In this document: positions 1 to 64,000 of the stretch, in pieces
Layout: the number at the start of each line of letters is the position of its first letter
How positions within the stretch are numbered: the first letter of the stretch is position 1
Origin: a virus
IMG/VR virus record: IMGVR_UViG_2799113103_000001
Location: 3,854-67,853 of that record
DNA: 64,000 nucleotides
Direction: 5' to 3' (one strand)
Translations under genes and position numbers: made by a program
The notes under the pieces: generated by a model
What the model saw: the letters and a program-made list of their open reading frames with translations, nothing else
Database searches by the model: none
What the model was told of the DNA's origin: nothing

Positions 1-23
1 ATGGGGCGTTGTTAGCTGGCGGG

Positions 24-752
24 TTACCAGGTTTCGGACGGTTGGCCGATGGCGATGTTGGGTTCGGCGTCGCCTCGGCGGATGTTGCAGTTCAGGTGGC
101 TGGGTCGGAAGTTCCTTGGGTCCAGCGCGAGTTCGGGGGCCTCGGATACGGGGACGGCGTGGTCCACGGAGAAGCTGTCCGGGTGGGGTGCTTTGAGGCT
201 GTAGTCGATGGGGCGCTGGTCCAGCCAGCACACGTCACCGCGCTCCTCGCATTCCTTACGGAACGTGGCCTTGAGTTCCTGGTAGTGGCGGCCGCGTGGG
301 CGTCCTTGTGCGTCGAGGCCGGGCACGTGCTGGGCGGGGCTGCTGCCGGTGGAGGGGTGTTCCTCGTACCAGCGTTTGATGGCGCCCTGTAGCTGCCATG
401 GGCGTTCGGCGCGTGCGCGTTCCATGACGGTGTCTTGGCCGGGGTCGATGGTGATGACCTCGGCGCCGTACGAGCGGTACTTCGTGAGGAGCGCGGGGCT
501 CGGGGTGGAGTGGATCAGGAACACGTCGTGCTCGCCGACGAGGGTGAGGGCGGTATCGATGGCTGCCTGGCGGGCTGCCTTGGTGACTGCCTTCACGTGG
601 TCGGGGTGGTCGTGGCGGTGGGGGCCGTCGTCTTGTGGGGTGAGGGTGCAGGCGATGGCGTCGTAGTCGATGGTGATGTCACCGGGACGCGAGTTGTCCC
701 GCACCCATGTGGACTTGCCCGCTGCCGGCGGACCCACCACCACGAACAGCAC
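24..752 (-). CDS. P-loop NTPase (Walker A GPPAAGKST) with C-terminal HNH-like His/Cys/Asn motif; GTG start overlapping the upstream stop
   Basis: ORF track; Walker A motif; C-terminal HAVPV...HLNCN..R motif; overlap with the next gene. Confidence 0.45.
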   Translation of the reverse strand: MLFVVVGPPAAGKSTWVRDNSRPGDITIDYDAIACTLTPQDDGPHRHDHPDHVKAVTKAARQAAIDTALTLVGEHDVFLIHSTPSPALLTKYRSYGAEVITIDPGQDTVMERARAERPWQLQGAIKRWYEEHPSTGSSPAQHVPGLDAQGRPRGRHYQELKATFRKECEERGDVCWLDQRPIDYSLKAPHPDSFSVDHAVPVSEAPELALDPRNFRPSHLNCNIRRGDAEPNIAIGQPSETW

Positions 753-976
753 TAGACCGCCACCAGGTGGCCGCACTCCAGGCAACGGGGCGTACCGCAG
801 TAACCGGTGATGCGCATCCGGTCGTCGGCGGCCAGCACCACGGCGCCATGGGCGGGTGCGCCCGGTCCGGCCAGGGTGCCGTCCAGGCGGAACCACTCGC
901 TACCGCATTTGACGCACTGGTGGTTGGTGGTCGGTGGGGTGCGGTGCTCGCCGAGTTGGATGACGTTGTCTGCCAT
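752..976 (-). CDS. small zinc-ribbon protein (CxxC...CxxC), about 74 aa from MADNVIQLG
   Basis: Cys pairs CVKCG / CLECG; ATGA-type overlap with the upstream gene. Confidence 0.4.
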   Translation of the reverse strand: MADNVIQLGEHRTPPTTNHQCVKCGSEWFRLDGTLAGPGAPAHGAVVLAADDRMRITGYCGTPRCLECGHLVAV

Positions 977-1218
977 CAGCGCAACCACCGGAGCAGGCGC
1001 AGGAACGGTCGCTTCCACCGTGGCGCGGTGAGGTACCGCACCGTTCGGTGGGTATTGGTGATCAGTGCGTGGGCACGGGCGACAGGGTCCGGGCGGTCGA
1101 GTGGTTGTAAGTCAGGTGTAAGTCCGCCGAACCCGTGGACCCCTGAATGTTTCTCCACGTGGACGACGCCGCCGATGACGACTCCGACGAGGCCCGGGTG
1201 GGGCGTCGGGTAGGTCAT
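976..1218 (-). CDS. hypothetical protein (about 80 aa, start MTYPTPHPG)
   Basis: internal ATG whose start overlaps the upstream stop by 1 nt (TGATG). Confidence 0.3.
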   Translation of the reverse strand: MTYPTPHPGLVGVVIGGVVHVEKHSGVHGFGGLTPDLQPLDRPDPVARAHALITNTHRTVRYLTAPRWKRPFLRLLRWLR

Positions 1219-1550
1219 CAGCTTCCCCAGCCGCGCGGAGCGCGAGGAAGATTCGGCTGGACGTGCTCCTGGTAGTACTCCATCTGCGCTTGCCACTTCT
1301 TGAAGGCGGCGAGGTAGGTCCGGCGGAGCTCGTTGTTCCGTTCCCCCGCCGCGACCCGGCGGCAATCCAGCGGATCGTCGTCGGGGCAGTGCGCGCAGCG
1401 GACATCGCCACACGCCCGGCACTTGTAGCCGCCGTGGACGCTGCCGATGTCCACGTAGACGCTGGTGTCCCAGTCGTGAGCCTGGTCGGGGAGGTGTTCC
1501 GGCTCGTAATCCGGTGTGGTGGGGCGTACCGGTGCCGGGATCGTGGTCAT
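1218..1550 (-). CDS. Cys-rich hypothetical protein (CRACGDVRCAHCP)
   Basis: start MTTIPAPV at 1550 overlaps the 1547 stop (ATGA). Confidence 0.4.
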   Translation of the reverse strand: MTTIPAPVRPTTPDYEPEHLPDQAHDWDTSVYVDIGSVHGGYKCRACGDVRCAHCPDDDPLDCRRVAAGERNNELRRTYLAAFKKWQAQMEYYQEHVQPNLPRAPRGWGS

Positions 1551-1987
1551 GCGTTCACCGTTGGCTGCTCGGTGGGTGTCGGGTCGCTGTCCACAGCGCA
1601 CGGGCACGGCGGGGCCGGTTCCCCATCCACCGGTGCCGCCAGCCACGGTGTGGCGGACTCGGTGCAGCCGTTCGCCTTGTGCGGCGGGTGGGGGCAGTAT
1701 CCGCACACTGGATCCGGGTCCGCGGCTTCGGGGCGTTCCGCGTACGCGACGAACTCATGCCACGTGTATGCCTCGATCGGCAGGTCCAAATTGTTCTGCG
1801 CTGCCCGGGGAATGGCCTCCGGCGGAACGGTGCTCGCCCGGTACTCGAATATGTGGAGGCCTTCGGCGGCGGCGTACAGCTCGAACGATTCCCGTGCCAG
1901 CCACCGCAACACATCCACGTCGGTATCAGGTGGCTGTGGGAACAAGGTCCGCAGGAACAAGGTCCGGAGCTGTCGTACGGCGCTCAC
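1547..1987 (-). CDS. hypothetical protein 146 aa
   Basis: ORF track; translationally coupled chain. Confidence 0.4.
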   Translation of the reverse strand: MSAVRQLRTLFLRTLFPQPPDTDVDVLRWLARESFELYAAAEGLHIFEYRASTVPPEAIPRAAQNNLDLPIEAYTWHEFVAYAERPEAADPDPVCGYCPHPPHKANGCTESATPWLAAPVDGEPAPPCPCAVDSDPTPTEQPTVNA

Positions 1988-2391
1988 GCTGACGCCGCCA
2001 CGTACACGCGCCCTATGACGCGCGGCAGCACCTCGACGGGGATGTCCTCACTGCCGGCCACCACGAACGCGTCCGCTTTGCCCCGGTAGTAGCCGCCGGT
2101 ACGCGCCGACATGAAGTGGGCGGTGCCGCCCCACACGTGGTGCACGCGCATATCGCCGAAGCTGGTACGAGTGGACTCGATTTCAGGCTGGGCGAGGTGT
2201 CCGTCCTCGATGAGGGACCGCATCGCCGATCGCGCTTCCGTGTGGTGCTGGGCAAGGTAGATCACCCGCCGCTGGTGGCGGAGCTCAGCAGCGACCAACT
2301 CGAGTACGGCGTATCGCGCGGCCTCGGGGTCGCGTGCGTCGATGGTTATGACGCCGGTCGGGGCGCAGGTCGGGGCAGTGCTTTGGGGCAT
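1984..2391 (-). CDS. hypothetical protein 135 aa
   Basis: ORF track; ATGA overlap with the next gene. Confidence 0.4.
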   Translation of the reverse strand: MPQSTAPTCAPTGVITIDARDPEAARYAVLELVAAELRHQRRVIYLAQHHTEARSAMRSLIEDGHLAQPEIESTRTSFGDMRVHHVWGGTAHFMSARTGGYYRGKADAFVVAGSEDIPVEVLPRVIGRVYVAASA

Positions 2392-2463
2392 GTCGGGTTC
2401 TCCTGTGCTGCTGGGTGTGGGCTGGTTTTCGTCGCTGGGGGAGCCAGAGGCGGTGAGCGAGGG

Positions 2464-2964
2464 TCAGGCCGGATTCGGCGCAGGGTTGTTCTGGAACCAC
2501 TGCTCGTACTGGGTCTGGGTGAGGAACGGGTAGCGCTGCACCGTGGTCAGATTCACCTCAGTACCGGCGGTCACGGGCGCGATGATCGCGAAGTTCCGCC
2601 AAGTGCGGTCGCCCCGGTTGAACACCACGTTCGAGAAGCTGATGTCGATGAAGAGGTCTGCCGGCCACGCGAGGAGTGCGGTGTTGGCGAACAGCTTCAT
2701 GCCGAGGGTGCCGTTGGGGTGGCGGAGGCGGCCTTCATCGAGGCGCCCCTCGAACGTGTCGAGCGCGAAGTCCGTTGGGCGGGGGTCGTAGTTCGCGGCT
2801 CGGAACGCCCAGCCCTGCGGCAGCCGGTACCGGAACAGGACCGTGGCCGTGATGGGCCGGATGTCAGGCTCGTTGTCCGGGTCGGTGTTGCGGTCTGCGA
2901 CGCCCGCCCACGTGTCGTACATGACCGTGAACGACTGCGGGACAGCGAGACCCGGCCCGGTCAC
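2464..2964 (-). CDS. hypothetical protein 166 aa
   Basis: ORF track; overlap with the next gene. Confidence 0.4.
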   Translation of the reverse strand: MTGPGLAVPQSFTVMYDTWAGVADRNTDPDNEPDIRPITATVLFRYRLPQGWAFRAANYDPRPTDFALDTFEGRLDEGRLRHPNGTLGMKLFANTALLAWPADLFIDISFSNVVFNRGDRTWRNFAIIAPVTAGTEVNLTTVQRYPFLTQTQYEQWFQNNPAPNPA

Positions 2965-3356
2965 TTGGCCTTGTTGCCCTTGCCGTTGTCGGCGGTCTCG
3001 TAGGCGGAGCCGTCGTGGACGGTCTCCAGCACCTCAGGACCTCCGTTGTCCTCGGGCTCATCGCCTTCGGCGTCGGTCACGCCGTCAACCGGAGTGCCGG
3101 TGAGCAGCGGGTTCGTTTCGGTGGTGAGGACGGTCAGCTCTCCGCTGGCGTTCGCGCGGGTAGCCGCGATCGACAGAGCACCGTCCGGCCCCTCCACGAG
3201 GGAGAAGTTCTCCACGTCCTGCGCGTACTCGATCCGGTCGTTGAATCGGATCTCCAAACGTCCTGGCATGGTGTGCTCCTTCGGTATCCAGGTGTGGTGC
3301 TCGGCTGGTAGCTCGACCACGCCGCGCAGCCACGGCGGGCTGTCCGGGTTGGGCAT
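2961..3356 (-). CDS. hypothetical protein about 131 aa with acidic C-terminus (start MPNPDSPPW)
   Basis: internal ATG preceded by AAAAGGA; AT-rich upstream region. Confidence 0.4.
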   Translation of the reverse strand: MPNPDSPPWLRGVVELPAEHHTWIPKEHTMPGRLEIRFNDRIEYAQDVENFSLVEGPDGALSIAATRANASGELTVLTTETNPLLTGTPVDGVTDAEGDEPEDNGGPEVLETVHDGSAYETADNGKGNKAK

Positions 3357-3689
3357 TTTATGAATCCTTTTGGTACACAACAGTTTTAAGGTGCGCCGAA
3401 CGGTAGTTGTCGCCCGTCGTCGTGACGCGTAGCTGCCATGACGTGTTCCACGCGAGGGCGGATACCCCGGCCCGGCGCACCAGCTCAATGACTTCCCGCC
3501 CCGCGCGGCGCGCAGCGCGCCCTCCACCCCTACGAGGCTTCCTGGGTGTCCGGCCAATCCCCCGCCCCAGCAAGACGGCAATGACGGATAGGCCTGCTAT
3601 GGCCCGGCGCAACAGCCGTCGCGGCAACGGGCCGCACGCTTACCGGGCAAGCACGAACCGGCTCAACGAGGCGCGCGGGGCGGAAAGGG
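3357..3689 (-). promoter_or_regulatory. about 330-bp non-coding region with an AT-rich patch (3357-3420); probable promoter for the leftward gene set
   Basis: no credible ORF; local AT-richness in a GC-rich genome; lies between a terminator and a gene start. Confidence 0.3.
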
Positions 3690-3732
3690 TCAGAAACGAG
3701 AAAAGGCCCCCGGAAGACTCACGGAGGCCTGA
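3690..3732 (-). terminator. rho-independent terminator after the 3812-4402 gene
   Basis: minus strand reads GGCCUCCG-loop-CGGGGGCC followed by UUUUCUCGUUUC. Confidence 0.5.
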
Positions 3733-3811
3733 ACTCTGGGCATAGCTCTGCCCACCACACCTGTATAACACGTTACGTCCGACAACCCCGAGAAGCCTCG
3801 CGGGCAGATTG

Positions 3812-4402
3812 CTAGGCGCGTCCTTGCGGAGGTTCGGTCTCCGCCTCCGCGTCCGGCTCATCCAGCGGGATTGCGTCCGGCAACTCAGTGGACGCCGCGT
3901 GGAGGCGTTTCAGTTGGCCGCGCAGTCCCAGTACCGCTTCCGTATTGCCCTGCAGGAAGAAATCGGACAACCCAGGTACTCGAAACGCCTTCCTGAATGA
4001 CCAGTACGCGAGGTACGCCCCGCTGGCCACATTGATTGTCACCATGGCCAGCCCGATAACGACTCCGACCGTGTCGCGTTGGTGGGCCATCATACCGACA
4101 AACCGGACGGCGCCTACGCCAGCGGCAATGAGGATGCAGCCGATGAACCCGGTAAGCAGGTCAGAACGCGGGCGGCTATCGGCCATCGCCCGCCCTTTGA
4201 GCCGAACCGCCACCGACTGCCTGAGCCACAGGGCGTGCGCGGCGAGCCCGACAGCGGACAACTTGTCAGCCAGCTCAAGGTCTTTGGATAGAGCCTCCCA
4301 GGTGCGATGCCGCGCACCCCTCCAGGCCGCCAATGCCCATCCAGACAGCAGGGTCACGACCGGTAGCACGACCGCCGTCACGACGGTTGCCTTGTCATCC
4401 AT
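3812..4402 (-). CDS. integral membrane protein (about 4 TM segments)
   Basis: hydrophobic segments VVTAVVLPVVTLLSGWALAAW, FIGCILIAAGVGAV, VGVVIGLAMVTINVASGAYLAYW. Confidence 0.5.
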   Translation of the reverse strand: MDDKATVVTAVVLPVVTLLSGWALAAWRGARHRTWEALSKDLELADKLSAVGLAAHALWLRQSVAVRLKGRAMADSRPRSDLLTGFIGCILIAAGVGAVRFVGMMAHQRDTVGVVIGLAMVTINVASGAYLAYWSFRKAFRVPGLSDFFLQGNTEAVLGLRGQLKRLHAASTELPDAIPLDEPDAEAETEPPQGRA

Positions 4403-4408
4403 AAGCCC

Positions 4409-4597
4409 CTACTTCGGTTCGACGGGTGCGCCCTGCACGTTGAACGCGCACCCGGCGTATCGATCCAAGGCCGCTAGGTCACGGCATCGCTGCTTGGCGT
4501 CGTCCTCGTCCAGCCAGATCGACTCCACCTCGTAATGGTGGATTGCGTCCGAGTCCTCCTCCCAGAACACGGCGATTGCGGCGTACATGGTCGTCAC
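4409..4597 (-). CDS. hypothetical acidic protein 62 aa
   Basis: ORF track; ATGA overlap with 4594-5052. Confidence 0.35.
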   Translation of the reverse strand: MTTMYAAIAVFWEEDSDAIHHYEVESIWLDEDDAKQRCRDLAALDRYAGCAFNVQGAPVEPK

Positions 4598-5052
4598 GCG
4601 GTCTCCCCTCGGTCCTTCGGTGTGATGACCTTAGCCCGGCAGGCGGCGTGCATCGCCAACAACGCCGCCGCGACCAAGGGGCCGTCCGCTACCGGGATTG
4701 GTCGCGGGATGCCGGCCAACGCGAGGCGCCCTGTCTTGTCGAGGCAGACTTCGCCATCTGCCCAGGGCTGCTCGCTCAATGGGACCCTGACCGCCCAGCC
4801 GCCGTAGCCGTCCGGGGCGACGGCGGGCAGCTCCACCAGCACGATTCCCTCGGCCGCGAGGAGCGCCGGGAGCACGGACGCTATCCGCCCGGCCACCTCC
4901 TCCGGCGTGCGTACCTCAACGAAGGCGTCTGGGTCCCGGATGAAGCTCGGGTCGTGGGTGCGGCTCAACAAGTTCGGGATACCCGCGATCACCCGCGCCA
5001 ACACTGTGCCGACTGCCATAGACCACGTTCTACCCGCCGCCACCGACAGCAC
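4594..5052 (-). CDS. hypothetical protein 152 aa
   Basis: ORF track. Confidence 0.4.
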   Translation of the reverse strand: MLSVAAGRTWSMAVGTVLARVIAGIPNLLSRTHDPSFIRDPDAFVEVRTPEEVAGRIASVLPALLAAEGIVLVELPAVAPDGYGGWAVRVPLSEQPWADGEVCLDKTGRLALAGIPRPIPVADGPLVAAALLAMHAACRAKVITPKDRGETA

Positions 5053-5065
5053 CCGACCAGCGCAA

Positions 5066-5482
5066 CTAGTCCCACGGGTTGTCGTACCGCCAGTTGCTCA
5101 TGATGTCGCCGGGGTGCTCCCGGAACCCGCGCCGGGTGATCTGCTGCCACTCCATCGGGATAGGCATGAGCGGGGGCCGGTCGATCAGCAGGTCCAGGTA
5201 ACGCGGCACCTGCTCGAATACCGGTTCCGTCTCGGTGCCCGACCGGTGCTCATCCCAGCCCAGCATGTACTCCGAGGGCCACACGTCCACACGGGAGGAT
5301 GCGAGCACCACCGTCAGGTAGGTGTCGTGCTCATCGACGGACAGCACCCCGCGCGCCCGCGCCGAACGCTGGTCGCGGATGTTCGGGCCCAGCCGCCACC
5401 AGCAGTCCAACGGGCCGGGCACGCGCCGAGCCGATGCCCCACGCGGGGCTGCCTCAATCCTCGCCGGCAGGCGGTCAGGCAT
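5066..5482 (-). CDS. hypothetical protein 138 aa
   Basis: ORF track. Confidence 0.4.
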   Translation of the reverse strand: MPDRLPARIEAAPRGASARRVPGPLDCWWRLGPNIRDQRSARARGVLSVDEHDTYLTVVLASSRVDVWPSEYMLGWDEHRSGTETEPVFEQVPRYLDLLIDRPPLMPIPMEWQQITRRGFREHPGDIMSNWRYDNPWD

Positions 5483-5529
5483 CGCGAACCACCGCTGGAC
5501 ACAGACCCGTGACGGTAAGGTACGGCTCC

Positions 5530-5694
5530 ATGGCGCTCACCATGCACCAACTTCGCGAGATAGCGGCCCGGATAGCGGCGGGAGAATCCCGAGCGAAACT
5601 GGCCGAGGAGTTCGGGGTGGCTCAGGCGTCAATGGACGACTCGCTGGCGTCTATTTCGGCTAGCGTCCGCGCCGTAACGGCGGACGAAGCGTAG
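5530..5694 (+). CDS. small HTH DNA-binding protein (about 54 aa, MALTMHQLREIAARIAAGESRAKLAEEFGV)
   Basis: only credible plus-strand ORF in a 235-bp gap of the minus-strand block; HTH-like sequence; AAGG upstream. Confidence 0.35.
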   Translation: MALTMHQLREIAARIAAGESRAKLAEEFGVAQASMDDSLASISASVRAVTADEA

Positions 5695-5717
5695 ACACGG
5701 GGGCGGGGGTTCGGCTC

Positions 5718-6023
5718 TCACCTGCGCTGCCCTTCCCACTCGCGCAGGCGGTTCCACGCCGTCATCACGAGGTGGTTATCCGCGTCGGTAGGTGTCCCGT
5801 CGAAGATGTGCAGCGCGGTGTAGCCGGGTGTGAAATAGGTGAGGCCGTGCTGGCTGGAGACCCCACCGCCGTAGGCGTCGCCCTCGATCTCCCATTCGAT
5901 GACCGGGCCGCCGTCCGGCGCCACGATAACGATGCGCTCGGTGACTGTCGTGTCCGCGATGCGGTGGGCCAGCTGCACCAGACGCCAAGCAAACCAGCGG
6001 CGGATACCCAACTCCCGGATCAT
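5718..6023 (-). CDS. hypothetical protein about 101 aa (start MIRELG)
   Basis: ATGA overlap with 6020-6349. Confidence 0.35.
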   Translation of the reverse strand: MIRELGIRRWFAWRLVQLAHRIADTTVTERIVIVAPDGGPVIEWEIEGDAYGGGVSSQHGLTYFTPGYTALHIFDGTPTDADNHLVMTAWNRLREWEGQRR

Positions 6024-6349
6024 TCGCCCGGCACCTCTGTCCAGCCAGACGCCCAATGCGACATGACCTTCCACGACGTAGGGTGTTGTCGCGCGCAGTA
6101 TCGGGCAGTTCCCTCACTGCCGATGGTCACCTCGTCATCGCCGATCATCTGCGCACCCCATACACGCGTGATTCCCCCAAGGGCTTTGTCTATCTCAGCG
6201 GACTGGTGTGCGGTCGCTTCCCCTACGTTCCCGAATGACTCTTTGCATCCTGTGCAGATGAATTGATCGAGATACGCAATCCGGTGCTCGCTCAGGACTT
6301 CCGACATGAGCTGCTGTGCTTCGCTTTTCGCAGGACGGCGGTCAGACAC
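6020..6349 (-). CDS. hypothetical protein 109 aa (CTGC motif)
   Basis: ORF track. Confidence 0.4.
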   Translation of the reverse strand: MSDRRPAKSEAQQLMSEVLSEHRIAYLDQFICTGCKESFGNVGEATAHQSAEIDKALGGITRVWGAQMIGDDEVTIGSEGTARYCARQHPTSWKVMSHWASGWTEVPGE

Positions 6350-6773
6350 CTTGGACCTTCACCCCGATATAGATGGCGCCTGGAGTGAGATCGTCATCCA
6401 CCAGGGCCATCTCACCAAACAGGGTTGCCTTGTCCCCCGACTTGGGGTTGTAGGGCGGGACGGACTCACCGTTGAAGAGGGCGTGAAGTGTTTTCGCGTC
6501 CTCTGGGCACACGTAGATGAAGCCGTGGACCGGCTGGTTCGTTGCAACCCGTATGTCCCTCAACGTGTCGATGATGCGTGTGACCATGCGTCTCAGCGGG
6601 TCGTGGCGAGGAATATCAACTACCTCGCTCTTTGTAGCGGCGACAGCCGTAGACATCGACTTCATCGCCGTGATGATTTGTGCCAGAGCGAGTTTCAGGT
6701 TTCCGGCATGCAGGGCATCCTCAGCGCCATTGACCCAAGAGTCGAAATATTCCAGGGGCTCTGCGTCACTCAT
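6342..6773 (-). CDS. hypothetical protein 143 aa
   Basis: ORF track. Confidence 0.4.
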   Translation of the reverse strand: MSDAEPLEYFDSWVNGAEDALHAGNLKLALAQIITAMKSMSTAVAATKSEVVDIPRHDPLRRMVTRIIDTLRDIRVATNQPVHGFIYVCPEDAKTLHALFNGESVPPYNPKSGDKATLFGEMALVDDDLTPGAIYIGVKVQGV

Positions 6774-7159
6774 GATTCGACCACAACGACTATCGGCTTG
6801 CCGGGCATCATGTCGGCCAGCTCGGCTAACGGGTCGATGTGGGTGTGGGCGTCACCGGGCAGAGGCGTCACGGCCAGCTCCACACCATAGGTGTCCTCCA
6901 GACCGGCGAGGTACGCCATGTATGCGTCGGCGTCTGCCAGATCGGGTACAGCGATATCGGCGAGCTGCGGATGCTGTTCCAGCAGTGCTGGTTTGCATTC
7001 GCCTGCGGCACGAGGCAACTGGTGGGTGAACAGGTTGTCGCCGGTCATGAAGTTGAGGAGTTCGTAAATGTCGCCGATATCGCGCGCGAGCATCCGGTCG
7101 GTGGTGACGGTCAAGATGGCGCCGAGGCCGAACATGCGTGAGGTGGGTGTGGTCATCAT
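6770..7159 (-). CDS. hypothetical protein 129 aa
   Basis: ORF track; ATGA overlap. Confidence 0.4.
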   Translation of the reverse strand: MMTTPTSRMFGLGAILTVTTDRMLARDIGDIYELLNFMTGDNLFTHQLPRAAGECKPALLEQHPQLADIAVPDLADADAYMAYLAGLEDTYGVELAVTPLPGDAHTHIDPLAELADMMPGKPIVVVVES

Positions 7160-7534
7160 TTACTCCAATGCCAACTGGGCAACTAGTGATTTCGCGTGCG
7201 CGGCGGCATCTTCGCGGGTGCCGAACACCCGTCCGCCCTGACTGGAAGTGTTGCCGAAACATCCGGGGCGAGTTTCATACTCGTAGTCGCACTCGACGTA
7301 CGTATCGTAGAGATCATCACGCCCGGCGTGATAGCGGTACAGCCCGGATACGACACCAAGTTTCTGGCCGGTTTGGACATCGTAGATGTCATCTCCGACT
7401 TGAAGTTTCGACGTTTCATGCATTTTCGCGTCCAGCCATTCGCGGCGCGCGTCTATCGCCGCCTGCACTGCCGCGTTCAAGGCTTCCAGTTCCGAATGCT
7501 CGTCGGCATTCAACGGTCTCTGGGTTCTGATCAC
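7160..7534 (-). CDS. hypothetical protein about 124 aa (GTG start, GTGA overlap with the upstream stop)
   Basis: ORF track; overlap geometry. Confidence 0.4.
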   Translation of the reverse strand: MIRTQRPLNADEHSELEALNAAVQAAIDARREWLDAKMHETSKLQVGDDIYDVQTGQKLGVVSGLYRYHAGRDDLYDTYVECDYEYETRPGCFGNTSSQGGRVFGTREDAAAHAKSLVAQLALE

Positions 7535-7758
7535 GCCATCTCCTCGCTTGTGAAGATCAGGGGCGCGAGCTCGCTCCACGCCTGACCAAGGTCACGACGC
7601 AAGAGCTCGATAGACCAGCTGGCCGACCAGTCCCGTATAGGTTTCAAAGCCTCACGGGCAGCGGCTTCGGCTAGATACCGCTCGGCCCCTTCCGGCTCTC
7701 CGTCTTCGGACCATGCGGCCAGAACCTTTTGTGCGGCAGAGATTGCAGGGTCAGTCAT
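7531..7758 (-). CDS. hypothetical protein 75 aa
   Basis: ORF track. Confidence 0.35.
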   Translation of the reverse strand: MTDPAISAAQKVLAAWSEDGEPEGAERYLAEAAAREALKPIRDWSASWSIELLRRDLGQAWSELAPLIFTSEEMA

Positions 7759-7969
7759 GAGGTTCCCCAGCGTTCCATTCCTTGAGGTCCACGGACCCTA
7801 GGTACTCGAATCTGTATCCGCCGTAGTGATAAACCCCGTGCTGCTCAACGAGTTCCGCCAGCTGGCCTACGGTATGGATGCCCTCTGGTCCTGCAGAAGC
7901 CGTGTCACCCACGGGTACGTCAGCATCGCCGGACGGCTGCACGCCCATGGAATGCAGATCAGCGCCCAC
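7751..7969 (-). CDS. hypothetical protein 72 aa
   Basis: ORF track. Confidence 0.35.
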   Translation of the reverse strand: MGADLHSMGVQPSGDADVPVGDTASAGPEGIHTVGQLAELVEQHGVYHYGGYRFEYLGSVDLKEWNAGEPHD

Positions 7970-7996
7970 GGTGCGCCTCCAGTGCGGTCGATACCG

Positions 7997-8854
7997 TCAT
8001 CGCCATCTACTTCGACTGACAGCGATGTTGTGTGCGTTTCGGATCGCGCCGGAGAGCCGGGCTTCGGGCGGGGTATCGCGCGTACGCCAGTGCCTTTGGT
8101 ACATATCGACCAACCACGTGTTGATCCGGACCCAGTCCGGCCCATCCGGCAGAGACGCTGTCGAGATGGAGTGCTCCAGACTCCAGGTCAGATACGCCAA
8201 CCAGCCCTTCACATCAGGGAGCGAGGTCTCACCGCGCCGAACGCGGAGCAGCGCATCACGATGGGCCTTGACCATCGGCAGGTGCAGCTTCCCCTCAACA
8301 AGGAGCTGGATACCCTGCATGCCCAGTCGCAGGGCGTGATACGCGTACTTGGTGTCGAAGCCGTACTGTTCGATGAGTTCGGGCCGGTTGGTGTGCCGGT
8401 GGTGAGTGCCCTCCAGCCCTTCACGCTGGGAGTTCAGGTAGCCGAGGAACTTCCGTCCGGCCTGCTTGGTCACGAACAGCTCTGAGGCGGCCTGGAGCTC
8501 GACGCCTAGTTGGGTCTTCACTGTCAGCTCATCGTCGGGTATCCAAAGCATCAGCAGCACTGAGGGATTGCCTTCGGCGGCGAGCCGCGTCCACTTCCGA
8601 AGGCTGTAGACGCACAGATCGAGGTCGCCGGGGCCGGAGCGGGCGCCGTCCGGTTGGGTGCGGTATATGTACTGTTCGAACTTCTCCAAACCGATTACGG
8701 CTTCGGGCGGTTCGATGCATATGCCCATTTCGTCGCGGTCGTCGGCGCCGGTCGTGACACCGTGCAGGCCGGAGCCGACCTGGCCGCGCAGGATCGTGTT
8801 CTCGTCCGCGATAGCGCAGTGCCGCTCCGTGCCGTGGCGCGCTTCGGTACTCAC
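7997..8854 (-). CDS. putative Pol-beta-superfamily nucleotidyltransferase (GSGLHGVTTGADDRDE motif), 285 aa
   Basis: GS-x9-DDRDE signature near the N-terminus; GTG start with GTGA overlap to the upstream small gene. Confidence 0.4.
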   Translation of the reverse strand: MSTEARHGTERHCAIADENTILRGQVGSGLHGVTTGADDRDEMGICIEPPEAVIGLEKFEQYIYRTQPDGARSGPGDLDLCVYSLRKWTRLAAEGNPSVLLMLWIPDDELTVKTQLGVELQAASELFVTKQAGRKFLGYLNSQREGLEGTHHRHTNRPELIEQYGFDTKYAYHALRLGMQGIQLLVEGKLHLPMVKAHRDALLRVRRGETSLPDVKGWLAYLTWSLEHSISTASLPDGPDWVRINTWLVDMYQRHWRTRDTPPEARLSGAIRNAHNIAVSRSRWR

Positions 8855-9021
8855 AGTCCACGCTCCAGGTGCTTCTTGAATTGCTTCTTGTCCATGACGA
8901 TTCCCGTGGTCCAGTCCGGTGTGGCAATGGTTTTCGCTAGCGCGCAGTCCGTTTCAGTCGTGAACGGGCCAACGTGCTTCCCGTTGAGCCGGTTCACGAT
9001 ATGGAAAGGGCCGCTACTCAT
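8851..9021 (-). CDS. small protein 56 aa (MSSGPFHIVNRLNG...)
   Basis: own translation; ATGA overlap with the 9018 stop and GTGA overlap with the nucleotidyltransferase start. Confidence 0.4.
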   Translation of the reverse strand: MSSGPFHIVNRLNGKHVGPFTTETDCALAKTIATPDWTTGIVMDKKQFKKHLERGL

Positions 9022-9239
9022 TGGGAGGTGGCCGTTCTACCGTCGATGATTTTCTGGATGAGTTGGGGGCTGCACTTCACGGCGGTGGCGAGGGTGGCGT
9101 GGGTCCACTTCTCGCGCTCGTTCGTCCAGAGTTCCCGTACCAGCCGGTCGCGCTGGCTTCGGTGCTGGCTGGCGGAGTCACGGTCTTCCCCGGCCAGCCG
9201 GTGGTGCTCACGGGCTTGCTGTGCCCTCGGGTCCATCAA
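9018..9239 (-). CDS. small HTH protein 73 aa
   Basis: ORF track; HTH-like THATLATAVKCSPQLIQKI. Confidence 0.4.
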   Translation of the reverse strand: MMDPRAQQAREHHRLAGEDRDSASQHRSQRDRLVRELWTNEREKWTHATLATAVKCSPQLIQKIIDGRTATSQ

Positions 9240-9670
9240 CGGCCCCCGATGTCCACGCGGCGGCGGGATATCTTCTCGATCGCGGTGATGGCTTCCCCTC
9301 CGGGGTCTTCGATCTCGAAGATGCCGTGCTCAGCCGCTTCACGGCCTGATTCGAACAGCGGCACTGGACTCACGTACTCGAATGCGGCCTGTACGTCCTC
9401 AGGAGACAGCGAACCCGTGACGGCGCCCATGCGAATTGCGAGTAGTTCCTCGCCGCCGTGACAGCCGATCCAGCCTGCGCATAGCCGGGCCGCTTCGTCG
9501 GCGACGTCAGTCTGGTGGCACAGGAACAGGCCGGTCGGCTGCTCCGAGGTCGGAGCGTCGTACGCGATGAGCTTCTGGTACTCGGTGGCATGCCACACGC
9601 CGCTGGGAACGTCCTCCCGGTAGGGGCACGACGCGCAGGGGCGCGGCGCGGGGCCGCCGACCCTGCCCAT
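9236..9670 (-). CDS. hypothetical protein 144 aa (Cys-rich N-terminus)
   Basis: ORF track; coupled to the rsr stop. Confidence 0.4.
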   Translation of the reverse strand: MGRVGGPAPRPCASCPYREDVPSGVWHATEYQKLIAYDAPTSEQPTGLFLCHQTDVADEAARLCAGWIGCHGGEELLAIRMGAVTGSLSPEDVQAAFEYVSPVPLFESGREAAEHGIFEIEDPGGEAITAIEKISRRRVDIGGR

Positions 9671-9672
9671 CG

Positions 9673-11376
9673 TTACAGGTCACCTCGGGCGAAGTCCGAG
9701 ATGAGCTGCGGCACCGCGCTATCGAACCCGGACACGTCGAGCTGGCGCGGGTCCGAAGGATCTGCGATGGTCTGCCGGCCGCCGGTCATCGCGACAACCA
9801 TCAGGCTGGTATCCAGGCCGAGCTTGTTCCGGTACTCGGTGAGCGCCTGGTGCGGGTGGATACCGCCGTACCAGGTCTCGTTGTCGGTGAGGATCACGAC
9901 GGCGTCGTAGGGGCGGAGCTGCGCCTTGGCCCAAACCATCGGGAGCGCGCAGTCCGTCGCACCCATGGGGAGGCGTGCCGTGTACTGGCACACGTCATCG
10001 AGGCGGCGGCGCGGCGTGATGTCCAGCTCCGTGATGCCGGATGAGCGGAAGCTCCCTCCGGCCCCAGCCGTGAAGCCGATCATGTCGTGATTGGGCTCAA
10101 CGTTGGCGGTCACGAGGGCGAGCGCGGCGGCGGCCTCGCGGCACGTCAGCGGCATACCCGAGATCGCGGCGCCCATGGAGCCGGAGATGTCCAGCGCGAG
10201 CAGGGTCCGCTTGCCCGAGGGCTCGACGGCGCCGTAGGCGCTGTAGAACGCGGCGTCGAGCGCGTCAACGATGTGCCGGTTCGGCGTCCAGGTGGACTCA
10301 CCGCGCGCCGAACGCCCGGAGGCATAGGTGCGCTGCGCGACAAGGACATTGATCGGGTGGACGCGGCCCTTCCGTAGCCGGTCGGCGTCCTGGAGCTGCG
10401 CAGCGACCCGGCTGCCGAGCTGACCGTTCAGCACGCCGAGGCGGGTTAGGCGGGGCAGCTGCCGCATGAGTGCGGTCTGCGGGAGGCCGTGCTCGATCAG
10501 GGCCTCCCAGATCACGGGCTGCGTAAGGGCCTTGTCGGGGAATGCCTCCCATGGCAGGCCGTTGCCCCGGCGGATGATCGCCAGCCACTCCTTGGCGGTG
10601 GTAGCGCGCTGCGCGGCCTCGTAGTCCGCGATGATGGCGAGCGGGTGCCCGTCAGCCAGTTCCACGTCGGGCAGCTTGGGGCGCTTGGGGTTGCGCTCAC
10701 CGGCCTTGAGCTGCTCAGGGGTCAGCTCCCGCACCGAGACATCGGTGTAGTCGTTGAGACCCTTGCCGACAGCCCAGTTGAACGCCAGGCGGCGGGCCGG
10801 GTCGCTGGTGGTGGGGCCGCTGAGCCGGAGCATGTCGCGGTGGGTCCAGCCGTCACGCTGCCGGTACTTGACCAGCTGGTAGGCGAGCCGGTCCACGGGC
10901 TTGTCCAGGTACCAGCTGGAGACGGCGCGCTTCATCGCCGGTCCCCAGCCACGGAACTGCTCCATGTACTTGGTGAACAGGTACAGGTGGGTGGCGGTGC
11001 GCGCGACTCGGGGCAGCGCGGCGGCGGCGGCACGGCGGCCATCGACGTTCTCGGCGGCCGACGCGATAGCGAGCGCGAACAGGGCCGGGTTCTGCTTGGG
11101 GGCGCGTCCGGCCTCGGAGACCTCAACGATCTTCTGCACGAGGGTGACGGGATCGGTTGCGGCGAGCCGGATCACGACATCGGCGGCGTCACGGGTCAGG
11201 TCCTCGGCGGAGGTGTAGTACGTGCCGCCGGTCGTGCCGAGGGTCAGGAACCGGTGGAGCCGGGTCCAGTCGTCGGCCTGGAAGGTGTAGCCCCCGGCGG
11301 CGTTCTTGACCTGGCGCGGGTCCGCCTTCTGGGATTGGGGGGTGCGCCGCGTGCTGATCGAGGATAGAACGTCCAC
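9673..11376 (-). CDS. rsr: Ro60-like protein Rsr (TROVE domain plus vWA domain with DISGSMG MIDAS motif), 567 aa
   Basis: RLHRFLTLGTTGGTYY and PALFALAIA resemble Ro60 hallmark segments; C-terminal vWA with DxSxS; GTG start with AAGGAG 6 nt upstream. Confidence 0.8.
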   Translation of the reverse strand: MDVLSSISTRRTPQSQKADPRQVKNAAGGYTFQADDWTRLHRFLTLGTTGGTYYTSAEDLTRDAADVVIRLAATDPVTLVQKIVEVSEAGRAPKQNPALFALAIASAAENVDGRRAAAAALPRVARTATHLYLFTKYMEQFRGWGPAMKRAVSSWYLDKPVDRLAYQLVKYRQRDGWTHRDMLRLSGPTTSDPARRLAFNWAVGKGLNDYTDVSVRELTPEQLKAGERNPKRPKLPDVELADGHPLAIIADYEAAQRATTAKEWLAIIRRGNGLPWEAFPDKALTQPVIWEALIEHGLPQTALMRQLPRLTRLGVLNGQLGSRVAAQLQDADRLRKGRVHPINVLVAQRTYASGRSARGESTWTPNRHIVDALDAAFYSAYGAVEPSGKRTLLALDISGSMGAAISGMPLTCREAAAALALVTANVEPNHDMIGFTAGAGGSFRSSGITELDITPRRRLDDVCQYTARLPMGATDCALPMVWAKAQLRPYDAVVILTDNETWYGGIHPHQALTEYRNKLGLDTSLMVVAMTGGRQTIADPSDPRQLDVSGFDSAVPQLISDFARGDL

Positions 11377-11400
11377 CGTGTGCTCCTTGCTGGGTTAGGT

Positions 11401-11477
11401 GGCGCGGGCGTGTGAGTGACCGCCGGGGTTCATCCAGTTGCGAGGTTGGGGTAACCGACCGTCGTCCTGCTCGCGCC
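11401..11477 (-). ncRNA. Y-RNA-like unit A, stem-only
   Basis: RNA reads GGCGCGAGCAGGACGACGGUCGGUUACC-21 nt-CCCCGGCGGUCACUCACACGCCCGCGCC; terminal GGCGCG/CGCGCC pairing; shares the conserved stem strands of units B-E. Confidence 0.45.
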
Positions 11478-11491
11478 AAAGGGGTTTGGGT

Positions 11492-11612
11492 GATGTGGGC
11501 GTGTATGTGCTGACCGGGATTTCGCTTTTACACCCGCACCGGGGCACGGGCGACAGGGGTCGAACCTGCATTACCAATTGAGTGATAACCGACCGAGCGT
11601 CCTGCTCACATC
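11492..11612 (-). ncRNA. Y-RNA-like unit B with a T-arm-like hairpin (GCAGGUUCGACCCCUGU) but no recognisable D-arm
   Basis: terminal GAUGUG/CACAUC pairing; conserved GAGCAGGACGC..GGUCGGUUA and CCGGUCAGCACAUACACGCCC strands. Confidence 0.45.
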
Positions 11613-11647
11613 GAAAAGCTATGGAGTTATTGATAATTCGCGTAGGC

Positions 11648-11786
11648 GGCGTGGGCGTGTGATTGCTGACCGACCGTTTAGCGTGCTGCCGTTACACCAC
11701 GGAGCGCCTACGGCGCGCCCGCCGGGATTCGAACCCGGACTACCTCTTTTCGACAGAGATAACCGACCTGCGTCCTGCTCACACCA
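11648..11786 (-). ncRNA. Y-RNA-like unit C with a permuted tRNA-like module
   Basis: T-arm CCGGGUUCGAAUCCCGG; acceptor-like helix GGGCGCGCC-GUA-GGCGCUCC; D-arm-like CGUGGUGUAACGGCAGCACG; terminal GGUGUG/CACGCC pairing. Confidence 0.5.
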
Positions 11787-11805
11787 TCTACTGCGAAGCC
11801 TTGGG

Positions 11806-11944
11806 GATGATGCGGGCGTGTGTGTGCTGACCGGGGTTAAGCGCTCTACCGACTGAGCTACAACCACTTTCGTGGCTGACGGGACTCGAACCCGCGACCT
11901 CTCCATTACAAGTGGTAACCGACCTGCGTCCTGCTCGCATCATC
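11806..11944 (-). ncRNA. Y-RNA-like unit D with a permuted tRNA-like module
   Basis: T-arm GCGGGUUCGAGUCCCGU, then 7-bp acceptor helix CAGCCAC-GAAA-GUGGUUG, then canonical D-arm UAGCUCAGUCGGUAGAGC; terminal GAUGAUGCG/CGCAUCAUC pairing. Confidence 0.55.
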
Positions 11945-11962
11945 AATGTGAAGTTGTATCCG

Positions 11963-12137
11963 GGATGGCGTGGGCGTGTGAGGTGCTTACCGGCGTTGAT
12001 CTTGGATCAATGCATTCGGCCGCTCTGCCACGTTCCGCCCGATGAAAGCCCGAAGCTCTTTCAGGCGGCCCGGCGGGATTCGAACCCGCGATCTGATGAT
12101 TTTCAGATAACCGACTCGCGTCCTGCTCACGCCATCC
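11963..12137 (-). ncRNA. Y-RNA-like unit E with a permuted tRNA-like module
   Basis: T-arm GCGGGUUCGAAUCCCGC; acceptor helix closed by a UUCG-capped hairpin; terminal 10-bp GGAUGGCGUG/CACGCCAUCC pairing; extra hairpin UUGAUC-CAA-GAUCAA. Confidence 0.55.
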
Positions 12138-12140
12138 ATG

Positions 12141-12290
12141 TTTTGTTGACTACGCCATGAACTATACCTCAGTAATGCCTGTTCAGGGCATATTTTTTGA
12201 GGAAATGTTGATTCGCTGGAAGGTGACTCCCGTACCGGGGAAAGTATGCCGTCGCGGGCCTCGACCTGGCTACCGAATATCGGTATCAGT
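12141..12290 (-). promoter_or_regulatory. AT-rich intergenic region upstream of the Y-RNA array; candidate promoter; contains a plus-oriented hairpin plus T-run (ATGCC-TGTTCAG-GGCAT-ATTTTTTG)
   Basis: AT-richness 12141-12240; no ORF; hairpin followed by T6. Confidence 0.3.
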
Positions 12291-13031
12291 TCAGTGAGGT
12301 ACTTCGTCCAGGCCGTTCATCTGCAGCGTCGCGACCATCGCTTCCACCACCCGCTCCGCGGACCAGTCGTCGGGAGCCGAGATCAGCGTTCCCTCATTCT
12401 GCTTCGACATGGTGAGCCCATCCGCAACCTGCGTCACGGCGGCGGTCTGCGCGTTGATCCAGGTGCGGTAGCCAACCCGGATCTTCCAGTTGCCGCGCCG
12501 CGCGACGCGGTTCGCTTCCCTGTCAGTGAGCATCAGGTACGAGGGGCGCCATGTGGAAGCGACGGCTGTGACCACTGCGTCACCCACTTCGCTGGTGAGA
12601 CCGCCCGGTGTGATCTCCCGCAGGTCCACCTTGAGATGGTGTGCGGGCACTCTGCCTCCGAAACTGACATATCCCGCGCTCACCCACACCCTCACCTCAA
12701 CTGACGGACCAGCGCCCATCAAAACCATCGAATAGCCCTCACCGGACAGGGGTTCACCGTCTTCGCCGTCTGGAAGCGCCTCTCGCACTGGGTTTCTACG
12801 GACTATGCCGGCCAATACCTCCGGCGAGCCCTCCCACCGATCACCCCTTGCGGTATCCCATCGGGCGATACCGAGAATCCCCTGCAACTGCGCCAGCAGC
12901 GCATCCGCGCGCCCGGCGATCCACTCTGGTGTTTCACTCTTCGCGAGCCAGACGGCGGTCACGAACGCGTATCCCGACCAGACCGGTGAGGGTGCATGTG
13001 TTGCGGTCACAGCTTCCAACTTTACTTTCAT
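12291..13031 (-). CDS. putative immunity protein for the upstream toxin (246 aa)
   Basis: immediately downstream of the toxin gene with ATGA overlap; no recognisable enzymatic motif. Confidence 0.45.
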   Translation of the reverse strand: MKVKLEAVTATHAPSPVWSGYAFVTAVWLAKSETPEWIAGRADALLAQLQGILGIARWDTARGDRWEGSPEVLAGIVRRNPVREALPDGEDGEPLSGEGYSMVLMGAGPSVEVRVWVSAGYVSFGGRVPAHHLKVDLREITPGGLTSEVGDAVVTAVASTWRPSYLMLTDREANRVARRGNWKIRVGYRTWINAQTAAVTQVADGLTMSKQNEGTLISAPDDWSAERVVEAMVATLQMNGLDEVPH

Positions 13032-14935
13032 GGCTTCTCGGGGGTGTAGATCACTCGAACGTCAGGGAACCCACCTTCATCCAGGAGATCACGAATTATC
13101 GCCGCACTCGAAGGATTAGCGACGTGCCATTCAAGTGCTGCCCCTTCTGGTAGGGCACGCAGCTGCCTCTGGGCTTCAGCGAGGAGGCCGTTCTCAATGT
13201 TCACTGTCCACGGCTTACCGGGGCTCTCGAACAGGGGCGCGTAGTTGTGTTTCGCGTCGAGGAAAACCTCCTGACCGCCCCGCTCGATGGGTCCGCTGTC
13301 GAACCTGACCACCTGGCCAGTATCGGGGTTCGTCACGACGTACTCCGGTATGCGCCCGTCTGGGGTCCGCTCGATACCCGTGATCTGGGACTGGTAGTCC
13401 ATCCAGGGCTTCTCCGGGCCGCGATTGACGTGCTCCCAACCTGGCGTGGGGTCACCCTTGGTCCAGGTCGGCTCGGGAGTATGGGGCGGCCACCCACCCG
13501 GGTGATGCGGATCTCCCGACGTGTAGTGCTGCCCCACGCTGGGGTCGAACTGATCGGGTGTCGGTAGTTGGTGCTGGGTCAGGGGTGGAGAGTGGTCGCC
13601 GACCGTAGGTGCTGGATGATCGACCGTGGGGGCGAGATGGGTTGCTTCGCTTGGGGGCTCTGCGGTGTGTGCGGGGGCTGGTGTGTCGTGGAGTGCGCCG
13701 GGGGCCGGAAGATCCGGGTGCATGCTGCCCAGATGCGCAGCAGACCCTTCAAGTCCAGCACGGGGCAACAGGCCCTCGGGACCACCTGCCATTAGCGCCC
13801 CACCATCGACCAGCCTTTCCCCGACATATTGGCCGGGATTTTCGATGTTGTGCTTGATGCCTTCGGCTATGTCGGCGCCAGGTGGGGTGGTCATCTGGTG
13901 CTTGAAGGATTCCCATTCACGCCTACCGGCCTCTTCGTTAGCCTCCCAAAAACCCTTGTCGCCCAACCCCAAGCGGTCCCGCAGGTCAGTGAAGGGGGCG
14001 GCCAACTTATCGACGCCCTTGTCGATGCCCTCGGAAATGTTCGTCTTGAAACGCTCCGCAGCCGATGGTTTGTGTTCTTCCGGTGGCTTGTCGTTGCGAT
14101 TGAGGTAGGTGACGCTTTCGCCCAGGCCGCCCACCTTGGTCTTGTCGATGGTGTCCTTGGCGAACGGGCCGTATTGCGGGGCATTCGGGTCGGCAGCAGC
14201 GGTGGCAGCGGTCGGGGTGGTCGCGGGATTTTTGATGTGCTCCAGCTTGTCGCCGAGCGTCCCGGCGCCGGGATCGATGGAGGCCGGATCGGTGGCCTTC
14301 GGGTACCAGTCCTTGTAGAAGTTCGCGGGCTGGGCGCTCGGGTCGCCGGGTTTCGGGGTCGCGGCGTCGCGCAGGGCTTTGCGCCCGTCCACGAGTGCCG
14401 TTTTGGGGTTGGCGCAGCCGGTGATCTTCTGGGCCGCCGCGTCGGCCTGTCCCTTGAGGGTTTGGCAGCCCTTCTCCCACTTGGCGACGTGGTCCTTGAT
14501 CAGGCGTTCGGTTTCGGCGACGTGCTCGCGGTTTCGGGCTATCGAATCGTCGCTCTCGCCTTCGGCCGGGTGGTAGTCGCACTTGAAGTTCTGGTCGATC
14601 GAGACGCCCTTGTCGGCGTGCGCCAGCACCCTCTCGATGAGGTTCTGCCCGCCGGTCAGATTGGGCACTACCTCGTAGGTGATGGTGGCCGTCGCCAGCT
14701 TGACGGCGTCCTCGGCGGTGTCGTCGGTGTTGTCGGAGACGCGGCAATCGGTGGACGCCCCCTCGTAGGACGCGGTCGCGGTGTGCCCGGTCCACTCCGT
14801 GCCATCGGGGCTGCCTGCCCAACGCTTGTAGTCGTCGTAGATTTCCTTGAACTGCTGAGTCTGCGGACGCCACGTATCGACCACCGCCATGTAGTCATTG
14901 GCCTTGACCGCCATGAACTCATCGAGCGTCGTCAC
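13028..14935 (-). CDS. polymorphic toxin: N-terminal WXG100-like domain (YKRWAGSPDG), long Pro/Thr-rich linker, C-terminal PD-(D/E)xK-like nuclease domain (RIPEY..RFDSG..QEVFLDAKHN)
   Basis: WXG motif at about residue 35; low-complexity PT-rich middle; C-terminal E..D..ExxxDAK pattern; start GTG at 14935 or ATG at 14914. Confidence 0.55.
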   Translation of the reverse strand: MTTLDEFMAVKANDYMAVVDTWRPQTQQFKEIYDDYKRWAGSPDGTEWTGHTATASYEGASTDCRVSDNTDDTAEDAVKLATATITYEVVPNLTGGQNLIERVLAHADKGVSIDQNFKCDYHPAEGESDDSIARNREHVAETERLIKDHVAKWEKGCQTLKGQADAAAQKITGCANPKTALVDGRKALRDAATPKPGDPSAQPANFYKDWYPKATDPASIDPGAGTLGDKLEHIKNPATTPTAATAAADPNAPQYGPFAKDTIDKTKVGGLGESVTYLNRNDKPPEEHKPSAAERFKTNISEGIDKGVDKLAAPFTDLRDRLGLGDKGFWEANEEAGRREWESFKHQMTTPPGADIAEGIKHNIENPGQYVGERLVDGGALMAGGPEGLLPRAGLEGSAAHLGSMHPDLPAPGALHDTPAPAHTAEPPSEATHLAPTVDHPAPTVGDHSPPLTQHQLPTPDQFDPSVGQHYTSGDPHHPGGWPPHTPEPTWTKGDPTPGWEHVNRGPEKPWMDYQSQITGIERTPDGRIPEYVVTNPDTGQVVRFDSGPIERGGQEVFLDAKHNYAPLFESPGKPWTVNIENGLLAEAQRQLRALPEGAALEWHVANPSSAAIIRDLLDEGGFPDVRVIYTPEKP

Positions 14936-14945
14936 ACCCGCGCCC

Positions 14946-15266
14946 CTATGCGCGCTTGGGCGGCTGATAGATGGTGGGCAGGCTGCTATAACCGGCCGCC
15001 AGGGAACTCTCCGTGATCGCGAAAGCCTGATGGGCCTCGTCATCGAAGTCAGCGATCGTGTTCAACCGGGCAGCGCCGATCCGCTTCACATCCGCGATAG
15101 CCTTCGACACCCCATGCAGCGCTGCCAACCCCGGATCAGCACCAGCAGGCGCCCCAACATCAGCCGGAATGCTTTTCGTAAGCTCACCGGCAAGTGTCCG
15201 CAGATGCGGGCCGAGCTTGCCCAACGCCGCAAGATCAAACTTGAGAACGTTCTCATCGCCCGACAT
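14946..15266 (-). CDS. small alpha-helical protein (106 aa), possible ESX/WXG-type partner of the toxin; no canonical WXG
   Basis: GAAGGGGG RBS 4 nt before ATG; position directly upstream of the toxin. Confidence 0.4.
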   Translation of the reverse strand: MSGDENVLKFDLAALGKLGPHLRTLAGELTKSIPADVGAPAGADPGLAALHGVSKAIADVKRIGAARLNTIADFDDEAHQAFAITESSLAAGYSSLPTIYQPPKRA

Positions 15267-15359
15267 GACACCCCCTTCGGCAACCAACCGTGTGATTGCC
15301 AGCACACTACAGGAGCAGTAGCGGGTTCCGCAGGGGGAGTTGCCTGGGGTAGGTGTTCG

Positions 15360-15881
15360 CTAGTCGAACAAGGCCAGCTGGCCTACTGGTTCCTCATCGA
15401 ACTGGAACGCCCGACGAACAAGCACCTTCTCCAGGTCGAATATGCGCCAGTGCTCGGCGCGGGCGGCGTCGTCCTCGGCGTCGGTGGGGTGGTACCGCTT
15501 GCAGGGTTCCGAGTGCTCGTGGCGTGCCTCGTGCTTCCACGGGCAGTGGCACCAGCTGTGTTGCTGGAGGTTGAGCGCGTGGCTGTCATTGCGGCATCGC
15601 TCGATCTCGGCGCGGAGGTCCGCCGGCAGCGCGAGGCCGTACGCGGTGATCCGGCTGACCTTGATCGACAGGATGGGCGTTCCGAACGCCGGGCAGCTGA
15701 TCTTGCCGCCGTTGGTGCTGAACCCGCCCCGGAGCCATTCGGGGCCGCCTTCAACGTCGCGCAGCGTGCCGCCCCAGTGGCTCTGAGCTAGGTAGTCTGC
15801 TCCTGCCTTGCTGAGGAGTGCGTCGAGGATCATCCAGCCGCCCATCGCAAACAGGAGCCAGCGTTCGTCCTCGGTCAGCAC
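15360..15881 (-). CDS. hypothetical protein 173 aa with His/Cys cluster (HSWCHCPWKHEARHEHSEPC)
   Basis: ORF track. Confidence 0.4.
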   Translation of the reverse strand: MLTEDERWLLFAMGGWMILDALLSKAGADYLAQSHWGGTLRDVEGGPEWLRGGFSTNGGKISCPAFGTPILSIKVSRITAYGLALPADLRAEIERCRNDSHALNLQQHSWCHCPWKHEARHEHSEPCKRYHPTDAEDDAARAEHWRIFDLEKVLVRRAFQFDEEPVGQLALFD

Positions 15882-16246
15882 GGCGGGTCGTTCTCGCGGT
15901 GGTATCGGGCCCAGGCCAGTTTCCGCCGGGATTCGAGGTGGTGTTTCTCGGCGGCGCGGCGGGCCGCGCGTAGGTCATGGCCTCGGTACAGCTCCGAGGG
16001 GACGATGATGGCACCGGGTTCGGTTGGGTGGTCGTATTCTGCGATCCAGTGTCGCTCAACAACATTCCGTGGCTCCCAAGTGCCGCTGAACAGCTTGCTC
16101 ATCATATGAAGTGTGTACTCCCTGACTTGCAGCCGGAGGCGGTACCTCCCCTCGCTGGCATCGCGGTGGGTCGCGAACCAGCTGACCCCCTTGTCCCAGC
16201 GGTCGTATTGGCCGCGTTGCCATTCCAGGCTTCCGTCGATCATCAC
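15875..16246 (-). CDS. hypothetical protein 123 aa
   Basis: ORF track. Confidence 0.4.
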   Translation of the reverse strand: MMIDGSLEWQRGQYDRWDKGVSWFATHRDASEGRYRLRLQVREYTLHMMSKLFSGTWEPRNVVERHWIAEYDHPTEPGAIIVPSELYRGHDLRAARRAAEKHHLESRRKLAWARYHRENDPPC

Positions 16247-16996
16247 CGCGCCCTCACGGGCTGCATACCGGGGATTGCCATGCGGGTGAGCCTGCCTGGG
16301 CTCCCGTCAAATCCGTTGAGCGCGAACGTAAGCATCTGCCACTCATCCCACCTGGCCATCTGGAGCCAGCCTTTCGCCGGTACAAGCTCCAGGGGCACGC
16401 GCTGCACATAGGGGCCGACATGGAGTAGGGCTTCCACGGGGATAACGATCCGCCGTTCGTGCACCGATCCTGCTCTCCGCTCGGTGATCCGGACGAAAGC
16501 GAGGTCTCTCCACTGGTCGTACCTGCTGGATGTCTCCACTTCGATGATGGGGATTACCGGCTCAGGTTCGGGCATTCCTTCCGTCACGCTCCAGCGGAAT
16601 GTCGGCAATCCCGCCAACAGCGCCAGACGATCTACCGGGCGCTCAATCAGAGCGCCGATTTCCTCTTGAGTGGGTTCCGGTGGGACCACGTCAACATCGG
16701 GAACCACGTCAACTTGGAACATCGTGGGCGCTGATGTCTGGTACATCCCGATCCCCTGTTGGTTTCGACGCTGACCGTAGGACGGGTTGGCCGGACGCAT
16801 GTACGCCGCTTTCTGCTCGGGCGTTCCGTATGGTCCGGGGCAGCCGCCCACAACGAGACCGTGCCATTCGCGGCCGCACACCGCGCACCTGTCCTGGTTG
16901 ACGTTGTAGTCGTATCCGCTTCGCTCGCTGTAGCCGGACAGCTGCTCATCAACCAGCTCGCCGATAGCGTCGATAACGTCTTGCTCTGGGTTGCGG
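16243..16996 (-). CDS. hypothetical protein about 251 aa; TTG start preceded by AAGGAG
   Basis: AAGGAGATCCCG-TTG; avoids overlap with 17001-17423. Confidence 0.4.
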
Positions 16997-17000
16997 GTGT

Positions 17001-17423
17001 TCAACGGGATCTCCTTGCGCGGCGGCGCTTCTTGTATTCGAGTACGTCTCCCCAGCGGAAGCGGGGGCCGTCTGGGGTGTCGATGGCTCGGACACCGTCG
17101 AGGCCTTGCTTGGCGCGGCTGTTCCACATACGCACGGCGGCGGGTGAGACATAGGCGTGAGCGGCCACTTCGGATGTGGTGAGAAGGTCGTCCTCGGCGG
17201 GCGGGGCAAGCTGAGGCACCACCCACAGCTGGTTGCCTTGGCTGTCGTCCTGCCAGTACCGGTCAAGGTCAGCGACCGCCTCCAGCGCGCGGTGGCCGGG
17301 TGGTAGATGCTCGGCGAGCACCTCAGTGAGCTGTTCGGCGAGGCGCCGATACGAGAGAGCAACGCGCCGGGTCAGCTCTACCGGTGAGTCCCCCCGGTAC
17401 CGGTGGACGTTCGGGTTAGTCAA
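17001..17423 (-). CDS. DNA-binding protein with excisionase/MerR-like C-terminal HTH (LLTTSEVAAHAYVSPAAVRMWN)
   Basis: HTH-like segment; basic C-terminal tail. Confidence 0.4.
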   Translation of the reverse strand: MTNPNVHRYRGDSPVELTRRVALSYRRLAEQLTEVLAEHLPPGHRALEAVADLDRYWQDDSQGNQLWVVPQLAPPAEDDLLTTSEVAAHAYVSPAAVRMWNSRAKQGLDGVRAIDTPDGPRFRWGDVLEYKKRRRARRSR

Positions 17424-17617
17424 CGGGATTCCGCCACCTTCGGCTCAACGGGCGCGGATTCCAGTGCTGGAGTGACCGGTACGGCTTGCCCGTCGATGTC
17501 GTAGGGCATTCCGAAGTTGAGCTCTAAGACGCCTTCAATCATCCTGGCACTCTTGAGTTTTGCTGTCACCCAGCGTCCCGTCTCCCGGTCATGGAAACTG
17601 AGGCTTTCGATGCTCAC
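17420..17617 (-). CDS. hypothetical protein 65 aa
   Basis: ORF track; ATGA overlaps on both sides. Confidence 0.35.
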   Translation of the reverse strand: MSIESLSFHDRETGRWVTAKLKSARMIEGVLELNFGMPYDIDGQAVPVTPALESAPVEPKVAESR

Positions 17618-18615
17618 TTCTTGGGGCCTTTCACTGTTTGGCGTTCCTTCGGGGTTTGGTGTGGGATTAGGCCGTTGTTGAGGACACTCTGGATGCTTTC
17701 CGCGACGACGCGGCCCGCGCCGGGCAGATCAACAGCCGGGTCACCCTCTGCCTTCTTGACGAGGGCAGATATCTCATCAAGCCTCGAATACGCCTCGGCT
17801 AGAAGGAATTTCAGCAAGTCTGTCTCCTCTTGTTCTTTGATCAGGTCAATTACTAGTCCTTGGAGCCACTGGTACTCGCGCTCAGGCCAGCGGGCACCGC
17901 ATGTAGTGCAGTCGTATTCGGCGGTGCCGTCCCAGCGGCCAACGGTGTAGGCGCCACATTGCTCGCCTTTGTGATTGACCGCCGGGCACGGCATAGGGTC
18001 TGAGTGCCGGAGCGCGGCCCGGCCAAGTTCCTGGTAGACGAGCCTGGATGCGTGAACGATCTGCGTCGCGATGTCCACGCCGTCGAAGGATTGGAGTTCC
18101 CGTGGTTGCCCATTGCGGGGGTGCCAGCCTTCATCGCCATCAGGTATTCGGCCCCACACAAGCATGTCCTGCTCTTTTTGGGCCAGCAGCACATCGAGAT
18201 TGGGCTCTAGGATTTTCACGGCGTGCACGACGGTCGCCTTGTCGTGGGCGGGGAATCCTCTCCGTCCGTGCCGCTGCCGGCCGTTGATGTTCATCGCGGT
18301 TTCGACCATCTCGGCGGCGCGGTCGGCGAGGTCAACGATGTGGGCCTGGAGGGCTTCGCGGTGCTCGTTGATGACGAGGGCGTGTTCGTGGGTGCCGGAT
18401 ACCTTGGCGCCTCCGGCGATGAAGCGCTCCCCCATCCCGTGGTGGAGCCGTTCCCAGTCGGCGGGCATGCCTTTCACCGCGTAGCGGAGTTTTGTGAGGC
18501 ACCCGTCGCAGACCACGCCGTCTACGATTTGCGCGCCGACATGCTCGTCTTCGAGGAGTTCGCGGCGGGTGCAGCGGGCCTCGAAAGCGCAGCGGTGCGG
18601 GTCGCGTTGTGTCAC
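17614..18615 (-). CDS. hypothetical protein 333 aa (C-terminal CxxC pairs)
   Basis: ORF track. Confidence 0.45.
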   Translation of the reverse strand: MTQRDPHRCAFEARCTRRELLEDEHVGAQIVDGVVCDGCLTKLRYAVKGMPADWERLHHGMGERFIAGGAKVSGTHEHALVINEHREALQAHIVDLADRAAEMVETAMNINGRQRHGRRGFPAHDKATVVHAVKILEPNLDVLLAQKEQDMLVWGRIPDGDEGWHPRNGQPRELQSFDGVDIATQIVHASRLVYQELGRAALRHSDPMPCPAVNHKGEQCGAYTVGRWDGTAEYDCTTCGARWPEREYQWLQGLVIDLIKEQEETDLLKFLLAEAYSRLDEISALVKKAEGDPAVDLPGAGRVVAESIQSVLNNGLIPHQTPKERQTVKGPKK

Positions 18616-18992
18616 TCGGGGTCTCCGTTCGCAAGTTCAAGGAGGACATCGGCATGGCAGGGTTGGTCGAGCGGGCAGTAGCAGCACAGGTCGTGTCCGC
18701 GTAGCAGCGGGACTAGGTCCTGTACGCGCTTCATCGAGCCGAGAAGCCAGCGGCGGTAAAGCCGCACCGCGTAGGCGGCTGCCCATTCACGTGTCCCGGT
18801 GCCCTGGAAAAACGTTCCGGGACCCTCGACGGTCCAGACCCGTTCGCGGCGGCGGCTGAATAGGCCGGGCTCTGTTCCTGCGGGTACGACCTTGAACGGG
18901 TTGCCCCATCGGGACGGCCTGGTGACGATGATGGCGCCTTCTGGTTTGTTCCAGCCCTTGACTCGTTTCCGCTGGATACGTTGTGGGCTCAT
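18612..18992 (-). CDS. DUF4326-like protein (GWNKPEGAIIVTRPSRWGNPF)
   Basis: N-terminal motif typical of the DUF4326 family. Confidence 0.4.
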   Translation of the reverse strand: MSPQRIQRKRVKGWNKPEGAIIVTRPSRWGNPFKVVPAGTEPGLFSRRRERVWTVEGPGTFFQGTGTREWAAAYAVRLYRRWLLGSMKRVQDLVPLLRGHDLCCYCPLDQPCHADVLLELANGDPE

Positions 18993-19213
18993 TTACTCAC
19001 CCCGAGGTAGTCGGCGAGCACCTTGTGCACGAGTGCGAGGGCGCCGTCGCGGTGGTAGTGATCGACCCTCCCGGATGCCGGTTCCGCTCGGTCGCTGCTA
19101 GTCACGGAATATTCGTAGCCTCGGGTGTCCGTGTAATCGCTCCACTCAACGCACTTGATGTCCACGTGACCGACCAGTAGCCCGTTTACCGTTAGATCGA
19201 CTGAAAGGCTCAC
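18989..19213 (-). CDS. hypothetical protein about 74 aa (GTG start, GTGA overlap)
   Basis: overlap geometry. Confidence 0.3.
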   Translation of the reverse strand: MSLSVDLTVNGLLVGHVDIKCVEWSDYTDTRGYEYSVTSSDRAEPASGRVDHYHRDGALALVHKVLADYLGVSK

Positions 19214-19644
19214 GTGGCCTCCTGTTCCCATGAATTGGCACAGGTGATGCAGGTGCGAAGGAGATACCGGCGCACCGGGCATCCGCCCCAGCCGGTGTCG
19301 CAGAATCTTTCGAGTTCGGGCACCTCGATGAGGTGGACTGTTTCCGTCGCGCAGGCGGGGCAGGTGTCAAACGAGTTGAACACCATCGGGATTCGATATG
19401 GATGCGTCTTCCTCATGAACCAACCGCTGTCACCCTCAGGAGAACCAGGGGGCCAAACTCCAACATCGACCCAAGCGGGCCTCTCTGTGGTGATGCCTGG
19501 TAGCTCTATCCGATCTCCGGGGTGGAGGGTGTCAAGCAGGACGAGAGTCGGTAGTTCATCCTTCTGATAGAAGAGGTTGAAGGATATAGGCCACCGTTTC
19601 CCGTTGCGTTCCAGCCAGATTGAATCCGGGGTGTGGGCGATCAT
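19210..19644 (-). CDS. hypothetical Cys-rich protein 144 aa
   Basis: ORF track; CPACA, CDTGWGGCP and CITCAN motifs. Confidence 0.4.
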   Translation of the reverse strand: MIAHTPDSIWLERNGKRWPISFNLFYQKDELPTLVLLDTLHPGDRIELPGITTERPAWVDVGVWPPGSPEGDSGWFMRKTHPYRIPMVFNSFDTCPACATETVHLIEVPELERFCDTGWGGCPVRRYLLRTCITCANSWEQEAT

Positions 19645-20543
19645 TTCTCACCCCACTGCATTTTGCAGTTGGTGCATTCGCGGCCGATGGTGGCGCCTTC
19701 GGGCAGGTCTATGGTGTGGAGGTAGTGGGCATCCACCCAGCCGCAGCGAGGGCAGCTGCAGGTGGCTTTGAACTCACGTACCGGGATGGGGCTGGCGTAG
19801 CCGAGTAGGAACTCGGGTGGTGCTGGTTGCTCAGGTCTGGCCTCGGCACCCTCGATAACGAAACGTGTACCGGTCCAGAGGTATCCGCACCGCTCAGTCT
19901 CGTCGTAGAACAAGGTGTTCTTGTCTTTCAAGGACAGACCAGCAGGAAGCTCACCTACGTGCTGGACGGCTGGTCCCATCTTCAAAGTGGCCGCGATACT
20001 TTGGACTCGGTACAGGCCAGCGAGGATGGCCGCCAGTCCGGGGCGGTCATCCAAGTGCGGGGGTCCTTCCTGCTGTTCCGCGAGCTGCCGTTCCCACGGT
20101 GTCTGGGGGCGAATCGTGTCGGATTTGGCGAGCCCGTTCGGGCCTCGGGCGAGAGCCTCCTGGAGGCTCTTGGCGTACAAATTGGTAACGAGGGCAGGTT
20201 GAATCGTTGACGGATGCCCACGGCACGCTTCTGAACCACACGCACATGCGGGTGCCTGTTCCCAGCACCGGCCATCCCGCGTGATTCCAGCCCTGAGCGG
20301 AGATGTCGAAGCCTGCCCTTGGCCGATCGTGACGGCGCCGTCGATGGTGTGGGCAGCGAGGGAGCCGTTCACGGCGGTGATGGTGATGTTGGTGCCGGAT
20401 ATCTGTGTGGAGTTGTCGCCAGCCACCTGAACCCGGTTCGGACCGGGGTTGTCACGCTTCCGGCTCCAGACGAGGAGCCATGCAACGTTGCACAACACGA
20501 CCAGCGCCAAGGCGGCGAGTGCGACCAATACCATTGCGGTCAC
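19641..20543 (-). CDS. membrane-anchored protein 300 aa (N-terminal TM, C-terminal zinc ribbon CSCPRCG..CTNCK)
   Basis: N-terminal hydrophobic helix MVLVALAALALVVLCNVAWLLVW. Confidence 0.45.
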   Translation of the reverse strand: MTAMVLVALAALALVVLCNVAWLLVWSRKRDNPGPNRVQVAGDNSTQISGTNITITAVNGSLAAHTIDGAVTIGQGQASTSPLRAGITRDGRCWEQAPACACGSEACRGHPSTIQPALVTNLYAKSLQEALARGPNGLAKSDTIRPQTPWERQLAEQQEGPPHLDDRPGLAAILAGLYRVQSIAATLKMGPAVQHVGELPAGLSLKDKNTLFYDETERCGYLWTGTRFVIEGAEARPEQPAPPEFLLGYASPIPVREFKATCSCPRCGWVDAHYLHTIDLPEGATIGRECTNCKMQWGEK

Positions 20544-20773
20544 GTCTTTCTCCTGCTCTCTATCGCCAGGATGTCGTAGACGCAGCCGAGTGCGTCAGGC
20601 TGGGAATCGAACGCGGCCATGGGTTTCAGCTGGCCGGGCCGCCATATCCACCAACGGGGTGTCGGAATGACGCCGGGTAGTGGGGGCAGCTCAGGCCACG
20701 GCGGGCGCTCCCCCTTCAAGGATTTCCGTATCCGCCAGAGCCCCAACTGTTCTGGTGTCCAGTCACGCTCCAT
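20540..20773 (-). CDS. hypothetical protein 77 aa
   Basis: ORF track. Confidence 0.35.
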   Translation of the reverse strand: MERDWTPEQLGLWRIRKSLKGERPPWPELPPLPGVIPTPRWWIWRPGQLKPMAAFDSQPDALGCVYDILAIESRRKT

Positions 20774-21173
20774 CAGGGAACACCTCCTCGTACGGGCGTA
20801 CCGAACGCAAGATGTCCCGGTGGTTCCTTATCGGCGCTTCGCATGTTTCGCAGCGCAGGGATTCATCGCGACCTGTGAGAATCGCGTGGAGGCCGCGTGA
20901 AGCTACGTCCATGCAGATTTTGATGACCATTTGGGTAGCGCATTCATGGCACATGAAGATCACCCAGTTGCCGAACTCGTTGACGCCGTCGCCCTTGCAT
21001 TCATCGGTCGCGTGGGCCTCAATCACGTAGACGGCGGCGTTCGGGCATGGTCCGTCATAGTGTGCGGCGCACTGGCATCCGGTTCGATGGCCTTGGAACT
21101 GCCCGTTCAGTTCTGGCAGCTCTGAGGCAATGAGCGCCTGAATCCGAGCCTCCGACAACCGTTCCACCATCAT
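20763..21173 (-). CDS. Cys-rich zinc-binding protein about 136 aa (start MMVERLSE)
   Basis: multiple CxxC and H motifs; ATGA overlap. Confidence 0.4.
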   Translation of the reverse strand: MMVERLSEARIQALIASELPELNGQFQGHRTGCQCAAHYDGPCPNAAVYVIEAHATDECKGDGVNEFGNWVIFMCHECATQMVIKICMDVASRGLHAILTGRDESLRCETCEAPIRNHRDILRSVRPYEEVFPDGA

Positions 21174-21403
21174 TGAGCCCCGGCGTAGGGCGGGTAGGTC
21201 GTGGGCATCGAGGATAGGACGGTCACGTACTTGCGCAGCCGGTCGGCGATGACCGGTCCGCCGTCCTCGGCGGTCTCCTCGTAGTCGGCTACGTCGGAGA
21301 GCGACAGACGCGCCAGTTGCAGCCCGAGGTCGATCCCTTCCTGGAAGGCGGTTTGTATGGCCTCCGGCGCGGCGCTGGCGCCTTCGTGGGTCGGCTGGGT
21401 CAT
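21170..21403 (-). CDS. hypothetical acidic protein 77 aa
   Basis: ORF track. Confidence 0.35.
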   Translation of the reverse strand: MTQPTHEGASAAPEAIQTAFQEGIDLGLQLARLSLSDVADYEETAEDGGPVIADRLRKYVTVLSSMPTTYPPYAGAQ

Positions 21404-22014
21404 CGGTCGCTCCTGACCGGCTCACCGCATCCGGCGGCCCCGAACTCATCCCACGGGATGAATCGTTCGACCTCGACCTGACCGTCAGTGGAGGCGACGA
21501 TCCTGTCCCGATCGTCGTAGGTTTCCGCTGACCATGTGTCAACCAGTCGGCGGCACCAGAATCCCCAGAGCCGCCTCCGCCGCCCGGTGATGATCAGGGT
21601 CCAGCAGGGGATGCGCCCGGTGTTCCATAGCCGCACGCGCGGTGGCCTCCGACCGCCCGCTTCGAGCTCGCCGACTTCCTGGAGGGTCTTGTCGAGGATG
21701 ACCCGGTGCCGCCACTTGGCCGGGCGGAAGGCGACGGAACCGGCGCGGCGGCGGCGCTCACCGGTGGGTGTCATTTCGGTGTAGCTGCCCCGCAGGACGA
21801 TGGAAACGAACCACCACGGGTGATCGTGTAGGGCGCGGTCTTCGTCGTCGCGTAGGAACTTGTGGAGGTAGACGTTCAGCCAGCGGTTCCTCGGGATCAC
21901 GTACCAGCGCAGCAGGTATGGGGGTTCGCCTTCGGCGCCGATGGGCTGGTGGGGTTCCAGCCGGAGCCACTTCCGCAGCCATCGGTGGTTGTTCGGTCCT
22001 GTGGTGGTGCTCAT
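21400..22014 (-). CDS. hypothetical protein about 204 aa (start MSTTTGPNN)
   Basis: internal ATG; ATGA overlap with 22011. Confidence 0.4.
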   Translation of the reverse strand: MSTTTGPNNHRWLRKWLRLEPHQPIGAEGEPPYLLRWYVIPRNRWLNVYLHKFLRDDEDRALHDHPWWFVSIVLRGSYTEMTPTGERRRRAGSVAFRPAKWRHRVILDKTLQEVGELEAGGRRPPRVRLWNTGRIPCWTLIITGRRRRLWGFWCRRLVDTWSAETYDDRDRIVASTDGQVEVERFIPWDEFGAAGCGEPVRSDR

Positions 22015-22187
22015 CGGTTCTCCTTGGCTGCTGGTTGGTTGGGTCGTTGCTTCTGGTGGAGTGGCATAACGCCGTCGCGGCGGATGCGGTACGAGCGCTG
22101 ACAGGTGGGGCAGTAGGCGCGGCCTTTGCGCGGTCGGGTGAGCGGGACCTTGCCGCTGCCGGCGCAGACCTCGTCGCGGGCGTTCAC
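22011..22187 (-). CDS. small zinc-ribbon protein about 58 aa (GTG start; CAGSG..CPTCQ)
   Basis: GTGA overlap with the DnaJ gene stop. Confidence 0.35.
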   Translation of the reverse strand: MNARDEVCAGSGKVPLTRPRKGRAYCPTCQRSYRIRRDGVMPLHQKQRPNQPAAKENR

Positions 22188-22828
22188 CGCTGGTCCTGGA
22201 GGCGCCCGAAGGCGCGGAGCACGGCAGCGGCGGCCTCGACGGCGTCCCACGCGGAACGGTCCCCGCTGTTGCGGTCCGGGTGGGCTCTAGCTCGTGCGGC
22301 TCGGTAGACCTTGTCGAGCGGCGAATTTTTGTCGCCAGCGGCAAGCCGGAGGTGGAGTTCAGCGTCATCGGCGGATTGGCCTCCGGGGGCTGGAGCTCCT
22401 GCGGAAGGGAGTTGCTTCCACCCGGCGTACTGCTGCCCGGTTTGGGTGACGCCGTAACGGTCCACCTTGCGGAGCGCTTCGAGCGCGAGGGCGATGGCGC
22501 GGAGGTTGTCCTGCCAGTTGGTGAAGGTGTCGCAGGGGAACGACAGTGGCCCTGTGCGGGATTCGACGTTCAGGATGACGCCGGGGTGCTCGGGTTTGGC
22601 TGTGGCGCGGGGCATCCCGTCCATGCGGAAGTCTTGCTCACGCATCGCGATCTGGAGGACGGCTGACGCGTTCTGCCTGCCGCTCCCGAGATACCAGAGT
22701 TCCCGGTCGAGCAGGTTGAGGGTTTCGCTCCACTGCGCGGAGAAGTTCGAGCGGCGGCGTTCCTGGGTGAGCTGGTGCGGCCAGGCGGTGATCGGGCGCA
22801 GGGTCATGTTCGTGGGGTAGCTCGTCAT
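22184..22828 (-). CDS. J-domain (DnaJ-like) protein; C-terminal HPD motif (RARAHPDRN)
   Basis: HPD tripeptide in helical context at the C-terminus; ATGA overlap with the upstream gene. Confidence 0.45.
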   Translation of the reverse strand: MTSYPTNMTLRPITAWPHQLTQERRRSNFSAQWSETLNLLDRELWYLGSGRQNASAVLQIAMREQDFRMDGMPRATAKPEHPGVILNVESRTGPLSFPCDTFTNWQDNLRAIALALEALRKVDRYGVTQTGQQYAGWKQLPSAGAPAPGGQSADDAELHLRLAAGDKNSPLDKVYRAARARAHPDRNSGDRSAWDAVEAAAAVLRAFGRLQDQR

Positions 22829-23763
22829 GCGGACTCCTTGGGTGCTTCGGGGTTGCATTGGCAGCGGCGGAGGCTGTCGTGGTCGTTGTCGATCCAGCCG
22901 CGTCCCCCGCATTCGGTGCAGGCGGCGATGCGGGCGCGGCGTTCGGCTTTCTCACGGGCGGGGCGTTCGGCGTCCCAGGCTTCGCGGCGTTCTCGGTGGC
23001 GCTGGCATGCGCGGCACGGGTCGTCGGTGCCGCCGGGGTGCTTTGGGCAGAATTCGGGGGGCGGCGCGGAGCGCTCCCCAAACCAGGTACCTACGGAAGG
23101 TGAGATAACACCCTGACCCTCACCCTGACCCGACCCTGACGCGAACCCTTCTCCAAAGGGTTTTGGGAAGGGTTCCATTTCCCCAGGTGGCGTGAACCCT
23201 TCCGGTAACCCTTCATCAAAGCCTTCTCCAAAGGGTTCAGGAAAGGGTTCCGATAACCCTTGGGTAAGGGTTCCCAAGTGCGCCAACGCTTCCGCGTGTG
23301 CCCGCTTCAAGTTGTCACGGAGCTTCAACGCCTTCGGGCTTTCGCCCGCGATGGAGGGCAGCGGTACCCGCTCCAGTTCCCCGGCGAGGACATACGCGAG
23401 TTTCGGCGACTCCACATGGGCCGCCGAGCGGAGCGCGGACAGCATCACGTTGGGCTGCTTTCCGACCTCGTCTCGGCGCATGAACGACCGCACCAAGGTC
23501 TCCCCGGTGTCCTCGTCGGTGAACACGTACCGGCTGCGCTCCAGCCGGACCAGGGCCTCCTCGACGGCGGACTCCTGGGGTATGCGCCCGCGCTGGCGAA
23601 GGGCCTTCCGCCAGCGCCGCATGTTGATCGGCTGCACCCCGGCGTAGTTCATGGCCGGTTGTGCGATCAGCACACAGAACAGGAGCTTGTCGAACACCTC
23701 CTGCGCGCAGAAGTCCTCATCGGTCCACATCGAGAACCACATACGCCCGTACTCGCGAGGCAC
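22825..23763 (-). CDS. putative replication initiator-like protein with internal EPF/GEGF peptide repeats and C-terminal Cys4 zinc finger; its gene contains an iteron cluster
   Basis: repeats EPFPEPFGEGFDEGLPEGF..EPFPKPFGEGF; CxxC..CxC at the C-terminus; DNA iterons (see repeat feature). Confidence 0.4.
   Translation of the reverse strand: MPREYGRMWFSMWTDEDFCAQEVFDKLLFCVLIAQPAMNYAGVQPINMRRWRKALRQRGRIPQESAVEEALVRLERSRYVFTDEDTGETLVRSFMRRDEVGKQPNVMLSALRSAAHVESPKLAYVLAGELERVPLPSIAGESPKALKLRDNLKRAHAEALAHLGTLTQGLSEPFPEPFGEGFDEGLPEGFTPPGEMEPFPKPFGEGFASGSGQGEGQGVISPSVGTWFGERSAPPPEFCPKHPGGTDDPCRACQRHRERREAWDAERPAREKAERRARIAACTECGGRGWIDNDHDSLRRCQCNPEAPKESA
23110..23280. repeat. iteron-like cluster: 4 copies of GACCCTG followed by 9 copies of AACCCTT/AAGGGTT in both orientations
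   Basis: direct reading of 23110-23280. Confidence 0.6.
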
Positions 23764-23791
23764 TACCGCTCCCCTTCCGTCTTGTTGTTGT

Positions 23792-24499
23792 TCACCAGCC
23801 GAACTCCGTGGGTACGTACACCTGCGTCTGGGACCGGATGAATCCCGAATCCAACGGGGGCTGGTCTGATTCCGTCACCCGGATGAGGAGCCGCCATCCA
23901 CGCCAATCCGCAGGCGTCGCGGTGTGGACGTTCCACCAACTCCACGAAAGCCACTGCTCCAGCGGAGAATCCAGATACGCGCCTCGCTCGGAATATGGCG
24001 CGCTCTCAACCTTTTGAGACAGTTCGCGATACAGGCCCGAGTCCTCGCCATGTTCCAGGTCAATGACCCACGGTTTGCGCATGAACCTTGTTGGGCAGTG
24101 GTTTCCGACATGGATGGTGTGGAACCGGGGCCGGTACCCCTTCGCCTCTTGGGCGCCCTGAGCGTTCATAGATGGAGGGCCAGCGTTGAACGGTGAACCG
24201 ACCTTCTCCGTCACGGTGTGGAGACGTGGAACGCCATCGGTGTGCCAGCCCGGTATCGCCGGGATGAAACCCGGCAGTAGCAGGGATACCTTCGTGTCCA
24301 CGAACACGTGCTTGTGATCACCGACAATCGGGGCTTGCTCCAGGCAGCGCCGCACCGCAGGGCCGCCGAACAACACCGCGTTCTGGAGGCTCGCGCGCTC
24401 CAGGTTCGGTGTGGCCGGCAGGCACCCCCGCTCCTCCGCGTAGAACTCGATGTGCGAGCCGTGCTTGGGCGGCTCAACGTTGAACGTGTAGGCGGTCAC
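23792..24499 (-). CDS. hypothetical protein about 235 aa (His-rich motifs HKHVFVD, HTIHVGNH)
   Basis: GTG start with GTGA overlap. Confidence 0.35.
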   Translation of the reverse strand: MTAYTFNVEPPKHGSHIEFYAEERGCLPATPNLERASLQNAVLFGGPAVRRCLEQAPIVGDHKHVFVDTKVSLLLPGFIPAIPGWHTDGVPRLHTVTEKVGSPFNAGPPSMNAQGAQEAKGYRPRFHTIHVGNHCPTRFMRKPWVIDLEHGEDSGLYRELSQKVESAPYSERGAYLDSPLEQWLSWSWWNVHTATPADWRGWRLLIRVTESDQPPLDSGFIRSQTQVYVPTEFGW

Positions 24500-24918
24500 C
24501 GGACTACCTGCCACGGCTTGTCGTCGCGGACTTTCCAGCCGAGGCCGGGGAGCTCGGGACCACTTTCGACTTCCACCCGCTTGTCGCTCGGCGGCTGGAC
24601 CACGAGCCATGTCAACCGCTGCTCAGCGTCCGAGTAGTAGCGGCGGGCGAGCCGCCCATCCCCATGGGTAGCGACGGTGCCCTCGGCGTGCCCGAGGCGC
24701 GTGGAATTGATCCGCTGTAGGAGCGAGATCGCAAGAGCTTGAGCCGCTTTCGTATCGATCTTCTTGGTCTGGCCAGCGCCGTAGTCCGGCTTGAAGTTGA
24801 CCGCCAGCCATGAGTCGTCCACCGTCTCGCGCAGCAGCCGAACCAAGTTGGCTAGCTCTCCCTCGGATACGGTCACGCGGCCATCCAGTCTTACCGGCAT
24901 TGGAGGGGTGTCGGTCAT
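24496..24918 (-). CDS. hypothetical protein 140 aa
   Basis: ORF track. Confidence 0.4.
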   Translation of the reverse strand: MTDTPPMPVRLDGRVTVSEGELANLVRLLRETVDDSWLAVNFKPDYGAGQTKKIDTKAAQALAISLLQRINSTRLGHAEGTVATHGDGRLARRYYSDAEQRLTWLVVQPPSDKRVEVESGPELPGLGWKVRDDKPWQVVR

Positions 24919-25400
24919 GGTGTATTCCCCGCTCTCTTGATGCTCGCTACGCCCGCCGCCCGGTACGCGAGGGCCTGTATTACGTGCTGTGGCAACTGCT
25001 CAGGTGTCTTGTTGATCGAGACTTTGCGGCGCACCTCGACGCGACCATGCGGATACAAAGGGGTCGGGTCGTGGATCCACCACAGCCCGCACCCGTAGAC
25101 AGGCGGATGCTCTATGAGCCCAGCCGGTACCGCATACACAAATCTGTGGCACACCCGGCGCCACGGTTGGACCTTTTCCCAGGTCTCCTTTGCGGCATCG
25201 GCTTTGGAGACTTTGATCTCAATCGCGGTGCGTTCCAAGCTGTCGAACATCAGCGCGTCTATCCGGCGTGTGTAGGGCTGCCCATGCCCATCGGGCAGCT
25301 CAGCCCAGATTGGGTGGTCATCGTGTATCACCACTTCGGGTACTAGCGCAGCGTCCCGGTGGTGTTTACGCAGCGCGGCAAGCACATCGGCGGCGTTCAC
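24915..25400 (-). CDS. PD-(D/E)xK-like nuclease-fold protein (IDALMFD..EIKVSKAD)
   Basis: D..E-x-K motif context. Confidence 0.35.
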   Translation of the reverse strand: MNAADVLAALRKHHRDAALVPEVVIHDDHPIWAELPDGHGQPYTRRIDALMFDSLERTAIEIKVSKADAAKETWEKVQPWRRVCHRFVYAVPAGLIEHPPVYGCGLWWIHDPTPLYPHGRVEVRRKVSINKTPEQLPQHVIQALAYRAAGVASIKRAGNTP

Positions 25401-26038
25401 GACGCATCACCCCGTTCAAGGAACTCGATGCCTTCTGCGAGGGTGTCGATACCGACTGGCGCTAGGTTCCAGGCATCCACTCCGACATGGAGCTGACGCT
25501 GGTGTACGTACGGCAGATAGCTTGCGGTGCTGTGGGTATGGCCGTGGAGAAGCCATGCGCCTTCATCGCGGAGCCGGTACTGGTTGTACCGCTCAGCGGT
25601 GGTGTGGTCGCCCAGGTAAGGCAGATGCGACATGAGAACGGTTCGGCCGCCGATACGGCGCCGCGCGAACGGCTGCACCGACTGAAACACCTGGAGGTAG
25701 TCGCGTTGCCACTTGTGGGCGTCGCGGTACATCGGGTGGCACCGGTCATGGTTACCCGGAACCAGGTGCTTCTCGCCCGGCCTCTGGTACAGCCACGCAA
25801 GAGACTTCATCTGGGCGGTGTTGGTTCCAGAGCTGTTGTCCCCCAGATCCCATACCTGGTCTCCGGGGTGAACGATGGCATCCCACTTCTCCGCCAAGGT
25901 CTGGTCATGCCACTCGATAGCCGCGAGTTGCCGATCCACAGGGTTGGCCGGCAGGGCGATACCGGCGCGCTCTGCCCGGATCACAGCGACGAGCGCGTGC
26001 CCGATATGTAGGTCGGAGACGAACCAGACAGTCGTCAT
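25397..26038 (-). CDS. calcineurin-like metallophosphoesterase (DLHIGH, GDNSSGTN, GNHD, HGHTH motifs)
   Basis: canonical phosphoesterase motifs. Confidence 0.6.
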   Translation of the reverse strand: MTTVWFVSDLHIGHALVAVIRAERAGIALPANPVDRQLAAIEWHDQTLAEKWDAIVHPGDQVWDLGDNSSGTNTAQMKSLAWLYQRPGEKHLVPGNHDRCHPMYRDAHKWQRDYLQVFQSVQPFARRRIGGRTVLMSHLPYLGDHTTAERYNQYRLRDEGAWLLHGHTHSTASYLPYVHQRQLHVGVDAWNLAPVGIDTLAEGIEFLERGDAS

Positions 26039-26976
26039 CACGCAACCGCCCCTGGGTATTGGTCCCATGTGCGCCCATCCAGCTCCCGCCCGGCGCGCCT
26101 CTTGCCGACGCGCATGACGAACGCATGGGGATCACTGAGATTGGCCCAATCCCGGTACTGATGTCCTGTGTTCGGTGTCCACTCGCCCCACTGTTTGAAC
26201 AGGAACGGCACGCCAGCGGCTACGCACTGATCGCGTAGCGAGCGAGCCCATTCGGGATGCATCGGCCTTGCGCCAGGACCGGATTCGCCGCCAACTATCA
26301 CCCAGCTGAGAGGTGGCACGTCGTACTTGGCGTCATCGTGCTCAGCGAACCGCGCGATGTCCAGCGGCCCGAGGAGCGGCTCGGCGCTGACGAACCGCAC
26401 GGCTGCCGAGGTATCCAGCAGGGCCGGAATGCGTAGGTCGGCGCGCTTCTGATCCTCGGCGCTCACGCCCAACCAGACGTTGGGTAGCACCTTGAACCGC
26501 CCCCGAGAGAAGCCGTCGAGTGCCGCCATGATCGCCACATCGTTGATGTGGAGCGGGTTACCGTGTTCCAGCAGTGCGTTGATGGCCATGTACACGAGGC
26601 CCGGGAACCTCTCAGATCCGAGGAGCGCGTGCATGCGGCCGTGGCGTTTGGTTAGCAGCTGGAAAGTGTGTCGTGGCGCGAGGGCCATGACGGCGAACAC
26701 GCGGGCTATGTACTCGTCAGGCACCTTGTCGTGGAACAGGTCTGACATCGAGTTGACGAACACCTTGCGCGGTTTGGTCCAGCGCAGGGGCAAGTCGAGC
26801 TTGTCCGGTCGCAGCTGCACATCGAACCCGCTCTCGAAGTAGTGCCCCGGCGTGCCGCGCCAACGCTCGGCAAACGTCTCGGCGTAGCAGTGATCGCAGC
26901 CGGGAGAAACCTTGTCGCAGCCGGTTACGGGATTCCATGTGGCATCGGTCCATTCGATGCCGGTCCTGTCACCCAT
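26038..26976 (-). CDS. phage Gp37/Gp68-family (DUF5131-like) protein, Cys-rich N-terminus (TGCDKVSPGCDHCYA)
   Basis: N-terminal WTDATWNPVTGC...CDHCY signature. Confidence 0.5.
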   Translation of the reverse strand: MGDRTGIEWTDATWNPVTGCDKVSPGCDHCYAETFAERWRGTPGHYFESGFDVQLRPDKLDLPLRWTKPRKVFVNSMSDLFHDKVPDEYIARVFAVMALAPRHTFQLLTKRHGRMHALLGSERFPGLVYMAINALLEHGNPLHINDVAIMAALDGFSRGRFKVLPNVWLGVSAEDQKRADLRIPALLDTSAAVRFVSAEPLLGPLDIARFAEHDDAKYDVPPLSWVIVGGESGPGARPMHPEWARSLRDQCVAAGVPFLFKQWGEWTPNTGHQYRDWANLSDPHAFVMRVGKRRAGRELDGRTWDQYPGAVA

Positions 26977-27324
26977 GGCGGTTCTCTCTCACGGAGTGCA
27001 GCTCGCGGGCCTCGATGGGGTGCTGTTCCTCGAACGCTGTCCCGTAGCCGCATACGGTGCAGCTACCGCCGTAACTGACTGTTACGACACCGGTTTCTGC
27101 GCCGTGGATCTCGTAGTCTTCGCGGAAGGTCTGACTCAGTGGGGCTGCTTCGATCTCTGCAATGGCACTCTCCAGGCGGCCGCGAAGGCTGTCGTATTCC
27201 TCCTGTGACACCTGTCCGTACGCGTCTTCGATGAGCTTCCGCTGCTCGGCAATTCGTTCGTCGTTAGCATCGGCACGCCGGGTCTGGCAGGCGTAGCAGG
27301 TAGTCCAGTTGTTGGCGCTCACCG
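26969..27324 (-). CDS. hypothetical protein about 118 aa (GTG start, Cys pairs)
   Basis: GTGA overlap. Confidence 0.35.
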
Positions 27325-27774
27325 GGCTGCCGCCTCGGCCACAGAGCTGAGCAGTGTCGCAACCGCGCGGGTCAGGTTGCTGCCACCTATGCCGTAGCCG
27401 CGCTCCAGTCGCCCGGCGGCTGCCGCGTACATCGAGGCGTCGGTATCGCGTGGCCCCTTGTGTGCAACACGTGGGACCTGAACGACCACATGCCCTTCCT
27501 CGGCCAACATCTCTCGAATGCATGCGACCACGCTTCCGGCATCGCCGCCCAGTTCCAGTTCCTCAGCGGCGGCGCCGGTCAACACTTCCCAGATTCCCTC
27601 TGGTGTAGCAACGTTCGGCGTATCCGGCACCGTCTCGAACTCGCGGCCTTCGTTCCGGTGCCCGAGTGGGCAGTGGATCGGGTGCCCGCTGAGCCAGACC
27701 GGGACACCGAAGCTCGTGTCGCAGTGGTCGCAAATCACGGCCTCCAGAACAAGTTTCACTCTGAGTGTCGCCAT
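27319..27774 (-). CDS. zinc-finger protein 151 aa (CDHCD..HCPLGH)
   Basis: ORF track. Confidence 0.4.
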   Translation of the reverse strand: MATLRVKLVLEAVICDHCDTSFGVPVWLSGHPIHCPLGHRNEGREFETVPDTPNVATPEGIWEVLTGAAAEELELGGDAGSVVACIREMLAEEGHVVVQVPRVAHKGPRDTDASMYAAAAGRLERGYGIGGSNLTRAVATLLSSVAEAAAR

Positions 27775-27777
27775 TGT

Positions 27778-28251
27778 TCAGCGCTCCTTATAGTCCGGGT
27801 GGAATACGTCGAGGTTCCTTGTCTCACCTTCGATTCCGAGGAGCCGTTCGCGGACCTCGCGACGTATCTCTTCCATCGCGGCCGGGTCTGTCTTGACTGC
27901 GCGAACGAGAGTCTCGGAAACGCGGTCAGCCTCGGCATCGTCCTGGCTGTAGTTGAGCGCGCAGGTTGCGGCGCCCGTCATGAATCCATCGAGATAGATG
28001 TCGATGAGAATGCTCGAATCGAGCTGCTGCACTATTACTTTCGGGCTGTCGGTCATGCGCATTCTCCTGCGTGCTGGCACCAACAGTTGGGGCAGATGTC
28101 CCGTATGTCGGTGGGGGTTACTGGGTTTGGGCAGGCGGTGTGTACGAGGGGTGTCGTCGTCGTAGCGGACTTCGTCGCCGGGCCGGATCGGGTCGTCGCC
28201 GTAGTCGCACCAGCCGCCAAACTCGGCGCGGAACGCGCGGCTGCTGCTCAT
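27778..28251 (-). CDS. hypothetical protein (157 aa, or 92 aa from MTDSPK with an AGGAGA RBS)
   Basis: two candidate starts. Confidence 0.35.
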   Translation of the reverse strand: MSSSRAFRAEFGGWCDYGDDPIRPGDEVRYDDDTPRTHRLPKPSNPHRHTGHLPQLLVPARRRMRMTDSPKVIVQQLDSSILIDIYLDGFMTGAATCALNYSQDDAEADRVSETLVRAVKTDPAAMEEIRREVRERLLGIEGETRNLDVFHPDYKER

Positions 28252-28535
28252 CGCTGGATTCCGATGTTGTCTCCGGCGTCACCGAGACCTAGGAGGTACT
28301 CCAGGCCGGGGTTGTCGTAGAGGTTGAATGTCATGGCCAAGCGAGTCAGCACCTGGACGTTGTGCCCGCGCAGAGCGCGGTGGCGGACCGCGAACCGTTC
28401 TGCTTGCTTGAGACCTTCCCGGCCGCGAGGGAACTCCCACGTGGCCTTCACTTCATGGCCGTATTCCTCGTCCTTGGTGGTGGGGCAGTCCTGGCACTCG
28501 GCGACCCATTTCCTTTCTTCCAGTTCGGGGTTCAT
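28248..28535 (-). CDS. hypothetical protein about 95 aa (MNPELEERKW)
   Basis: ATGA overlap. Confidence 0.35.
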   Translation of the reverse strand: MNPELEERKWVAECQDCPTTKDEEYGHEVKATWEFPRGREGLKQAERFAVRHRALRGHNVQVLTRLAMTFNLYDNPGLEYLLGLGDAGDNIGIQR

Positions 28536-28720
28536 GGCTGCTCCCCGTACCCGGCGATGTGAGCGGCGGCGGCCTGCGTCAGCGCCTCCAACAGATCCAC
28601 GGTCTCGCCGAGCTGCTTGTCGGTGGTTCCCCACTGCATCCAGCCGAGAGGCGCGATCTGGAACTTGCGGGTCACACCATCAGTGGTAGTGATTTGTCCG
28701 CGTATCAGCTGGACCTTCAC
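28532..28720 (-). CDS. hypothetical protein about 62 aa
   Basis: GTGA overlap. Confidence 0.3.
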   Translation of the reverse strand: MKVQLIRGQITTTDGVTRKFQIAPLGWMQWGTTDKQLGETVDLLEALTQAAAAHIAGYGEQP

Positions 28721-29076
28721 GGGTACATCCCCAGCACCCGGTACGTCCGCGTCACATGGCGAGAGACGCCATCCCAGTGCAGATGACCCATGGCGCACGC
28801 CTGGCACACCCAAAGCGTGTCCGGGGCGGTCAGCTGGTCCATGCTGCGAGGGCACAGCTCGCAGGTGACTTTGATGACCGCACCCACCGTTGGCTGCTGC
28901 TCCGTCGTCTCCCCGGCTCCCGGTTCATCGGCGGGGGTGACGGTGGCGCGCAGACCTGTTATCCACGCGAGGAGCTGCTGGCCCTCGGCGTTCTCGATGG
29001 TGTCTGCGGCGCGGCGGACAGCTTTCGCCGCGTACCGGGCTCCGACCTCAAGAAGTTCTGCGAGATTGCTTGCCAT
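28717..29076 (-). CDS. hypothetical protein 119 aa (CELCP..CQAC)
   Basis: ORF track. Confidence 0.4.
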   Translation of the reverse strand: MASNLAELLEVGARYAAKAVRRAADTIENAEGQQLLAWITGLRATVTPADEPGAGETTEQQPTVGAVIKVTCELCPRSMDQLTAPDTLWVCQACAMGHLHWDGVSRHVTRTYRVLGMYP

Positions 29077-29359
29077 GCTTGGTATCTCCTAGTAGTCGGC
29101 GCTGGCGCCGGTTCAGCCCAAACGGTGACGGCTGCTGCTCCCGTCTCCGGGTGGTGGGCTGCCGGCGGGGGATCGGGCGGAACGTGACCTTGGTCTGGTC
29201 GGTGGCCGGGTCGTACACCGCCGAGACGGGCGCGTAGTAGGCGCCGTGTAGGTCGGGGCCGAATGGGTGGGTGTCGGCCAGGATGTGTGCGGCGATGTCG
29301 CCCCGGTAGTTGGCTACGTTGCGGGTGGCGCCGGGGAACAGGTCTGCGAACTCAGGCAT
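29048..29359 (-). CDS. hypothetical protein 103 aa
   Basis: ORF track. Confidence 0.35.
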   Translation of the reverse strand: MPEFADLFPGATRNVANYRGDIAAHILADTHPFGPDLHGAYYAPVSAVYDPATDQTKVTFRPIPRRQPTTRRREQQPSPFGLNRRQRRLLGDTKHGKQSRRTS

Positions 29360-29736
29360 CAGGAGGCCGCCTTCCGGCTGCTCCAGAGATGCTGGAGTTC
29401 ATCGACGCTGGCGCGATGCTGGTAGGCGTCCCCGGGGCACGCTTCTACCAACACTTCCTTGCCCCAGCGCTCCTGACACTTGGTGCCCCAGCGGCGCACC
29501 TTCTCCACTTCGGTGGATTCAGGTACGAGCGAGTCCAGGAACCGGTGCTGGTCTAGGAGGAATTTCTGGCAGAAGTCCTTGGCCCTTGGGACCTGGTTGA
29601 TGGTGATCGTTCCGCCGGTCATGAACCCGAGGAGCGCTTGCACTTCGCTGACCTTGCATAGCGCGCCTTCGGGTAGCCCGGCGGCGACGGTCAGGACGGC
29701 GGCGAGCGGGAACCGTTGCTTACGTGGGCGACTCAT
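29359..29736 (-). CDS. hypothetical protein about 125 aa
   Basis: ATGA overlap. Confidence 0.35.
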   Translation of the reverse strand: MSRPRKQRFPLAAVLTVAAGLPEGALCKVSEVQALLGFMTGGTITINQVPRAKDFCQKFLLDQHRFLDSLVPESTEVEKVRRWGTKCQERWGKEVLVEACPGDAYQHRASVDELQHLWSSRKAAS

Positions 29737-29945
29737 TCGGTCCTCCATGTGGGGTCACCTATGAACGGGGCTTTGGCCTCGACGTTCGGCCCGGCGTTGT
29801 ACGCGGATTCCGCTAGCAGCTCGTACAGCGCCAGGGATGCGTTGAGCTGTGCCTCCGCGATGAGCGGGGTGGACTGTGCCTTGGGGAGGCCCTGCGCCTC
29901 TTCATAGAGACGCAGGGCTTCCTCATGGTGTTCGGTAGCGGACAC
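29733..29945 (-). CDS. hypothetical protein 70 aa
   Basis: ORF track. Confidence 0.35.
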   Translation of the reverse strand: MSATEHHEEALRLYEEAQGLPKAQSTPLIAEAQLNASLALYELLAESAYNAGPNVEAKAPFIGDPTWRTE

Positions 29946-29947
29946 GT

Positions 29948-30802
29948 CTACCGGCTGTACTCGTTGCTGAACGGCTGAACCGGCTCCGGCGCAGGGCCGT
30001 ACGCGATGGGCAGGCTGTCGGTGATTTTCTCGACCTCGGCGTCGAACGCGGCATCAACGACTTCCTGTGCCCGGTCGAGCTTGTATCCGAACGCGACGCC
30101 CTGCGGCCCGAGCCGGTACATGAAGTGCGCCAGCAGTTCGTAACGGGCGCCGCGCTCGTAGATCGGGAGCCTCAGCGTGAGTACCTGCGGGATCTCGATT
30201 GTCCCGGCGGTTCCGCCGCCCGCATCCGAGGTCTCCTCGACGTACTCGAACTGGACCTCACCGTTGGCGATATCCCGTGCCGATTTGAACGAGAGGGACC
30301 GCTTGGCCTGAAACTTCCGCACAATCTCCACCAGGTCGGCCGCCGGGGGGTTGTAGATCTCGGAGAGCCCATCCTGGAGGTGGTCGGCGAACCTGGCCTG
30401 AGGCAGGAACTCACCGTCGAGCTGGGACCAGTGCTGCCACTCACGAGAGTGCTTCAAGTGCAGAGCGATCCGGTGATCACCCCAACCCTCGTAATTGAGT
30501 ATCGCGGTCACCCGGTTGCTTGCGCGGTCCGCGAAACCGAGCGCGTCGAGCTGCTGGACCTTACCCAGGATCAGATTCAGGCTGTCCGCATCCAGAACCG
30601 CTGTGGTGCCGCGTTGGCGGCGCGGGTTCGGCAGGTACTTCTCCAGCGAATGAAACTGCTGGGTCTCGTCATTTCGGACCGTGAATGTGAAAACCTCTGC
30701 TGTATCGGGTGATACGGCGTCCACGCGGTCAACGGCCAGCCGGGCGAGGTCGGCTGTCGCATCGACCTCCGTGCGGGAACTGGTGTCGGTGAATGATGCC
30801 AT
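29948..30802 (-). CDS. DUF2303 (YfdQ)-like protein 284 aa, typical companion of phage RecET modules
   Basis: size, and position just upstream of the recombination genes; weak family resemblance. Confidence 0.35.
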   Translation of the reverse strand: MASFTDTSSRTEVDATADLARLAVDRVDAVSPDTAEVFTFTVRNDETQQFHSLEKYLPNPRRQRGTTAVLDADSLNLILGKVQQLDALGFADRASNRVTAILNYEGWGDHRIALHLKHSREWQHWSQLDGEFLPQARFADHLQDGLSEIYNPPAADLVEIVRKFQAKRSLSFKSARDIANGEVQFEYVEETSDAGGGTAGTIEIPQVLTLRLPIYERGARYELLAHFMYRLGPQGVAFGYKLDRAQEVVDAAFDAEVEKITDSLPIAYGPAPEPVQPFSNEYSR

Positions 30803-31177
30803 TTAGTTGGCTTCCTTTCGGGTGTTGTCCTCGGCGGGTACCGGGGTGGGTACGGCTTGGATGGAGTTGAAATCGAGCTGGTTCGGGTCGGATCGAGTGG
30901 GGTTGCCGTCCTTGTCCACGAACCAGAGGGAACGCGTCCGGTCCGGCTTCGGGAGCTTGGGCGTCACGTCGTCGTCAATGATCAGCATCGGGGTCTTCTT
31001 TTCCTGCGACACAACCAAAGTCAGCGTGAGGGAGCCCTTCTTGCCGGTGGCTTTCACCGCCGCTAGAAGATCGTGGAGACCTTGGGACAACTCTTCATGG
31101 ACGCGGCCCTTGTTGAGTTCCTGTAGGAAGGCGGCGAAGGGGCGAACTACCTTCTCGTCCTCGTCTGGTTCAGCCAT
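30803..31177 (-). CDS. hypothetical protein 124 aa
   Basis: ORF track. Confidence 0.4.
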   Translation of the reverse strand: MAEPDEDEKVVRPFAAFLQELNKGRVHEELSQGLHDLLAAVKATGKKGSLTLTLVVSQEKKTPMLIIDDDVTPKLPKPDRTRSLWFVDKDGNPTRSDPNQLDFNSIQAVPTPVPAEDNTRKEAN

Positions 31178-31514
31178 GGGTCACCGCCGCTCCGTCCGCC
31201 GCGCCCTTCTCTGAATCCTTCACTGGCGGCACCCATCCGGCATTCATGAAACGGACCATGGTTTCCCTGAACTCCGGCGTGTTCTCACCGAACGCTGCGC
31301 CGACCTGTGCCTTAGCAGCGACGTTGGACAACAGGTAAGCGGCCCGCTTGGGGAGCTTCCCCTCTTCGGCCAGGGCCTCAATTTTCCCGGCCGCGCTCTC
31401 CGCGATCTTGAGGACTGTAGTGATCATCAGTTCGGTGGCGACATCGAACTTGGCTGCTCTGGCATATGTTTCGGATAGGGGCGGTAGCCCCGGTGGCAGT
31501 TCGTTTCCGTACAT
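31170..31514 (-). CDS. hypothetical protein 114 aa
   Basis: ORF track. Confidence 0.4.
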   Translation of the reverse strand: MYGNELPPGLPPLSETYARAAKFDVATELMITTVLKIAESAAGKIEALAEEGKLPKRAAYLLSNVAAKAQVGAAFGENTPEFRETMVRFMNAGWVPPVKDSEKGAADGAAVTHG

Positions 31515-31541
31515 CGGACTGTTCTCCTTCTGGGTTGGGTG

Positions 31542-32429
31542 TTACTTGGTTGGAGCGGGGATCGTGGCGAGGGCGCCGGTACCGGGCCAGCAGCCCCACG
31601 GGGACATGCCCTTGTCGAGTGCTTTGGTGATGCAGTTCTGCACAATCACGTTGGGGTCGTTGGACACCGATGACGAGAGGATGCGGTTCGCTTCGGCCTG
31701 TTCAGTGGCCGTCTTCTTCGCCTGCTCCGCTTTCGCTGTATTGGCGCGCTCAGCGTTCAGCTCATTGATGCGGGCTTCGGTGCCGTCGTCGTAGTCGATG
31801 GTGGGCACCGCCACGTCGAGGATGTCTACCTGTTCTCCGACGAGCCTCCGCAGCTTCTCGGAGGTGTCCTTGGCGAATGTCTCCAGCGGTAATCCGTTGG
31901 CCCACTTGGTAGCCAGTGGGTCCAGCTTGGAGAACACATCGTTGAGTGCGACCTGGAGGTTCCGAGTGATGAGGTTGGTTCGGACGTTGTCGAACGATCG
32001 GTACTGGACATACAGCTCGTCAGCGGCGTCCTGCTTGATCTGCCAGCGCACGGACACGTCCGCGTCGGCGGTGGATGAGTTCCCGAGCCTTACCTTGATC
32101 CGGTGGTCGCCTTCGTACTTGTCGATCTGCACGGCGGCGTCCATCTCATCGACCGTTGCCCAAGGCCTCTTCCAGTGCAGGCCGTTGGAAAGTGTTTCCC
32201 CGGATGGCTTTCCGAATACGGTCTCGATACCGACCTTCCGGGTGCCGACGACTGTGAAGCAGCCCAGCAAAAGGACGACTACGGCGACAACTAGGGCGAT
32301 GCCTCCGGCGACGAACGAAACGTAGGGGCCTTCGGCATCTCGATCGATCCGGTGGGCGACGAAGCCGCCGCCACACAAGGCCACGGCGATGAGACCGAAT
32401 ATCAGGAACGTGACAAATTCCCAGGACAT
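31542..32429 (-). CDS. SPFH/band-7 (prohibitin/HflC-like) membrane protein with two N-terminal TM helices
   Basis: TM segments followed by IETVFGKPSGETLSNGLHWKRPW; coiled-coil/Ala-Glu-rich C-terminus. Confidence 0.5.
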   Translation of the reverse strand: MSWEFVTFLIFGLIAVALCGGGFVAHRIDRDAEGPYVSFVAGGIALVVAVVVLLLGCFTVVGTRKVGIETVFGKPSGETLSNGLHWKRPWATVDEMDAAVQIDKYEGDHRIKVRLGNSSTADADVSVRWQIKQDAADELYVQYRSFDNVRTNLITRNLQVALNDVFSKLDPLATKWANGLPLETFAKDTSEKLRRLVGEQVDILDVAVPTIDYDDGTEARINELNAERANTAKAEQAKKTATEQAEANRILSSSVSNDPNVIVQNCITKALDKGMSPWGCWPGTGALATIPAPTK

Positions 32430-32433
32430 GTGC

Positions 32434-33555
32434 TTACTTCTCCTTCTCGGTGTTGGTCAGGACGGCGATGACTTCGGCGGCCTGGTCGTCGGACAGCGAG
32501 TCGATGTCCGTGACTTCTTGGGATACGCACTGGGACAGGAACTCCAACGCTTCCTTCATGCCCTGCTTGGTGCGCAGCTGGTACTTCTCGGCCGTGAGTA
32601 GGTCACGGACTTTCTGGATGGTGGCGCTGTCGGCTTTGCCGCTGCCGGGCGGCGGGGTGTCGTCACCGCCGTCCGGCGCGGCGGCCTCCAGCGCCTCCGC
32701 TGCCGCTGGGGCTGGCTCGGGTTCCGGTGCTGGGGCTGCCTCCACGCTGGTGTCCGGTTGGGTGGGTTCTGGTCCCTGTTCCGTCGTCTCTGCTGCCTGC
32801 CGGCGCTCTTCGATGGCGGCCTGGAGCCCAGCGAGGCCCTTCTGTTGCGCGGGCGGTCGGGAGACCCGCTGCACCGAGACCGTCTCGGAAAGCTGCAGTT
32901 CTTCGACGGAGTGGCTCATACCGAGGAGTACGTCTTGGAACAGGATTCGGCAGACTTCTGCCTGTGCTTTCGCACGCAGCATCTCGGTCGGTTGCTTCTT
33001 GTACAGCTCGTTGCTGGTGAACCCGGCTGTGGTGGCGCGTTCAATGGTCCACTCGGATGCGGCGGGCCTGCCGTCGCGGCGCCCGGCCCACACGACGCGC
33101 TCCGGTGACGCCGCAACCTCCCAAACCCCGTCGCCGTCAGGACCGCCAGTTCCGTTGTTGTCTATCCAACGTCGGACCTGCGCCACCATGGTCTTGCTGT
33201 AGACACCGGGTGACCCGTGGACGGTGAACACGTTCTGCGCCGCCTGCATCGCAGACATGCCGAGCTCGGCTCCGTACATAATCGCGGCGGCAAGGTCTTG
33301 AGCTGCCTTATCCCCCAGAGGTTCCCGATGGTTCCTGGGAGTGTGGGACTGTTGGAAGTGTTGCGGCACCATCGATGTTTTCGAGAGTGACTTCGCCATG
33401 TTGTATGCGGTCTGGAGTGCGCGGGCTTCCGCCTCCATCCGTTTGATAGCCGGGGTGGTCGGCTCATCCATGAACACTTCCGGTACTGGCGGAGTTTCCA
33501 CCTGGACGATGTCGGTGGTTTCGGACATTGCTGGTTCTCCTTCTGGTTGTTTCAC
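32434..33555 (-). CDS. recT: RecT-like single-strand annealing protein
   Basis: size, and pairing with the downstream exonuclease; C-terminal acidic/PA-rich tail. Confidence 0.45.
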   Translation of the reverse strand: MKQPEGEPAMSETTDIVQVETPPVPEVFMDEPTTPAIKRMEAEARALQTAYNMAKSLSKTSMVPQHFQQSHTPRNHREPLGDKAAQDLAAAIMYGAELGMSAMQAAQNVFTVHGSPGVYSKTMVAQVRRWIDNNGTGGPDGDGVWEVAASPERVVWAGRRDGRPAASEWTIERATTAGFTSNELYKKQPTEMLRAKAQAEVCRILFQDVLLGMSHSVEELQLSETVSVQRVSRPPAQQKGLAGLQAAIEERRQAAETTEQGPEPTQPDTSVEAAPAPEPEPAPAAAEALEAAAPDGGDDTPPPGSGKADSATIQKVRDLLTAEKYQLRTKQGMKEALEFLSQCVSQEVTDIDSLSDDQAAEVIAVLTNTEKEK

Positions 33556-34445
33556 TGGATCGCGTACAGGGACACCGACGCGCCCCTGCCTGGTTGTCTC
33601 CTGGCGACGCGGACCCCGCCCGCTGTCGCGTATTGGGCATCGCCCATGAGGTCGAGAATCTTTGTCTTGGCGCCGCGTTCGCGGCTCGTGGCTTCTTTCG
33701 CCTCGGCTACAGCGGTGAGGTACTCCGCGCCGTCTTCGGGGGTGATCTGGACGGTGATTCCGCGCGCGATGTCGGGGTGCTGCTCACGTACGAACTCGTA
33801 CGTGGCGACCGAGTTATCGAGCGGTGGTGGCTCCGTCGCATCGAGTGAGTCCCAGAACTCCTTGCACGCCTTGATGATCGCAGCGGCTGCCGCCATGTTG
33901 TACGGGATGACGTACGTGTGGTGCTGGAACCGCGGACCCATCACGACAAGGTGTGCGGGCTCTTTGGTCAGCCCGGAGAACACCTGCTGGGTAAGGACTT
34001 GCGTGAAGTAGTCCGGGGGTGCTTCATCGGTGAAGTCGTCGCCCCACTCCTCCAGTGAGCGAGCGATCTTGAACTCCACGTCGCGGCGGCGGCGGCCCCG
34101 GCGTCCGCGTCGGTCCAGCGTCACCAGGTACGGGAAACCGAACTTGTCTGGGTCACCGACGTACTGGACCTCGCCGGGTGAAAGCTGCCAGCCGGGGTTG
34201 TCGTACCGCCACAGCTCGGCGAGGGCGAGCTCGAACGCGTGCCCCACCCGGAATATGTCCTTCTCCGGCTCCGGTGCCGCGAGGCCCTTCATCCGGTGCC
34301 ACAGGCAATAGGGCGAATCCCAGCGAGAGAGGCCCATGATCGCGGCAACCTTGGAAGGGCTGATGAGCATCGAGTGCTCCGGCGAGCCAGGAGCGATGAA
34401 TCCCGGTTCTCCGGGCCGGTAGATGCCCGGCTTGATATTGGTCAT
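33552..34445 (-). CDS. RecE/YqaJ-like exonuclease (start MTNIKPGIYRPGEPGF)
   Basis: ATGA coupling to recT; conserved position. Confidence 0.4.
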   Translation of the reverse strand: MTNIKPGIYRPGEPGFIAPGSPEHSMLISPSKVAAIMGLSRWDSPYCLWHRMKGLAAPEPEKDIFRVGHAFELALAELWRYDNPGWQLSPGEVQYVGDPDKFGFPYLVTLDRRGRRGRRRRDVEFKIARSLEEWGDDFTDEAPPDYFTQVLTQQVFSGLTKEPAHLVVMGPRFQHHTYVIPYNMAAAAAIIKACKEFWDSLDATEPPPLDNSVATYEFVREQHPDIARGITVQITPEDGAEYLTAVAEAKEATSRERGAKTKILDLMGDAQYATAGGVRVARRQPGRGASVSLYAIQ

Positions 34446-34810
34446 CGGGCGTTCTTTCCTGCTGGTAGGTAGTTGTCGTGCAGCCAGAGGTCGGGCTGGC
34501 GGTTGGGGCGGTTGCGTACCGGCACCGCCGAAGGCGAGATATGTGGATGCCCGGGGATGGAGAGGCCAACGGATTGCGCCCATTCCGGGTTGACCGTGAC
34601 TTCCCGATGGTCATGGGAGCAGAGGTCGATGATGTTGGCGGGGTGCCACTTGCCGCCCTGTGAGCGGTTGATGCGGTGGTGCTTCTCGGTGGCTTGTTCC
34701 TTGCCGCACCACTCGCACCAGCCCATCGAGCGCCCGGTGACGTGCGCTCGGGTGAGGGGTTCATCCCAGTTGGTGATGAACTCCTCGTCCCAGATCGACG
34801 GCGCGGTCAT
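34442..34810 (-). CDS. HNH endonuclease (CEWCG..HHRINRSQGG..CSHDH)
   Basis: HNH signature residues. Confidence 0.55.
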   Translation of the reverse strand: MTAPSIWDEEFITNWDEPLTRAHVTGRSMGWCEWCGKEQATEKHHRINRSQGGKWHPANIIDLCSHDHREVTVNPEWAQSVGLSIPGHPHISPSAVPVRNRPNRQPDLWLHDNYLPAGKNAR

Positions 34811-35007
34811 TGCAACTTCCCAACAATGGAAGCGTTGGCTGGCCAGGAATCGACGTGGAGGGTATCGCCATCGCCGAGCGGCGTAGCGCATTCCCACTCG
34901 TCATAGCCATCGTCGCCTTTCCCGACGTAGGCGAGTTCGCAAACGATCTTCCGCCCATCGGCTTTGGTGATGGAGACGCCTTGCGGACGCTCAGGCTGCT
35001 CGCTCAT
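34807..35007 (-). CDS. small protein 66 aa
   Basis: ATGA overlaps. Confidence 0.3.
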   Translation of the reverse strand: MSEQPERPQGVSITKADGRKIVCELAYVGKGDDGYDEWECATPLGDGDTLHVDSWPANASIVGKLQ

Positions 35008-35219
35008 TCGGCGTCCGGTTCGAGCGGTGTGTGAGTGGGCTTGGCGGTGAAGTTGCGCGCGAATTTCCTGCCAGCTGCTGCGGCGACAGCCTTGGTCGGG
35101 TAGGGGCCGTAGTTGAAGTGCTCGTTGCCCTTGGGGCTGCTCCACTTCCACGCGAAGCCGTCGTTGTCCTTGCGGGGGAACGCTTCGACGGCGCCGGGTA
35201 CTGGCTTGGGCTTGCTCAC
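35004..35219 (-). CDS. small protein 71 aa
   Basis: ORF track. Confidence 0.35.
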   Translation of the reverse strand: MSKPKPVPGAVEAFPRKDNDGFAWKWSSPKGNEHFNYGPYPTKAVAAAAGRKFARNFTAKPTHTPLEPDAE

Positions 35220-36007
35220 GCTGCGCCTTCTTCCTTCGTTGCGGCTTTGATCCGTTGCAGCTGCCGCTCAACGGATTCCGGCTTCACATCGAGCCGATCA
35301 GCGATCTCTCGGATGTCCCGAACACCCATGTCTTGCAGCTCTTCCAGCCGTTCCTTGGCTGTGCTGAAATTGCTGCCATAGATTGGCGGCGCGGCGGGGT
35401 CATCGATGGTGTCTTCGTCCCACTGGAGGGGTAGCGGCCAGCCCTTTATGGTTGCTCGCTGGCGGGCGACACGGCTTGGGCCTTCGGTCATTTCCAGCTT
35501 GTTGAACAGGTCGGCTATCGCTAGCGCCCGTCGCGCGGTGACGTACTTTGCCTTCCCGGAGTACAACGAACTGAGCGCGGTTGAATCTGCCAGCCCGAGG
35601 CTCTCGGTGATCTGCGGGCCTCCATACCCAATCCTGGCGAGGGCGCGGAGGCGGCGTATCGAGCCTGTTGAGTCCACGAGCGCCGATGCGCTTGCGAGTT
35701 CGGCAGCGGACGCCGGTACAGCGATGCCCATGATTAGTTCGTGGGTGCGGCGGTCAATCCAGCGGCGTTCGGCGGCGCCCAGTCGCATGATGGTGCTGCG
35801 TGATAGGCCAGTCAGTTGCCGTATCTGCCGGGTGCCGATGCCCGCCGTTTGAAGTTGCGTAAGCCGTTCGCGGGCTTCGTCTACGGGGTGCCTGCCGTTG
35901 TCGAACCGTCCGTACGCACGCAGGCGGTAGACATGCCGCTTCCGGTGCGTGTCACATAGGCCATGACCGACGACCGGCCTTTCGCAGAGTCGGCACTGAG
36001 CCCTCAC
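35216..36007 (-). CDS. HTH DNA-binding protein 263 aa (QIRQLTGLSRSTIMRL)
   Basis: HTH segment. Confidence 0.45.
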   Translation of the reverse strand: MRAQCRLCERPVVGHGLCDTHRKRHVYRLRAYGRFDNGRHPVDEARERLTQLQTAGIGTRQIRQLTGLSRSTIMRLGAAERRWIDRRTHELIMGIAVPASAAELASASALVDSTGSIRRLRALARIGYGGPQITESLGLADSTALSSLYSGKAKYVTARRALAIADLFNKLEMTEGPSRVARQRATIKGWPLPLQWDEDTIDDPAAPPIYGSNFSTAKERLEELQDMGVRDIREIADRLDVKPESVERQLQRIKAATKEEGAA

Positions 36008-36151
36008 GGGTTACCCTTCCGCGCCGAGTAGAAATAGTGCCCCGCGAGGACTCCCGCTACGACTGCAGGAATCAGCCATCCGCCCTGCCCTGTCGCGGCG
36101 CCGACGCCCGCGAACACGAAAGAGGCTGCCAGTGAAGCCCAGCTCTGCTTC
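36008..36151 (-). CDS. small membrane protein about 47 aa (GTG start, not in the ORF track)
   Basis: own translation VKQSWASLAASFVFAGVGAATGQGGWLIPAVVAGVLAGHYFY; GTGA overlap. Confidence 0.35.
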
Positions 36152-36491
36152 ACGATTCGACCGCCAGAGGGTTGTACGCGTTGCCTCGTGCGAACCGGCG
36201 GCGACGTTTCTGCGCGTAGTTGAGACGCGACTGGCGGGCGATGGCCGCAGTGTTGCCGCGCCGCGCGCGGCGGGCGTGGCGGTTCTTCTTCCGCCGCCGC
36301 TCTACCTCCTCCACGGGAACGGACCCCGCGTACACGTTGGAGCCTTGGAGCGCGAGGAGTACAGACTTCTCAAACTTGCCTGGCTCCAATGGCTTTGGTG
36401 TGGGCTCCAGCTGGTAGACGCCGGTCTCTGGCTTCTTGGCCGCTTCGGTGCGCGCGTTCTGGTCGCGGAGAAGCTTGTACATATCAGGCAT
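36150..36491 (-). CDS. small basic protein 113 aa
   Basis: ORF track. Confidence 0.4.
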   Translation of the reverse strand: MPDMYKLLRDQNARTEAAKKPETGVYQLEPTPKPLEPGKFEKSVLLALQGSNVYAGSVPVEEVERRRKKNRHARRARRGNTAAIARQSRLNYAQKRRRRFARGNAYNPLAVES

Positions 36492-37056
36492 GGGGCTCGG
36501 CTCCTATTCCCTTCTTGTCGCGCTCGTATGCGCGGCGGAAGCAGTCGCGGGTGGCCCGCGTGTCGCCGAGCGCGGTGTGTTCGGCGGTGTTGGTGACACC
36601 CAGCAGCTCGCAGCACCTTGCAAGGCCGGGTGGGTCGGCGGGGTCTATCTGGAAAAGTCCTGCGGTGTAGGCGGATAGGTCCGAGAGTCGGTACCGCCAA
36701 GGCTCGTTCGTGCGGGTCTGCGCACGCCAAACATGCTCGTAACCGGCCATCAGCATGTCCGCGTCGAATCGCGGATTCGCACCCCCGAGGGTCTTCCCGT
36801 CTAGCAGCTCGAACAAGTCCTGGTAGCAGTTCAGCGTCGCGGTGTCGCTGAGCTGATCGCGGTAAAGGGCGCGCTCGTAGTAACGGTTGATACGCATCGA
36901 CTCTGGGTCCGCGTTGCCCAGGGCCTCGGCTGAAATAGACGGGACGAAATGGATTTCGCGGCCCGTCTTTAGGTGGATCGCCGCCACCTCCACCGGCAGG
37001 TGCCGGTTGCGGTCCAATCCGGTTGTCTCAACGTCAACGACCCACAACTCGCTCAT
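36484..37056 (-). CDS. DnaQ-like DEDDh 3'-5' exonuclease (VVDVETTGLD, HTALGD)
   Basis: Exo I and Exo III motifs. Confidence 0.55.
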   Translation of the reverse strand: MSELWVVDVETTGLDRNRHLPVEVAAIHLKTGREIHFVPSISAEALGNADPESMRINRYYERALYRDQLSDTATLNCYQDLFELLDGKTLGGANPRFDADMLMAGYEHVWRAQTRTNEPWRYRLSDLSAYTAGLFQIDPADPPGLARCCELLGVTNTAEHTALGDTRATRDCFRRAYERDKKGIGAEPHA

Positions 37057-37352
37057 ATGGCCCTCCAGCGGGCCGACTTCACGTAGAGGTCGAGAAGCGG
37101 CTGCTGCCAAGGGCAGTAAGCCTCCACGGACAGCCGGACAATGCGGCCCGCGTCGGGGTACCTGAACCCTCGCTCGTGGAGTGCATTCCCGATGCGGTTG
37201 ATGCCCTTGAAAGTTGGATCGCCGCTGATCGCGATGCACAGCGCGCCACCAACATCGTTCGCGGCATCGTTCACCGGGTCGGCAGCCGCCGGGGCGGCAC
37301 AGGAGGCCACCAGCGCGAACGCTACGAAAGTCGCCAAGACTATTCGTATCAT
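37053..37352 (-). CDS. DUF732-like secreted lipoprotein (lipobox LVASC)
   Basis: signal peptide and lipobox; conserved Cys pair. Confidence 0.45.
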   Translation of the reverse strand: MIRIVLATFVAFALVASCAAPAAADPVNDAANDVGGALCIAISGDPTFKGINRIGNALHERGFRYPDAGRIVRLSVEAYCPWQQPLLDLYVKSARWRAI

Positions 37353-37513
37353 GCTGCAGCGCTCCAGATCTCGGCTGGTGTGCCGTGCCTTGCGGACAGT
37401 TCGTCCCAGATCGGATTCAGGCTTGGCGGCGCCGGTTCGGGTGCCGGTTGGATACCGAACAAGACACGCCGCAACCATCGGTGCTTCATGTTGTCTCCTT
37501 GTGCTGGTTGGTT

Positions 37514-37870
37514 TTACGTGAGGGCGAGCTGCTGGGAACCGCCCAGCCGGTAGTGCATTTCGCCGATACCGGCGGCGGTGACGTGGATGATCTGTGGGCG
37601 CTCCTTGGTCACACCGGCAGGTGTTTCGTACTCGCCGCCGGGCCGCAGAGCGATGTACCCGAGGGTCACGCTCTCCGGGTAGGCGTGCCAGCGTTGATCG
37701 CGGCCCCGTGTGATCCAGTCCTCGTTAGCCATTGCCTCGAACAACTGGTCGCGCCCGATGTTGATGGCAGGGTCTACGGACAGCAGGCGTGCGGCCTCGG
37801 ATACGGGGTAGTCCCCCATGAGATCCGTGAGATGCGCTGGCAGCTCAGGGCGTTGAAGGATGCGCGCCAT
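37514..37870 (-). CDS. hypothetical protein about 118 aa (alternatively the ORF extends to 38056)
   Basis: ORF track; uncertain start. Confidence 0.3.
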   Translation of the reverse strand: MARILQRPELPAHLTDLMGDYPVSEAARLLSVDPAINIGRDQLFEAMANEDWITRGRDQRWHAYPESVTLGYIALRPGGEYETPAGVTKERPQIIHVTAAGIGEMHYRLGGSQQLALT

Positions 37871-37994
37871 GGTGATCACCTGCTGGAGAGGACGTTCGTC
37901 ATCAGGACGGAGCCGAAGAACACGCCGAAGGCGAGTGCCCAGAGGACAGGCACCAGGGTCTCCCGGAGCCAGGGCACCACGGTCTCGCGGAACA

Positions 37995-38855
37995 TCACGC
38001 GAGCACCTGCTGTGTGGCGCCGATAACCTTGGGGAAGTTCGTTCCGTTCCACCCACCCTTGGGCTGCTGGAGCTTCGCGATGTGGCTGCCGGTCATCCAG
38101 CGGTTGAACGCGACAATGAAATAGCCGATGGCTTCGCGGTCAGAAATCTTGAAGCCCTCGCCGCGCACGCGGTCTAAACGGTTACGCAGGGCGAGGATTG
38201 GCGAGCCTGCCTCCAGCCCAGCACCGTCGAGTACTCGCTGGAAGAACACGCTGGTTGTCTCAACCCCATGCCAGTACGCGATGCCTGCGAACACCGCACG
38301 CACCAGGCCGGGCCGCGCCTTCACGCGATTGAAGGCGCCACCCCTGCGGATGAGCTCGAACACCTCGGGGTGCTCGGTGGCCCACTGCACAACATCCGTG
38401 GTCGTGATGGCGCCGGAGGCCTTATCGGTGTACAGCCATCCGCGCTGCCACACCATGAACGTCTTGACAGCGGAAGCGTCCGAGTTCGTGGAGTTGATAC
38501 CGGCGAGGTTCAGCTGATCGGATGCGCTCCGCCGGAGGCCCTGGTCCATGGTGCTCTGCGATTCCGCCGGCAGGCCCCGAACCACAAGCATTTCCACGGG
38601 CACGCCGCACAGGGAGATCGCGTGGAGGCGGTGCTGCCCGTCGAGAAGTGAGCCGTCCAGGCTGAACTTGATCGCCTCGCCGTTGAACTGCCAGCGGCCC
38701 GCCTCCATGTCGGCGGCTAGCTGGAGAATCTTCTTCTCGCTGAGGGGCCGGTTGCGGACGTTGAACTTGAGGTACTCGTCGGCGAGCTTGCCGTCGATCC
38801 TCTCGACATCGGACGTGACCATTTGGTTCCTCCGAAGTGGGATAGCATTCGACAC
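37995..38855 (-). CDS. ParB-like nuclease domain protein (DGQHRL motif)
   Basis: ParB N-terminal domain signature. Confidence 0.5.
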   Translation of the reverse strand: MSNAIPLRRNQMVTSDVERIDGKLADEYLKFNVRNRPLSEKKILQLAADMEAGRWQFNGEAIKFSLDGSLLDGQHRLHAISLCGVPVEMLVVRGLPAESQSTMDQGLRRSASDQLNLAGINSTNSDASAVKTFMVWQRGWLYTDKASGAITTTDVVQWATEHPEVFELIRRGGAFNRVKARPGLVRAVFAGIAYWHGVETTSVFFQRVLDGAGLEAGSPILALRNRLDRVRGEGFKISDREAIGYFIVAFNRWMTGSHIAKLQQPKGGWNGTNFPKVIGATQQVLA

Positions 38856-38876
38856 TGAGGTGCTCCTTCTGCTGGT

Positions 38877-39758
38877 TTACGAGGGCAACTTCTCGATGAC
38901 GCGTTGCAGCGCGTCTCGCGCGCGGATCAGATCGCTTGCGTAGATGGCGATTTGGTCCGCGTTCTTGTCGAAGCGGTCGTCAGCTGCCAGTGCCTCTACC
39001 CGCTTCACCGCCTTCGTCATGGCCGTGGTGGCTTCGGCGAAGGAGTCTGTGATCGGCTTCCGGCGGGGCGTGGGCACGGGAACCGGGACGGGGGCGGCGG
39101 GCGTGGGGAGCACGCAGGACTGGTGCTCGTCGCGCCAGTCCTGGAGTGCCAAGCGGTCTTCGTCTGCCGCCCCGGAGTAGAGGGTCATGGTGGATCCGCA
39201 CACGCACTTGGCGAGGCTCTCCACGGTCTCGAAGGTGGCGGCAGCGGGGGGAGCGCTCACCTCCGAGACCGTGGGAGCGCCCGTGGCCGCCTGCGCGGGG
39301 GGAGGCGCAGCATTGGCAGCCGCCGGGGGCTCATTCGGGAGGTCTGGGACAACCGTCAGCGTGGGCCGTACCGGCTGGGTCGGCTGGTAGGCCTTGCCGT
39401 TGGTGCCGGTGACGGGTGCTACTGAGTCATTTGACTCAGTAGGGGGTGCGGGGAGTTCGCGTTGCACGGTGCTCTGGCTGACCCCGGTTGCCGCCGCGAT
39501 GGCGCGTGTGGAGAGCCCGGAGTCGCGGAGAGACAGCACTACCTCGGCGCGGGTCTCGCGGGGCAGCTTGAACCAGGTGGAGGCGAACTCGCGCTCGCAG
39601 TACACGTCCCAGGACGGATATCCGAGGACGGCCCATGCCCGCTGGGTGTATGCCTTAGCTATGAGGTCCCAGACGCGATTGACGGAGCTGCGGATGCTCT
39701 CGGTGAGTGCCCGCGCGTCACTCGGCGACATCGCGGTCACGGAGACGGCGGACATCAT
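38877..39758 (-). CDS. HTH DNA-binding domain protein 293 aa (LSTRAIAAATGVSQSTVQR)
   Basis: sigma region-4-like HTH. Confidence 0.45.
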   Translation of the reverse strand: MMSAVSVTAMSPSDARALTESIRSSVNRVWDLIAKAYTQRAWAVLGYPSWDVYCEREFASTWFKLPRETRAEVVLSLRDSGLSTRAIAAATGVSQSTVQRELPAPPTESNDSVAPVTGTNGKAYQPTQPVRPTLTVVPDLPNEPPAAANAAPPPAQAATGAPTVSEVSAPPAAATFETVESLAKCVCGSTMTLYSGAADEDRLALQDWRDEHQSCVLPTPAAPVPVPVPTPRRKPITDSFAEATTAMTKAVKRVEALAADDRFDKNADQIAIYASDLIRARDALQRVIEKLPS

Positions 39759-40009
39759 GCGGCCTTGGAGGCAGAGTCGGGCAGAAGAGAGGTGATGGAG
39801 ATGCCCAGAAACCGGGCGATGCCGTCGAGGTCGGCAAGGGTGAAGCTCAATTCCCCTGTGAGTCGGCGACTTACGTACTGCCGGGTGCGGCGGAGGGGAA
39901 CGGCGGCGTCAGTGGCGGTGAAGCGGCGGCGGGCGAGCTCGGCTCGGATGGTCGCACCAACCATTTCATCCAACGTCAGAACGTTACTCACAGCGTAACG
40001 ATAACTCAT
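39755..40009 (-). CDS. Cro-like XRE-family HTH protein 84 aa, divergent from the repressor
   Basis: HTH QYVSRRLTGE; position relative to the repressor. Confidence 0.5.
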   Translation of the reverse strand: MSYRYAVSNVLTLDEMVGATIRAELARRRFTATDAAVPLRRTRQYVSRRLTGELSFTLADLDGIARFLGISITSLLPDSASKAA

Positions 40010-40125
40010 AGCAAGTAACGGCGCTACCGTTTGGAGATACGGCGCGCCGGTTTAAGTGAGGTGTGAGTTACTTTTCCGGTCGTTTAGTTAGCTTTAACTT
40101 TCACCACGACCGCTAGACGGCTATC
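40010..40125. promoter_or_regulatory. divergent repressor/cro switch region with inverted repeats (AGTAAC..GTTACT; AACGG-n5-CCGTT)
   Basis: 116-bp AT-enriched intergenic region between divergent HTH genes. Confidence 0.45.
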
Positions 40126-40581
40126 ATGAGCGCTATGAGTACGTTGTATTCGGTTCCGAACGAGACCCTGTCCCAGACAGTGGCCCGCCGAATCCGGGGG
40201 CTGCTCGGGGAGAAGCGCATCTCTCAGGCCAAGTTCGCCAAGATGCTGGAGACGAACACCGCGAGCATGTCGCGGCGGCTCTCAGGCGAATACCCCATCG
40301 ACCTGGCTGAGGTTGAAAAGTATGCAGCCGCACTGGGGGTGTCCCCAATGCGGCTGTTGACTGGTCGGCCTGACGGCAGTGGCCCGGATGGACCTGATGT
40401 GCGCCCGAAGGGATTCGAACCCCTAACCTTCTGGTTAGGGGTTCCCAAGTCGCCTGCGTCTTCCGATAGCGCCATCACTGATCTGGGCGAGTATCGCAGG
40501 GCGCGACGCCACACGCCAACACGCCACGCACCAGCCGCCTCTCACCCGGACCGTGCGGGCCTCGATGCGGGCGCGGCGTGA
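40126..40581 (+). CDS. immunity repressor, XRE-family HTH, 151 aa virion form ending ..DAGAA; attP core lies inside the ORF
   Basis: HTH ISQAKFAKMLETNTASMSRRLSG; tRNA-3'-end-like sequence at codons about 92-106; Ala-Ala C-terminus. Confidence 0.6.
   Translation: MSAMSTLYSVPNETLSQTVARRIRGLLGEKRISQAKFAKMLETNTASMSRRLSGEYPIDLAEVEKYAAALGVSPMRLLTGRPDGSGPDGPDVRPKGFEPLTFWLGVPKSPASSDSAITDLGEYRRARRHTPTRHAPAASHPDRAGLDAGAA
40401..40445 (-). other. putative attP common core: tRNA 3' end mimic (AGGGGTTCGAATCCCTTCGGGCGCA on the minus strand) with a 9-bp inverted repeat CCCCTAACC-n4-GGTTAGGGG
   Basis: T-loop GGTTCGAATCC plus a 7-nt acceptor strand; no matching 5' half nearby. Confidence 0.45.
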
Positions 40582-40583
40582 GC

Positions 40584-41270
40584 CTAAGCCGCATCCTCGC
40601 CGGACTGGGCGTGCCGCCGGGCTCCGACCACACCGGCCAACGACAGCGCCGTGAAGCTGACGAGCTGGATCGTCCAGACGATTGGGTAGGTGGCCTCCAG
40701 CGACCAGCGAAGCGTGTACATATCGACGCGATCCACGATCATGAGCAGCGGGTAGAGGGCACCAACCAGACCGTAAATTCCGAAGAGCCAGAACAGTACT
40801 CGGTTCTGGTGACCCCTTCTCGCGCCGATGACGGCGGCGATATGGGTGGGCAGCAGACCGGCCGAAAGCAGCCACGAGAACACGTAGCTCGGCGGCCCGG
40901 GGATCGTCTCGACCACGAGGCTCGGGGTGGTGGAGAGGTTGGTGATCAGGTACACGGCGCTCATGCCGATGATCGATGCCCATGTAATCACCAGTGCCCA
41001 AAGAGTATTGAGACCTGCGACCTCGCATGTGGTGCGCGCGAAGATGTACGAGGAAGCCACCATGAGCACGTAGGTGATGATTTGCGACAAGTTCGCCAAG
41101 CCAGTCAATTCCATCAGCGGCGGGTCCAGGGTCGTGACGAGCGCGCTGACGAGCTGCGAAACGCTGGTCACCCACAGCCCGATAGTCAGCAGCCACGGCG
41201 CACGTACGACCGTCCGGTAGAGCGCCGAGAGCGCAAGAACCACAGCGCACGCAGTGCCGAGTGGGTCCAT
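40584..41270 (-). CDS. polytopic membrane protein 228 aa (about 6 TM), convergent with the repressor
   Basis: hydrophobicity pattern. Confidence 0.5.
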   Translation of the reverse strand: MDPLGTACAVVLALSALYRTVVRAPWLLTIGLWVTSVSQLVSALVTTLDPPLMELTGLANLSQIITYVLMVASSYIFARTTCEVAGLNTLWALVITWASIIGMSAVYLITNLSTTPSLVVETIPGPPSYVFSWLLSAGLLPTHIAAVIGARRGHQNRVLFWLFGIYGLVGALYPLLMIVDRVDMYTLRWSLEATYPIVWTIQLVSFTALSLAGVVGARRHAQSGEDAA

Positions 41271-41566
41271 CAGAAACCTTTCTCGAAGATCTCAGCAGCG
41301 GTTGGCCGCCTCTTAGGCCGGTCGGGGGTATCGCGGATAGCTTCCGCGATGACCTCCATGAGATCGGCATCCAGGGCGTTGGCGATCAGGTCTGCGTCGT
41401 CAAGTCCGATTGGCTGCGTACCGGTACGGCGCGACCCCAGCAGCCGCGACACCTTGTCGGCGGTGTAGCCGGTGCGCTTGGCGATGGTGTGCTGGTCGAT
41501 CTGCTTCTTCGCGGCGATGGCGCGGAGGACAGCACTGACGGCACGGGACAAGGGGTGTTGGCGCAC
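41270..41566 (-). CDS. HTH DNA-binding protein 98 aa
   Basis: HTH HTIAKRTGYTADKVSRLL. Confidence 0.45.
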   Translation of the reverse strand: MRQHPLSRAVSAVLRAIAAKKQIDQHTIAKRTGYTADKVSRLLGSRRTGTQPIGLDDADLIANALDADLMEVIAEAIRDTPDRPKRRPTAAEIFEKGF

Positions 41567-41761
41567 GTGTAACAGAATAAACGCAAATTACCAGAATCTC
41601 TGGCGTTTATTAATAACCCCAGCTATCGTCCGTTTTCTAGTCACGTCGGGGAGGCGCTACTTTCAAGCAAGGGGGCTTGCAATAATGTTGGAAAGTCTTG
41701 TGGTACAGGGGTATTCGCAGCACTATATTGGCGCCCACGCCAGGGCGAGGGGGCCGCAACG
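41567..41761. promoter_or_regulatory. AT-rich divergent promoter region with a 9-bp inverted repeat AATAAACGC-n19-GCGTTTATT
   Basis: direct reading. Confidence 0.35.
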
Positions 41762-42727
41762 ATGAGCTCAGGCCCACAACCGCTCCCCGTCCCTCATGAG
41801 TGGCAGCCACTCGTTGACCGGTATCGGCTCGCACTCCAGGCAGCCGGATACCCGAAGACCACCATCGGCACCCGGATGTCCCACATGAACCGGATCGCCA
41901 GATCCTTGGCGGTTCCGCCCGAGGGAGTGACACACGATCTACTCGAGGTGTGGTTCGCGCACCAAACCCAGTGGGCTCAAGAGACCCGGCGCGGCTATCG
42001 CACCTCAGCGACGAAATTCTTTGGCTGGGCCCACGCAGCAGGCCACATACCAATCGACCCATCCACGAAACTGCCGCCAGTGAAGCCGGGGCAACCCACG
42101 CCGAACCCCGCACCTGACCGCATCTGGAAAGAAGCGCTCCTCGCGGCCGACGCCAGAACCACGGTCATGCTGCACCTCGCTTGCGGGGCCGGGCTTCGAC
42201 GGGCCGAAGTCGCACAAGTCCACACCGATGACCTCCGGGAGGGCTTCTCCGGGTACCAGCTGCTCGTGCACGGCAAGGGGGCCAAGGACCGCCTGATCCC
42301 GATCTCAGACGAGATCGCAGCGATGATCCTCGCCGGGCCGGGCGGCCACACCCCCGGTCACGGCAACCGAGGATTCTTGTTCCCTGGGGCCGATGGCGGC
42401 CACCTCTCCGCACGGTGGGTCGGAAAGCTCTGCGCAGCAGCGATGCCGGGGGTTTGGACGATGCATAAGCTGCGGCACCGGTTCTCTACCCGCGCATACC
42501 AGCGCACCCGGAACCTCCGCGCCCTCCAGCAGCTCCTCGGGCATGCGAGCGTCGCCACCACGCAGATCTACACTGCGGTCGATGACGACGAGATGCGGGA
42601 GACGATGCTCGCCGCTACTGACACCAGCCCGCGACCTTGGACGCGATGGGCGAGTTCTGCAGCCGGGGTCGTTGTTGCGGCAAGCGCCGCGACACTAGCC
42701 AGTCATGCGGTGTCGCTAGTACCTTAA
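41762..42727 (+). CDS. int: tyrosine integrase (R..HxxR..Y catalytic C-terminus LRHRFSTRAY...QIYTAVDDD), 321 aa, no arm-binding N-domain
   Basis: tyrosine recombinase signature motifs. Confidence 0.75.
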   Translation: MSSGPQPLPVPHEWQPLVDRYRLALQAAGYPKTTIGTRMSHMNRIARSLAVPPEGVTHDLLEVWFAHQTQWAQETRRGYRTSATKFFGWAHAAGHIPIDPSTKLPPVKPGQPTPNPAPDRIWKEALLAADARTTVMLHLACGAGLRRAEVAQVHTDDLREGFSGYQLLVHGKGAKDRLIPISDEIAAMILAGPGGHTPGHGNRGFLFPGADGGHLSARWVGKLCAAAMPGVWTMHKLRHRFSTRAYQRTRNLRALQQLLGHASVATTQIYTAVDDDEMRETMLAATDTSPRPWTRWASSAAGVVVAASAATLASHAVSLVP

Positions 42728-42732
42728 CCGCT

Positions 42733-43164
42733 ATGGACCTGCGGAAACTCGCCTTGTGTGCGCTCTCAGCGGTGGCGCTGGCTGGATGCAGTCAGCCTGC
42801 CGGCCAAACTGCTGCCGGCGGAAGCACGGTCGTCACGTCGGTGATCGTGTCGGTACCGGCGGCGGCGCGGGAAACTGTCACCGTGACGGCGCAACCAACT
42901 TCCGTAACCCCGGAGGAGGGCGACCCTAACGACCAGGCGTTCATGGCCGTGCTTGTGCAGCACGACATCAACGTGGGCAGCCGCGCGCAGTCGATCGCAC
43001 TGGGACACAGGGTCTGTGATTGGTTCGAGGAGCGGCCAGACAATGACTTGGCCGCCGCCGTGAAGGGCATCGTCCAGAGCTACCCGAAGATCTCCCAGGA
43101 GCAAGCTGCGCTCTTGGCTGGCGCGGCGGGCCGCGCGTATTGCCCGGACACTCGAATCAGGTAG
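42733..43164 (+). CDS. DUF732-like lipoprotein (lipobox LAGC)
   Basis: signal peptide MDLRKLALCALSAVALAGC; Cys pair VCDW..YCPD. Confidence 0.5.
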   Translation: MDLRKLALCALSAVALAGCSQPAGQTAAGGSTVVTSVIVSVPAAARETVTVTAQPTSVTPEEGDPNDQAFMAVLVQHDINVGSRAQSIALGHRVCDWFEERPDNDLAAAVKGIVQSYPKISQEQAALLAGAAGRAYCPDTRIR

Positions 43165-43182
43165 CACCCTCTCCAAACGACA

Positions 43183-43219
43183 GAGGGGGTCAGCCCGTAA
43201 CGGGCTGACCCCCTCGCAC
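43183..43219. terminator. bidirectional stem-loop terminator GGGGGTCAGCCCG-TAAC-GGGCTGACCCCC between convergent genes
   Basis: 13-bp perfect GC-rich stem. Confidence 0.5.
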
Positions 43220-43233
43220 AGCGGGACCTTCTA

Positions 43234-43383
43234 ATCGAGGTCGGTGACCCCGCACTCCGCCAGAACCTCACGGGCGACACGAGCGTCCTCGCTCCCGTCC
43301 GGTGCCTCGGCGAGCACCTTGCGCGCCCACCTGATGAGGCCTGCGGTGTCCGGTGCCACGTTCAACGTGTTAGCGGTCATTTC
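43234..43383 (-). CDS. small protein 49 aa (not in the ORF track)
   Basis: own translation MTANTLNVAPDTAGLIRW... Confidence 0.3.
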
Positions 43384-43415
43384 TCTCAATTCCCTTCCAG
43401 TTCTTGCTTGTCTGG

Positions 43416-44603
43416 TTACCGGCGAGCTGCGGCGAGCATCGCGTCTACCCCGGTGGCGGCGAAGTCGTTGGAGCGGTCAACGTCCTCGATCTCTTGAGCG
43501 TACGAGGTGACCGCGTGCATCACTCCGCCAGCCGTGAGCTGGCCGCCCTTGATGAAGTGGTCCAGGATGCCCTTCATCTCGTCCTGCGAGTAGGCCAGCT
43601 TCTTGCCCACAGTCTCGATGGTGCCCTGCGCGTCTTCCAGTGGGACAGCGCTTGTCTGCTCCAGCTTGGCGACGGTGCGGGTGACGTAGTCCACGTTCAT
43701 GAACGAGGTGACTGCGTCCTTGACCTGCTGCTTGACGAGCTCGTTCGATGCGTCGATGGTCTCGGTGGACCATTCGATCTGGCCTTCATCGAGCTTCTTA
43801 CCGAGGTGGACCTTCCGCATCGCGTCGGCGTTGATGGTCATGCCGTTGTCGCACACCAGGACCCGCAGCTCTGGGGTGATGGTGAGTGCGCCGCCACCGG
43901 TTTCGCTGTTGGTGACGAGGAGGCCCGCGTAAACCAGCTTGGGGTTCTCGGCGGCCTCGCCACCGTGGCCGGTGCCCTGGAACGGTGAGCGGTAGTTCTC
44001 CAGCAGCTTCTCCGCTTGAACGCCGTACTCGCGGGCCGTGACGCGGAGATACAGCCGGTCATCGGTGAGGTCGCAGCTGCGGATGTGGGTCTCGTTGAGA
44101 CCGGCAGCCTGCATCCCGTCCAGCAGCGCGAGCACGGTGTCGAGGTTGTCGCGGATGCCGTACTTGTCCGAGAGCACCGCGCGGACGATTCCGTTCGAAT
44201 CGGGGTAGAGGGGGTCGGTGCCGTAGAGGGTGCGGACGAGAACCTTCTTCTCGGGATCGGCCATGATGGCCAACTCGTTGAAGTTGGTGTCCAGCAGCTC
44301 GACGTGCTGCGCGCGCAGCTTGCGTACGTACTTGGTGGGGATGTCGAGCACGTTCCCCAGCTGAGCGTCGGCCAGTCCGGTCATGCGGAACGCGCCGTTT
44401 ACCTCGGTCACCCCGCGCTCATCGATGTGGGGCTCGAAGCCGTCGAGGATGAGTTCGCCGTGCTCGAAGTGGATACGGGACATCGGGACCACGAGGTCGG
44501 CCTTGTGGGCGTGCTGGTGTTGGAGAAGTTCCACCAAGGAGGCGAGGTCGCCCCGGCGGAGGGTGCGTTGCGGGAGGGCCGGGAGGGTGGCGGGAGCGGT
44601 CAT
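43416..44603 (-). CDS. DUF932-like phage/plasmid protein 395 aa (not a capsid protein)
   Basis: size and position in the lysogeny-proximal region; weak family resemblance. Confidence 0.35.
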   Translation of the reverse strand: MTAPATLPALPQRTLRRGDLASLVELLQHQHAHKADLVVPMSRIHFEHGELILDGFEPHIDERGVTEVNGAFRMTGLADAQLGNVLDIPTKYVRKLRAQHVELLDTNFNELAIMADPEKKVLVRTLYGTDPLYPDSNGIVRAVLSDKYGIRDNLDTVLALLDGMQAAGLNETHIRSCDLTDDRLYLRVTAREYGVQAEKLLENYRSPFQGTGHGGEAAENPKLVYAGLLVTNSETGGGALTITPELRVLVCDNGMTINADAMRKVHLGKKLDEGQIEWSTETIDASNELVKQQVKDAVTSFMNVDYVTRTVAKLEQTSAVPLEDAQGTIETVGKKLAYSQDEMKGILDHFIKGGQLTAGGVMHAVTSYAQEIEDVDRSNDFAATGVDAMLAAARR

Positions 44604-44663
44604 CTGAGCATTCCTTTCGAGTATTCAGCGAGGCAGCGAACCATTCGCTAGACTGACTTCAAA

Positions 44664-44686
44664 AGTATAGCGCGCTTTACCGACAT
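44664..44686 (-). promoter_or_regulatory. copy 1 of the repeated motif GGTAAAGCG(C/G)GCTATACTT (imperfect 14-bp palindrome TATAGCGCGCTTTA), upstream of DUF932
   Basis: repeat seen twice, each upstream of a minus-strand gene. Confidence 0.4.
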
Positions 44687-44837
44687 AGCGCTCGTCCGCT
44701 GCATAAATAATCTATTTACCCAGGTGGCTAGATAGCCATCTCTGAATTTGCCCACGTGCAGCGTTCAACCAGTCAAGAAAGGGTTGTCTCGCTACGCGAC
44801 GGGGAGGGGCGATAACAGGAGCTAGCCGGGCCGGTGG

Positions 44838-45044
44838 TTACCGGGTGCCGCGCCAGATCTGCCCAACGCGCTGCTTGGTCAGGCCAGCGGCCTCACCAAT
44901 CTCAGGCTGGGTCAGGCCGAGGTTCTGGCCATCCTTGATCGCTTCAATGAGCAGCGACTCAGCGCTCTCGCGGCGCGCACGACGGCGGGCGATGAGTTCC
45001 AGGTGTGCCACCTGCTCCTCGCTCAGCTTCCGCTCACGCACCAT
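44838..45044 (-). CDS. small HTH DNA-binding protein 68 aa
   Basis: HTH GLTQPEIGEAAGLTKQRVGQIW. Confidence 0.45.
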   Translation of the reverse strand: MVRERKLSEEQVAHLELIARRRARRESAESLLIEAIKDGQNLGLTQPEIGEAAGLTKQRVGQIWRGTR

Positions 45045-45045
45045 G

Positions 45046-45070
45046 CGGCGAAGTATAGCCCGCTTTACCT
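45046..45070 (-). promoter_or_regulatory. copy 2 of the same motif, upstream of the 44838-45044 HTH gene
   Basis: sequence AAGTATAGCCCGCTTTACCTA. Confidence 0.4.
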
Positions 45071-45157
45071 ATCAGCAAACGAACGAAGTCCGCCCCCCGG
45101 CCCGAAGGCCAGAGGGCGGACCAACTGGAACGAGATCAGCTGAGGGCGGTCACCGTG

Positions 45158-45517
45158 TCATGTGCGGGTTTGAATACGCCGTAGCGCCACTATCAGCTTG
45201 ACGAGCGCGTAGCCCAGCCCGACGTATAGGACGCCGCGTACCTGACCCCGCCACGGGTAGTCCTGTCCCCACCAAACGGAGACCGAATTCTGTGTGAGCA
45301 CTAGCGACAACGCGAGGTAGATGCTCACCGTAACCCGCCCGAGGGGCCTCACCCACCAGGCCGACCGAAGCACGTACAGGAGGGTGAACATCCAAGAGAA
45401 CGTCGCCGCCACCGTGAGCGCGACATCGGCCACGGTCTCTGGGTTCAGCCAGATCGTCGGTACGAAGGCCAACGCCGCGACCATCGCCGCGTGCCGTAGG
45501 CGTACCGGATTCCTCAT
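45158..45517 (-). CDS. membrane protein about 119 aa
   Basis: TM segments. Confidence 0.4.
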   Translation of the reverse strand: MRNPVRLRHAAMVAALAFVPTIWLNPETVADVALTVAATFSWMFTLLYVLRSAWWVRPLGRVTVSIYLALSLVLTQNSVSVWWGQDYPWRGQVRGVLYVGLGYALVKLIVALRRIQTRT

Positions 45518-45714
45518 CTTGCCAGCCTCCGTCTCATGGTCCGTTCCCACGCTTCCGCAAACCCGTTGCTCTCCATGAGCATTTCGGCGCGGCGCTCAAT
45601 TTCTGCGGCCTGGTCCAACCGCTGCTGCGCGTCGTGTCGCTGCGCCAGCGCATCCTCCACCCCGGCCTCGTCCGGGCGGAGCCGCTTCCCCCACATCAGG
45701 TTTCGCCATTTCAT
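45514..45714 (-). CDS. hypothetical protein 66 aa
   Basis: ORF track. Confidence 0.35.
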   Translation of the reverse strand: MKWRNLMWGKRLRPDEAGVEDALAQRHDAQQRLDQAAEIERRAEMLMESNGFAEAWERTMRRRLAR

Positions 45715-46034
45715 GGCCGCTCCTGCTGAATAGACTCAATCGCTCTCACCGCGAGCTGCGCCGGGGCCGCGTACTTGTCCACGGCTCCGACCAGATTCTT
45801 GGTCGCTTCGCGGAGGTATTCGATCTCGTCGTCCTTGGAGGCGACGAGCCTGTCCACGGCACCTTTTGGCACCAGACGGTCAGTCATGATCGCCCACACC
45901 ACGGTGATTGCGAGGAAGAGGAACGCCCCGGCGAACATGAAATCGTCAGGGCTATTCAGGAGGGGCGACATCGGCCCGATGGCGAACATGTAATCCTCTC
46001 CGGGGCGGTTGAACAGCCGCCACATCGCCCTCAT
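45711..46034 (-). CDS. membrane protein 107 aa
   Basis: TM FMFAGAFLFLAITVVWAIM. Confidence 0.4.
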   Translation of the reverse strand: MRAMWRLFNRPGEDYMFAIGPMSPLLNSPDDFMFAGAFLFLAITVVWAIMTDRLVPKGAVDRLVASKDDEIEYLREATKNLVGAVDKYAAPAQLAVRAIESIQQERP

Positions 46035-47021
46035 CTACGCGGCCACCAGCGCTTCCAGGCGCTTGGTCGCCACGTCACGCATATGTTGGATGCCGTACTG
46101 CCAGTAAGTCATTCCTGTTCCTGGGCATTCGTTCAGGTGGTAGGTGACGTGCGGGCCGGTACCGCGAGCCACGAACAGGCCGCCGTTCCAGATGGCCTTA
46201 GCCAATGCGGGAATCTCGCGGCCGGGATTGGTGATCAGTTCCAACAGCTGTTCTGGCACAGTGTCTTTGCCGGTCCAGCGGCGGAACACCGCGTTGAAGA
46301 TGGCGCGTTCCATTTCGCCGACATCGCCGTCCGGGCAGGTGGTGTACAGGTCGCCGCGCTGCGCCAGGTTGATGCAGTACGACTCCTCGGCGAGTTCCAA
46401 CTGCGGGTCGATGCCGTGTCCGCCGGGGTCGGTGTTGCCCGCGTAGGCCCCGGAGGGCCGCATTGGATTGCCCCAACTGGCAGCCGCGATGAAGTCCTTG
46501 TACCGGGGGTGGGGGTCGCCAGCGCGGAGCCGGTTACGGATGCGTCCGCCGACGATGCTGCCCTGGCTGTAGTCGAACATCGCGAACGGGCCGGGGCAGA
46601 TGCTCCGGTCATTGATGAGGCGGAATAGCTCCGCCTCGCCATCGTTCACCGAACCGTCCATGGGTACGGCAGTCGCCGGGTAGTTTCCGACCGGCTGCCA
46701 CCAGAACAGGTCCAGGCATTCCCGCGCGGCGTCCGCCGGCAGGCCGATACCGAACGGGTCGGCCTGCCCTGTCCCGTGGATAGAGAACAAGGTCGGGAAG
46801 ATGCCGAGGCGGTGCAGGTCTGCATCGGTGACCACACCCGTCTGGGGTTGCCTGGTGCGGCTCTGGTATTCGCGCTGCACCTTGTCGTCGTCGTAGCCGA
46901 AGTACGAGTCCACCTTCAACGTGCTGCCGTCCGCCGCGAGCGCATATCCCCGGTATCGGTTGACCATCGTCTTCTGCCAGGCCGCAGTGACGAGGCCGTT
47001 CGATCCGACCTTGAGTGGCAT
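46035..47021 (-). CDS. lysB: lysin B, cutinase-like mycolylarabinogalactan esterase (GYSQGS catalytic motif)
   Basis: G-x-S-x-G; N-terminal peptidoglycan-binding-like segment. Confidence 0.65.
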   Translation of the reverse strand: MPLKVGSNGLVTAAWQKTMVNRYRGYALAADGSTLKVDSYFGYDDDKVQREYQSRTRQPQTGVVTDADLHRLGIFPTLFSIHGTGQADPFGIGLPADAARECLDLFWWQPVGNYPATAVPMDGSVNDGEAELFRLINDRSICPGPFAMFDYSQGSIVGGRIRNRLRAGDPHPRYKDFIAAASWGNPMRPSGAYAGNTDPGGHGIDPQLELAEESYCINLAQRGDLYTTCPDGDVGEMERAIFNAVFRRWTGKDTVPEQLLELITNPGREIPALAKAIWNGGLFVARGTGPHVTYHLNECPGTGMTYWQYGIQHMRDVATKRLEALVAA

Positions 47022-47410
47022 CAGTTGCCCGGCAAGATCTGGTCGAGTGCCTGCTTCGCCAGCGGGCCGACACCGGGAACGCTGCCGAACGCGTCACTGG
47101 CTACCTTCTTCACGCGGTCGAGGTCAGCCTGCGCTTGCGCAGCTGTGTCGATCAGGACCGGGATACCGTTGAGGACTTGATCCACGGGTGAGGCAGCCGG
47201 GTCGTGGATTCCTTTCTTGAGCTGCTTGCCCAAGATGACGCCCGCCGTGCCGGAACCGACAGCGCCGATCAGGGTGCCGAGGGTGACCACGAGGTTGTTC
47301 CATTGGCCCCCTTGGTCGGTGCTCAGGACACCGAGCGCGATCAGGATTGGCACCACCGCGCCAACCAGGCCGGAGAACAGGTAGTAGTACTGGCGAATTT
47401 TGTCGGTCAT
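47021..47410 (-). CDS. holin, 2 TM (YYYLFSGLVGAVVPILIALGVL; LVVTLGTLIGAVGSGTAGVILG)
   Basis: TM topology; between lysA and lysB; ATGA overlap with lysA. Confidence 0.55.
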   Translation of the reverse strand: MTDKIRQYYYLFSGLVGAVVPILIALGVLSTDQGGQWNNLVVTLGTLIGAVGSGTAGVILGKQLKKGIHDPAASPVDQVLNGIPVLIDTAAQAQADLDRVKKVASDAFGSVPGVGPLAKQALDQILPGN

Positions 47411-48879
47411 GACGAAGCTCCGTTCTGCGAGATAAACGCGTGTAGTAGTTCGGGATTCGTTGACTCCAGGTAGGCAAGGCCCTCCTGGAGGTAGTCGGCA
47501 GGAACCTTCTTCAACATCCGCTTGGCGTTGGCGATGAACTCGGGCGAAGTGTTCGCGCCGAGCCCCGCTGCCGAGCGGACAAGGCGCCGAATGGAATCCA
47601 GATCGCCGACCTGAACGGCCTTCCACTCGGTGTACAGCTCGTGCAACATCAGGTCCTTGTTGCGGTCGATCCGGCACCAGGTGCCGATGTTCCCTTCGCC
47701 GGGGTCGCGATACCCGGAGAGGGATTCGTGTTCCTGGGTCTGCTCCCGGAATACGCGATCCCATTGGTCTTGTGGCACTTGGGCCATGTCGTCTCCTTCC
47801 TGGATGAGTTCGAGTAACCGGTCACCCAACGCGATTGCGCGGTTGTACCGGGTTTGGCGATCGGGCAGGCCGTTGTAGCCGCCGTTGATGAGGTAGGTGA
47901 CGCCGTTGAGATCGGCTCGGTCGCAGAGGGTGTTGATGTTGGCCCGGGCCACGGTCCAGTACCAGGCCGGGCCAATACCCGCGTACTGGAGTTCGGCAAG
48001 CTCGCGGGGTCGGTCCACGAAGTAAGTGGGCGTGGGGATGAGGCCATTCTGGAAAGCCCATCGGGAGAATGCCGCGTAGTTCTCGCGCCAGGTGATCTGA
48101 ATCCAGGTGCGCCCGAGGTATTTCCACCGCTCTGTGGCTCCCCCGTCGCCCTTCTCGTACTCTTCTGTGGCGTTGAAGTTGTCTGACTCATGGCCTATCT
48201 GAGCGAGCCACATTGCGATGCGGCGGGGACTCACGCATTCGCTCAGGCGTAGGCCCTCGGCCACCTGCGGCAGGATCTCCGCCGCTCTGGCGATAGGCAG
48301 GCCGGTGGCCTCGGCCAATACCTGAGCGTTCCAGCTGCCGTCAGTGGTTCCCCGTTTGTACGTCGAGAAGCCGTCAGCGCGAATGAACTTCGCTATGAAC
48401 TCGCGGCAGAGGTCTTGGTTGGCGTAGGTTCCGTACCCCATCTGGAAGTGCATGCTGTCCTTGGGGGTGGACCAGTCGTTGCCCCAAAACACGAGCTGCA
48501 CACCCTTGTAGGTGTAGAACTTGAGCAGGTCACGTATCGCGGGTACTTGGTCGCCGTGGATCAGGCTGGAGCCCTTCCACCCGGCGGCTGGGTCGCTGGC
48601 CTCCGGCCCCATGGGGTGATCGGTCCAGTTGTAGTCAAAGGCTGTTCCGCCCAGGTGGTTTGACGTGGCGACGCTGTTGGTGGGTGTCCATCCGCCTTCG
48701 TCTGTTCCACCTCGCGCGTTGTATACGGATTCGATACGGGCGTTGAGGTCTGCGGCGAACGTCTTCAAGATGACGTTTGGGATACCTCGTTGGAGCGGGA
48801 TTCCTACATCTGTTCCGGGGATGGGGTTGGTGTCGCATTCCGCGATACTGCATGAGGGCCAACCGTTTTCGGTGATCAT
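47407..48879 (-). CDS. lysA: lysin A: N-terminal M15/VanY-like peptidase motifs (SNHLGGTAFD, DSMHF), central GH19-like glycosidase (IGHESDNF..GRTWIQITWRENY), C-terminal cell-wall-binding region
   Basis: domain motifs. Confidence 0.65.
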   Translation of the reverse strand: MITENGWPSCSIAECDTNPIPGTDVGIPLQRGIPNVILKTFAADLNARIESVYNARGGTDEGGWTPTNSVATSNHLGGTAFDYNWTDHPMGPEASDPAAGWKGSSLIHGDQVPAIRDLLKFYTYKGVQLVFWGNDWSTPKDSMHFQMGYGTYANQDLCREFIAKFIRADGFSTYKRGTTDGSWNAQVLAEATGLPIARAAEILPQVAEGLRLSECVSPRRIAMWLAQIGHESDNFNATEEYEKGDGGATERWKYLGRTWIQITWRENYAAFSRWAFQNGLIPTPTYFVDRPRELAELQYAGIGPAWYWTVARANINTLCDRADLNGVTYLINGGYNGLPDRQTRYNRAIALGDRLLELIQEGDDMAQVPQDQWDRVFREQTQEHESLSGYRDPGEGNIGTWCRIDRNKDLMLHELYTEWKAVQVGDLDSIRRLVRSAAGLGANTSPEFIANAKRMLKKVPADYLQEGLAYLESTNPELLHAFISQNGASS

Positions 48880-49013
48880 TAGTAGTTCGCTTCCATGTCG
48901 TGCTTGGATTCGTACACGAAAAGCGCGACACCCAGCGCCACGCCTAGGAGGGCGCCGATAGCGACGCCTCCGGCTATCACGAGCACCTTGGAAGGGTTCG
49001 GGGTGCCTATCAT
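48879..49013 (-). CDS. small TM protein about 44 aa upstream of lysA (MIGTPNPSKVLVIAGGVAIGALLGVALGVALFVY)
   Basis: single TM helix. Confidence 0.35.
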   Translation of the reverse strand: MIGTPNPSKVLVIAGGVAIGALLGVALGVALFVYESKHDMEANY

Positions 49014-49030
49014 GTTGTTCTCCAGTCGTT

Positions 49031-49228
49031 TTAGGGGAGACGCCACAGGACTAGGGCGCTGAACAGGACCGCACGGCGGTGGGGCCACTTCGCGGCGTTT
49101 CCGGCCCGGCAGGGGTGATCAACAACGGGCCGCTCGCAGATCGGGCAGCGGTCCTCGGGGTGGCCTTCATTGAAGGCGGGTAGATCGGTTCCGTACTCGT
49201 CGCAGAGGGCGAGTACTTCCCGGATCAC
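49031..49228 (-). CDS. hypothetical protein 65 aa (CPICERP..C)
   Basis: ORF track. Confidence 0.35.
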   Translation of the reverse strand: MIREVLALCDEYGTDLPAFNEGHPEDRCPICERPVVDHPCRAGNAAKWPHRRAVLFSALVLWRLP

Positions 49229-49575
49229 GTTCCTGCGCGTTGTATCTCGTTGGAGACGAACAGGTCTCCGTTCTTGATGGGGCGGATATCGACCAAGGTC
49301 CGAATGTCGAATACCAGGGGATGCTCGGGTTGCGACATTCCCACCGGGGCGCCGCCTACCGGCTCCATCCAGTAGGTGAAGAACGGGTACCGGCCTGCGG
49401 GGGCATGGACGACTGCCGAACCCTCTATGGTGCCGCCAGGGGTTGGCTGCCAGCTGATCTGGCCGCGCTGGTAGTCCGGGTGTAACGGTTCACGCCCGTC
49501 CTCCAGGGCCAACCCGATATACACCGGCCAGACAACGATCTGGAGCAGGCCATCGGCTTTCGATGGGGCGGTCAC
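49225..49575 (-). CDS. minor tail/structural protein 116 aa
   Basis: position; ATGA coupling. Confidence 0.35.
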   Translation of the reverse strand: MTAPSKADGLLQIVVWPVYIGLALEDGREPLHPDYQRGQISWQPTPGGTIEGSAVVHAPAGRYPFFTYWMEPVGGAPVGMSQPEHPLVFDIRTLVDIRPIKNGDLFVSNEIQRAGT

Positions 49576-49922
49576 GCCACGCCCAGCGAGGGCGTGAGTA
49601 CCAGGTTTCCGGCGGTGGAAAAGATGGCTTGGGTGACGGCGCAGTTGTCGATCATGTTGGCGGCACCGACCGCCGATGCAGACGCCAAGATGGCGTAGTT
49701 GATGGTGGATGCAGGGACCGGGATGGTTACCGCTGAGCCGGTTACCGCGCCGCCGGACCCGGATGTCCAGGTGGTTTGGGCGCGTGCGTAGCCGCCGCCG
49801 GTCGATTCATTCGCGGGTGTTTGCGAGGTTCCCGGTGATGCGGTTGCCGAGCCGATCCAGTTGCCGAGGGCTTTCCACGCGTCGGCGAGTGATTGGCGCG
49901 TCTGGGGTACTTGTATTGCCAC
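49572..49922 (-). CDS. minor tail protein 116 aa (Ser/Thr/Gly-rich)
   Basis: composition; position. Confidence 0.4.
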   Translation of the reverse strand: MAIQVPQTRQSLADAWKALGNWIGSATASPGTSQTPANESTGGGYARAQTTWTSGSGGAVTGSAVTIPVPASTINYAILASASAVGAANMIDNCAVTQAIFSTAGNLVLTPSLGVA

Positions 49923-49940
49923 GTGGGTTGCCTCCGTTGT

Positions 49941-51095
49941 CTATTGGTATGCGCGGCACCAGGCTTGGCCGTTGCCGCCTAGTCCGCCTTGGGTGCGTGA
50001 GCCGAAGATTCCGCCGTTGCCGCCCGCGCCCCCGGCGCCGGGCTGGGCTCCAGCTCCTGCGTTGCCTGTTCCGCCGTTGCCGCCCGTGTAGCCGACCCCT
50101 TGAAAGGTGAAGTTGCCTGGGCTGCCGCCGTTCTGGCCGGACTGGGTGCCGCTTCCGCCTGTTGCGGTGACGGTGACGGTTTGGCCCGCAAGGTTCTGGT
50201 AGGTCAGTACGGTGTTGGCGCCTGCGGTGGGACCGGCGTTGTCGCTGTTGGCGGGCCGCGCCCCGCCTGCCCCGACATTGATGGTTAGTGTGGTTGCGGT
50301 CCAGGGGATATCGACGCCGCGCTCCAACCGCACGCCTTGCCACTGGCCCGGGTTGCCTCCCTTACCGGCGGTGTTGACTGCGCCGTTGCCTGTTTGGCCG
50401 GATGCCCCACCGCTGATGAAGACGACATCTATGTAGCGACACCAGTAGGGGATGTTGTAGGTGGCGGAGCCGGTGCTGCTGAATGTCTGTGTGGCCGGAG
50501 ACATTGCGGGGAATGCTGCGGAACAGGCCATTGTCCCGACGCCTGCGAGAGGGGCGCTGAGTTGGTATTTCTGGGCGACTTGGGCAGCGAGTGTGCCTAC
50601 CCCGGTGAGGGCTGCTCCGAGGGCGTACGCCTGTGACATCTGCGCGGCCATCGTGCCAGTCGCCGTGGCTCCTGCCGGCCGGAGGAACTGTTGGAGCAGC
50701 TGCACGGTGAGCGTGCCCGCAGCGGCGAGCTGCGCGCTGCGGTCGAGCCGGACCCTTGCATCGGCGGACATGGTTCCGGCACCGGACATATCGGCTTGTC
50801 GTGTGTAGGTCTGCCGGATATCAGCTGTGAGGGCGCCCGCGCCCGCGAACTGAGCGGTGAGGCTGTATATCTGGGAGACTCCGGCAGACAAGTTGCCCGC
50901 GCCCGCCATATCGGCGCCGATTGTGTACACCTGCCCGACCTGGGCGGCCATCTGGCCTTCGGCGTGGAACGTCCCTAGCCGCTCGGGTATCCAGAACCAG
51001 CTCTGGGACGCTTTCGGCGGGTCGATGGGTGGGTCCTTCCACCAACTCCGCTGCGGGTCTGGGGGTTCCGCTGGCGGATTGGGGGACCAGGGCAT
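49941..51095 (-). CDS. glycine-rich minor tail protein 384 aa
   Basis: GGNGGTGNAGAGAQPGAGGAGGNGG repeats. Confidence 0.55.
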   Translation of the reverse strand: MPWSPNPPAEPPDPQRSWWKDPPIDPPKASQSWFWIPERLGTFHAEGQMAAQVGQVYTIGADMAGAGNLSAGVSQIYSLTAQFAGAGALTADIRQTYTRQADMSGAGTMSADARVRLDRSAQLAAAGTLTVQLLQQFLRPAGATATGTMAAQMSQAYALGAALTGVGTLAAQVAQKYQLSAPLAGVGTMACSAAFPAMSPATQTFSSTGSATYNIPYWCRYIDVVFISGGASGQTGNGAVNTAGKGGNPGQWQGVRLERGVDIPWTATTLTINVGAGGARPANSDNAGPTAGANTVLTYQNLAGQTVTVTATGGSGTQSGQNGGSPGNFTFQGVGYTGGNGGTGNAGAGAQPGAGGAGGNGGIFGSRTQGGLGGNGQAWCRAYQ

Positions 51096-51302
51096 CTATT
51101 CCTCGGCAACGGGGGTGGGGTCGAGGAATTCGAGATACTCCTCGACGCTGCCTTGAACTGTCAGTGTGTATGGACCCGCGAATACCAATTCGACGCCGCC
51201 CGAGTCGTTGCGCATGCTCAGGTTCAGTGGCTTGAACCACACGTCCGACCCATCAAGGCCCTTAGCTTTGATAAACCCAAACTTGCCCTGCTCGAAAGTC
51301 AT
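51096..51302 (-). CDS. small tail-associated protein about 68 aa
   Basis: internal ATG. Confidence 0.3.
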   Translation of the reverse strand: MTFEQGKFGFIKAKGLDGSDVWFKPLNLSMRNDSGGVELVFAGPYTLTVQGSVEEYLEFLDPTPVAEE

Positions 51303-51312
51303 TGTTGCCCCT

Positions 51313-53877
51313 TTAGATTTGGCTGCGGTTGAGCAAGGCCAGAGACAGATAGGTCGCGGTACCGGCCGAATCTCCGGTGACTTGCCGAGTGCTCGCATTG
51401 GACCCGAGGACTTGACCGCCGCGCACAACGCCCCCGGCGTTGAGGTAAATGACAAATGAGTCCGACAATGACAGGACGGGAATGGTCAAGTCTACGCTGC
51501 CGTCGCTGGAGTTTGACCGCGAATACTGCTGTGGTAAACCAATTTTCGATGGTGTTGTGGTGCTATTGACGAAGATCGCCGGGTTCGCCTGTCCTGAGCT
51601 ATTGGTCGAGTTCGTGAAGATATTCGACTTGGTGGATAGCTTCGCCAGATACCATCCGCTCAGCGATACCGTCATGGTGCCGTTGGTCAAGTTGCATGCG
51701 ATGTCGGGGGTCGCGGACTGAACCACCGAGTAGAAGCTGTTCGGCAACACCGTTGTGCCGGTTGCGATTGTGACGTTTGTCGCGCTGGTGCGTGCCATGG
51801 TGGCGCCGGAGCCCAGATATACGGGATCGACATAGTCCGACAAGGTGATCGCCGCGACCCGGAAGCTGTCGTAGGTGGTGGTGCCTTGGAACCACCCGTT
51901 GCTCACGGTGGCGCGTTGCATGACGAAACCGCCACCGTATCGGGTGCTGGCGCCGAACGTCACCGCAGAAGAGGTGACCGAGAGGACCGTGTTGCCATTG
52001 ACGGCCAGCGTCCATGTCGTGCCGACGTTGTGTACCTCCACCAGGGAGCCTTGCCCCAGGGCCCCCGACCAGGTACCACCGGAGAACGCCGTGAATGTGA
52101 TGCTGGCGCCTGATCGGGTGTAGCTACCGATGGTGGCGCTAGCGTTGTCGATCTTGAGGCACGCACCCGCCGTGTATCCCGAATCTGAGTGGAACAGATG
52201 GTATTCCGGCGCGTTGAGTGATCCGCCTTGATCGCCCAACACCACCGCGAGACTCTGATCATCGGTGCTGTACTGCTTGTTGCAGGTGACAACATACGTG
52301 CCGTCTGGCTTGGAAGCGGCGATACCGGCGTAGCCGTTGTTGCCACGCACTTTCAGATCCGAGCCGGTGAACACGGCGGGAAGTGCGGCACCATCGGCGC
52401 CGCCGAAGACCGTCGTGTAGTTGAGGCCACCCCCGGCTGCATTCTGCTGCCCCTGCGATTTCGCGAGCTGCGCGTTGGCCGCCGCTGCGGCGGCCCCCGC
52501 TTGGTCCGCGATCTGCTTGACCCCGATGAGGCTGTTCATGACCGCCACCAGATCGAAGCCGCTGCCGTTCTGCCCGGTCGCCGCGTTGACGATGCCGTCC
52601 TTGAGCGATCCGATGCCCGTTGCTGCTTCGCTGATCAGTCCCGTGATCGCAGAACCGGCCAGCTGCCCTGAGCTGTTGAGCCCCTGAGTCTTGTTGTTGT
52701 TGCCCGTGAACCAGTCTTTGACTGACTGGATTGTCGAGTTGATCGGCGTGACAACAAGACCCGCGAAGATGTCACGGATTTGGTTGAGCTGGGCATTCAG
52801 GTCGGGTAGGTCAGTAACCTTGTTCTGTGGCAGAAGCGGGATGTTGCCGAGGCCAAGGAGTCCGAGGACCTCTGCGGCGTCGATCTTGCCGTCCGCGCCT
52901 ATCGCTTGGAGGCGGCCTGTGATGTCAGAGATTTCGGCATTGATCTTCCCGCCGACAGTGTCGAAGAACTCCTTGAAGCGGTCCAGCCCAACCTTTTCAG
53001 CGAGCTGGTTGAAGGCCTCGCCTATATCGTCGGTGAACTGCTGCAGCTGCCCGACGAGGTCTTGCACGTAGTCCAGCGGTAGCTTGCCGACCTTGATGGC
53101 GTTCGCGTCATCGAACCAGACGAGACCGGCTGTGGCGTCTGCTGTTACCTGCAGGCTGACCCGAATGGCGTCCACGCCTGCTGGTACCGGGAAGGAGCCA
53201 GTGAGGTGTTCCCAAGTTGTTGAGTCGGCGGTGGACGGCTGGAACGAGGCTATGACGGTTCGGACGGGTTGTCCGCCGGACATCACTGGGGCGCCGTTCA
53301 GGTAGTGCGAGGCGATGAGCCGTATCGGGTTGGTTCCGGCTGGCGCGGAGAAGCTGGACCACTGCGCCCACGACTCCAGCGTCATCTTCTGCCCCGCGAC
53401 TACCGGGATGTCGTTGGAGTGCAGGATCTTCATGACACCGGAGACGACGGTCTTCACTGAGCCGAGCGGCCCGGAGCGCCCTACCGTGCCGTCCCATGAC
53501 CAATCGGGGTTGTCTTGAAGGGTTTTCGCGTCATCGAAACCGCCGTTGAGTATCAGGTTCGGGAACCACTCCCCGATCTGTGACAGCGGAATCAGCGGCA
53601 GGAGGCCCGGCTTGATCCACGACAGCACGTTCGAGAGGGAGTTCTGGAAGTCCTCCAGCCAGCCCACGATCTCCGGTATCGGGTTGGCCGCGATGCCGAG
53701 GAGGGTGTCGATGAGCCGTTTGAGTTCGGCCTGGACCTTCTCGTTGAGCTGCGCGATGGCCTTGCCGACATCCTTGACGTTCTTGCCCAACACTGAGGCT
53801 GGGTCCTGCGCAAGCTGATTGGTGGGGTCGTAGTCGGCCTTGAATCCCTGTGGGACTAGATCGACCGCGCGGGGCAT
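51313..53877 (-). CDS. minor tail protein 854 aa
   Basis: size; position after the tape measure block. Confidence 0.55.
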   Translation of the reverse strand: MPRAVDLVPQGFKADYDPTNQLAQDPASVLGKNVKDVGKAIAQLNEKVQAELKRLIDTLLGIAANPIPEIVGWLEDFQNSLSNVLSWIKPGLLPLIPLSQIGEWFPNLILNGGFDDAKTLQDNPDWSWDGTVGRSGPLGSVKTVVSGVMKILHSNDIPVVAGQKMTLESWAQWSSFSAPAGTNPIRLIASHYLNGAPVMSGGQPVRTVIASFQPSTADSTTWEHLTGSFPVPAGVDAIRVSLQVTADATAGLVWFDDANAIKVGKLPLDYVQDLVGQLQQFTDDIGEAFNQLAEKVGLDRFKEFFDTVGGKINAEISDITGRLQAIGADGKIDAAEVLGLLGLGNIPLLPQNKVTDLPDLNAQLNQIRDIFAGLVVTPINSTIQSVKDWFTGNNNKTQGLNSSGQLAGSAITGLISEAATGIGSLKDGIVNAATGQNGSGFDLVAVMNSLIGVKQIADQAGAAAAAANAQLAKSQGQQNAAGGGLNYTTVFGGADGAALPAVFTGSDLKVRGNNGYAGIAASKPDGTYVVTCNKQYSTDDQSLAVVLGDQGGSLNAPEYHLFHSDSGYTAGACLKIDNASATIGSYTRSGASITFTAFSGGTWSGALGQGSLVEVHNVGTTWTLAVNGNTVLSVTSSAVTFGASTRYGGGFVMQRATVSNGWFQGTTTYDSFRVAAITLSDYVDPVYLGSGATMARTSATNVTIATGTTVLPNSFYSVVQSATPDIACNLTNGTMTVSLSGWYLAKLSTKSNIFTNSTNSSGQANPAIFVNSTTTPSKIGLPQQYSRSNSSDGSVDLTIPVLSLSDSFVIYLNAGGVVRGGQVLGSNASTRQVTGDSAGTATYLSLALLNRSQI

Positions 53878-55283
53878 TAGACCGGCGTCACCTGGACGTA
53901 CAGCTGGGCGTTCGCCTTGTTGAACTGGTACGCCCCAGCGAGGCCGTCGTTGTACAGGTTGACGTACAGAGTGCCTTGTACCCCAGTGTGGTTCGCGGGG
54001 ACCAGCGCGTACGAGTTGTCCGGGGTGATCGCGATGGTTGGATCAGCAGTGCTGGAGGCGTGGGGCATCATGTGCGCCCAGGAGGCCGTGTTTCCGAATC
54101 CGCGGGCAATCAGCTGGCCGGAGGTGGGGTGGCCGAGCCTGATCTCGCAGCCGATGATCAGCGGATCGGAGTCCAGCTCCAAGCCGGTGGCCTTGATGTG
54201 CCCAAACACGATTGGCTTCCACGGGAACGGCTGGGCCGGTACCGCGAACGATCCGATGGGTGCGCGGGTGGAGATGCCCTGGTAGTTCGTGAACGCCGCC
54301 TCGGGCACCGTGTAGGGCCGGGGGATGATCGCGCCGATGGACATCGGTCGCCACTTGCCGCCGGGCAGAATGTTCGCGTCGAACGCGAGCACCTGGAGAT
54401 GCGAAGGCGGGGTGGACATGTCCACATCCGGGGACTGCGACAGATTGCCGGCAGGACCCTGCGGGCCGCGCGGCACTGCCAGGTGCGCAATGACCGATGG
54501 AGCGTAGGGGCTGCCCGACTGCGACATGTAGGACTCGACGCCGCCGTCCGGGTCCAGAAGCTCTACACCCCAGGTGATGAGCGGGACCGGCCCCGGCGGG
54601 CCTTCGGTGCCCATCATGATGACGCGGTAGTGATCCCCGAACCACACGTAGGCGCGTGAGCCGATGAGGTTGGTGCCGCCCTGCTGGTTGGTGACCACAT
54701 TCACCGCTGAGGAGGTGCCGCCGGTCGCGGCCCCGGTGATGGGCGGCTGGTTGAGTCCAGCCTTCGTGCCGGTGAAGGTCACCGCGTAGGGGCCGCCCGC
54801 GACACCGGCCACAGCGACATCGCCTGGCGCGATGTTGGCCAGCGCTTCGAGAGCGGCTTGCACAGCGGCGGAGGTAGCGCCTCCCGCGATAGAGGCCGTG
54901 GGTAGCCCGTCGTAGTTCAGGATGAATGACGTTGGGCCGCCGGTAACGGTGACGGTTTGGACCTCGTTGACAACTTCGTACTGGTTGATGACCCAGTACT
55001 TGCCGATGTCGTCATCGGTGTTCGTCAGGTTGGTGGGCAGGTCTTCGGGGTCGTCAATGGTAGAAACCTGCAGCCGCAAGGCGAAAGCGTGCTCACCGGC
55101 AGGGCCTTGCGGTCCGACGAGCGCCGGGATGACCAGCGTTGCTTGGTCGCCCGCAATCTCCATCGTCGCGACATGCCCGTCCGGGGTTTCCCCGTCCCCG
55201 ACCACGGCATAGATGTGCGTCGTGGTGGTGAGCGACTTGAGGTACTGCATCAGGCCAAGCGGCTGAATCACGGGTGCTGACAT
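53877..55283 (-). CDS. minor tail protein about 468 aa
   Basis: position; ATGA coupling. Confidence 0.5.
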   Translation of the reverse strand: MSAPVIQPLGLMQYLKSLTTTTHIYAVVGDGETPDGHVATMEIAGDQATLVIPALVGPQGPAGEHAFALRLQVSTIDDPEDLPTNLTNTDDDIGKYWVINQYEVVNEVQTVTVTGGPTSFILNYDGLPTASIAGGATSAAVQAALEALANIAPGDVAVAGVAGGPYAVTFTGTKAGLNQPPITGAATGGTSSAVNVVTNQQGGTNLIGSRAYVWFGDHYRVIMMGTEGPPGPVPLITWGVELLDPDGGVESYMSQSGSPYAPSVIAHLAVPRGPQGPAGNLSQSPDVDMSTPPSHLQVLAFDANILPGGKWRPMSIGAIIPRPYTVPEAAFTNYQGISTRAPIGSFAVPAQPFPWKPIVFGHIKATGLELDSDPLIIGCEIRLGHPTSGQLIARGFGNTASWAHMMPHASSTADPTIAITPDNSYALVPANHTGVQGTLYVNLYNDGLAGAYQFNKANAQLYVQVTPV

Positions 55284-55870
55284 CAGCTCTCCTCGGGTCG
55301 GGGTTCGTCGGTGTAGCGGACCTCGGCCTTTGTGTGCCACTGGGACATCACCATTGGGCCTTCGCCGTCGCGGCGGGCCGCGAGGCCGCGCACGTCCGGC
55401 GGCCGGAGCCGGTCTGCGCTGTAATCGCCTGGCTGGAGGTCGCGTTCGGCGTCATCGGGCGCCTTCACATCCACCCAGGTGCAGGCGTTCGGGTAGACGC
55501 CTTCCAGGTTGGTGAACCGGCGCTTCTTGATAAGGGGCTCAGCGGAACGCCGGAACCCGTACAGGGCAGCGGTCCACGCGATAGCCATCGGCGTGGACTG
55601 GGTCACCTGGTCGTCGCTGCCGGCCATGAGAATGTTCAGGTCGTGGGTCCGGCCGTTCTGATCAACCGGGTACTCCATGACCTCCAACAGCTCCAGGTAG
55701 GCGCGCTGAATATCGCGCATCGCGGCCACTCGCTGCGCCTTCTCCAAGTCGAGCCCGGCGTCGAGCCCAATCTGTATGTCCGCCGGGATATCCCATGCCT
55801 CGCATTCGTCGGCTTCCGCGCAGACAGCTTGGTCGCGGGCGGACATCTGGAGGGTGTGCTGATCGGTCAA
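55283..55870 (-). CDS. minor tail protein about 195 aa (TTG start)
   Basis: TTGA overlap. Confidence 0.4.
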   Translation of the reverse strand: MTDQHTLQMSARDQAVCAEADECEAWDIPADIQIGLDAGLDLEKAQRVAAMRDIQRAYLELLEVMEYPVDQNGRTHDLNILMAGSDDQVTQSTPMAIAWTAALYGFRRSAEPLIKKRRFTNLEGVYPNACTWVDVKAPDDAERDLQPGDYSADRLRPPDVRGLAARRDGEGPMVMSQWHTKAEVRYTDEPRPEES

Positions 55871-57687
55871 AAGATGGTCCCTTCGCCGAGGAAGTGGGAC
55901 AGGGTTGTCCAAACGGCCTGCAACGCACGAAGACCCCGCGCTGCGGGGTCTTCTTTGTCGTTGTCGTCGCCGATCGCGAGGGACACAGTTACCGGGTCTT
56001 GGCGGGACCACGTCCGCTTTATCGCGGTGATCTGGTCCGTGAAGATGATTCCGTGCTGCTCGAACCCGGCCCGGTCACCGAGCCCAACGTCTACGTCGAT
56101 GGCGTGGGGTCGTCCATTGACCACCTTGACCGTGAAGCCTTGCCAGGCACGGGTTTTGTAGTGGCCTACGCGGAGCGTCACGACACCGGAGAGGGTGTAG
56201 GCGGTGCCGCCGCCCTTCTCGAAATGCTCCTGCCAGGCCATGTCACCGGCCCATAAAGCTCGAGTTGGATCGGTGAACCGCATCCACGCCAGCAAAGTAT
56301 TGTCCAGCTGGCCTTGGTACAGGTTGTCCAGGCCTTCTGTGCCTTGAGCTTGGCCGTAGAACGCGATGGTCTGGGCTAGTTGCGATAGGGCATAGCGGAT
56401 AGCAAACGTCTGGGCTTGGTTGACGATCGCGGGCGACCGCGAGCCCGTCATGATCGTCTTGACCGGCCCCTTGTGCTGTCTTCGCTCGGACTCGATGATC
56501 CCGCTGAATTGGCCGTCGTACCAGATTGTCTTGGGCTTCTCAGGGGCGACGCCAAAGAGCTTGCGGAACAGAGGATCTGTTTCGCCGTCCTGGTTCTCGT
56601 CCAGGTTGATCAGCGTCTCCGTGATCATGTCGTCCAACGTGGCGCCGATGAGGTTGATGACGCCGTCTACGGCGGTGCCTGTCGGGCCGGTGACGCCGGA
56701 CTTGTCCTCGATGGCGAAGACGATGCAGTTCCGGTGAGGGCGGGTGGCCTGGTCTACGAAGTCCTCGGCGACGGTTCCCCGGGCGATGTCCACGAGTTCG
56801 GTGTGCGGGGAGTCTTCGTCCTCTTCCAGCCATGTGTAGGCACGGAATCCGCAGCCCGCGTCCTTGAGCATGTCGTCCATTGCGGAGTGCCAGTCGGTCC
56901 ACGCGGAGCCGATGACGGAGAGCCTGGATTGGTCAAGCAGGGGGTTGACGAACGCGACTTGCAGCGGCCACGACAGCGGGTCCAGTCCGGTGAGTCCGCC
57001 GTTGAGCCATGAGAACGGGTTGAAGATGTTGGTCGGGATCGACAGCAGCGGGAAGAACAGTCGCGCCAGGTTGATGAACATGGAGGCGGAGAGGATGGTG
57101 CGGGTGTTGCCCGGAAGCACCCACATCTTGGGCAGCTGGACCTCGGGTGGGAAGATCGGATTCGCTGCGAACAGAAGGTTTTTCGCGTGCTGCCGGTTGC
57201 TGATGGCCTCCAGCTCAAGCGTGTGAATGCCGGAGCTGTCGCGCTTGGCGTTGATCCCGGTGATCTTCCCGCCCCATCGGGTTCGCCATGTTGGTGCTGT
57301 CGGGTTGGGGTCCACGACCAGGTGGAGGTCTTCGTGGATCTTCGTCTGGTGGAGGATGAAGTCGGTCAGCCAGTTCTCGTACCGGAGAACAACATTGGCT
57401 TGGCCGGAGTCGGACCACATCTCCTCCACTGAGGCCATCCGCTCGCCCGCGATCTGCGCGACCGGCTTCATGTTCTTGTCGAACAGGCGGAGCATCGGGC
57501 GCTGCCGGGCGGAGGCCTCGATGATGTCGCGGCGGCCCTTTACGTACCGGAACTGCGACATGGGGTCGCTGGGGTCCGGCTTCTCCTTCTCAGCGATGAC
57601 CCGTTTGAACTGGTCGTTCATCCAGCGGGTGAACTCCAGCGGCGCCGTTACCAGTCCGGTATCGACGCCGTCGAGGAGGCTGCTCAC
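55867..57687 (-). CDS. minor tail protein 606 aa
   Basis: size; position. Confidence 0.55.
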   Translation of the reverse strand: MSSLLDGVDTGLVTAPLEFTRWMNDQFKRVIAEKEKPDPSDPMSQFRYVKGRRDIIEASARQRPMLRLFDKNMKPVAQIAGERMASVEEMWSDSGQANVVLRYENWLTDFILHQTKIHEDLHLVVDPNPTAPTWRTRWGGKITGINAKRDSSGIHTLELEAISNRQHAKNLLFAANPIFPPEVQLPKMWVLPGNTRTILSASMFINLARLFFPLLSIPTNIFNPFSWLNGGLTGLDPLSWPLQVAFVNPLLDQSRLSVIGSAWTDWHSAMDDMLKDAGCGFRAYTWLEEDEDSPHTELVDIARGTVAEDFVDQATRPHRNCIVFAIEDKSGVTGPTGTAVDGVINLIGATLDDMITETLINLDENQDGETDPLFRKLFGVAPEKPKTIWYDGQFSGIIESERRQHKGPVKTIMTGSRSPAIVNQAQTFAIRYALSQLAQTIAFYGQAQGTEGLDNLYQGQLDNTLLAWMRFTDPTRALWAGDMAWQEHFEKGGGTAYTLSGVVTLRVGHYKTRAWQGFTVKVVNGRPHAIDVDVGLGDRAGFEQHGIIFTDQITAIKRTWSRQDPVTVSLAIGDDNDKEDPAARGLRALQAVWTTLSHFLGEGTIF

Positions 57688-58701
57688 CTAGCGTGACCTC
57701 TTATAGCGTTGTGGCAGCAGGACAGTGATCTTGGCGTTGGGGTCGGAATGCTTGACGCGGATGTGCGCGACGGTCTTCGGGGCGATGGCCGCCATGAACC
57801 GCTTGTCGAACCGCTTCCACACCGGCTCACCGCTGGCCGCGAGGTCATGCAGGAAGAAGTCGAGGATCTTGGACTGGCGGGCGATCTTGTAGAAGATGTT
57901 GTCTACCGGGTCATTTGATGCTGTGAGCGTCCGCTGGGTGGGGTCGGTATCTACGAGCACGTAGCCGTCTTGCGGTGTGATGAGTGGCAGCTCCACCATG
58001 CGGCCGGTGTCGCCGTCTTCCACCCATGCCTTGCCGGGAGGAATGATGAACTGCGTGAACGACTTCAACTCGCCCCGGTTGGCGAGGGCTACGGTGCCCT
58101 CACCCTTGCCGTCATACTGGGCGGCGTTGGCCGGGGTGTTCTGCCACGTAGACCACAGCGAGGGCTTGCTGTAGTACGGCTTCTGGGCGAGCCATGTCAG
58201 GTTCCAGGTAGCGAAGTTGTTGCCGAATGCTACGGGGTCACGCTTGACCGAGCCGGTTACGGTTTTAGCGGGCCGGACCCTGATCCAGCGCCAGCCGGAG
58301 AACCGGGTGTAGATACCGAGCCACCCATCGCGTTCTTCGTCTTGGCCTGCCCACCAGCGTGATTCGGCCATCCGGTACTGGTACTCGTTGAACGGGATGC
58401 CCTTCCCGCCGATCTTCACCCCGAGGTTGATCTCCCGCTTGAGGATGTTGACGCGCTCGACCGTGGTTCCGAGCTCGTAGGCGCCCTCGCTGAGTAGCAG
58501 CTCGAAAGGCCAGTGGTGCTCGCCCTCGATCTCCTCCGCGAGGTGTACGCCCTGCCGGCCAGCGAGGACACCGCCGTGCAGGTCGTAGCGGTACCCGTCC
58601 GGGGTGATGTAGATGACGCGGGTCTCCAACCCCTGCAAGCGGGGTGGCAGCTTCTCCCATACGTCGTAGGCCGCCATCTCTGCCTGCCGGATGAACCTCA
58701 C
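57688..58701 (-). CDS. minor tail protein about 337 aa (GTG start, GTGA overlap with the tape measure stop)
   Basis: overlap geometry. Confidence 0.5.
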   Translation of the reverse strand: MRFIRQAEMAAYDVWEKLPPRLQGLETRVIYITPDGYRYDLHGGVLAGRQGVHLAEEIEGEHHWPFELLLSEGAYELGTTVERVNILKREINLGVKIGGKGIPFNEYQYRMAESRWWAGQDEERDGWLGIYTRFSGWRWIRVRPAKTVTGSVKRDPVAFGNNFATWNLTWLAQKPYYSKPSLWSTWQNTPANAAQYDGKGEGTVALANRGELKSFTQFIIPPGKAWVEDGDTGRMVELPLITPQDGYVLVDTDPTQRTLTASNDPVDNIFYKIARQSKILDFFLHDLAASGEPVWKRFDKRFMAAIAPKTVAHIRVKHSDPNAKITVLLPQRYKRSR

Positions 58702-61700
58702 GGTCGCGGCAGTCCTGACGCGTAGGTGCGCGAGCGCGCGTTCTGCTCGGTGTGTATCTCGGATTTCAGTGCAGCGGGGTCCATTCCCACGTTCCCGGTG
58801 ATGTTGATCGACTGATCGACGCTCGGCGGTGCCTGTGTCTGGCTGTTGGGCAAGAAGTCGCTTACCTGCGGGAGCACTGACGCGATGGTGTCGCCAGCTG
58901 ACGAGATGCCTCCCCCGTCGCCGAAGTTCATGCCGCCGAGGCCGCCGTCTTCGCCGCCGAGTGGGCCTCCGGCGAGGCCTGGGAAGTTCCCCCGCTGCGG
59001 GCCGCCGAAGGCGTTCTTCGCCAAGCTGCCGAGGTAGTTCGCGCCTCCGGTGAAGAGCTTCCAGATGCCCCAATCCATTGGGTTGCTGAATATCTCGCCG
59101 TCGAAACCGAGGGCGTCCATGGCGCCGGAGAGCATGTCCTTCGCGAAGCTCTGTCCATCGGGTCCACTCCCCTTGCTTCCCTTGTTGGCGGTGAACTTGC
59201 CTCGCTGTGCTTCGCCGAGGTCGTCACGGGCATCCCCTGCTTCGCGACGTGCCTTTGCGGCGTCGTTCTTGGCCTTATCGACCGCGTTCTGGGCCTGCAT
59301 GACTTCCAGATCAGTTGCGGCGGCTGTGAGTTCCCGCTGCTTGGCTTCGGCCTCTTTGACGCGCAGATCGGCGTCTTTCACCCTCTGATCGGCGTCGGTG
59401 ACGCGCTCCTGCGCTTCCCGGACCTGCTTCGCATCCGGCCGGTAGTAGCCCGCCGTGCCGTCGTCGTCATAACCGGGGGTGGCGGGCATCCGCTGGTAGC
59501 CGTAGCCGCTGATTCCACCGCCACCACCTCCAAGACGGCTGTACGCGGCAGACGCGGCGCCACTCTTGGACTGGATCTCCGTCTTGTATGCCTGCCGGCC
59601 ACCGGAGTAGGCCGCCTCGGCTGAGGCTGCGCCGGGCGCCTGCTGGAGCCAGAAGATGTCCTTCCAGATGTCCTTGGATGAGCCTCCGCTACTGCGCTTT
59701 TCATCAAGGCGGTTGAAGAACTCCCCGATGTTCTTGTTGGGGTCGTCGCGGCCGATGTAGGAGGTGTCCTGCTGGAACACGCCGTGCCATGCGCCACCCC
59801 CACCAGAGGCTTTGGGGTTCAGGCCGGACTCTTGCATCGCGGTGGACAGCACCGCGACTGCTTCGTCTTGGCTGTACCCGCGACGTGTTGCCTCCCCGAG
59901 GATCGCCGAGGCAACGTCATCTGGGCTGGATTCCGGGGTCAGCTGACCGAGGCCTACGGACTGCTGCTGTTGCCGCCCCCCGCCCGGCATCTGCCCATAG
60001 CTGCCGATCTCGTGCAGGGCAGCCACATGGATGTGATCCCCGTGCTGCTTCATCGTGGATTCGCCGTAGATGCGGCGTGCAGCTTGGCCTTCGGCGTGTT
60101 CGCCGTTGACGTTGTACCAAACCTTTTGCGGGTCATCGAAGATGATTTGTGCGAGCTGGTCACGCATAGACCAGAGCGCATCCAGGTTCCGGCGGGACGG
60201 GTCAACGTCGATGGCCATGCCCTTGGGGTGGTAGCCGCCGTCTACTCCGTGATCGGTCTTGGCGCTGGTGAGTACCGCGCTCGGGTTGGATTCGCGCAGA
60301 GCCCGCAGGATGGACAGGTTTACCGTGCCGCCGCCCATCCGGTTGAGCTCATCCTGGGAGACGTTGTTGAAGCCGCCCTGGTCGAACACGCCGAGCATCT
60401 GGCCGGTCTTGGCCCAGATGTCGATGGAGCGCTTCCCGCCCCTTATGGGTATGAATGCCTCACCGCCTGTGGATGGTTCGGCCCACTGCACCAGCCCGGC
60501 GCCAGCGACCGGTGGCTGGAACATCGCGGTGCGGGGTAGCTTCCCGCCCGCGAACGACGCAACCGAATCCCACACGTCGTAGATGCCGCCCCTGGCTCGG
60601 GGGGCGGCTGGCGGCGGCAACATCAGGGTGCTCCAGTCGCCCGGCGGTGGTGAGGAGGCGGGGGCGGGTGCTGTGATGTTCTTCTTGAAGTTGTCCCAAT
60701 CCTCTTGTGCCTGCTTGGTATCTACGGTGACGGGGACTTCGAGCTTCTTGCCGCCTTGCTTCTGCCGCCACGCGTCGAGGGTCTTCTGGCCTTCTTCGGT
60801 GTTGGCGTTCACCTCGAACTTGCCGTCAGGCAGCTCCTTGACCTGGAGGCCGATCTTGGCGAGTTTCTCGGTGACCTCAGGGGCGTTCGAGTCGATGTAG
60901 ATGGTCGTCTTGTCGTCACCGAGGGATACCTTTGCCTTGCCGAGCTTTTCGGTGAACTTGAGTGCTTCGGCGGTCTGGTTACCGGCCTCATCGAGCTTCT
61001 TGTTCAGCTCGTCAGCGCCGCTGTTGGCGGCGTCCTTCCACTTCTTTGCCTTCTCGAACAGGCTGTCCGGTCCCGACTGCCAGGCAAAGAAGTCTTGCGC
61101 GCGTTTGAAATTCTGCTGTGCCTTGTCGTCGTTTCCGAGGACCTGGTCCCAGACGCCCCGCAGCTGCATCCATGTGCCGGCCACGTCGCCTGCGGCGGCG
61201 ATGATGTCGCCGACCGCTGTCATCATGTCGGCAGCGAAGATGATGACGTGCCGCCCGGCGTCTACCGCGCCCTCGGCGATGAGCGAGAAGAACTTCACGA
61301 GGTCGGATTGGTGCTCGCTCACCCAATCGCCGAGGCCACCAAGGGCTTCGTTCGTGAAGTCGAAAACCTCGCTGGAGAGAGGCTGCAAAGCGCCAGCGGC
61401 CTTGTTCTTGAGGATCTGCCACTGCTGCGCGAAGTCATCGGTGGCGTCCACGTCTTCCTGGATCGTGGTGCCGGTATGCGACAGCGCCTCATCGAGCTTC
61501 TTGACATCGAAGACTCCACGCCGGATTGCATCCACGAACTGCAACCCGCCTCGTCCACCAAATAGCTTGTTACCGAGGTTGATTGCTCCCGCCTCATCGC
61601 CTACGTCGATGAGGCGCTGAATCTCATTGGTGAGAGTGCGCAACGCCTCGGGTCCGCTCTGCCCCTTCTTGGCGAGGGTGCCGAGGCCCTTGGTGAGCGG

Positions 61701-63128
61701 AGCGATGATCTTCTCCGGCTCCATCCCGGCTTCCTCGAAGACGCCCATCATGGCCGTGGCCTTGCCGAGGTCCATCCCGAGTTGCCGCATGGCCGGGCCG
61801 CCCTTTGCAGCCAGCCCGATGAGTTCGTTGACGGGTATCTGTGTGGATTGAGAGGCGTTCTTGAATGAATTGAGCGCAGCTACTTGTTCTTTCGCGTCCT
61901 TGAGCGAGTACGCCTTGAAAACCTTGCCCAGCTGACGTACGTCGATGGGTTCCTCGGCGATGCGCGACAGGTTGGCGATATTCGTGGTGACCTCAACGAG
62001 ACCGTCACCGGTTTGCCCAAGCGCCTTGTTGACTTGAGCGGTCATCGAGCCGATTTCCCCAGTGGTAAGGGGTACTTGGCTTGCTATGTCCATCGTGGCC
62101 TGCTTGAGGCCTTCCAACGCCGGGCCAGTCTCACCGGTCTTGAGGCGCAGCCTGTCGAACACCTCGTCGTACGACTCGCCGAGGTCGTACAGCTGCTTCA
62201 TGGCGGCGGCAGCCCCGGCGCCCAACGCAGCGAGCCCAGCGCCCGCGACGGCGCCCGCCGCCGCGCCGAGAGCCACTGCCCCTGTCTCTGCGGTTCCCAG
62301 CGCCGCGCCGAGGCCTGTCGCACCGCTGCTCAGCCTGCCCAGCATCGCCCCAAGTACGTTGCCCCCCGCGCCAAGGCGATCAGCGGCAGAGCCCGCTCTG
62401 CCTAGCGCACCGCCCAACACATTCACTGCGGCGGCGGATTCGCGGTGTCCGGCCGTGCTGTCCTGTTGGGCCCGACGTTGGTCCCTGAGCGCGCGTGTCA
62501 GATTGTCGGCCGCGAGCACCTGCGCGCGGCGGGCGCGTTCGACTGATTCTTCGGCGGCCTTGCGTTGGCCGGCAGAGGCGCTGGACTTCTTGCGTACGTC
62601 CTCCAGCCGGGTTTCGGCTACGACAAGGCGCCCCGCAGCGTCGGCTTCGGCCTTCCGGGCAACCTGCACCTTTTTGGAGGCCGCCTCGACCTTTCTGAGG
62701 CCGGACTCGGCTCGCTTGGTGCCCTCATCGAGACCGGATGCGAGCTGCTGTCCCATGACCTTGCCCGAGCGGCCGAAACGCTTTTCAGCCTTGTCGGCGA
62801 TCTTCTCCACGCCCTCATCCAGATGAGAGGCCTCCGGCCAGAGTGAGACCAGGACGCGGGCCAGTTCGATAGTTTCGGTCACGGGTCTCCTCTCTTTTCG
62901 GGGCCGATCACTCGGCCTTGGGTCGGGGGTGTGCGGGCGTAGTTCTCGGCGCGTAGCCGCTCGAACTCCTCCAAGGTCATCGCGTCGAACGAATCGATGC
63001 GCCTTGGGTTTTGCTTCTGCACGGGCGGCTCTTCGGGCACGCCGGGGCGGGGCATCCGACGCTGGACCTCGATGAGCCCTTCGTTCTGCTCCATCTGGGT
63101 AGCGATGAGGTGGGCTTCCTTCGTCCAC
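58698..63128 (-). CDS. tape measure protein 1476 aa with embedded peptidoglycan-hydrolase-like motifs
   Basis: length; coiled-coil-rich N-terminal half; motifs AIDVD..HGDHIHVA and MQESGLNP..WHGVFQQ. Confidence 0.8.
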   Translation of the reverse strand: MDEGSPPHRYPDGAERRAHRGPASDAPPRRARRAARAEAKPKAHRFVRRDDLGGVRAATRRELRPHTPDPRPSDRPRKERRPVTETIELARVLVSLWPEASHLDEGVEKIADKAEKRFGRSGKVMGQQLASGLDEGTKRAESGLRKVEAASKKVQVARKAEADAAGRLVVAETRLEDVRKKSSASAGQRKAAEESVERARRAQVLAADNLTRALRDQRRAQQDSTAGHRESAAAVNVLGGALGRAGSAADRLGAGGNVLGAMLGRLSSGATGLGAALGTAETGAVALGAAAGAVAGAGLAALGAGAAAAMKQLYDLGESYDEVFDRLRLKTGETGPALEGLKQATMDIASQVPLTTGEIGSMTAQVNKALGQTGDGLVEVTTNIANLSRIAEEPIDVRQLGKVFKAYSLKDAKEQVAALNSFKNASQSTQIPVNELIGLAAKGGPAMRQLGMDLGKATAMMGVFEEAGMEPEKIIAPLTKGLGTLAKKGQSGPEALRTLTNEIQRLIDVGDEAGAINLGNKLFGGRGGLQFVDAIRRGVFDVKKLDEALSHTGTTIQEDVDATDDFAQQWQILKNKAAGALQPLSSEVFDFTNEALGGLGDWVSEHQSDLVKFFSLIAEGAVDAGRHVIIFAADMMTAVGDIIAAAGDVAGTWMQLRGVWDQVLGNDDKAQQNFKRAQDFFAWQSGPDSLFEKAKKWKDAANSGADELNKKLDEAGNQTAEALKFTEKLGKAKVSLGDDKTTIYIDSNAPEVTEKLAKIGLQVKELPDGKFEVNANTEEGQKTLDAWRQKQGGKKLEVPVTVDTKQAQEDWDNFKKNITAPAPASSPPPGDWSTLMLPPPAAPRARGGIYDVWDSVASFAGGKLPRTAMFQPPVAGAGLVQWAEPSTGGEAFIPIRGGKRSIDIWAKTGQMLGVFDQGGFNNVSQDELNRMGGGTVNLSILRALRESNPSAVLTSAKTDHGVDGGYHPKGMAIDVDPSRRNLDALWSMRDQLAQIIFDDPQKVWYNVNGEHAEGQAARRIYGESTMKQHGDHIHVAALHEIGSYGQMPGGGRQQQQSVGLGQLTPESSPDDVASAILGEATRRGYSQDEAVAVLSTAMQESGLNPKASGGGGAWHGVFQQDTSYIGRDDPNKNIGEFFNRLDEKRSSGGSSKDIWKDIFWLQQAPGAASAEAAYSGGRQAYKTEIQSKSGAASAAYSRLGGGGGGISGYGYQRMPATPGYDDDGTAGYYRPDAKQVREAQERVTDADQRVKDADLRVKEAEAKQRELTAAATDLEVMQAQNAVDKAKNDAAKARREAGDARDDLGEAQRGKFTANKGSKGSGPDGQSFAKDMLSGAMDALGFDGEIFSNPMDWGIWKLFTGGANYLGSLAKNAFGGPQRGNFPGLAGGPLGGEDGGLGGMNFGDGGGISSAGDTIASVLPQVSDFLPNSQTQAPPSVDQSINITGNVGMDPAALKSEIHTEQNARSRTYASGLPRP

Positions 63129-63331
63129 CCGCCGACTGCCAGAAACACGGAGCTATTCGCCGGGGGCGCAAGAACTATCGAGGCGAACTCATCCAGCGAG
63201 AGGTCTGTTCCGATGTCCTTGGCGCGGAATCCCAGGGCTAGAAGGTCGCGCTGAACCGCGTGCCAGTGATCACCGAACACACGGGTCAGCGCACCTATTT
63301 TTCCGCTGAGAGATTCGCCTCGGCGAACCAA
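62879..63331 (-). CDS. minus-1 frameshift extension of the tail assembly chaperone (G-T-like fusion); not an independent gene
   Basis: overlapping ORF in the minus-1 frame beginning inside the chaperone 3' end near GCGGAAAAATAGG. Confidence 0.45.
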   Translation of the reverse strand: MVRRGESLSGKIGALTRVFGDHWHAVQRDLLALGFRAKDIGTDLSLDEFASIVLAPPANSSVFLAVGGWTKEAHLIATQMEQNEGLIEVQRRMPRPGVPEEPPVQKQNPRRIDSFDAMTLEEFERLRAENYARTPPTQGRVIGPEKRGDP

Positions 63332-63687
63332 CCATCAAGGAACACACGGAACTCCTCCGGCGGCAGTTCAACGACGTTCCGCTGGATGGATTTCGGCACG
63401 TCGGCGTGATCCATCCAGATGAAAGGTTGGAAACGGGGCGCGGCGTTGTACAGCTCCCACCAGAACACGTTGTCCGGCGGTGTGATAGCTGTGATCTTCG
63501 GGAAGAGGATCACAACCCCTGCGGCGCTGGTGTATTCGTACAGCGGCGTCCCATCGGGGTACGGCGAGACCGTCTTCGGCTTCGGCGGGACAGCCCCCGC
63601 CGGAGCGGGGGCGTCCTCACCTGCGGCCGGAGCGGCGGCCTTGCGCGGCACTGCCTTCTTGGCGGGCGCCTTGCGTGCGGTGCTCAA
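63295..63687 (-). CDS. tail assembly chaperone (G-like) 130 aa
   Basis: position immediately upstream of the tape measure; PAKKAVPRKAAAP N-terminus. Confidence 0.55.
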   Translation of the reverse strand: MSTARKAPAKKAVPRKAAAPAAGEDAPAPAGAVPPKPKTVSPYPDGTPLYEYTSAAGVVILFPKITAITPPDNVFWWELYNAAPRFQPFIWMDHADVPKSIQRNVVELPPEEFRVFLDGWFAEANLSAEK

Positions 63688-64000
63688 ATGGTCACCACGC
63701 CGTCGTTCCAGTACTGGTAGCCGTGGTTCCCGTCAGTGTCGGGGAACGGCTTGAGCGTGCACTCGTAAGCGGCCAGCTCGGAGTGGACCCACTTGAGCGG
63801 GCCAACCGAGGTGATACGACCGATCGGGATGACCAGCCGCATCGAGATCAGGTTGTAGAACCCTTCGATCAGCCACGCTCCGGTGTCGAGGAGCTTCGAG
63901 TTCAGCTTCGCCGCTATCTCAGCACCACTCGTGGTGCTGGCCGGGGTCACGGTGACGTTGCCGCTTCCGTGCACAGCCTTCTGCACGTCAGCGTTCATCA
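63684..64000 (-). CDS. partial tail gene (3' end; likely major tail subunit) running off the window
   Basis: ORF reaches the window edge; ATGA overlap with the chaperone start. Confidence 0.4.
   Translation of the reverse strand, partial: MNADVQKAVHGSGNVTVTPASTTSGAEIAAKLNSKLLDTGAWLIEGFYNLISMRLVIPIGRITSVGPLKWVHSELAAYECTLKPFPDTDGNHGYQYWNDGVVTI

What the first reader, a model, noticed from the sequence alone, without database searches (positions are those of the whole stretch)
40010..42727. Integration-dependent immunity layout: attP core with a tRNA 3' end mimic lies inside the repressor ORF upstream of a small tyrosine integrase
The 151-aa XRE-type repressor (40126-40581, C-terminus ..DAGAA) is divergent from a cro-like gene. 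On the opposite strand at 40401-40445 it contains AGGGG-TTCGAAT-CCCTT-CGGGCGC-A. That is a T-arm plus a 7-nt acceptor 3' strand, with no 5' half anywhere nearby. It overlaps a 9-bp inverted repeat, CCCCTAACC-n4-GGTTAGGGG, which is typical of core-type Int sites around a crossover.

A 321-aa tyrosine integrase with an Ala-rich C-terminal tail lies 1.2 kb downstream on the same strand.

Integration at this core would truncate the repressor to about 95-105 aa and remove its Ala-Ala tail. That is the mechanism known from BPs/Brujita-type mycobacteriophages. The arrangement is described, but it is recognisable here purely from sequence, with two extra minus-strand genes inserted between rep and int.
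Basis: partly seen in the sequence, partly recalled or inferred. Interest (0 to 1): 0.7.

Follow-up and report, generated by a model that had tools for sequence, protein, structure and literature searches.

The report
Phage attachment site inside its repressor gene
A temperate phage of the Mycobacterium abscessus group carries its chromosomal integration site inside its own repressor gene, so integrating into a host arginine tRNA gene shortens the repressor from 151 to 102 residues; this is a confirmed new example of a switch already described for mycobacteriophage BPs, not a new mechanism.

Summary

**Attachment site.** Window 40399-40433, inside the 151-aa repressor ORF, is the exact reverse complement of the last 35 nt of actinobacterial tRNA-Arg(ACG). 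The identical core lies inside annotated immunity repressors of phages Bipper and UmaThurman and of the M. abscessus MabK prophages. BPs has a 2-nt variant.

**Integrase and repressor.** The 321-aa integrase is 57% identical to BPs gp32. The repressor is 32% identical to BPs gp33.

**Lysogen junctions.**
- attL: L133 is about 93% identical to the window up to exactly 40433. An intact tRNA-Arg follows. The first host base turns TGG into TGA, giving a 102-aa repressor identical to window residues 1-102.
- attR: L137, from M. abscessus subsp. massiliense, is 98-99% identical down to exactly 40399, then host genes follow.

**Corrections and additions.**
- The inverted repeat is a perfect 12-4-12 palindrome, not 9 bp.
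- The divergent "cro" is a paralog of the repressor, not a BPs gp34 homolog.
- The two inserted genes encode an HTH protein and a 7-TM protein. Their function is unknown, and homologs of the 7-TM protein were found only in Mycobacteroides or unnamed sources.
- Int lacks an -AA tag.

**Verdict.** This is a new member of a known kind. Degradation of the full-length repressor is inferred, not shown.

The parts
39755..40009 (-). Divergent 84-aa XRE-type HTH gene, the positional 'cro'. It ends ..SASKAA.
   Evidence: ORF. Pfam HTH_31. PHROG 4583. It is a paralog of the Rep N-terminus (37% identity over 76 aa, E 3e-7). It has no BLASTP similarity to BPs gp34 or to the MabK, Bipper or UmaThurman 'excise' proteins.
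40010..40125 (.). rep-cro intergenic control region. It holds two 15-nt direct repeats, ACGGCGCTACCGTTT (40018-40032) and ACGGCGCGCCGGTTT (40039-40053), spaced 21 bp apart; these are candidate operators. A sigma-70-like match TTCACC-16-TATCAT lies at 40100-40127.
   Evidence: Repeats. The motif has 4 matches in the window against 0.53 expected. Promoter-like site. The region is almost invariant in six relatives that are only 85-93% identical elsewhere. Operator function is inferred.
40126..40581 (+). Viral-form immunity repressor, 151 aa, ending DAGAA.
   Evidence: 32% identical to BPs gp33. Homologs P0001 to P0004.
40126..40431 (+). Codons 1-102, the predicted prophage-form repressor. Codon 103 (TGG, 40432-40434) becomes TGA at attL.
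   Evidence: The L133 ORF 10894-11202 is 102 aa and identical to window residues 1-102. L132 and L128 show the same stop. 119 of 120 genomic core copies are preceded by T, which gives TGA.
40399..40433 (-). attP common core, 35 bp. It is the reverse complement of 4 nt of the anticodon stem, the variable loop, the T arm, the 3' acceptor strand, the discriminator A and 1 further nt of tRNA-Arg(ACG).
   Evidence: Alignment with four other phages and their attL/attR ends. Genome scan. tRNA calls. tRNA sequence. Homology breakpoints fall at exactly 40433 (attL) and 40399 (attR).
40417..40444 (.). Perfect 12-4-12 palindrome, GAACCCCTAACC-TTCT-GGTTAGGGGTTC. The left arm is tRNA-derived and the right arm is phage-specific. 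It is the proposed pair of Int core-type half-sites, with the crossover region around CTTCTG (40428-40433).
   Evidence: I4. Dyad symmetry about the same axis gives 9-13 of 16 positions in the six attP sites that share the identical core, and 7 of 16 in both host attB and BPs. Binding and cleavage positions are inferred.
40435..40578 (+). C-terminal tail, residues 104-151, separated from rep by integration. It remains at attR.
   Evidence: attR junctions in L135, L136, L137 and L139 retain it. The tail varies in sequence but stays open in relatives.
40584..41270 (-). Inserted cargo gene 1: a 228-aa, 7-helix membrane protein of unknown function.
   Evidence: No hit in Pfam, PHROG, PADLOC or NCBIfam. 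No tblastn hit in 50,697 phage records. The named homologs are all Mycobacteroides; the others come from unnamed runs or metagenomes. AF2 model pLDDT 82. Only generic 7-TM fold matches.
41270..41566 (-). Inserted cargo gene 2: a 98-aa HTH protein.
   Evidence: Weak Pfam matches to MarR_2, HTH_31 and HTH_26. No phage tblastn hit. Not similar to prophiGD43A-5 gp116. Conserved together with gene 1 in L129, L130, L137 and L139; L134-L136 align with the window across this region.
41567..41761 (.). Low-G+C intergenic region between the HTH gene and int. It has the inverted repeat AATAAACGC-n18-GCGTTTATT (41576-41611) and a conserved block at about 41622-41657. It probably holds divergent promoters, including int's own.
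   Evidence: (G+C 0.52). Promoter function is inferred.
41762..42727 (+). Tyrosine integrase, 321 aa, Xer-like, with no arm-binding domain. It has a hydrophobic, Ala-rich C-terminal tail ending ..SLVP.
   Evidence: PF00589. 57% identical to BPs gp32. 57-64% identical to the Ints of Bipper, UmaThurman, prophiGD43A-5 and L127, with R147, K172, H235, R238, H261 and Y270 invariant. XerA/XerC models cover residues 20-281.

Best explanation
This is a BPs-type integration-dependent immunity cassette in a temperate siphovirus of the Mycobacteroides (M. abscessus-chelonae) group, seen here in its unintegrated, attP-intact form.

**Shown from sequence**
- The repressor gene contains the attP common core (40399-40433), which is identical to the 3' end of host tRNA-Arg(ACG).
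- The linked Xer-like tyrosine integrase belongs to the same family as BPs gp32.
- In lysogens of near-identical phages, recombination has occurred within this core.
- At attL the tRNA is rebuilt with a phage-derived 3' end. The first host base converts repressor codon 103 (TGG) into TGA, giving a 102-aa protein.
- The 48-codon tail, the two cargo genes and int end up at attR.

**Inferred by homology with BPs and the MabK prophages**
- The 151-aa viral form is unstable because of its C-terminal ..GAA tail, which resembles an ssrA tag.
- The 102-aa form is stable, binds the repeats in the 40010-40125 control region, shuts off the divergent lytic promoter and confers immunity.
- Lysogeny can therefore be established only after integration.

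**Inferred from the anatomy**
- Int acts on a simple core site formed by the 12-4-12 palindrome, with strand exchange around CTTCTG at the anticodon-stem edge of the core.
- Convergent genes separate int from rep, so int is probably transcribed from its own promoter in 41567-41761.
For: **Core and tRNA**
- The core matches exactly in at least 120 actinobacterial genome contigs. 97 of the 120 copies carry the tRNA's 5' half, and ARAGORN called tRNA-Arg(ACG) in 14 of 16 loci scanned (sequence).
- The same 35-bp core sits inside annotated immunity repressors of Bipper gp51, UmaThurman gp36, prophiGD43A-5 and prophiT37-1. The two prophage records begin and end at the core.

**Homology to the prototype**
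- Int is 57% identical to BPs gp32, E 3e-122.
- Int is 57-64% identical to the Ints of the other phages that share this core.
- Rep aligns with BPs gp33 across the core-encoded motif.
- The BPs attP core differs at only 2 nt.

**Junctions**
- attL in L133 and L132: homology to the window (93% and 85%) ends at exactly 40433, followed by intact tRNA-Arg(ACG) and tRNA-Ser(GCT).
- Rep in L133 is 102 aa, identical to window residues 1-102, and ends at a junction-made TGA.
- attR in L137 (M. abscessus subsp. massiliense, 98-98.8% identical), L139, L135 and L136: homology ends at exactly 40399, then host genes follow.
- 119 of 120 genomic core copies would create the TGA.

**Degradation tag**
- An -AA C-terminus is also present in the viral-form repressors of prophiGD43A-5 and Bipper.

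**Literature**
- PMC3694055, PMC4557955 and PMC8092301 describe this mechanism for BPs and for MabK. For MabK they state that the stop codon is made by the first bacterial base.
Against: - No experiment here shows that the 151-aa form is degraded or inactive.
- Close relatives (L129, L134) end in -VA rather than -AA, L127 ends ..SPF, and the prophiT37-1 viral form is only one residue longer than its prophage form. A tail-borne degron is therefore not universal in this lineage.
- Int does not end in -AA.
- The positional cro is not homologous to BPs gp34.
- int is 1.2 kb from rep, behind two convergent genes, so the rep-int operon logic of BPs cannot apply unchanged.
- L127 (M. salmoniphilum) shows a window-like rep N-terminus and core joined, unsplit, to a different phage's tail and int inside a 532-kb contig. 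This is unexplained. It may be a tandem lysogen or a recombinant.
Confidence: 0.87

Rival explanations
1. The site really is the attP, and integration truncates Rep, but immunity does not depend on integration. Under this reading both Rep forms are stable and active. The overlap of attP with the 3' end of rep is then only a compact gene arrangement, and the lysis/lysogeny decision is made elsewhere.
For: C-terminal tails are poorly conserved and end differently in close relatives: -VA in L129 and L134, -PF in L127. prophiT37-1 has essentially no tail. Both forms of BPs gp33 bind DNA similarly in vitro (PMC4557955, abstract).
Against: The ORF stays open for 16-49 codons beyond the core in six of seven independent lineages despite sequence divergence. 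The window, prophiGD43A-5 and Bipper all end in -AA. In BPs the long form is inactive in vivo because of degradation, and an integrase-defective mutant cannot lysogenise (PMC3694055). The window's Int and Rep are homologs of the BPs proteins.
Confidence: 0.1
2. The tRNA-like stretch is a relic of an old recombination event or a chance resemblance. The phage would then use another site, or be maintained extrachromosomally, with the integrase acting elsewhere.
For: The window shows attP intact. A ParB-like nuclease-domain gene lies nearby at 37995-38855 (by analogy with prophiGD43A-5 gp4). L127 shows an unsplit rep inside a chromosomal contig.
Against: Exact attL and attR junctions of 93-99% identical phages lie at the two ends of the core. 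The 35-nt exact identity has zero chance expectation. No second integrase or att-like repeat was seen near the locus. All Ints associated with this core are one family.
Confidence: 0.02

Closest known systems
Mycobacteriophage BPs integration-dependent immunity cassette: gp32 Int, gp33 Rep, gp34 Cro (Broussard et al. 2013; PMC3694055, PMC4557955)
   Same: - attP lies inside rep, at the homologous position: the core encodes VRPxGFEPxTF in both.
- The core is the 3' end of a tRNA-Arg-type sequence and differs at 2 of 35 nt.
- Int is 57% identical.
- Rep is 32% identical.
- The prophage form is of almost equal length (102 vs 103 aa).
- There is a divergent HTH gene and a short control region.
   Different: - 49 residues are removed rather than 33.
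- The cro position is occupied by an XRE-type paralog of Rep, not a gp34 homolog.
- Two convergent cargo genes (1.2 kb) separate rep from int, whereas in BPs they overlap.
- Int is 321 aa rather than 397.
- The BPs 12-bp operator CGACATATGTCG is absent; different repeats are present.
Cluster MabK M. abscessus prophages prophiGD43A-5 and prophiT37-1, attB-1 (Dedrick et al. 2021, PMC8092301; PMC9934374)
   Same: - Identical 35-bp core and the same host tRNA.
- The stop codon is made by the first bacterial base.
- Int is 63% identical and lacks an -AA tag.
- The viral Rep of prophiGD43A-5 ends in -AA.
- Genome architecture is shared, with about 78% nucleotide identity in patches.
   Different: - The repressor N-terminal domain differs, which implies a different immunity specificity. 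Outside the core, the 39700-42800 query gave no nucleotide match.
- MabK has a gp34-like 'excise' gene where the window has a Rep paralog.
- In MabK, int lies 125 bp after rep.
- The HTH/7-TM cargo pair is absent from all 50,697 phage records searched.
Mycobacterium phage Bipper (gp50-52) and Gordonia phage UmaThurman (gp35-37; PMC4929511)
   Same: - Identical core inside the annotated immunity repressor.
- Int is 57% identical.
- rep and int are on the same strand.
- Bipper Rep ends in -AA and UmaThurman Int ends in -AA.
   Different: - The genomes and hosts are otherwise unrelated.
- int is adjacent to rep.
- A gp34-like 'excise' gene is present.

Membership tests
Integration-dependent immunity system (BPs/Brujita/Charlie type) | The attP common core lies inside the repressor coding sequence. 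| tested here: met
   The core at 40399-40433 lies within ORF 40126-40581. It is exactly identical to the tRNA-Arg(ACG) 3' end.
Integration-dependent immunity system (BPs/Brujita/Charlie type) | Integration yields a C-terminally truncated repressor through a stop codon at attL. | tested here: met
   L133 attL has a 102-aa ORF identical to window Rep 1-102, with TGA made by the first host base. L132 and L128 show the same.
Integration-dependent immunity system (BPs/Brujita/Charlie type) | A linked tyrosine integrase of the gp32 family lies downstream of rep on the same strand. | tested here: met
   57% identity to BPs gp32, E 3e-122, on the same strand. However, it is separated from rep by two convergent genes. 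PMC8092301 reports a 3-5 gene separation in some systems.
Integration-dependent immunity system (BPs/Brujita/Charlie type) | The integrase is simple, with no arm-binding domain, and no separate xis/RDF is present. | tested here: met
   XerA/XerC models cover residues 20-281 of 321. No homolog of gp34/'excise' proteins is present in the window. No conserved arm-type repeats flank the core. Absence of an unrecognised RDF cannot be proven.
Integration-dependent immunity system (BPs/Brujita/Charlie type) | The viral-form repressor carries a C-terminal degradation tag (ssrA-like -AA) and is unstable or inactive. | not testable with these tools
   The sequence ends ..DAGAA, and -AA is also present in prophiGD43A-5 and Bipper. 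Close relatives end in -VA. Instability needs experiments.
Integration-dependent immunity system (BPs/Brujita/Charlie type) | Int carries a C-terminal degradation tag. | tested here: inconclusive
   There is no -AA; the protein ends ..HAVSLVP after a hydrophobic, Ala-rich segment that aligns with the BPs gp32 tail. PMC8092301 states that MabK Ints lack ssrA tags.
Integration-dependent immunity system (BPs/Brujita/Charlie type) | A divergently transcribed cro (gp34 family) lies across a roughly 100-200 bp control region. | tested here: not met
   A positional equivalent is present (39755-40009, with a 116-bp intergenic region). It has no similarity to gp34 or its homologs and is instead a paralog of Rep. 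This fails as homology but passes as layout.
Integration-dependent immunity system (BPs/Brujita/Charlie type) | The truncated repressor binds operators at the early lytic promoter and confers immunity. | not testable with these tools
   Candidate repeats lie at 40018-40053, and the control region is invariant in relatives. There are no binding data.
Phage attP sites that target tRNA 3' ends | The core is identical to the 3' part of a host tRNA gene, so the tRNA is rebuilt at attL. | tested here: met
   ARAGORN calls an intact tRNA-Arg(ACG) across the junction in L132 and L133.
Cluster MabK (M. abscessus prophages) | Extensive nucleotide or gene-content similarity to prophiGD43A-5 and prophiT37-1. 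| tested here: inconclusive
   About 78% identity over only 10-31% of each 25-kb query. The phage is related, but cluster membership by gene-content criteria was not computed.

The most novel reading that the evidence does not exclude
The window may be a natural intermediate in the evolutionary path proposed by Broussard and Hatfull (PMC3694055, Fig. 1B). In that path, an integration-dependent switch acquires an independent int promoter.

Three features point this way:
- int has been uncoupled from P_rep by an inserted convergent HTH/7-TM cassette.
- int faces a conserved, low-G+C divergent control region (41567-41761), so the 98-aa HTH protein could regulate it.
- Cro has been replaced by a Rep paralog that also ends in -AA, and no RDF-like gene is present.
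Probability: 0.25. Interest if true: 0.45.

Novelty: new member of a known kind. Interest (0 to 1): 0.3.

Why it matters
- **Recognition from sequence.** An integration-dependent immunity switch can be recognised and fully reconstructed (attP, attB, attL, attR and both repressor forms) from sequence alone.
- **Practical use.** For M. abscessus phage therapy and genetics, only the 102-aa gene, not the annotated 151-aa ORF, should be expected to confer immunity or serve as a selectable marker.
- **Integration hotspot.** Among the 120 genomic core copies, 23 lack the conserved 5' half of the tRNA. This marks the tRNA-Arg(ACG) 3' end as a heavily used integration hotspot across Actinomycetota.
- **Variations worth testing.** The Rep-paralog 'cro', the cargo genes between rep and int, and Int without an -AA tag offer natural variants for testing which parts of the BPs circuit are essential.
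- **Limit.** None of this overturns current understanding.

Tried and rejected
1. I first guessed the tRNA was Arg(CCU), because CCTAA precedes CCAGA in the phage sequence. ARAGORN and the genomic sequences show Arg(ACG). The CCCCTAAC stretch is the phage-specific palindrome arm, not an anticodon loop.
2. I tested whether the 98-aa HTH protein is a relocated copy of prophiGD43A-5 gp116, which is also 98 aa. There is no similarity.
3. Function of the two cargo genes:
   - Pfam gave nothing for the 228-aa protein and only weak HTH matches for the 98-aa protein.
   - PHROGs, PADLOC, NCBIfam and tblastn against the phage records gave nothing for either.
   - AF2 plus Foldseek on the 228-aa protein gave only generic 7-TM matches to rhodopsins/GPCRs and weak matches to Gordonia phage membrane proteins.
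   - The afdb50 library was unavailable.
4. I looked for arm-type Int sites. The short direct repeats near the core (D2, D4) are not conserved in L129, so I treat them as chance.
5. Broussard et al. 2013 (PMC3557535) is not held. I relied on the authors' addendum and later papers instead.
6. The BPs RefSeq accession was not in the collection. EU568876 was used.
7. The L127 hybrid could not be resolved.


Full report
**1. What is there**

- A 151-aa ORF lies at 40126-40581 (+). It has helix-turn-helix matches (Pfam BetR, HTH_26, HTH_3; PHROG 2328 'transcriptional repressor', E 4e-19) and ends ..LDAGAA.
- It diverges from an 84-aa HTH ORF at 39755-40009 (-) across a 116-bp gap.
- A 321-aa tyrosine recombinase (PF00589, E 4.7e-22) lies at 41762-42727 (+).
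- Two minus-strand ORFs of 228 aa and 98 aa fill the 1.18 kb between rep and int.
- The minus strand of 40400-40424 reads as a T arm, a 7-nt 3' acceptor strand and a discriminator A.
- ARAGORN finds no tRNA in the 64-kb window, and Rfam finds nothing in 39500-43000. The piece is therefore a 3' fragment.
It is a perfect 12-4-12 palindrome: GAACCCCTAACC (40417-40428), TTCT, GGTTAGGGGTTC (40433-40444).

**2. The fragment is the 3' end of tRNA-Arg(ACG) and is shared by unrelated phages**

A megablast of 39700-42800 against 50,697 phage records matched only a stretch of about 36-46 bp (window 40398-40444).
- Six of the eight hit records are annotated phage or prophage records, representing four phages. 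In each the match lies inside an annotated immunity repressor: Bipper gp51, UmaThurman gp36, and the M. abscessus prophages prophiGD43A-5 and prophiT37-1.
- The other two hits are unannotated bacteriophage records from human fecal samples.
- In Bipper, UmaThurman and both prophages, a tyrosine integrase follows on the same strand.
- The two prophage records begin and end with this sequence, so it is their attL/attR core. Their annotation says attP lies within the repressor.
- Aligning all copies gives an invariant 35-bp core, window 40399-40433.

- ARAGORN called tRNA-Arg(ACG) at the match in 14 of the 16 loci scanned, usually next to tRNA-Ser(GCT) (sequence).
- 97 of the 120 copies are preceded by the conserved 5' half of the tRNA. 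The other 23 lack it and look like att remnants of other elements. This tRNA end is therefore an integration hotspot.

**3. Homology to the prototype**
- The window's Int is 57% identical to BPs gp32 (E 3e-122).
- It is 57-64% identical to the Ints of every other phage carrying this core. The catalytic residues R147, K172, H235, R238, H261 and Y270 are invariant.
- Xer-type models cover residues 20-281, which leaves no room for an arm-binding domain.
- Rep is 32% identical to BPs gp33. The alignment runs through the core-encoded motif, VRPKGFEPLTF against VRPEGFEPPTF.
- The BPs attP differs from the window core at 2 nt.

**4. Lysogen junctions**

A junction-specific pattern (rep N-terminal side, core, tRNA 5' half) hit two IMG/VR prophages taken from isolate genomes.
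- L133 is about 93% identical to the window, and L132 about 85%, over 8-13 kb. Homology ends at exactly 40433.
- An intact tRNA-Arg(ACG) and tRNA-Ser(GCT) follow.
- The host flank is 90% identical to M. franklinii.
- The repressor ORF in L133 is 102 aa, identical to window residues 1-102. It stops at a TGA made from phage TG plus the first host base.
- 119 of 120 genomic core copies have the T that creates this stop.
- A 38%-identical repressor (P0004, locus L128) shows the same junction.

On the other side:
- L137 (M. abscessus subsp. massiliense GCA_900133135.1) is 98-98.8% identical to the window from 51459 down to exactly 40399, then continues into host genes.
- L139 (M. chelonae), L135 and L136 behave the same way.

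**5. Mechanism**

Shown: attP lies in rep, attB is tRNA-Arg(ACG), and integration gives Rep-102 and moves the 48-codon tail, the two cargo genes and int to attR.

Inferred from BPs (PMC3694055, PMC4557955) and the MabK prophages (PMC8092301):
- The full-length form is degraded through its C-terminal -AA tail.
- The short form is the stable immunity repressor.
- Integration therefore sets the lysis/lysogeny outcome.

Viral-form tails end in -AA in the window, prophiGD43A-5 and Bipper. They end in -VA in the close relatives L129 and L134. prophiT37-1 has almost no tail. The degron is plausible here but is not universal.

The right arm of the palindrome is phage-specific.
- Dyad symmetry about the same axis is 9-13 of 16 positions in the six attP sites that share the identical core.
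- It is 7 of 16 in both host attB and BPs.
- With a simple Xer-like Int, I infer two core-type half-sites flanking an overlap of about 6-7 bp (CTTCTG, 40428-40433). That overlap sits at the very edge of attP/attB identity.

Candidate operators are two 15-nt repeats, 21 bp apart, at 40018-40053. The control region is nearly invariant in relatives that differ by 7-15% elsewhere.

**6. Differences from the known systems**
- *The 'cro'.* The 84-aa gene has no similarity to BPs gp34 or to its homologs in MabK, Bipper and UmaThurman. It is a paralog of the Rep N-terminus (37% over 76 aa) and also ends in -AA. No gp34/'excise' homolog exists in the window.
- *The cargo pair.* The 98-aa HTH and 228-aa 7-TM genes are conserved as a pair in L129, L130, L137 and L139. 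L134-L136 align with the window across this region.
  - They are absent from all phage records searched.
  - Named homologs of the 228-aa protein are all Mycobacteroides.
  - The 228-aa protein matches no family in any of the four libraries. The 98-aa protein has only weak Pfam HTH matches.
  - The AF2 model (pLDDT 82) gives only generic 7-TM fold matches.
  - Because they converge on rep, int probably has its own promoter in the low-G+C, partly conserved 41567-41761 region.
  - PMC8092301 already notes systems in which int is separated from rep by 3-5 genes.
- *Int.* It lacks an -AA tag, as reported for MabK.

**7. Verdict**

This is a new member, with minor variations, of a well-described kind. 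It would not surprise a specialist, though the sequence-only prediction was accurate down to the length of the truncated protein.

The window (G+C 63.8%) is the attP-intact form of a phage of about 75 kb. Metagenome contigs of 75.6-75.8 kb show the same layout.

Noticed in passing
window 11500-12120 (- strand): A cluster of tRNA-like modules. A second tRNA-3'-end-like 22-mer lies at 11714-11735. Rfam gives a sub-threshold YrlA (Y RNA-like) match at 11825-11925 (36.9 bits, E 4e-6) and a tRNA-model match at 11714-11867 (31.2 bits, gathering 29) with a long insert. ARAGORN calls no tRNA. The adjacent DNA matches the prophiGD43A-5 region that includes a 'Ro-like RNA binding protein'. This is probably a phage-borne Ro/Y-RNA module.
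   Followed up: partly
L127:10001-11390 (M. salmoniphilum GCA_041644795.1, contig JAPDRC010000004.1): The rep N-terminal part and core are window-like (87% over 10 kb to the left). Immediately after the core, the sequence switches to a different phage: a different 16-aa tail, and an Int whose gene is about 71% identical in nucleotide sequence and 64% in protein. All of this is contiguous inside a 532-kb contig. It is either a tandem double lysogen at tRNA-Arg, as described for T36 in PMC9934374, or a recombinant created by Int at the core.
   Followed up: partly
L007-L126 (genome scan hits): 23 of 120 exact core copies lack the conserved 5' half of the tRNA. Most of these extend identity into the anticodon (CTACGGAT + core). 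They look like att remnants of other integrated elements, so this tRNA-Arg(ACG) end appears to be a widely used integration hotspot.
   Followed up: partly
window 39755-40009 (-) vs 40135-40359 (+): The divergent 'cro' is a paralog of the repressor's DNA-binding domain (37% identity, E 3e-7). It also ends in -KAA.
   Followed up: partly
window 42637-43164 (+): A DUF732 protein (Pfam E 6.6e-14) lies immediately downstream of int. In lysogens it sits close to attR. It is conserved in L129, L130, L137 and L139.
   Followed up: no
window 43218-43414: A segment of about 200 bp, between the DUF732 gene and the 395-aa minus-strand gene, fails to align in six close relatives that are otherwise collinear: L129, L130, L134, L135, L136 and L137.
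   Followed up: no
window 14278-15321: This stretch is 78-80% identical to the polymorphic-toxin / WXG-100 cassette ends of many M. abscessus prophages from other clusters. The cassette appears to be exchangeable, as discussed in PMC9934374.
   Followed up: no
L005/L006 (prophiT37-1 reconstructed attP): In prophiT37-1 the reconstructed viral-form repressor stops one codon after the core (..PLTFC*). The viral and prophage forms therefore differ by a single residue. Its palindrome has a 5-nt spacer.
   Followed up: no
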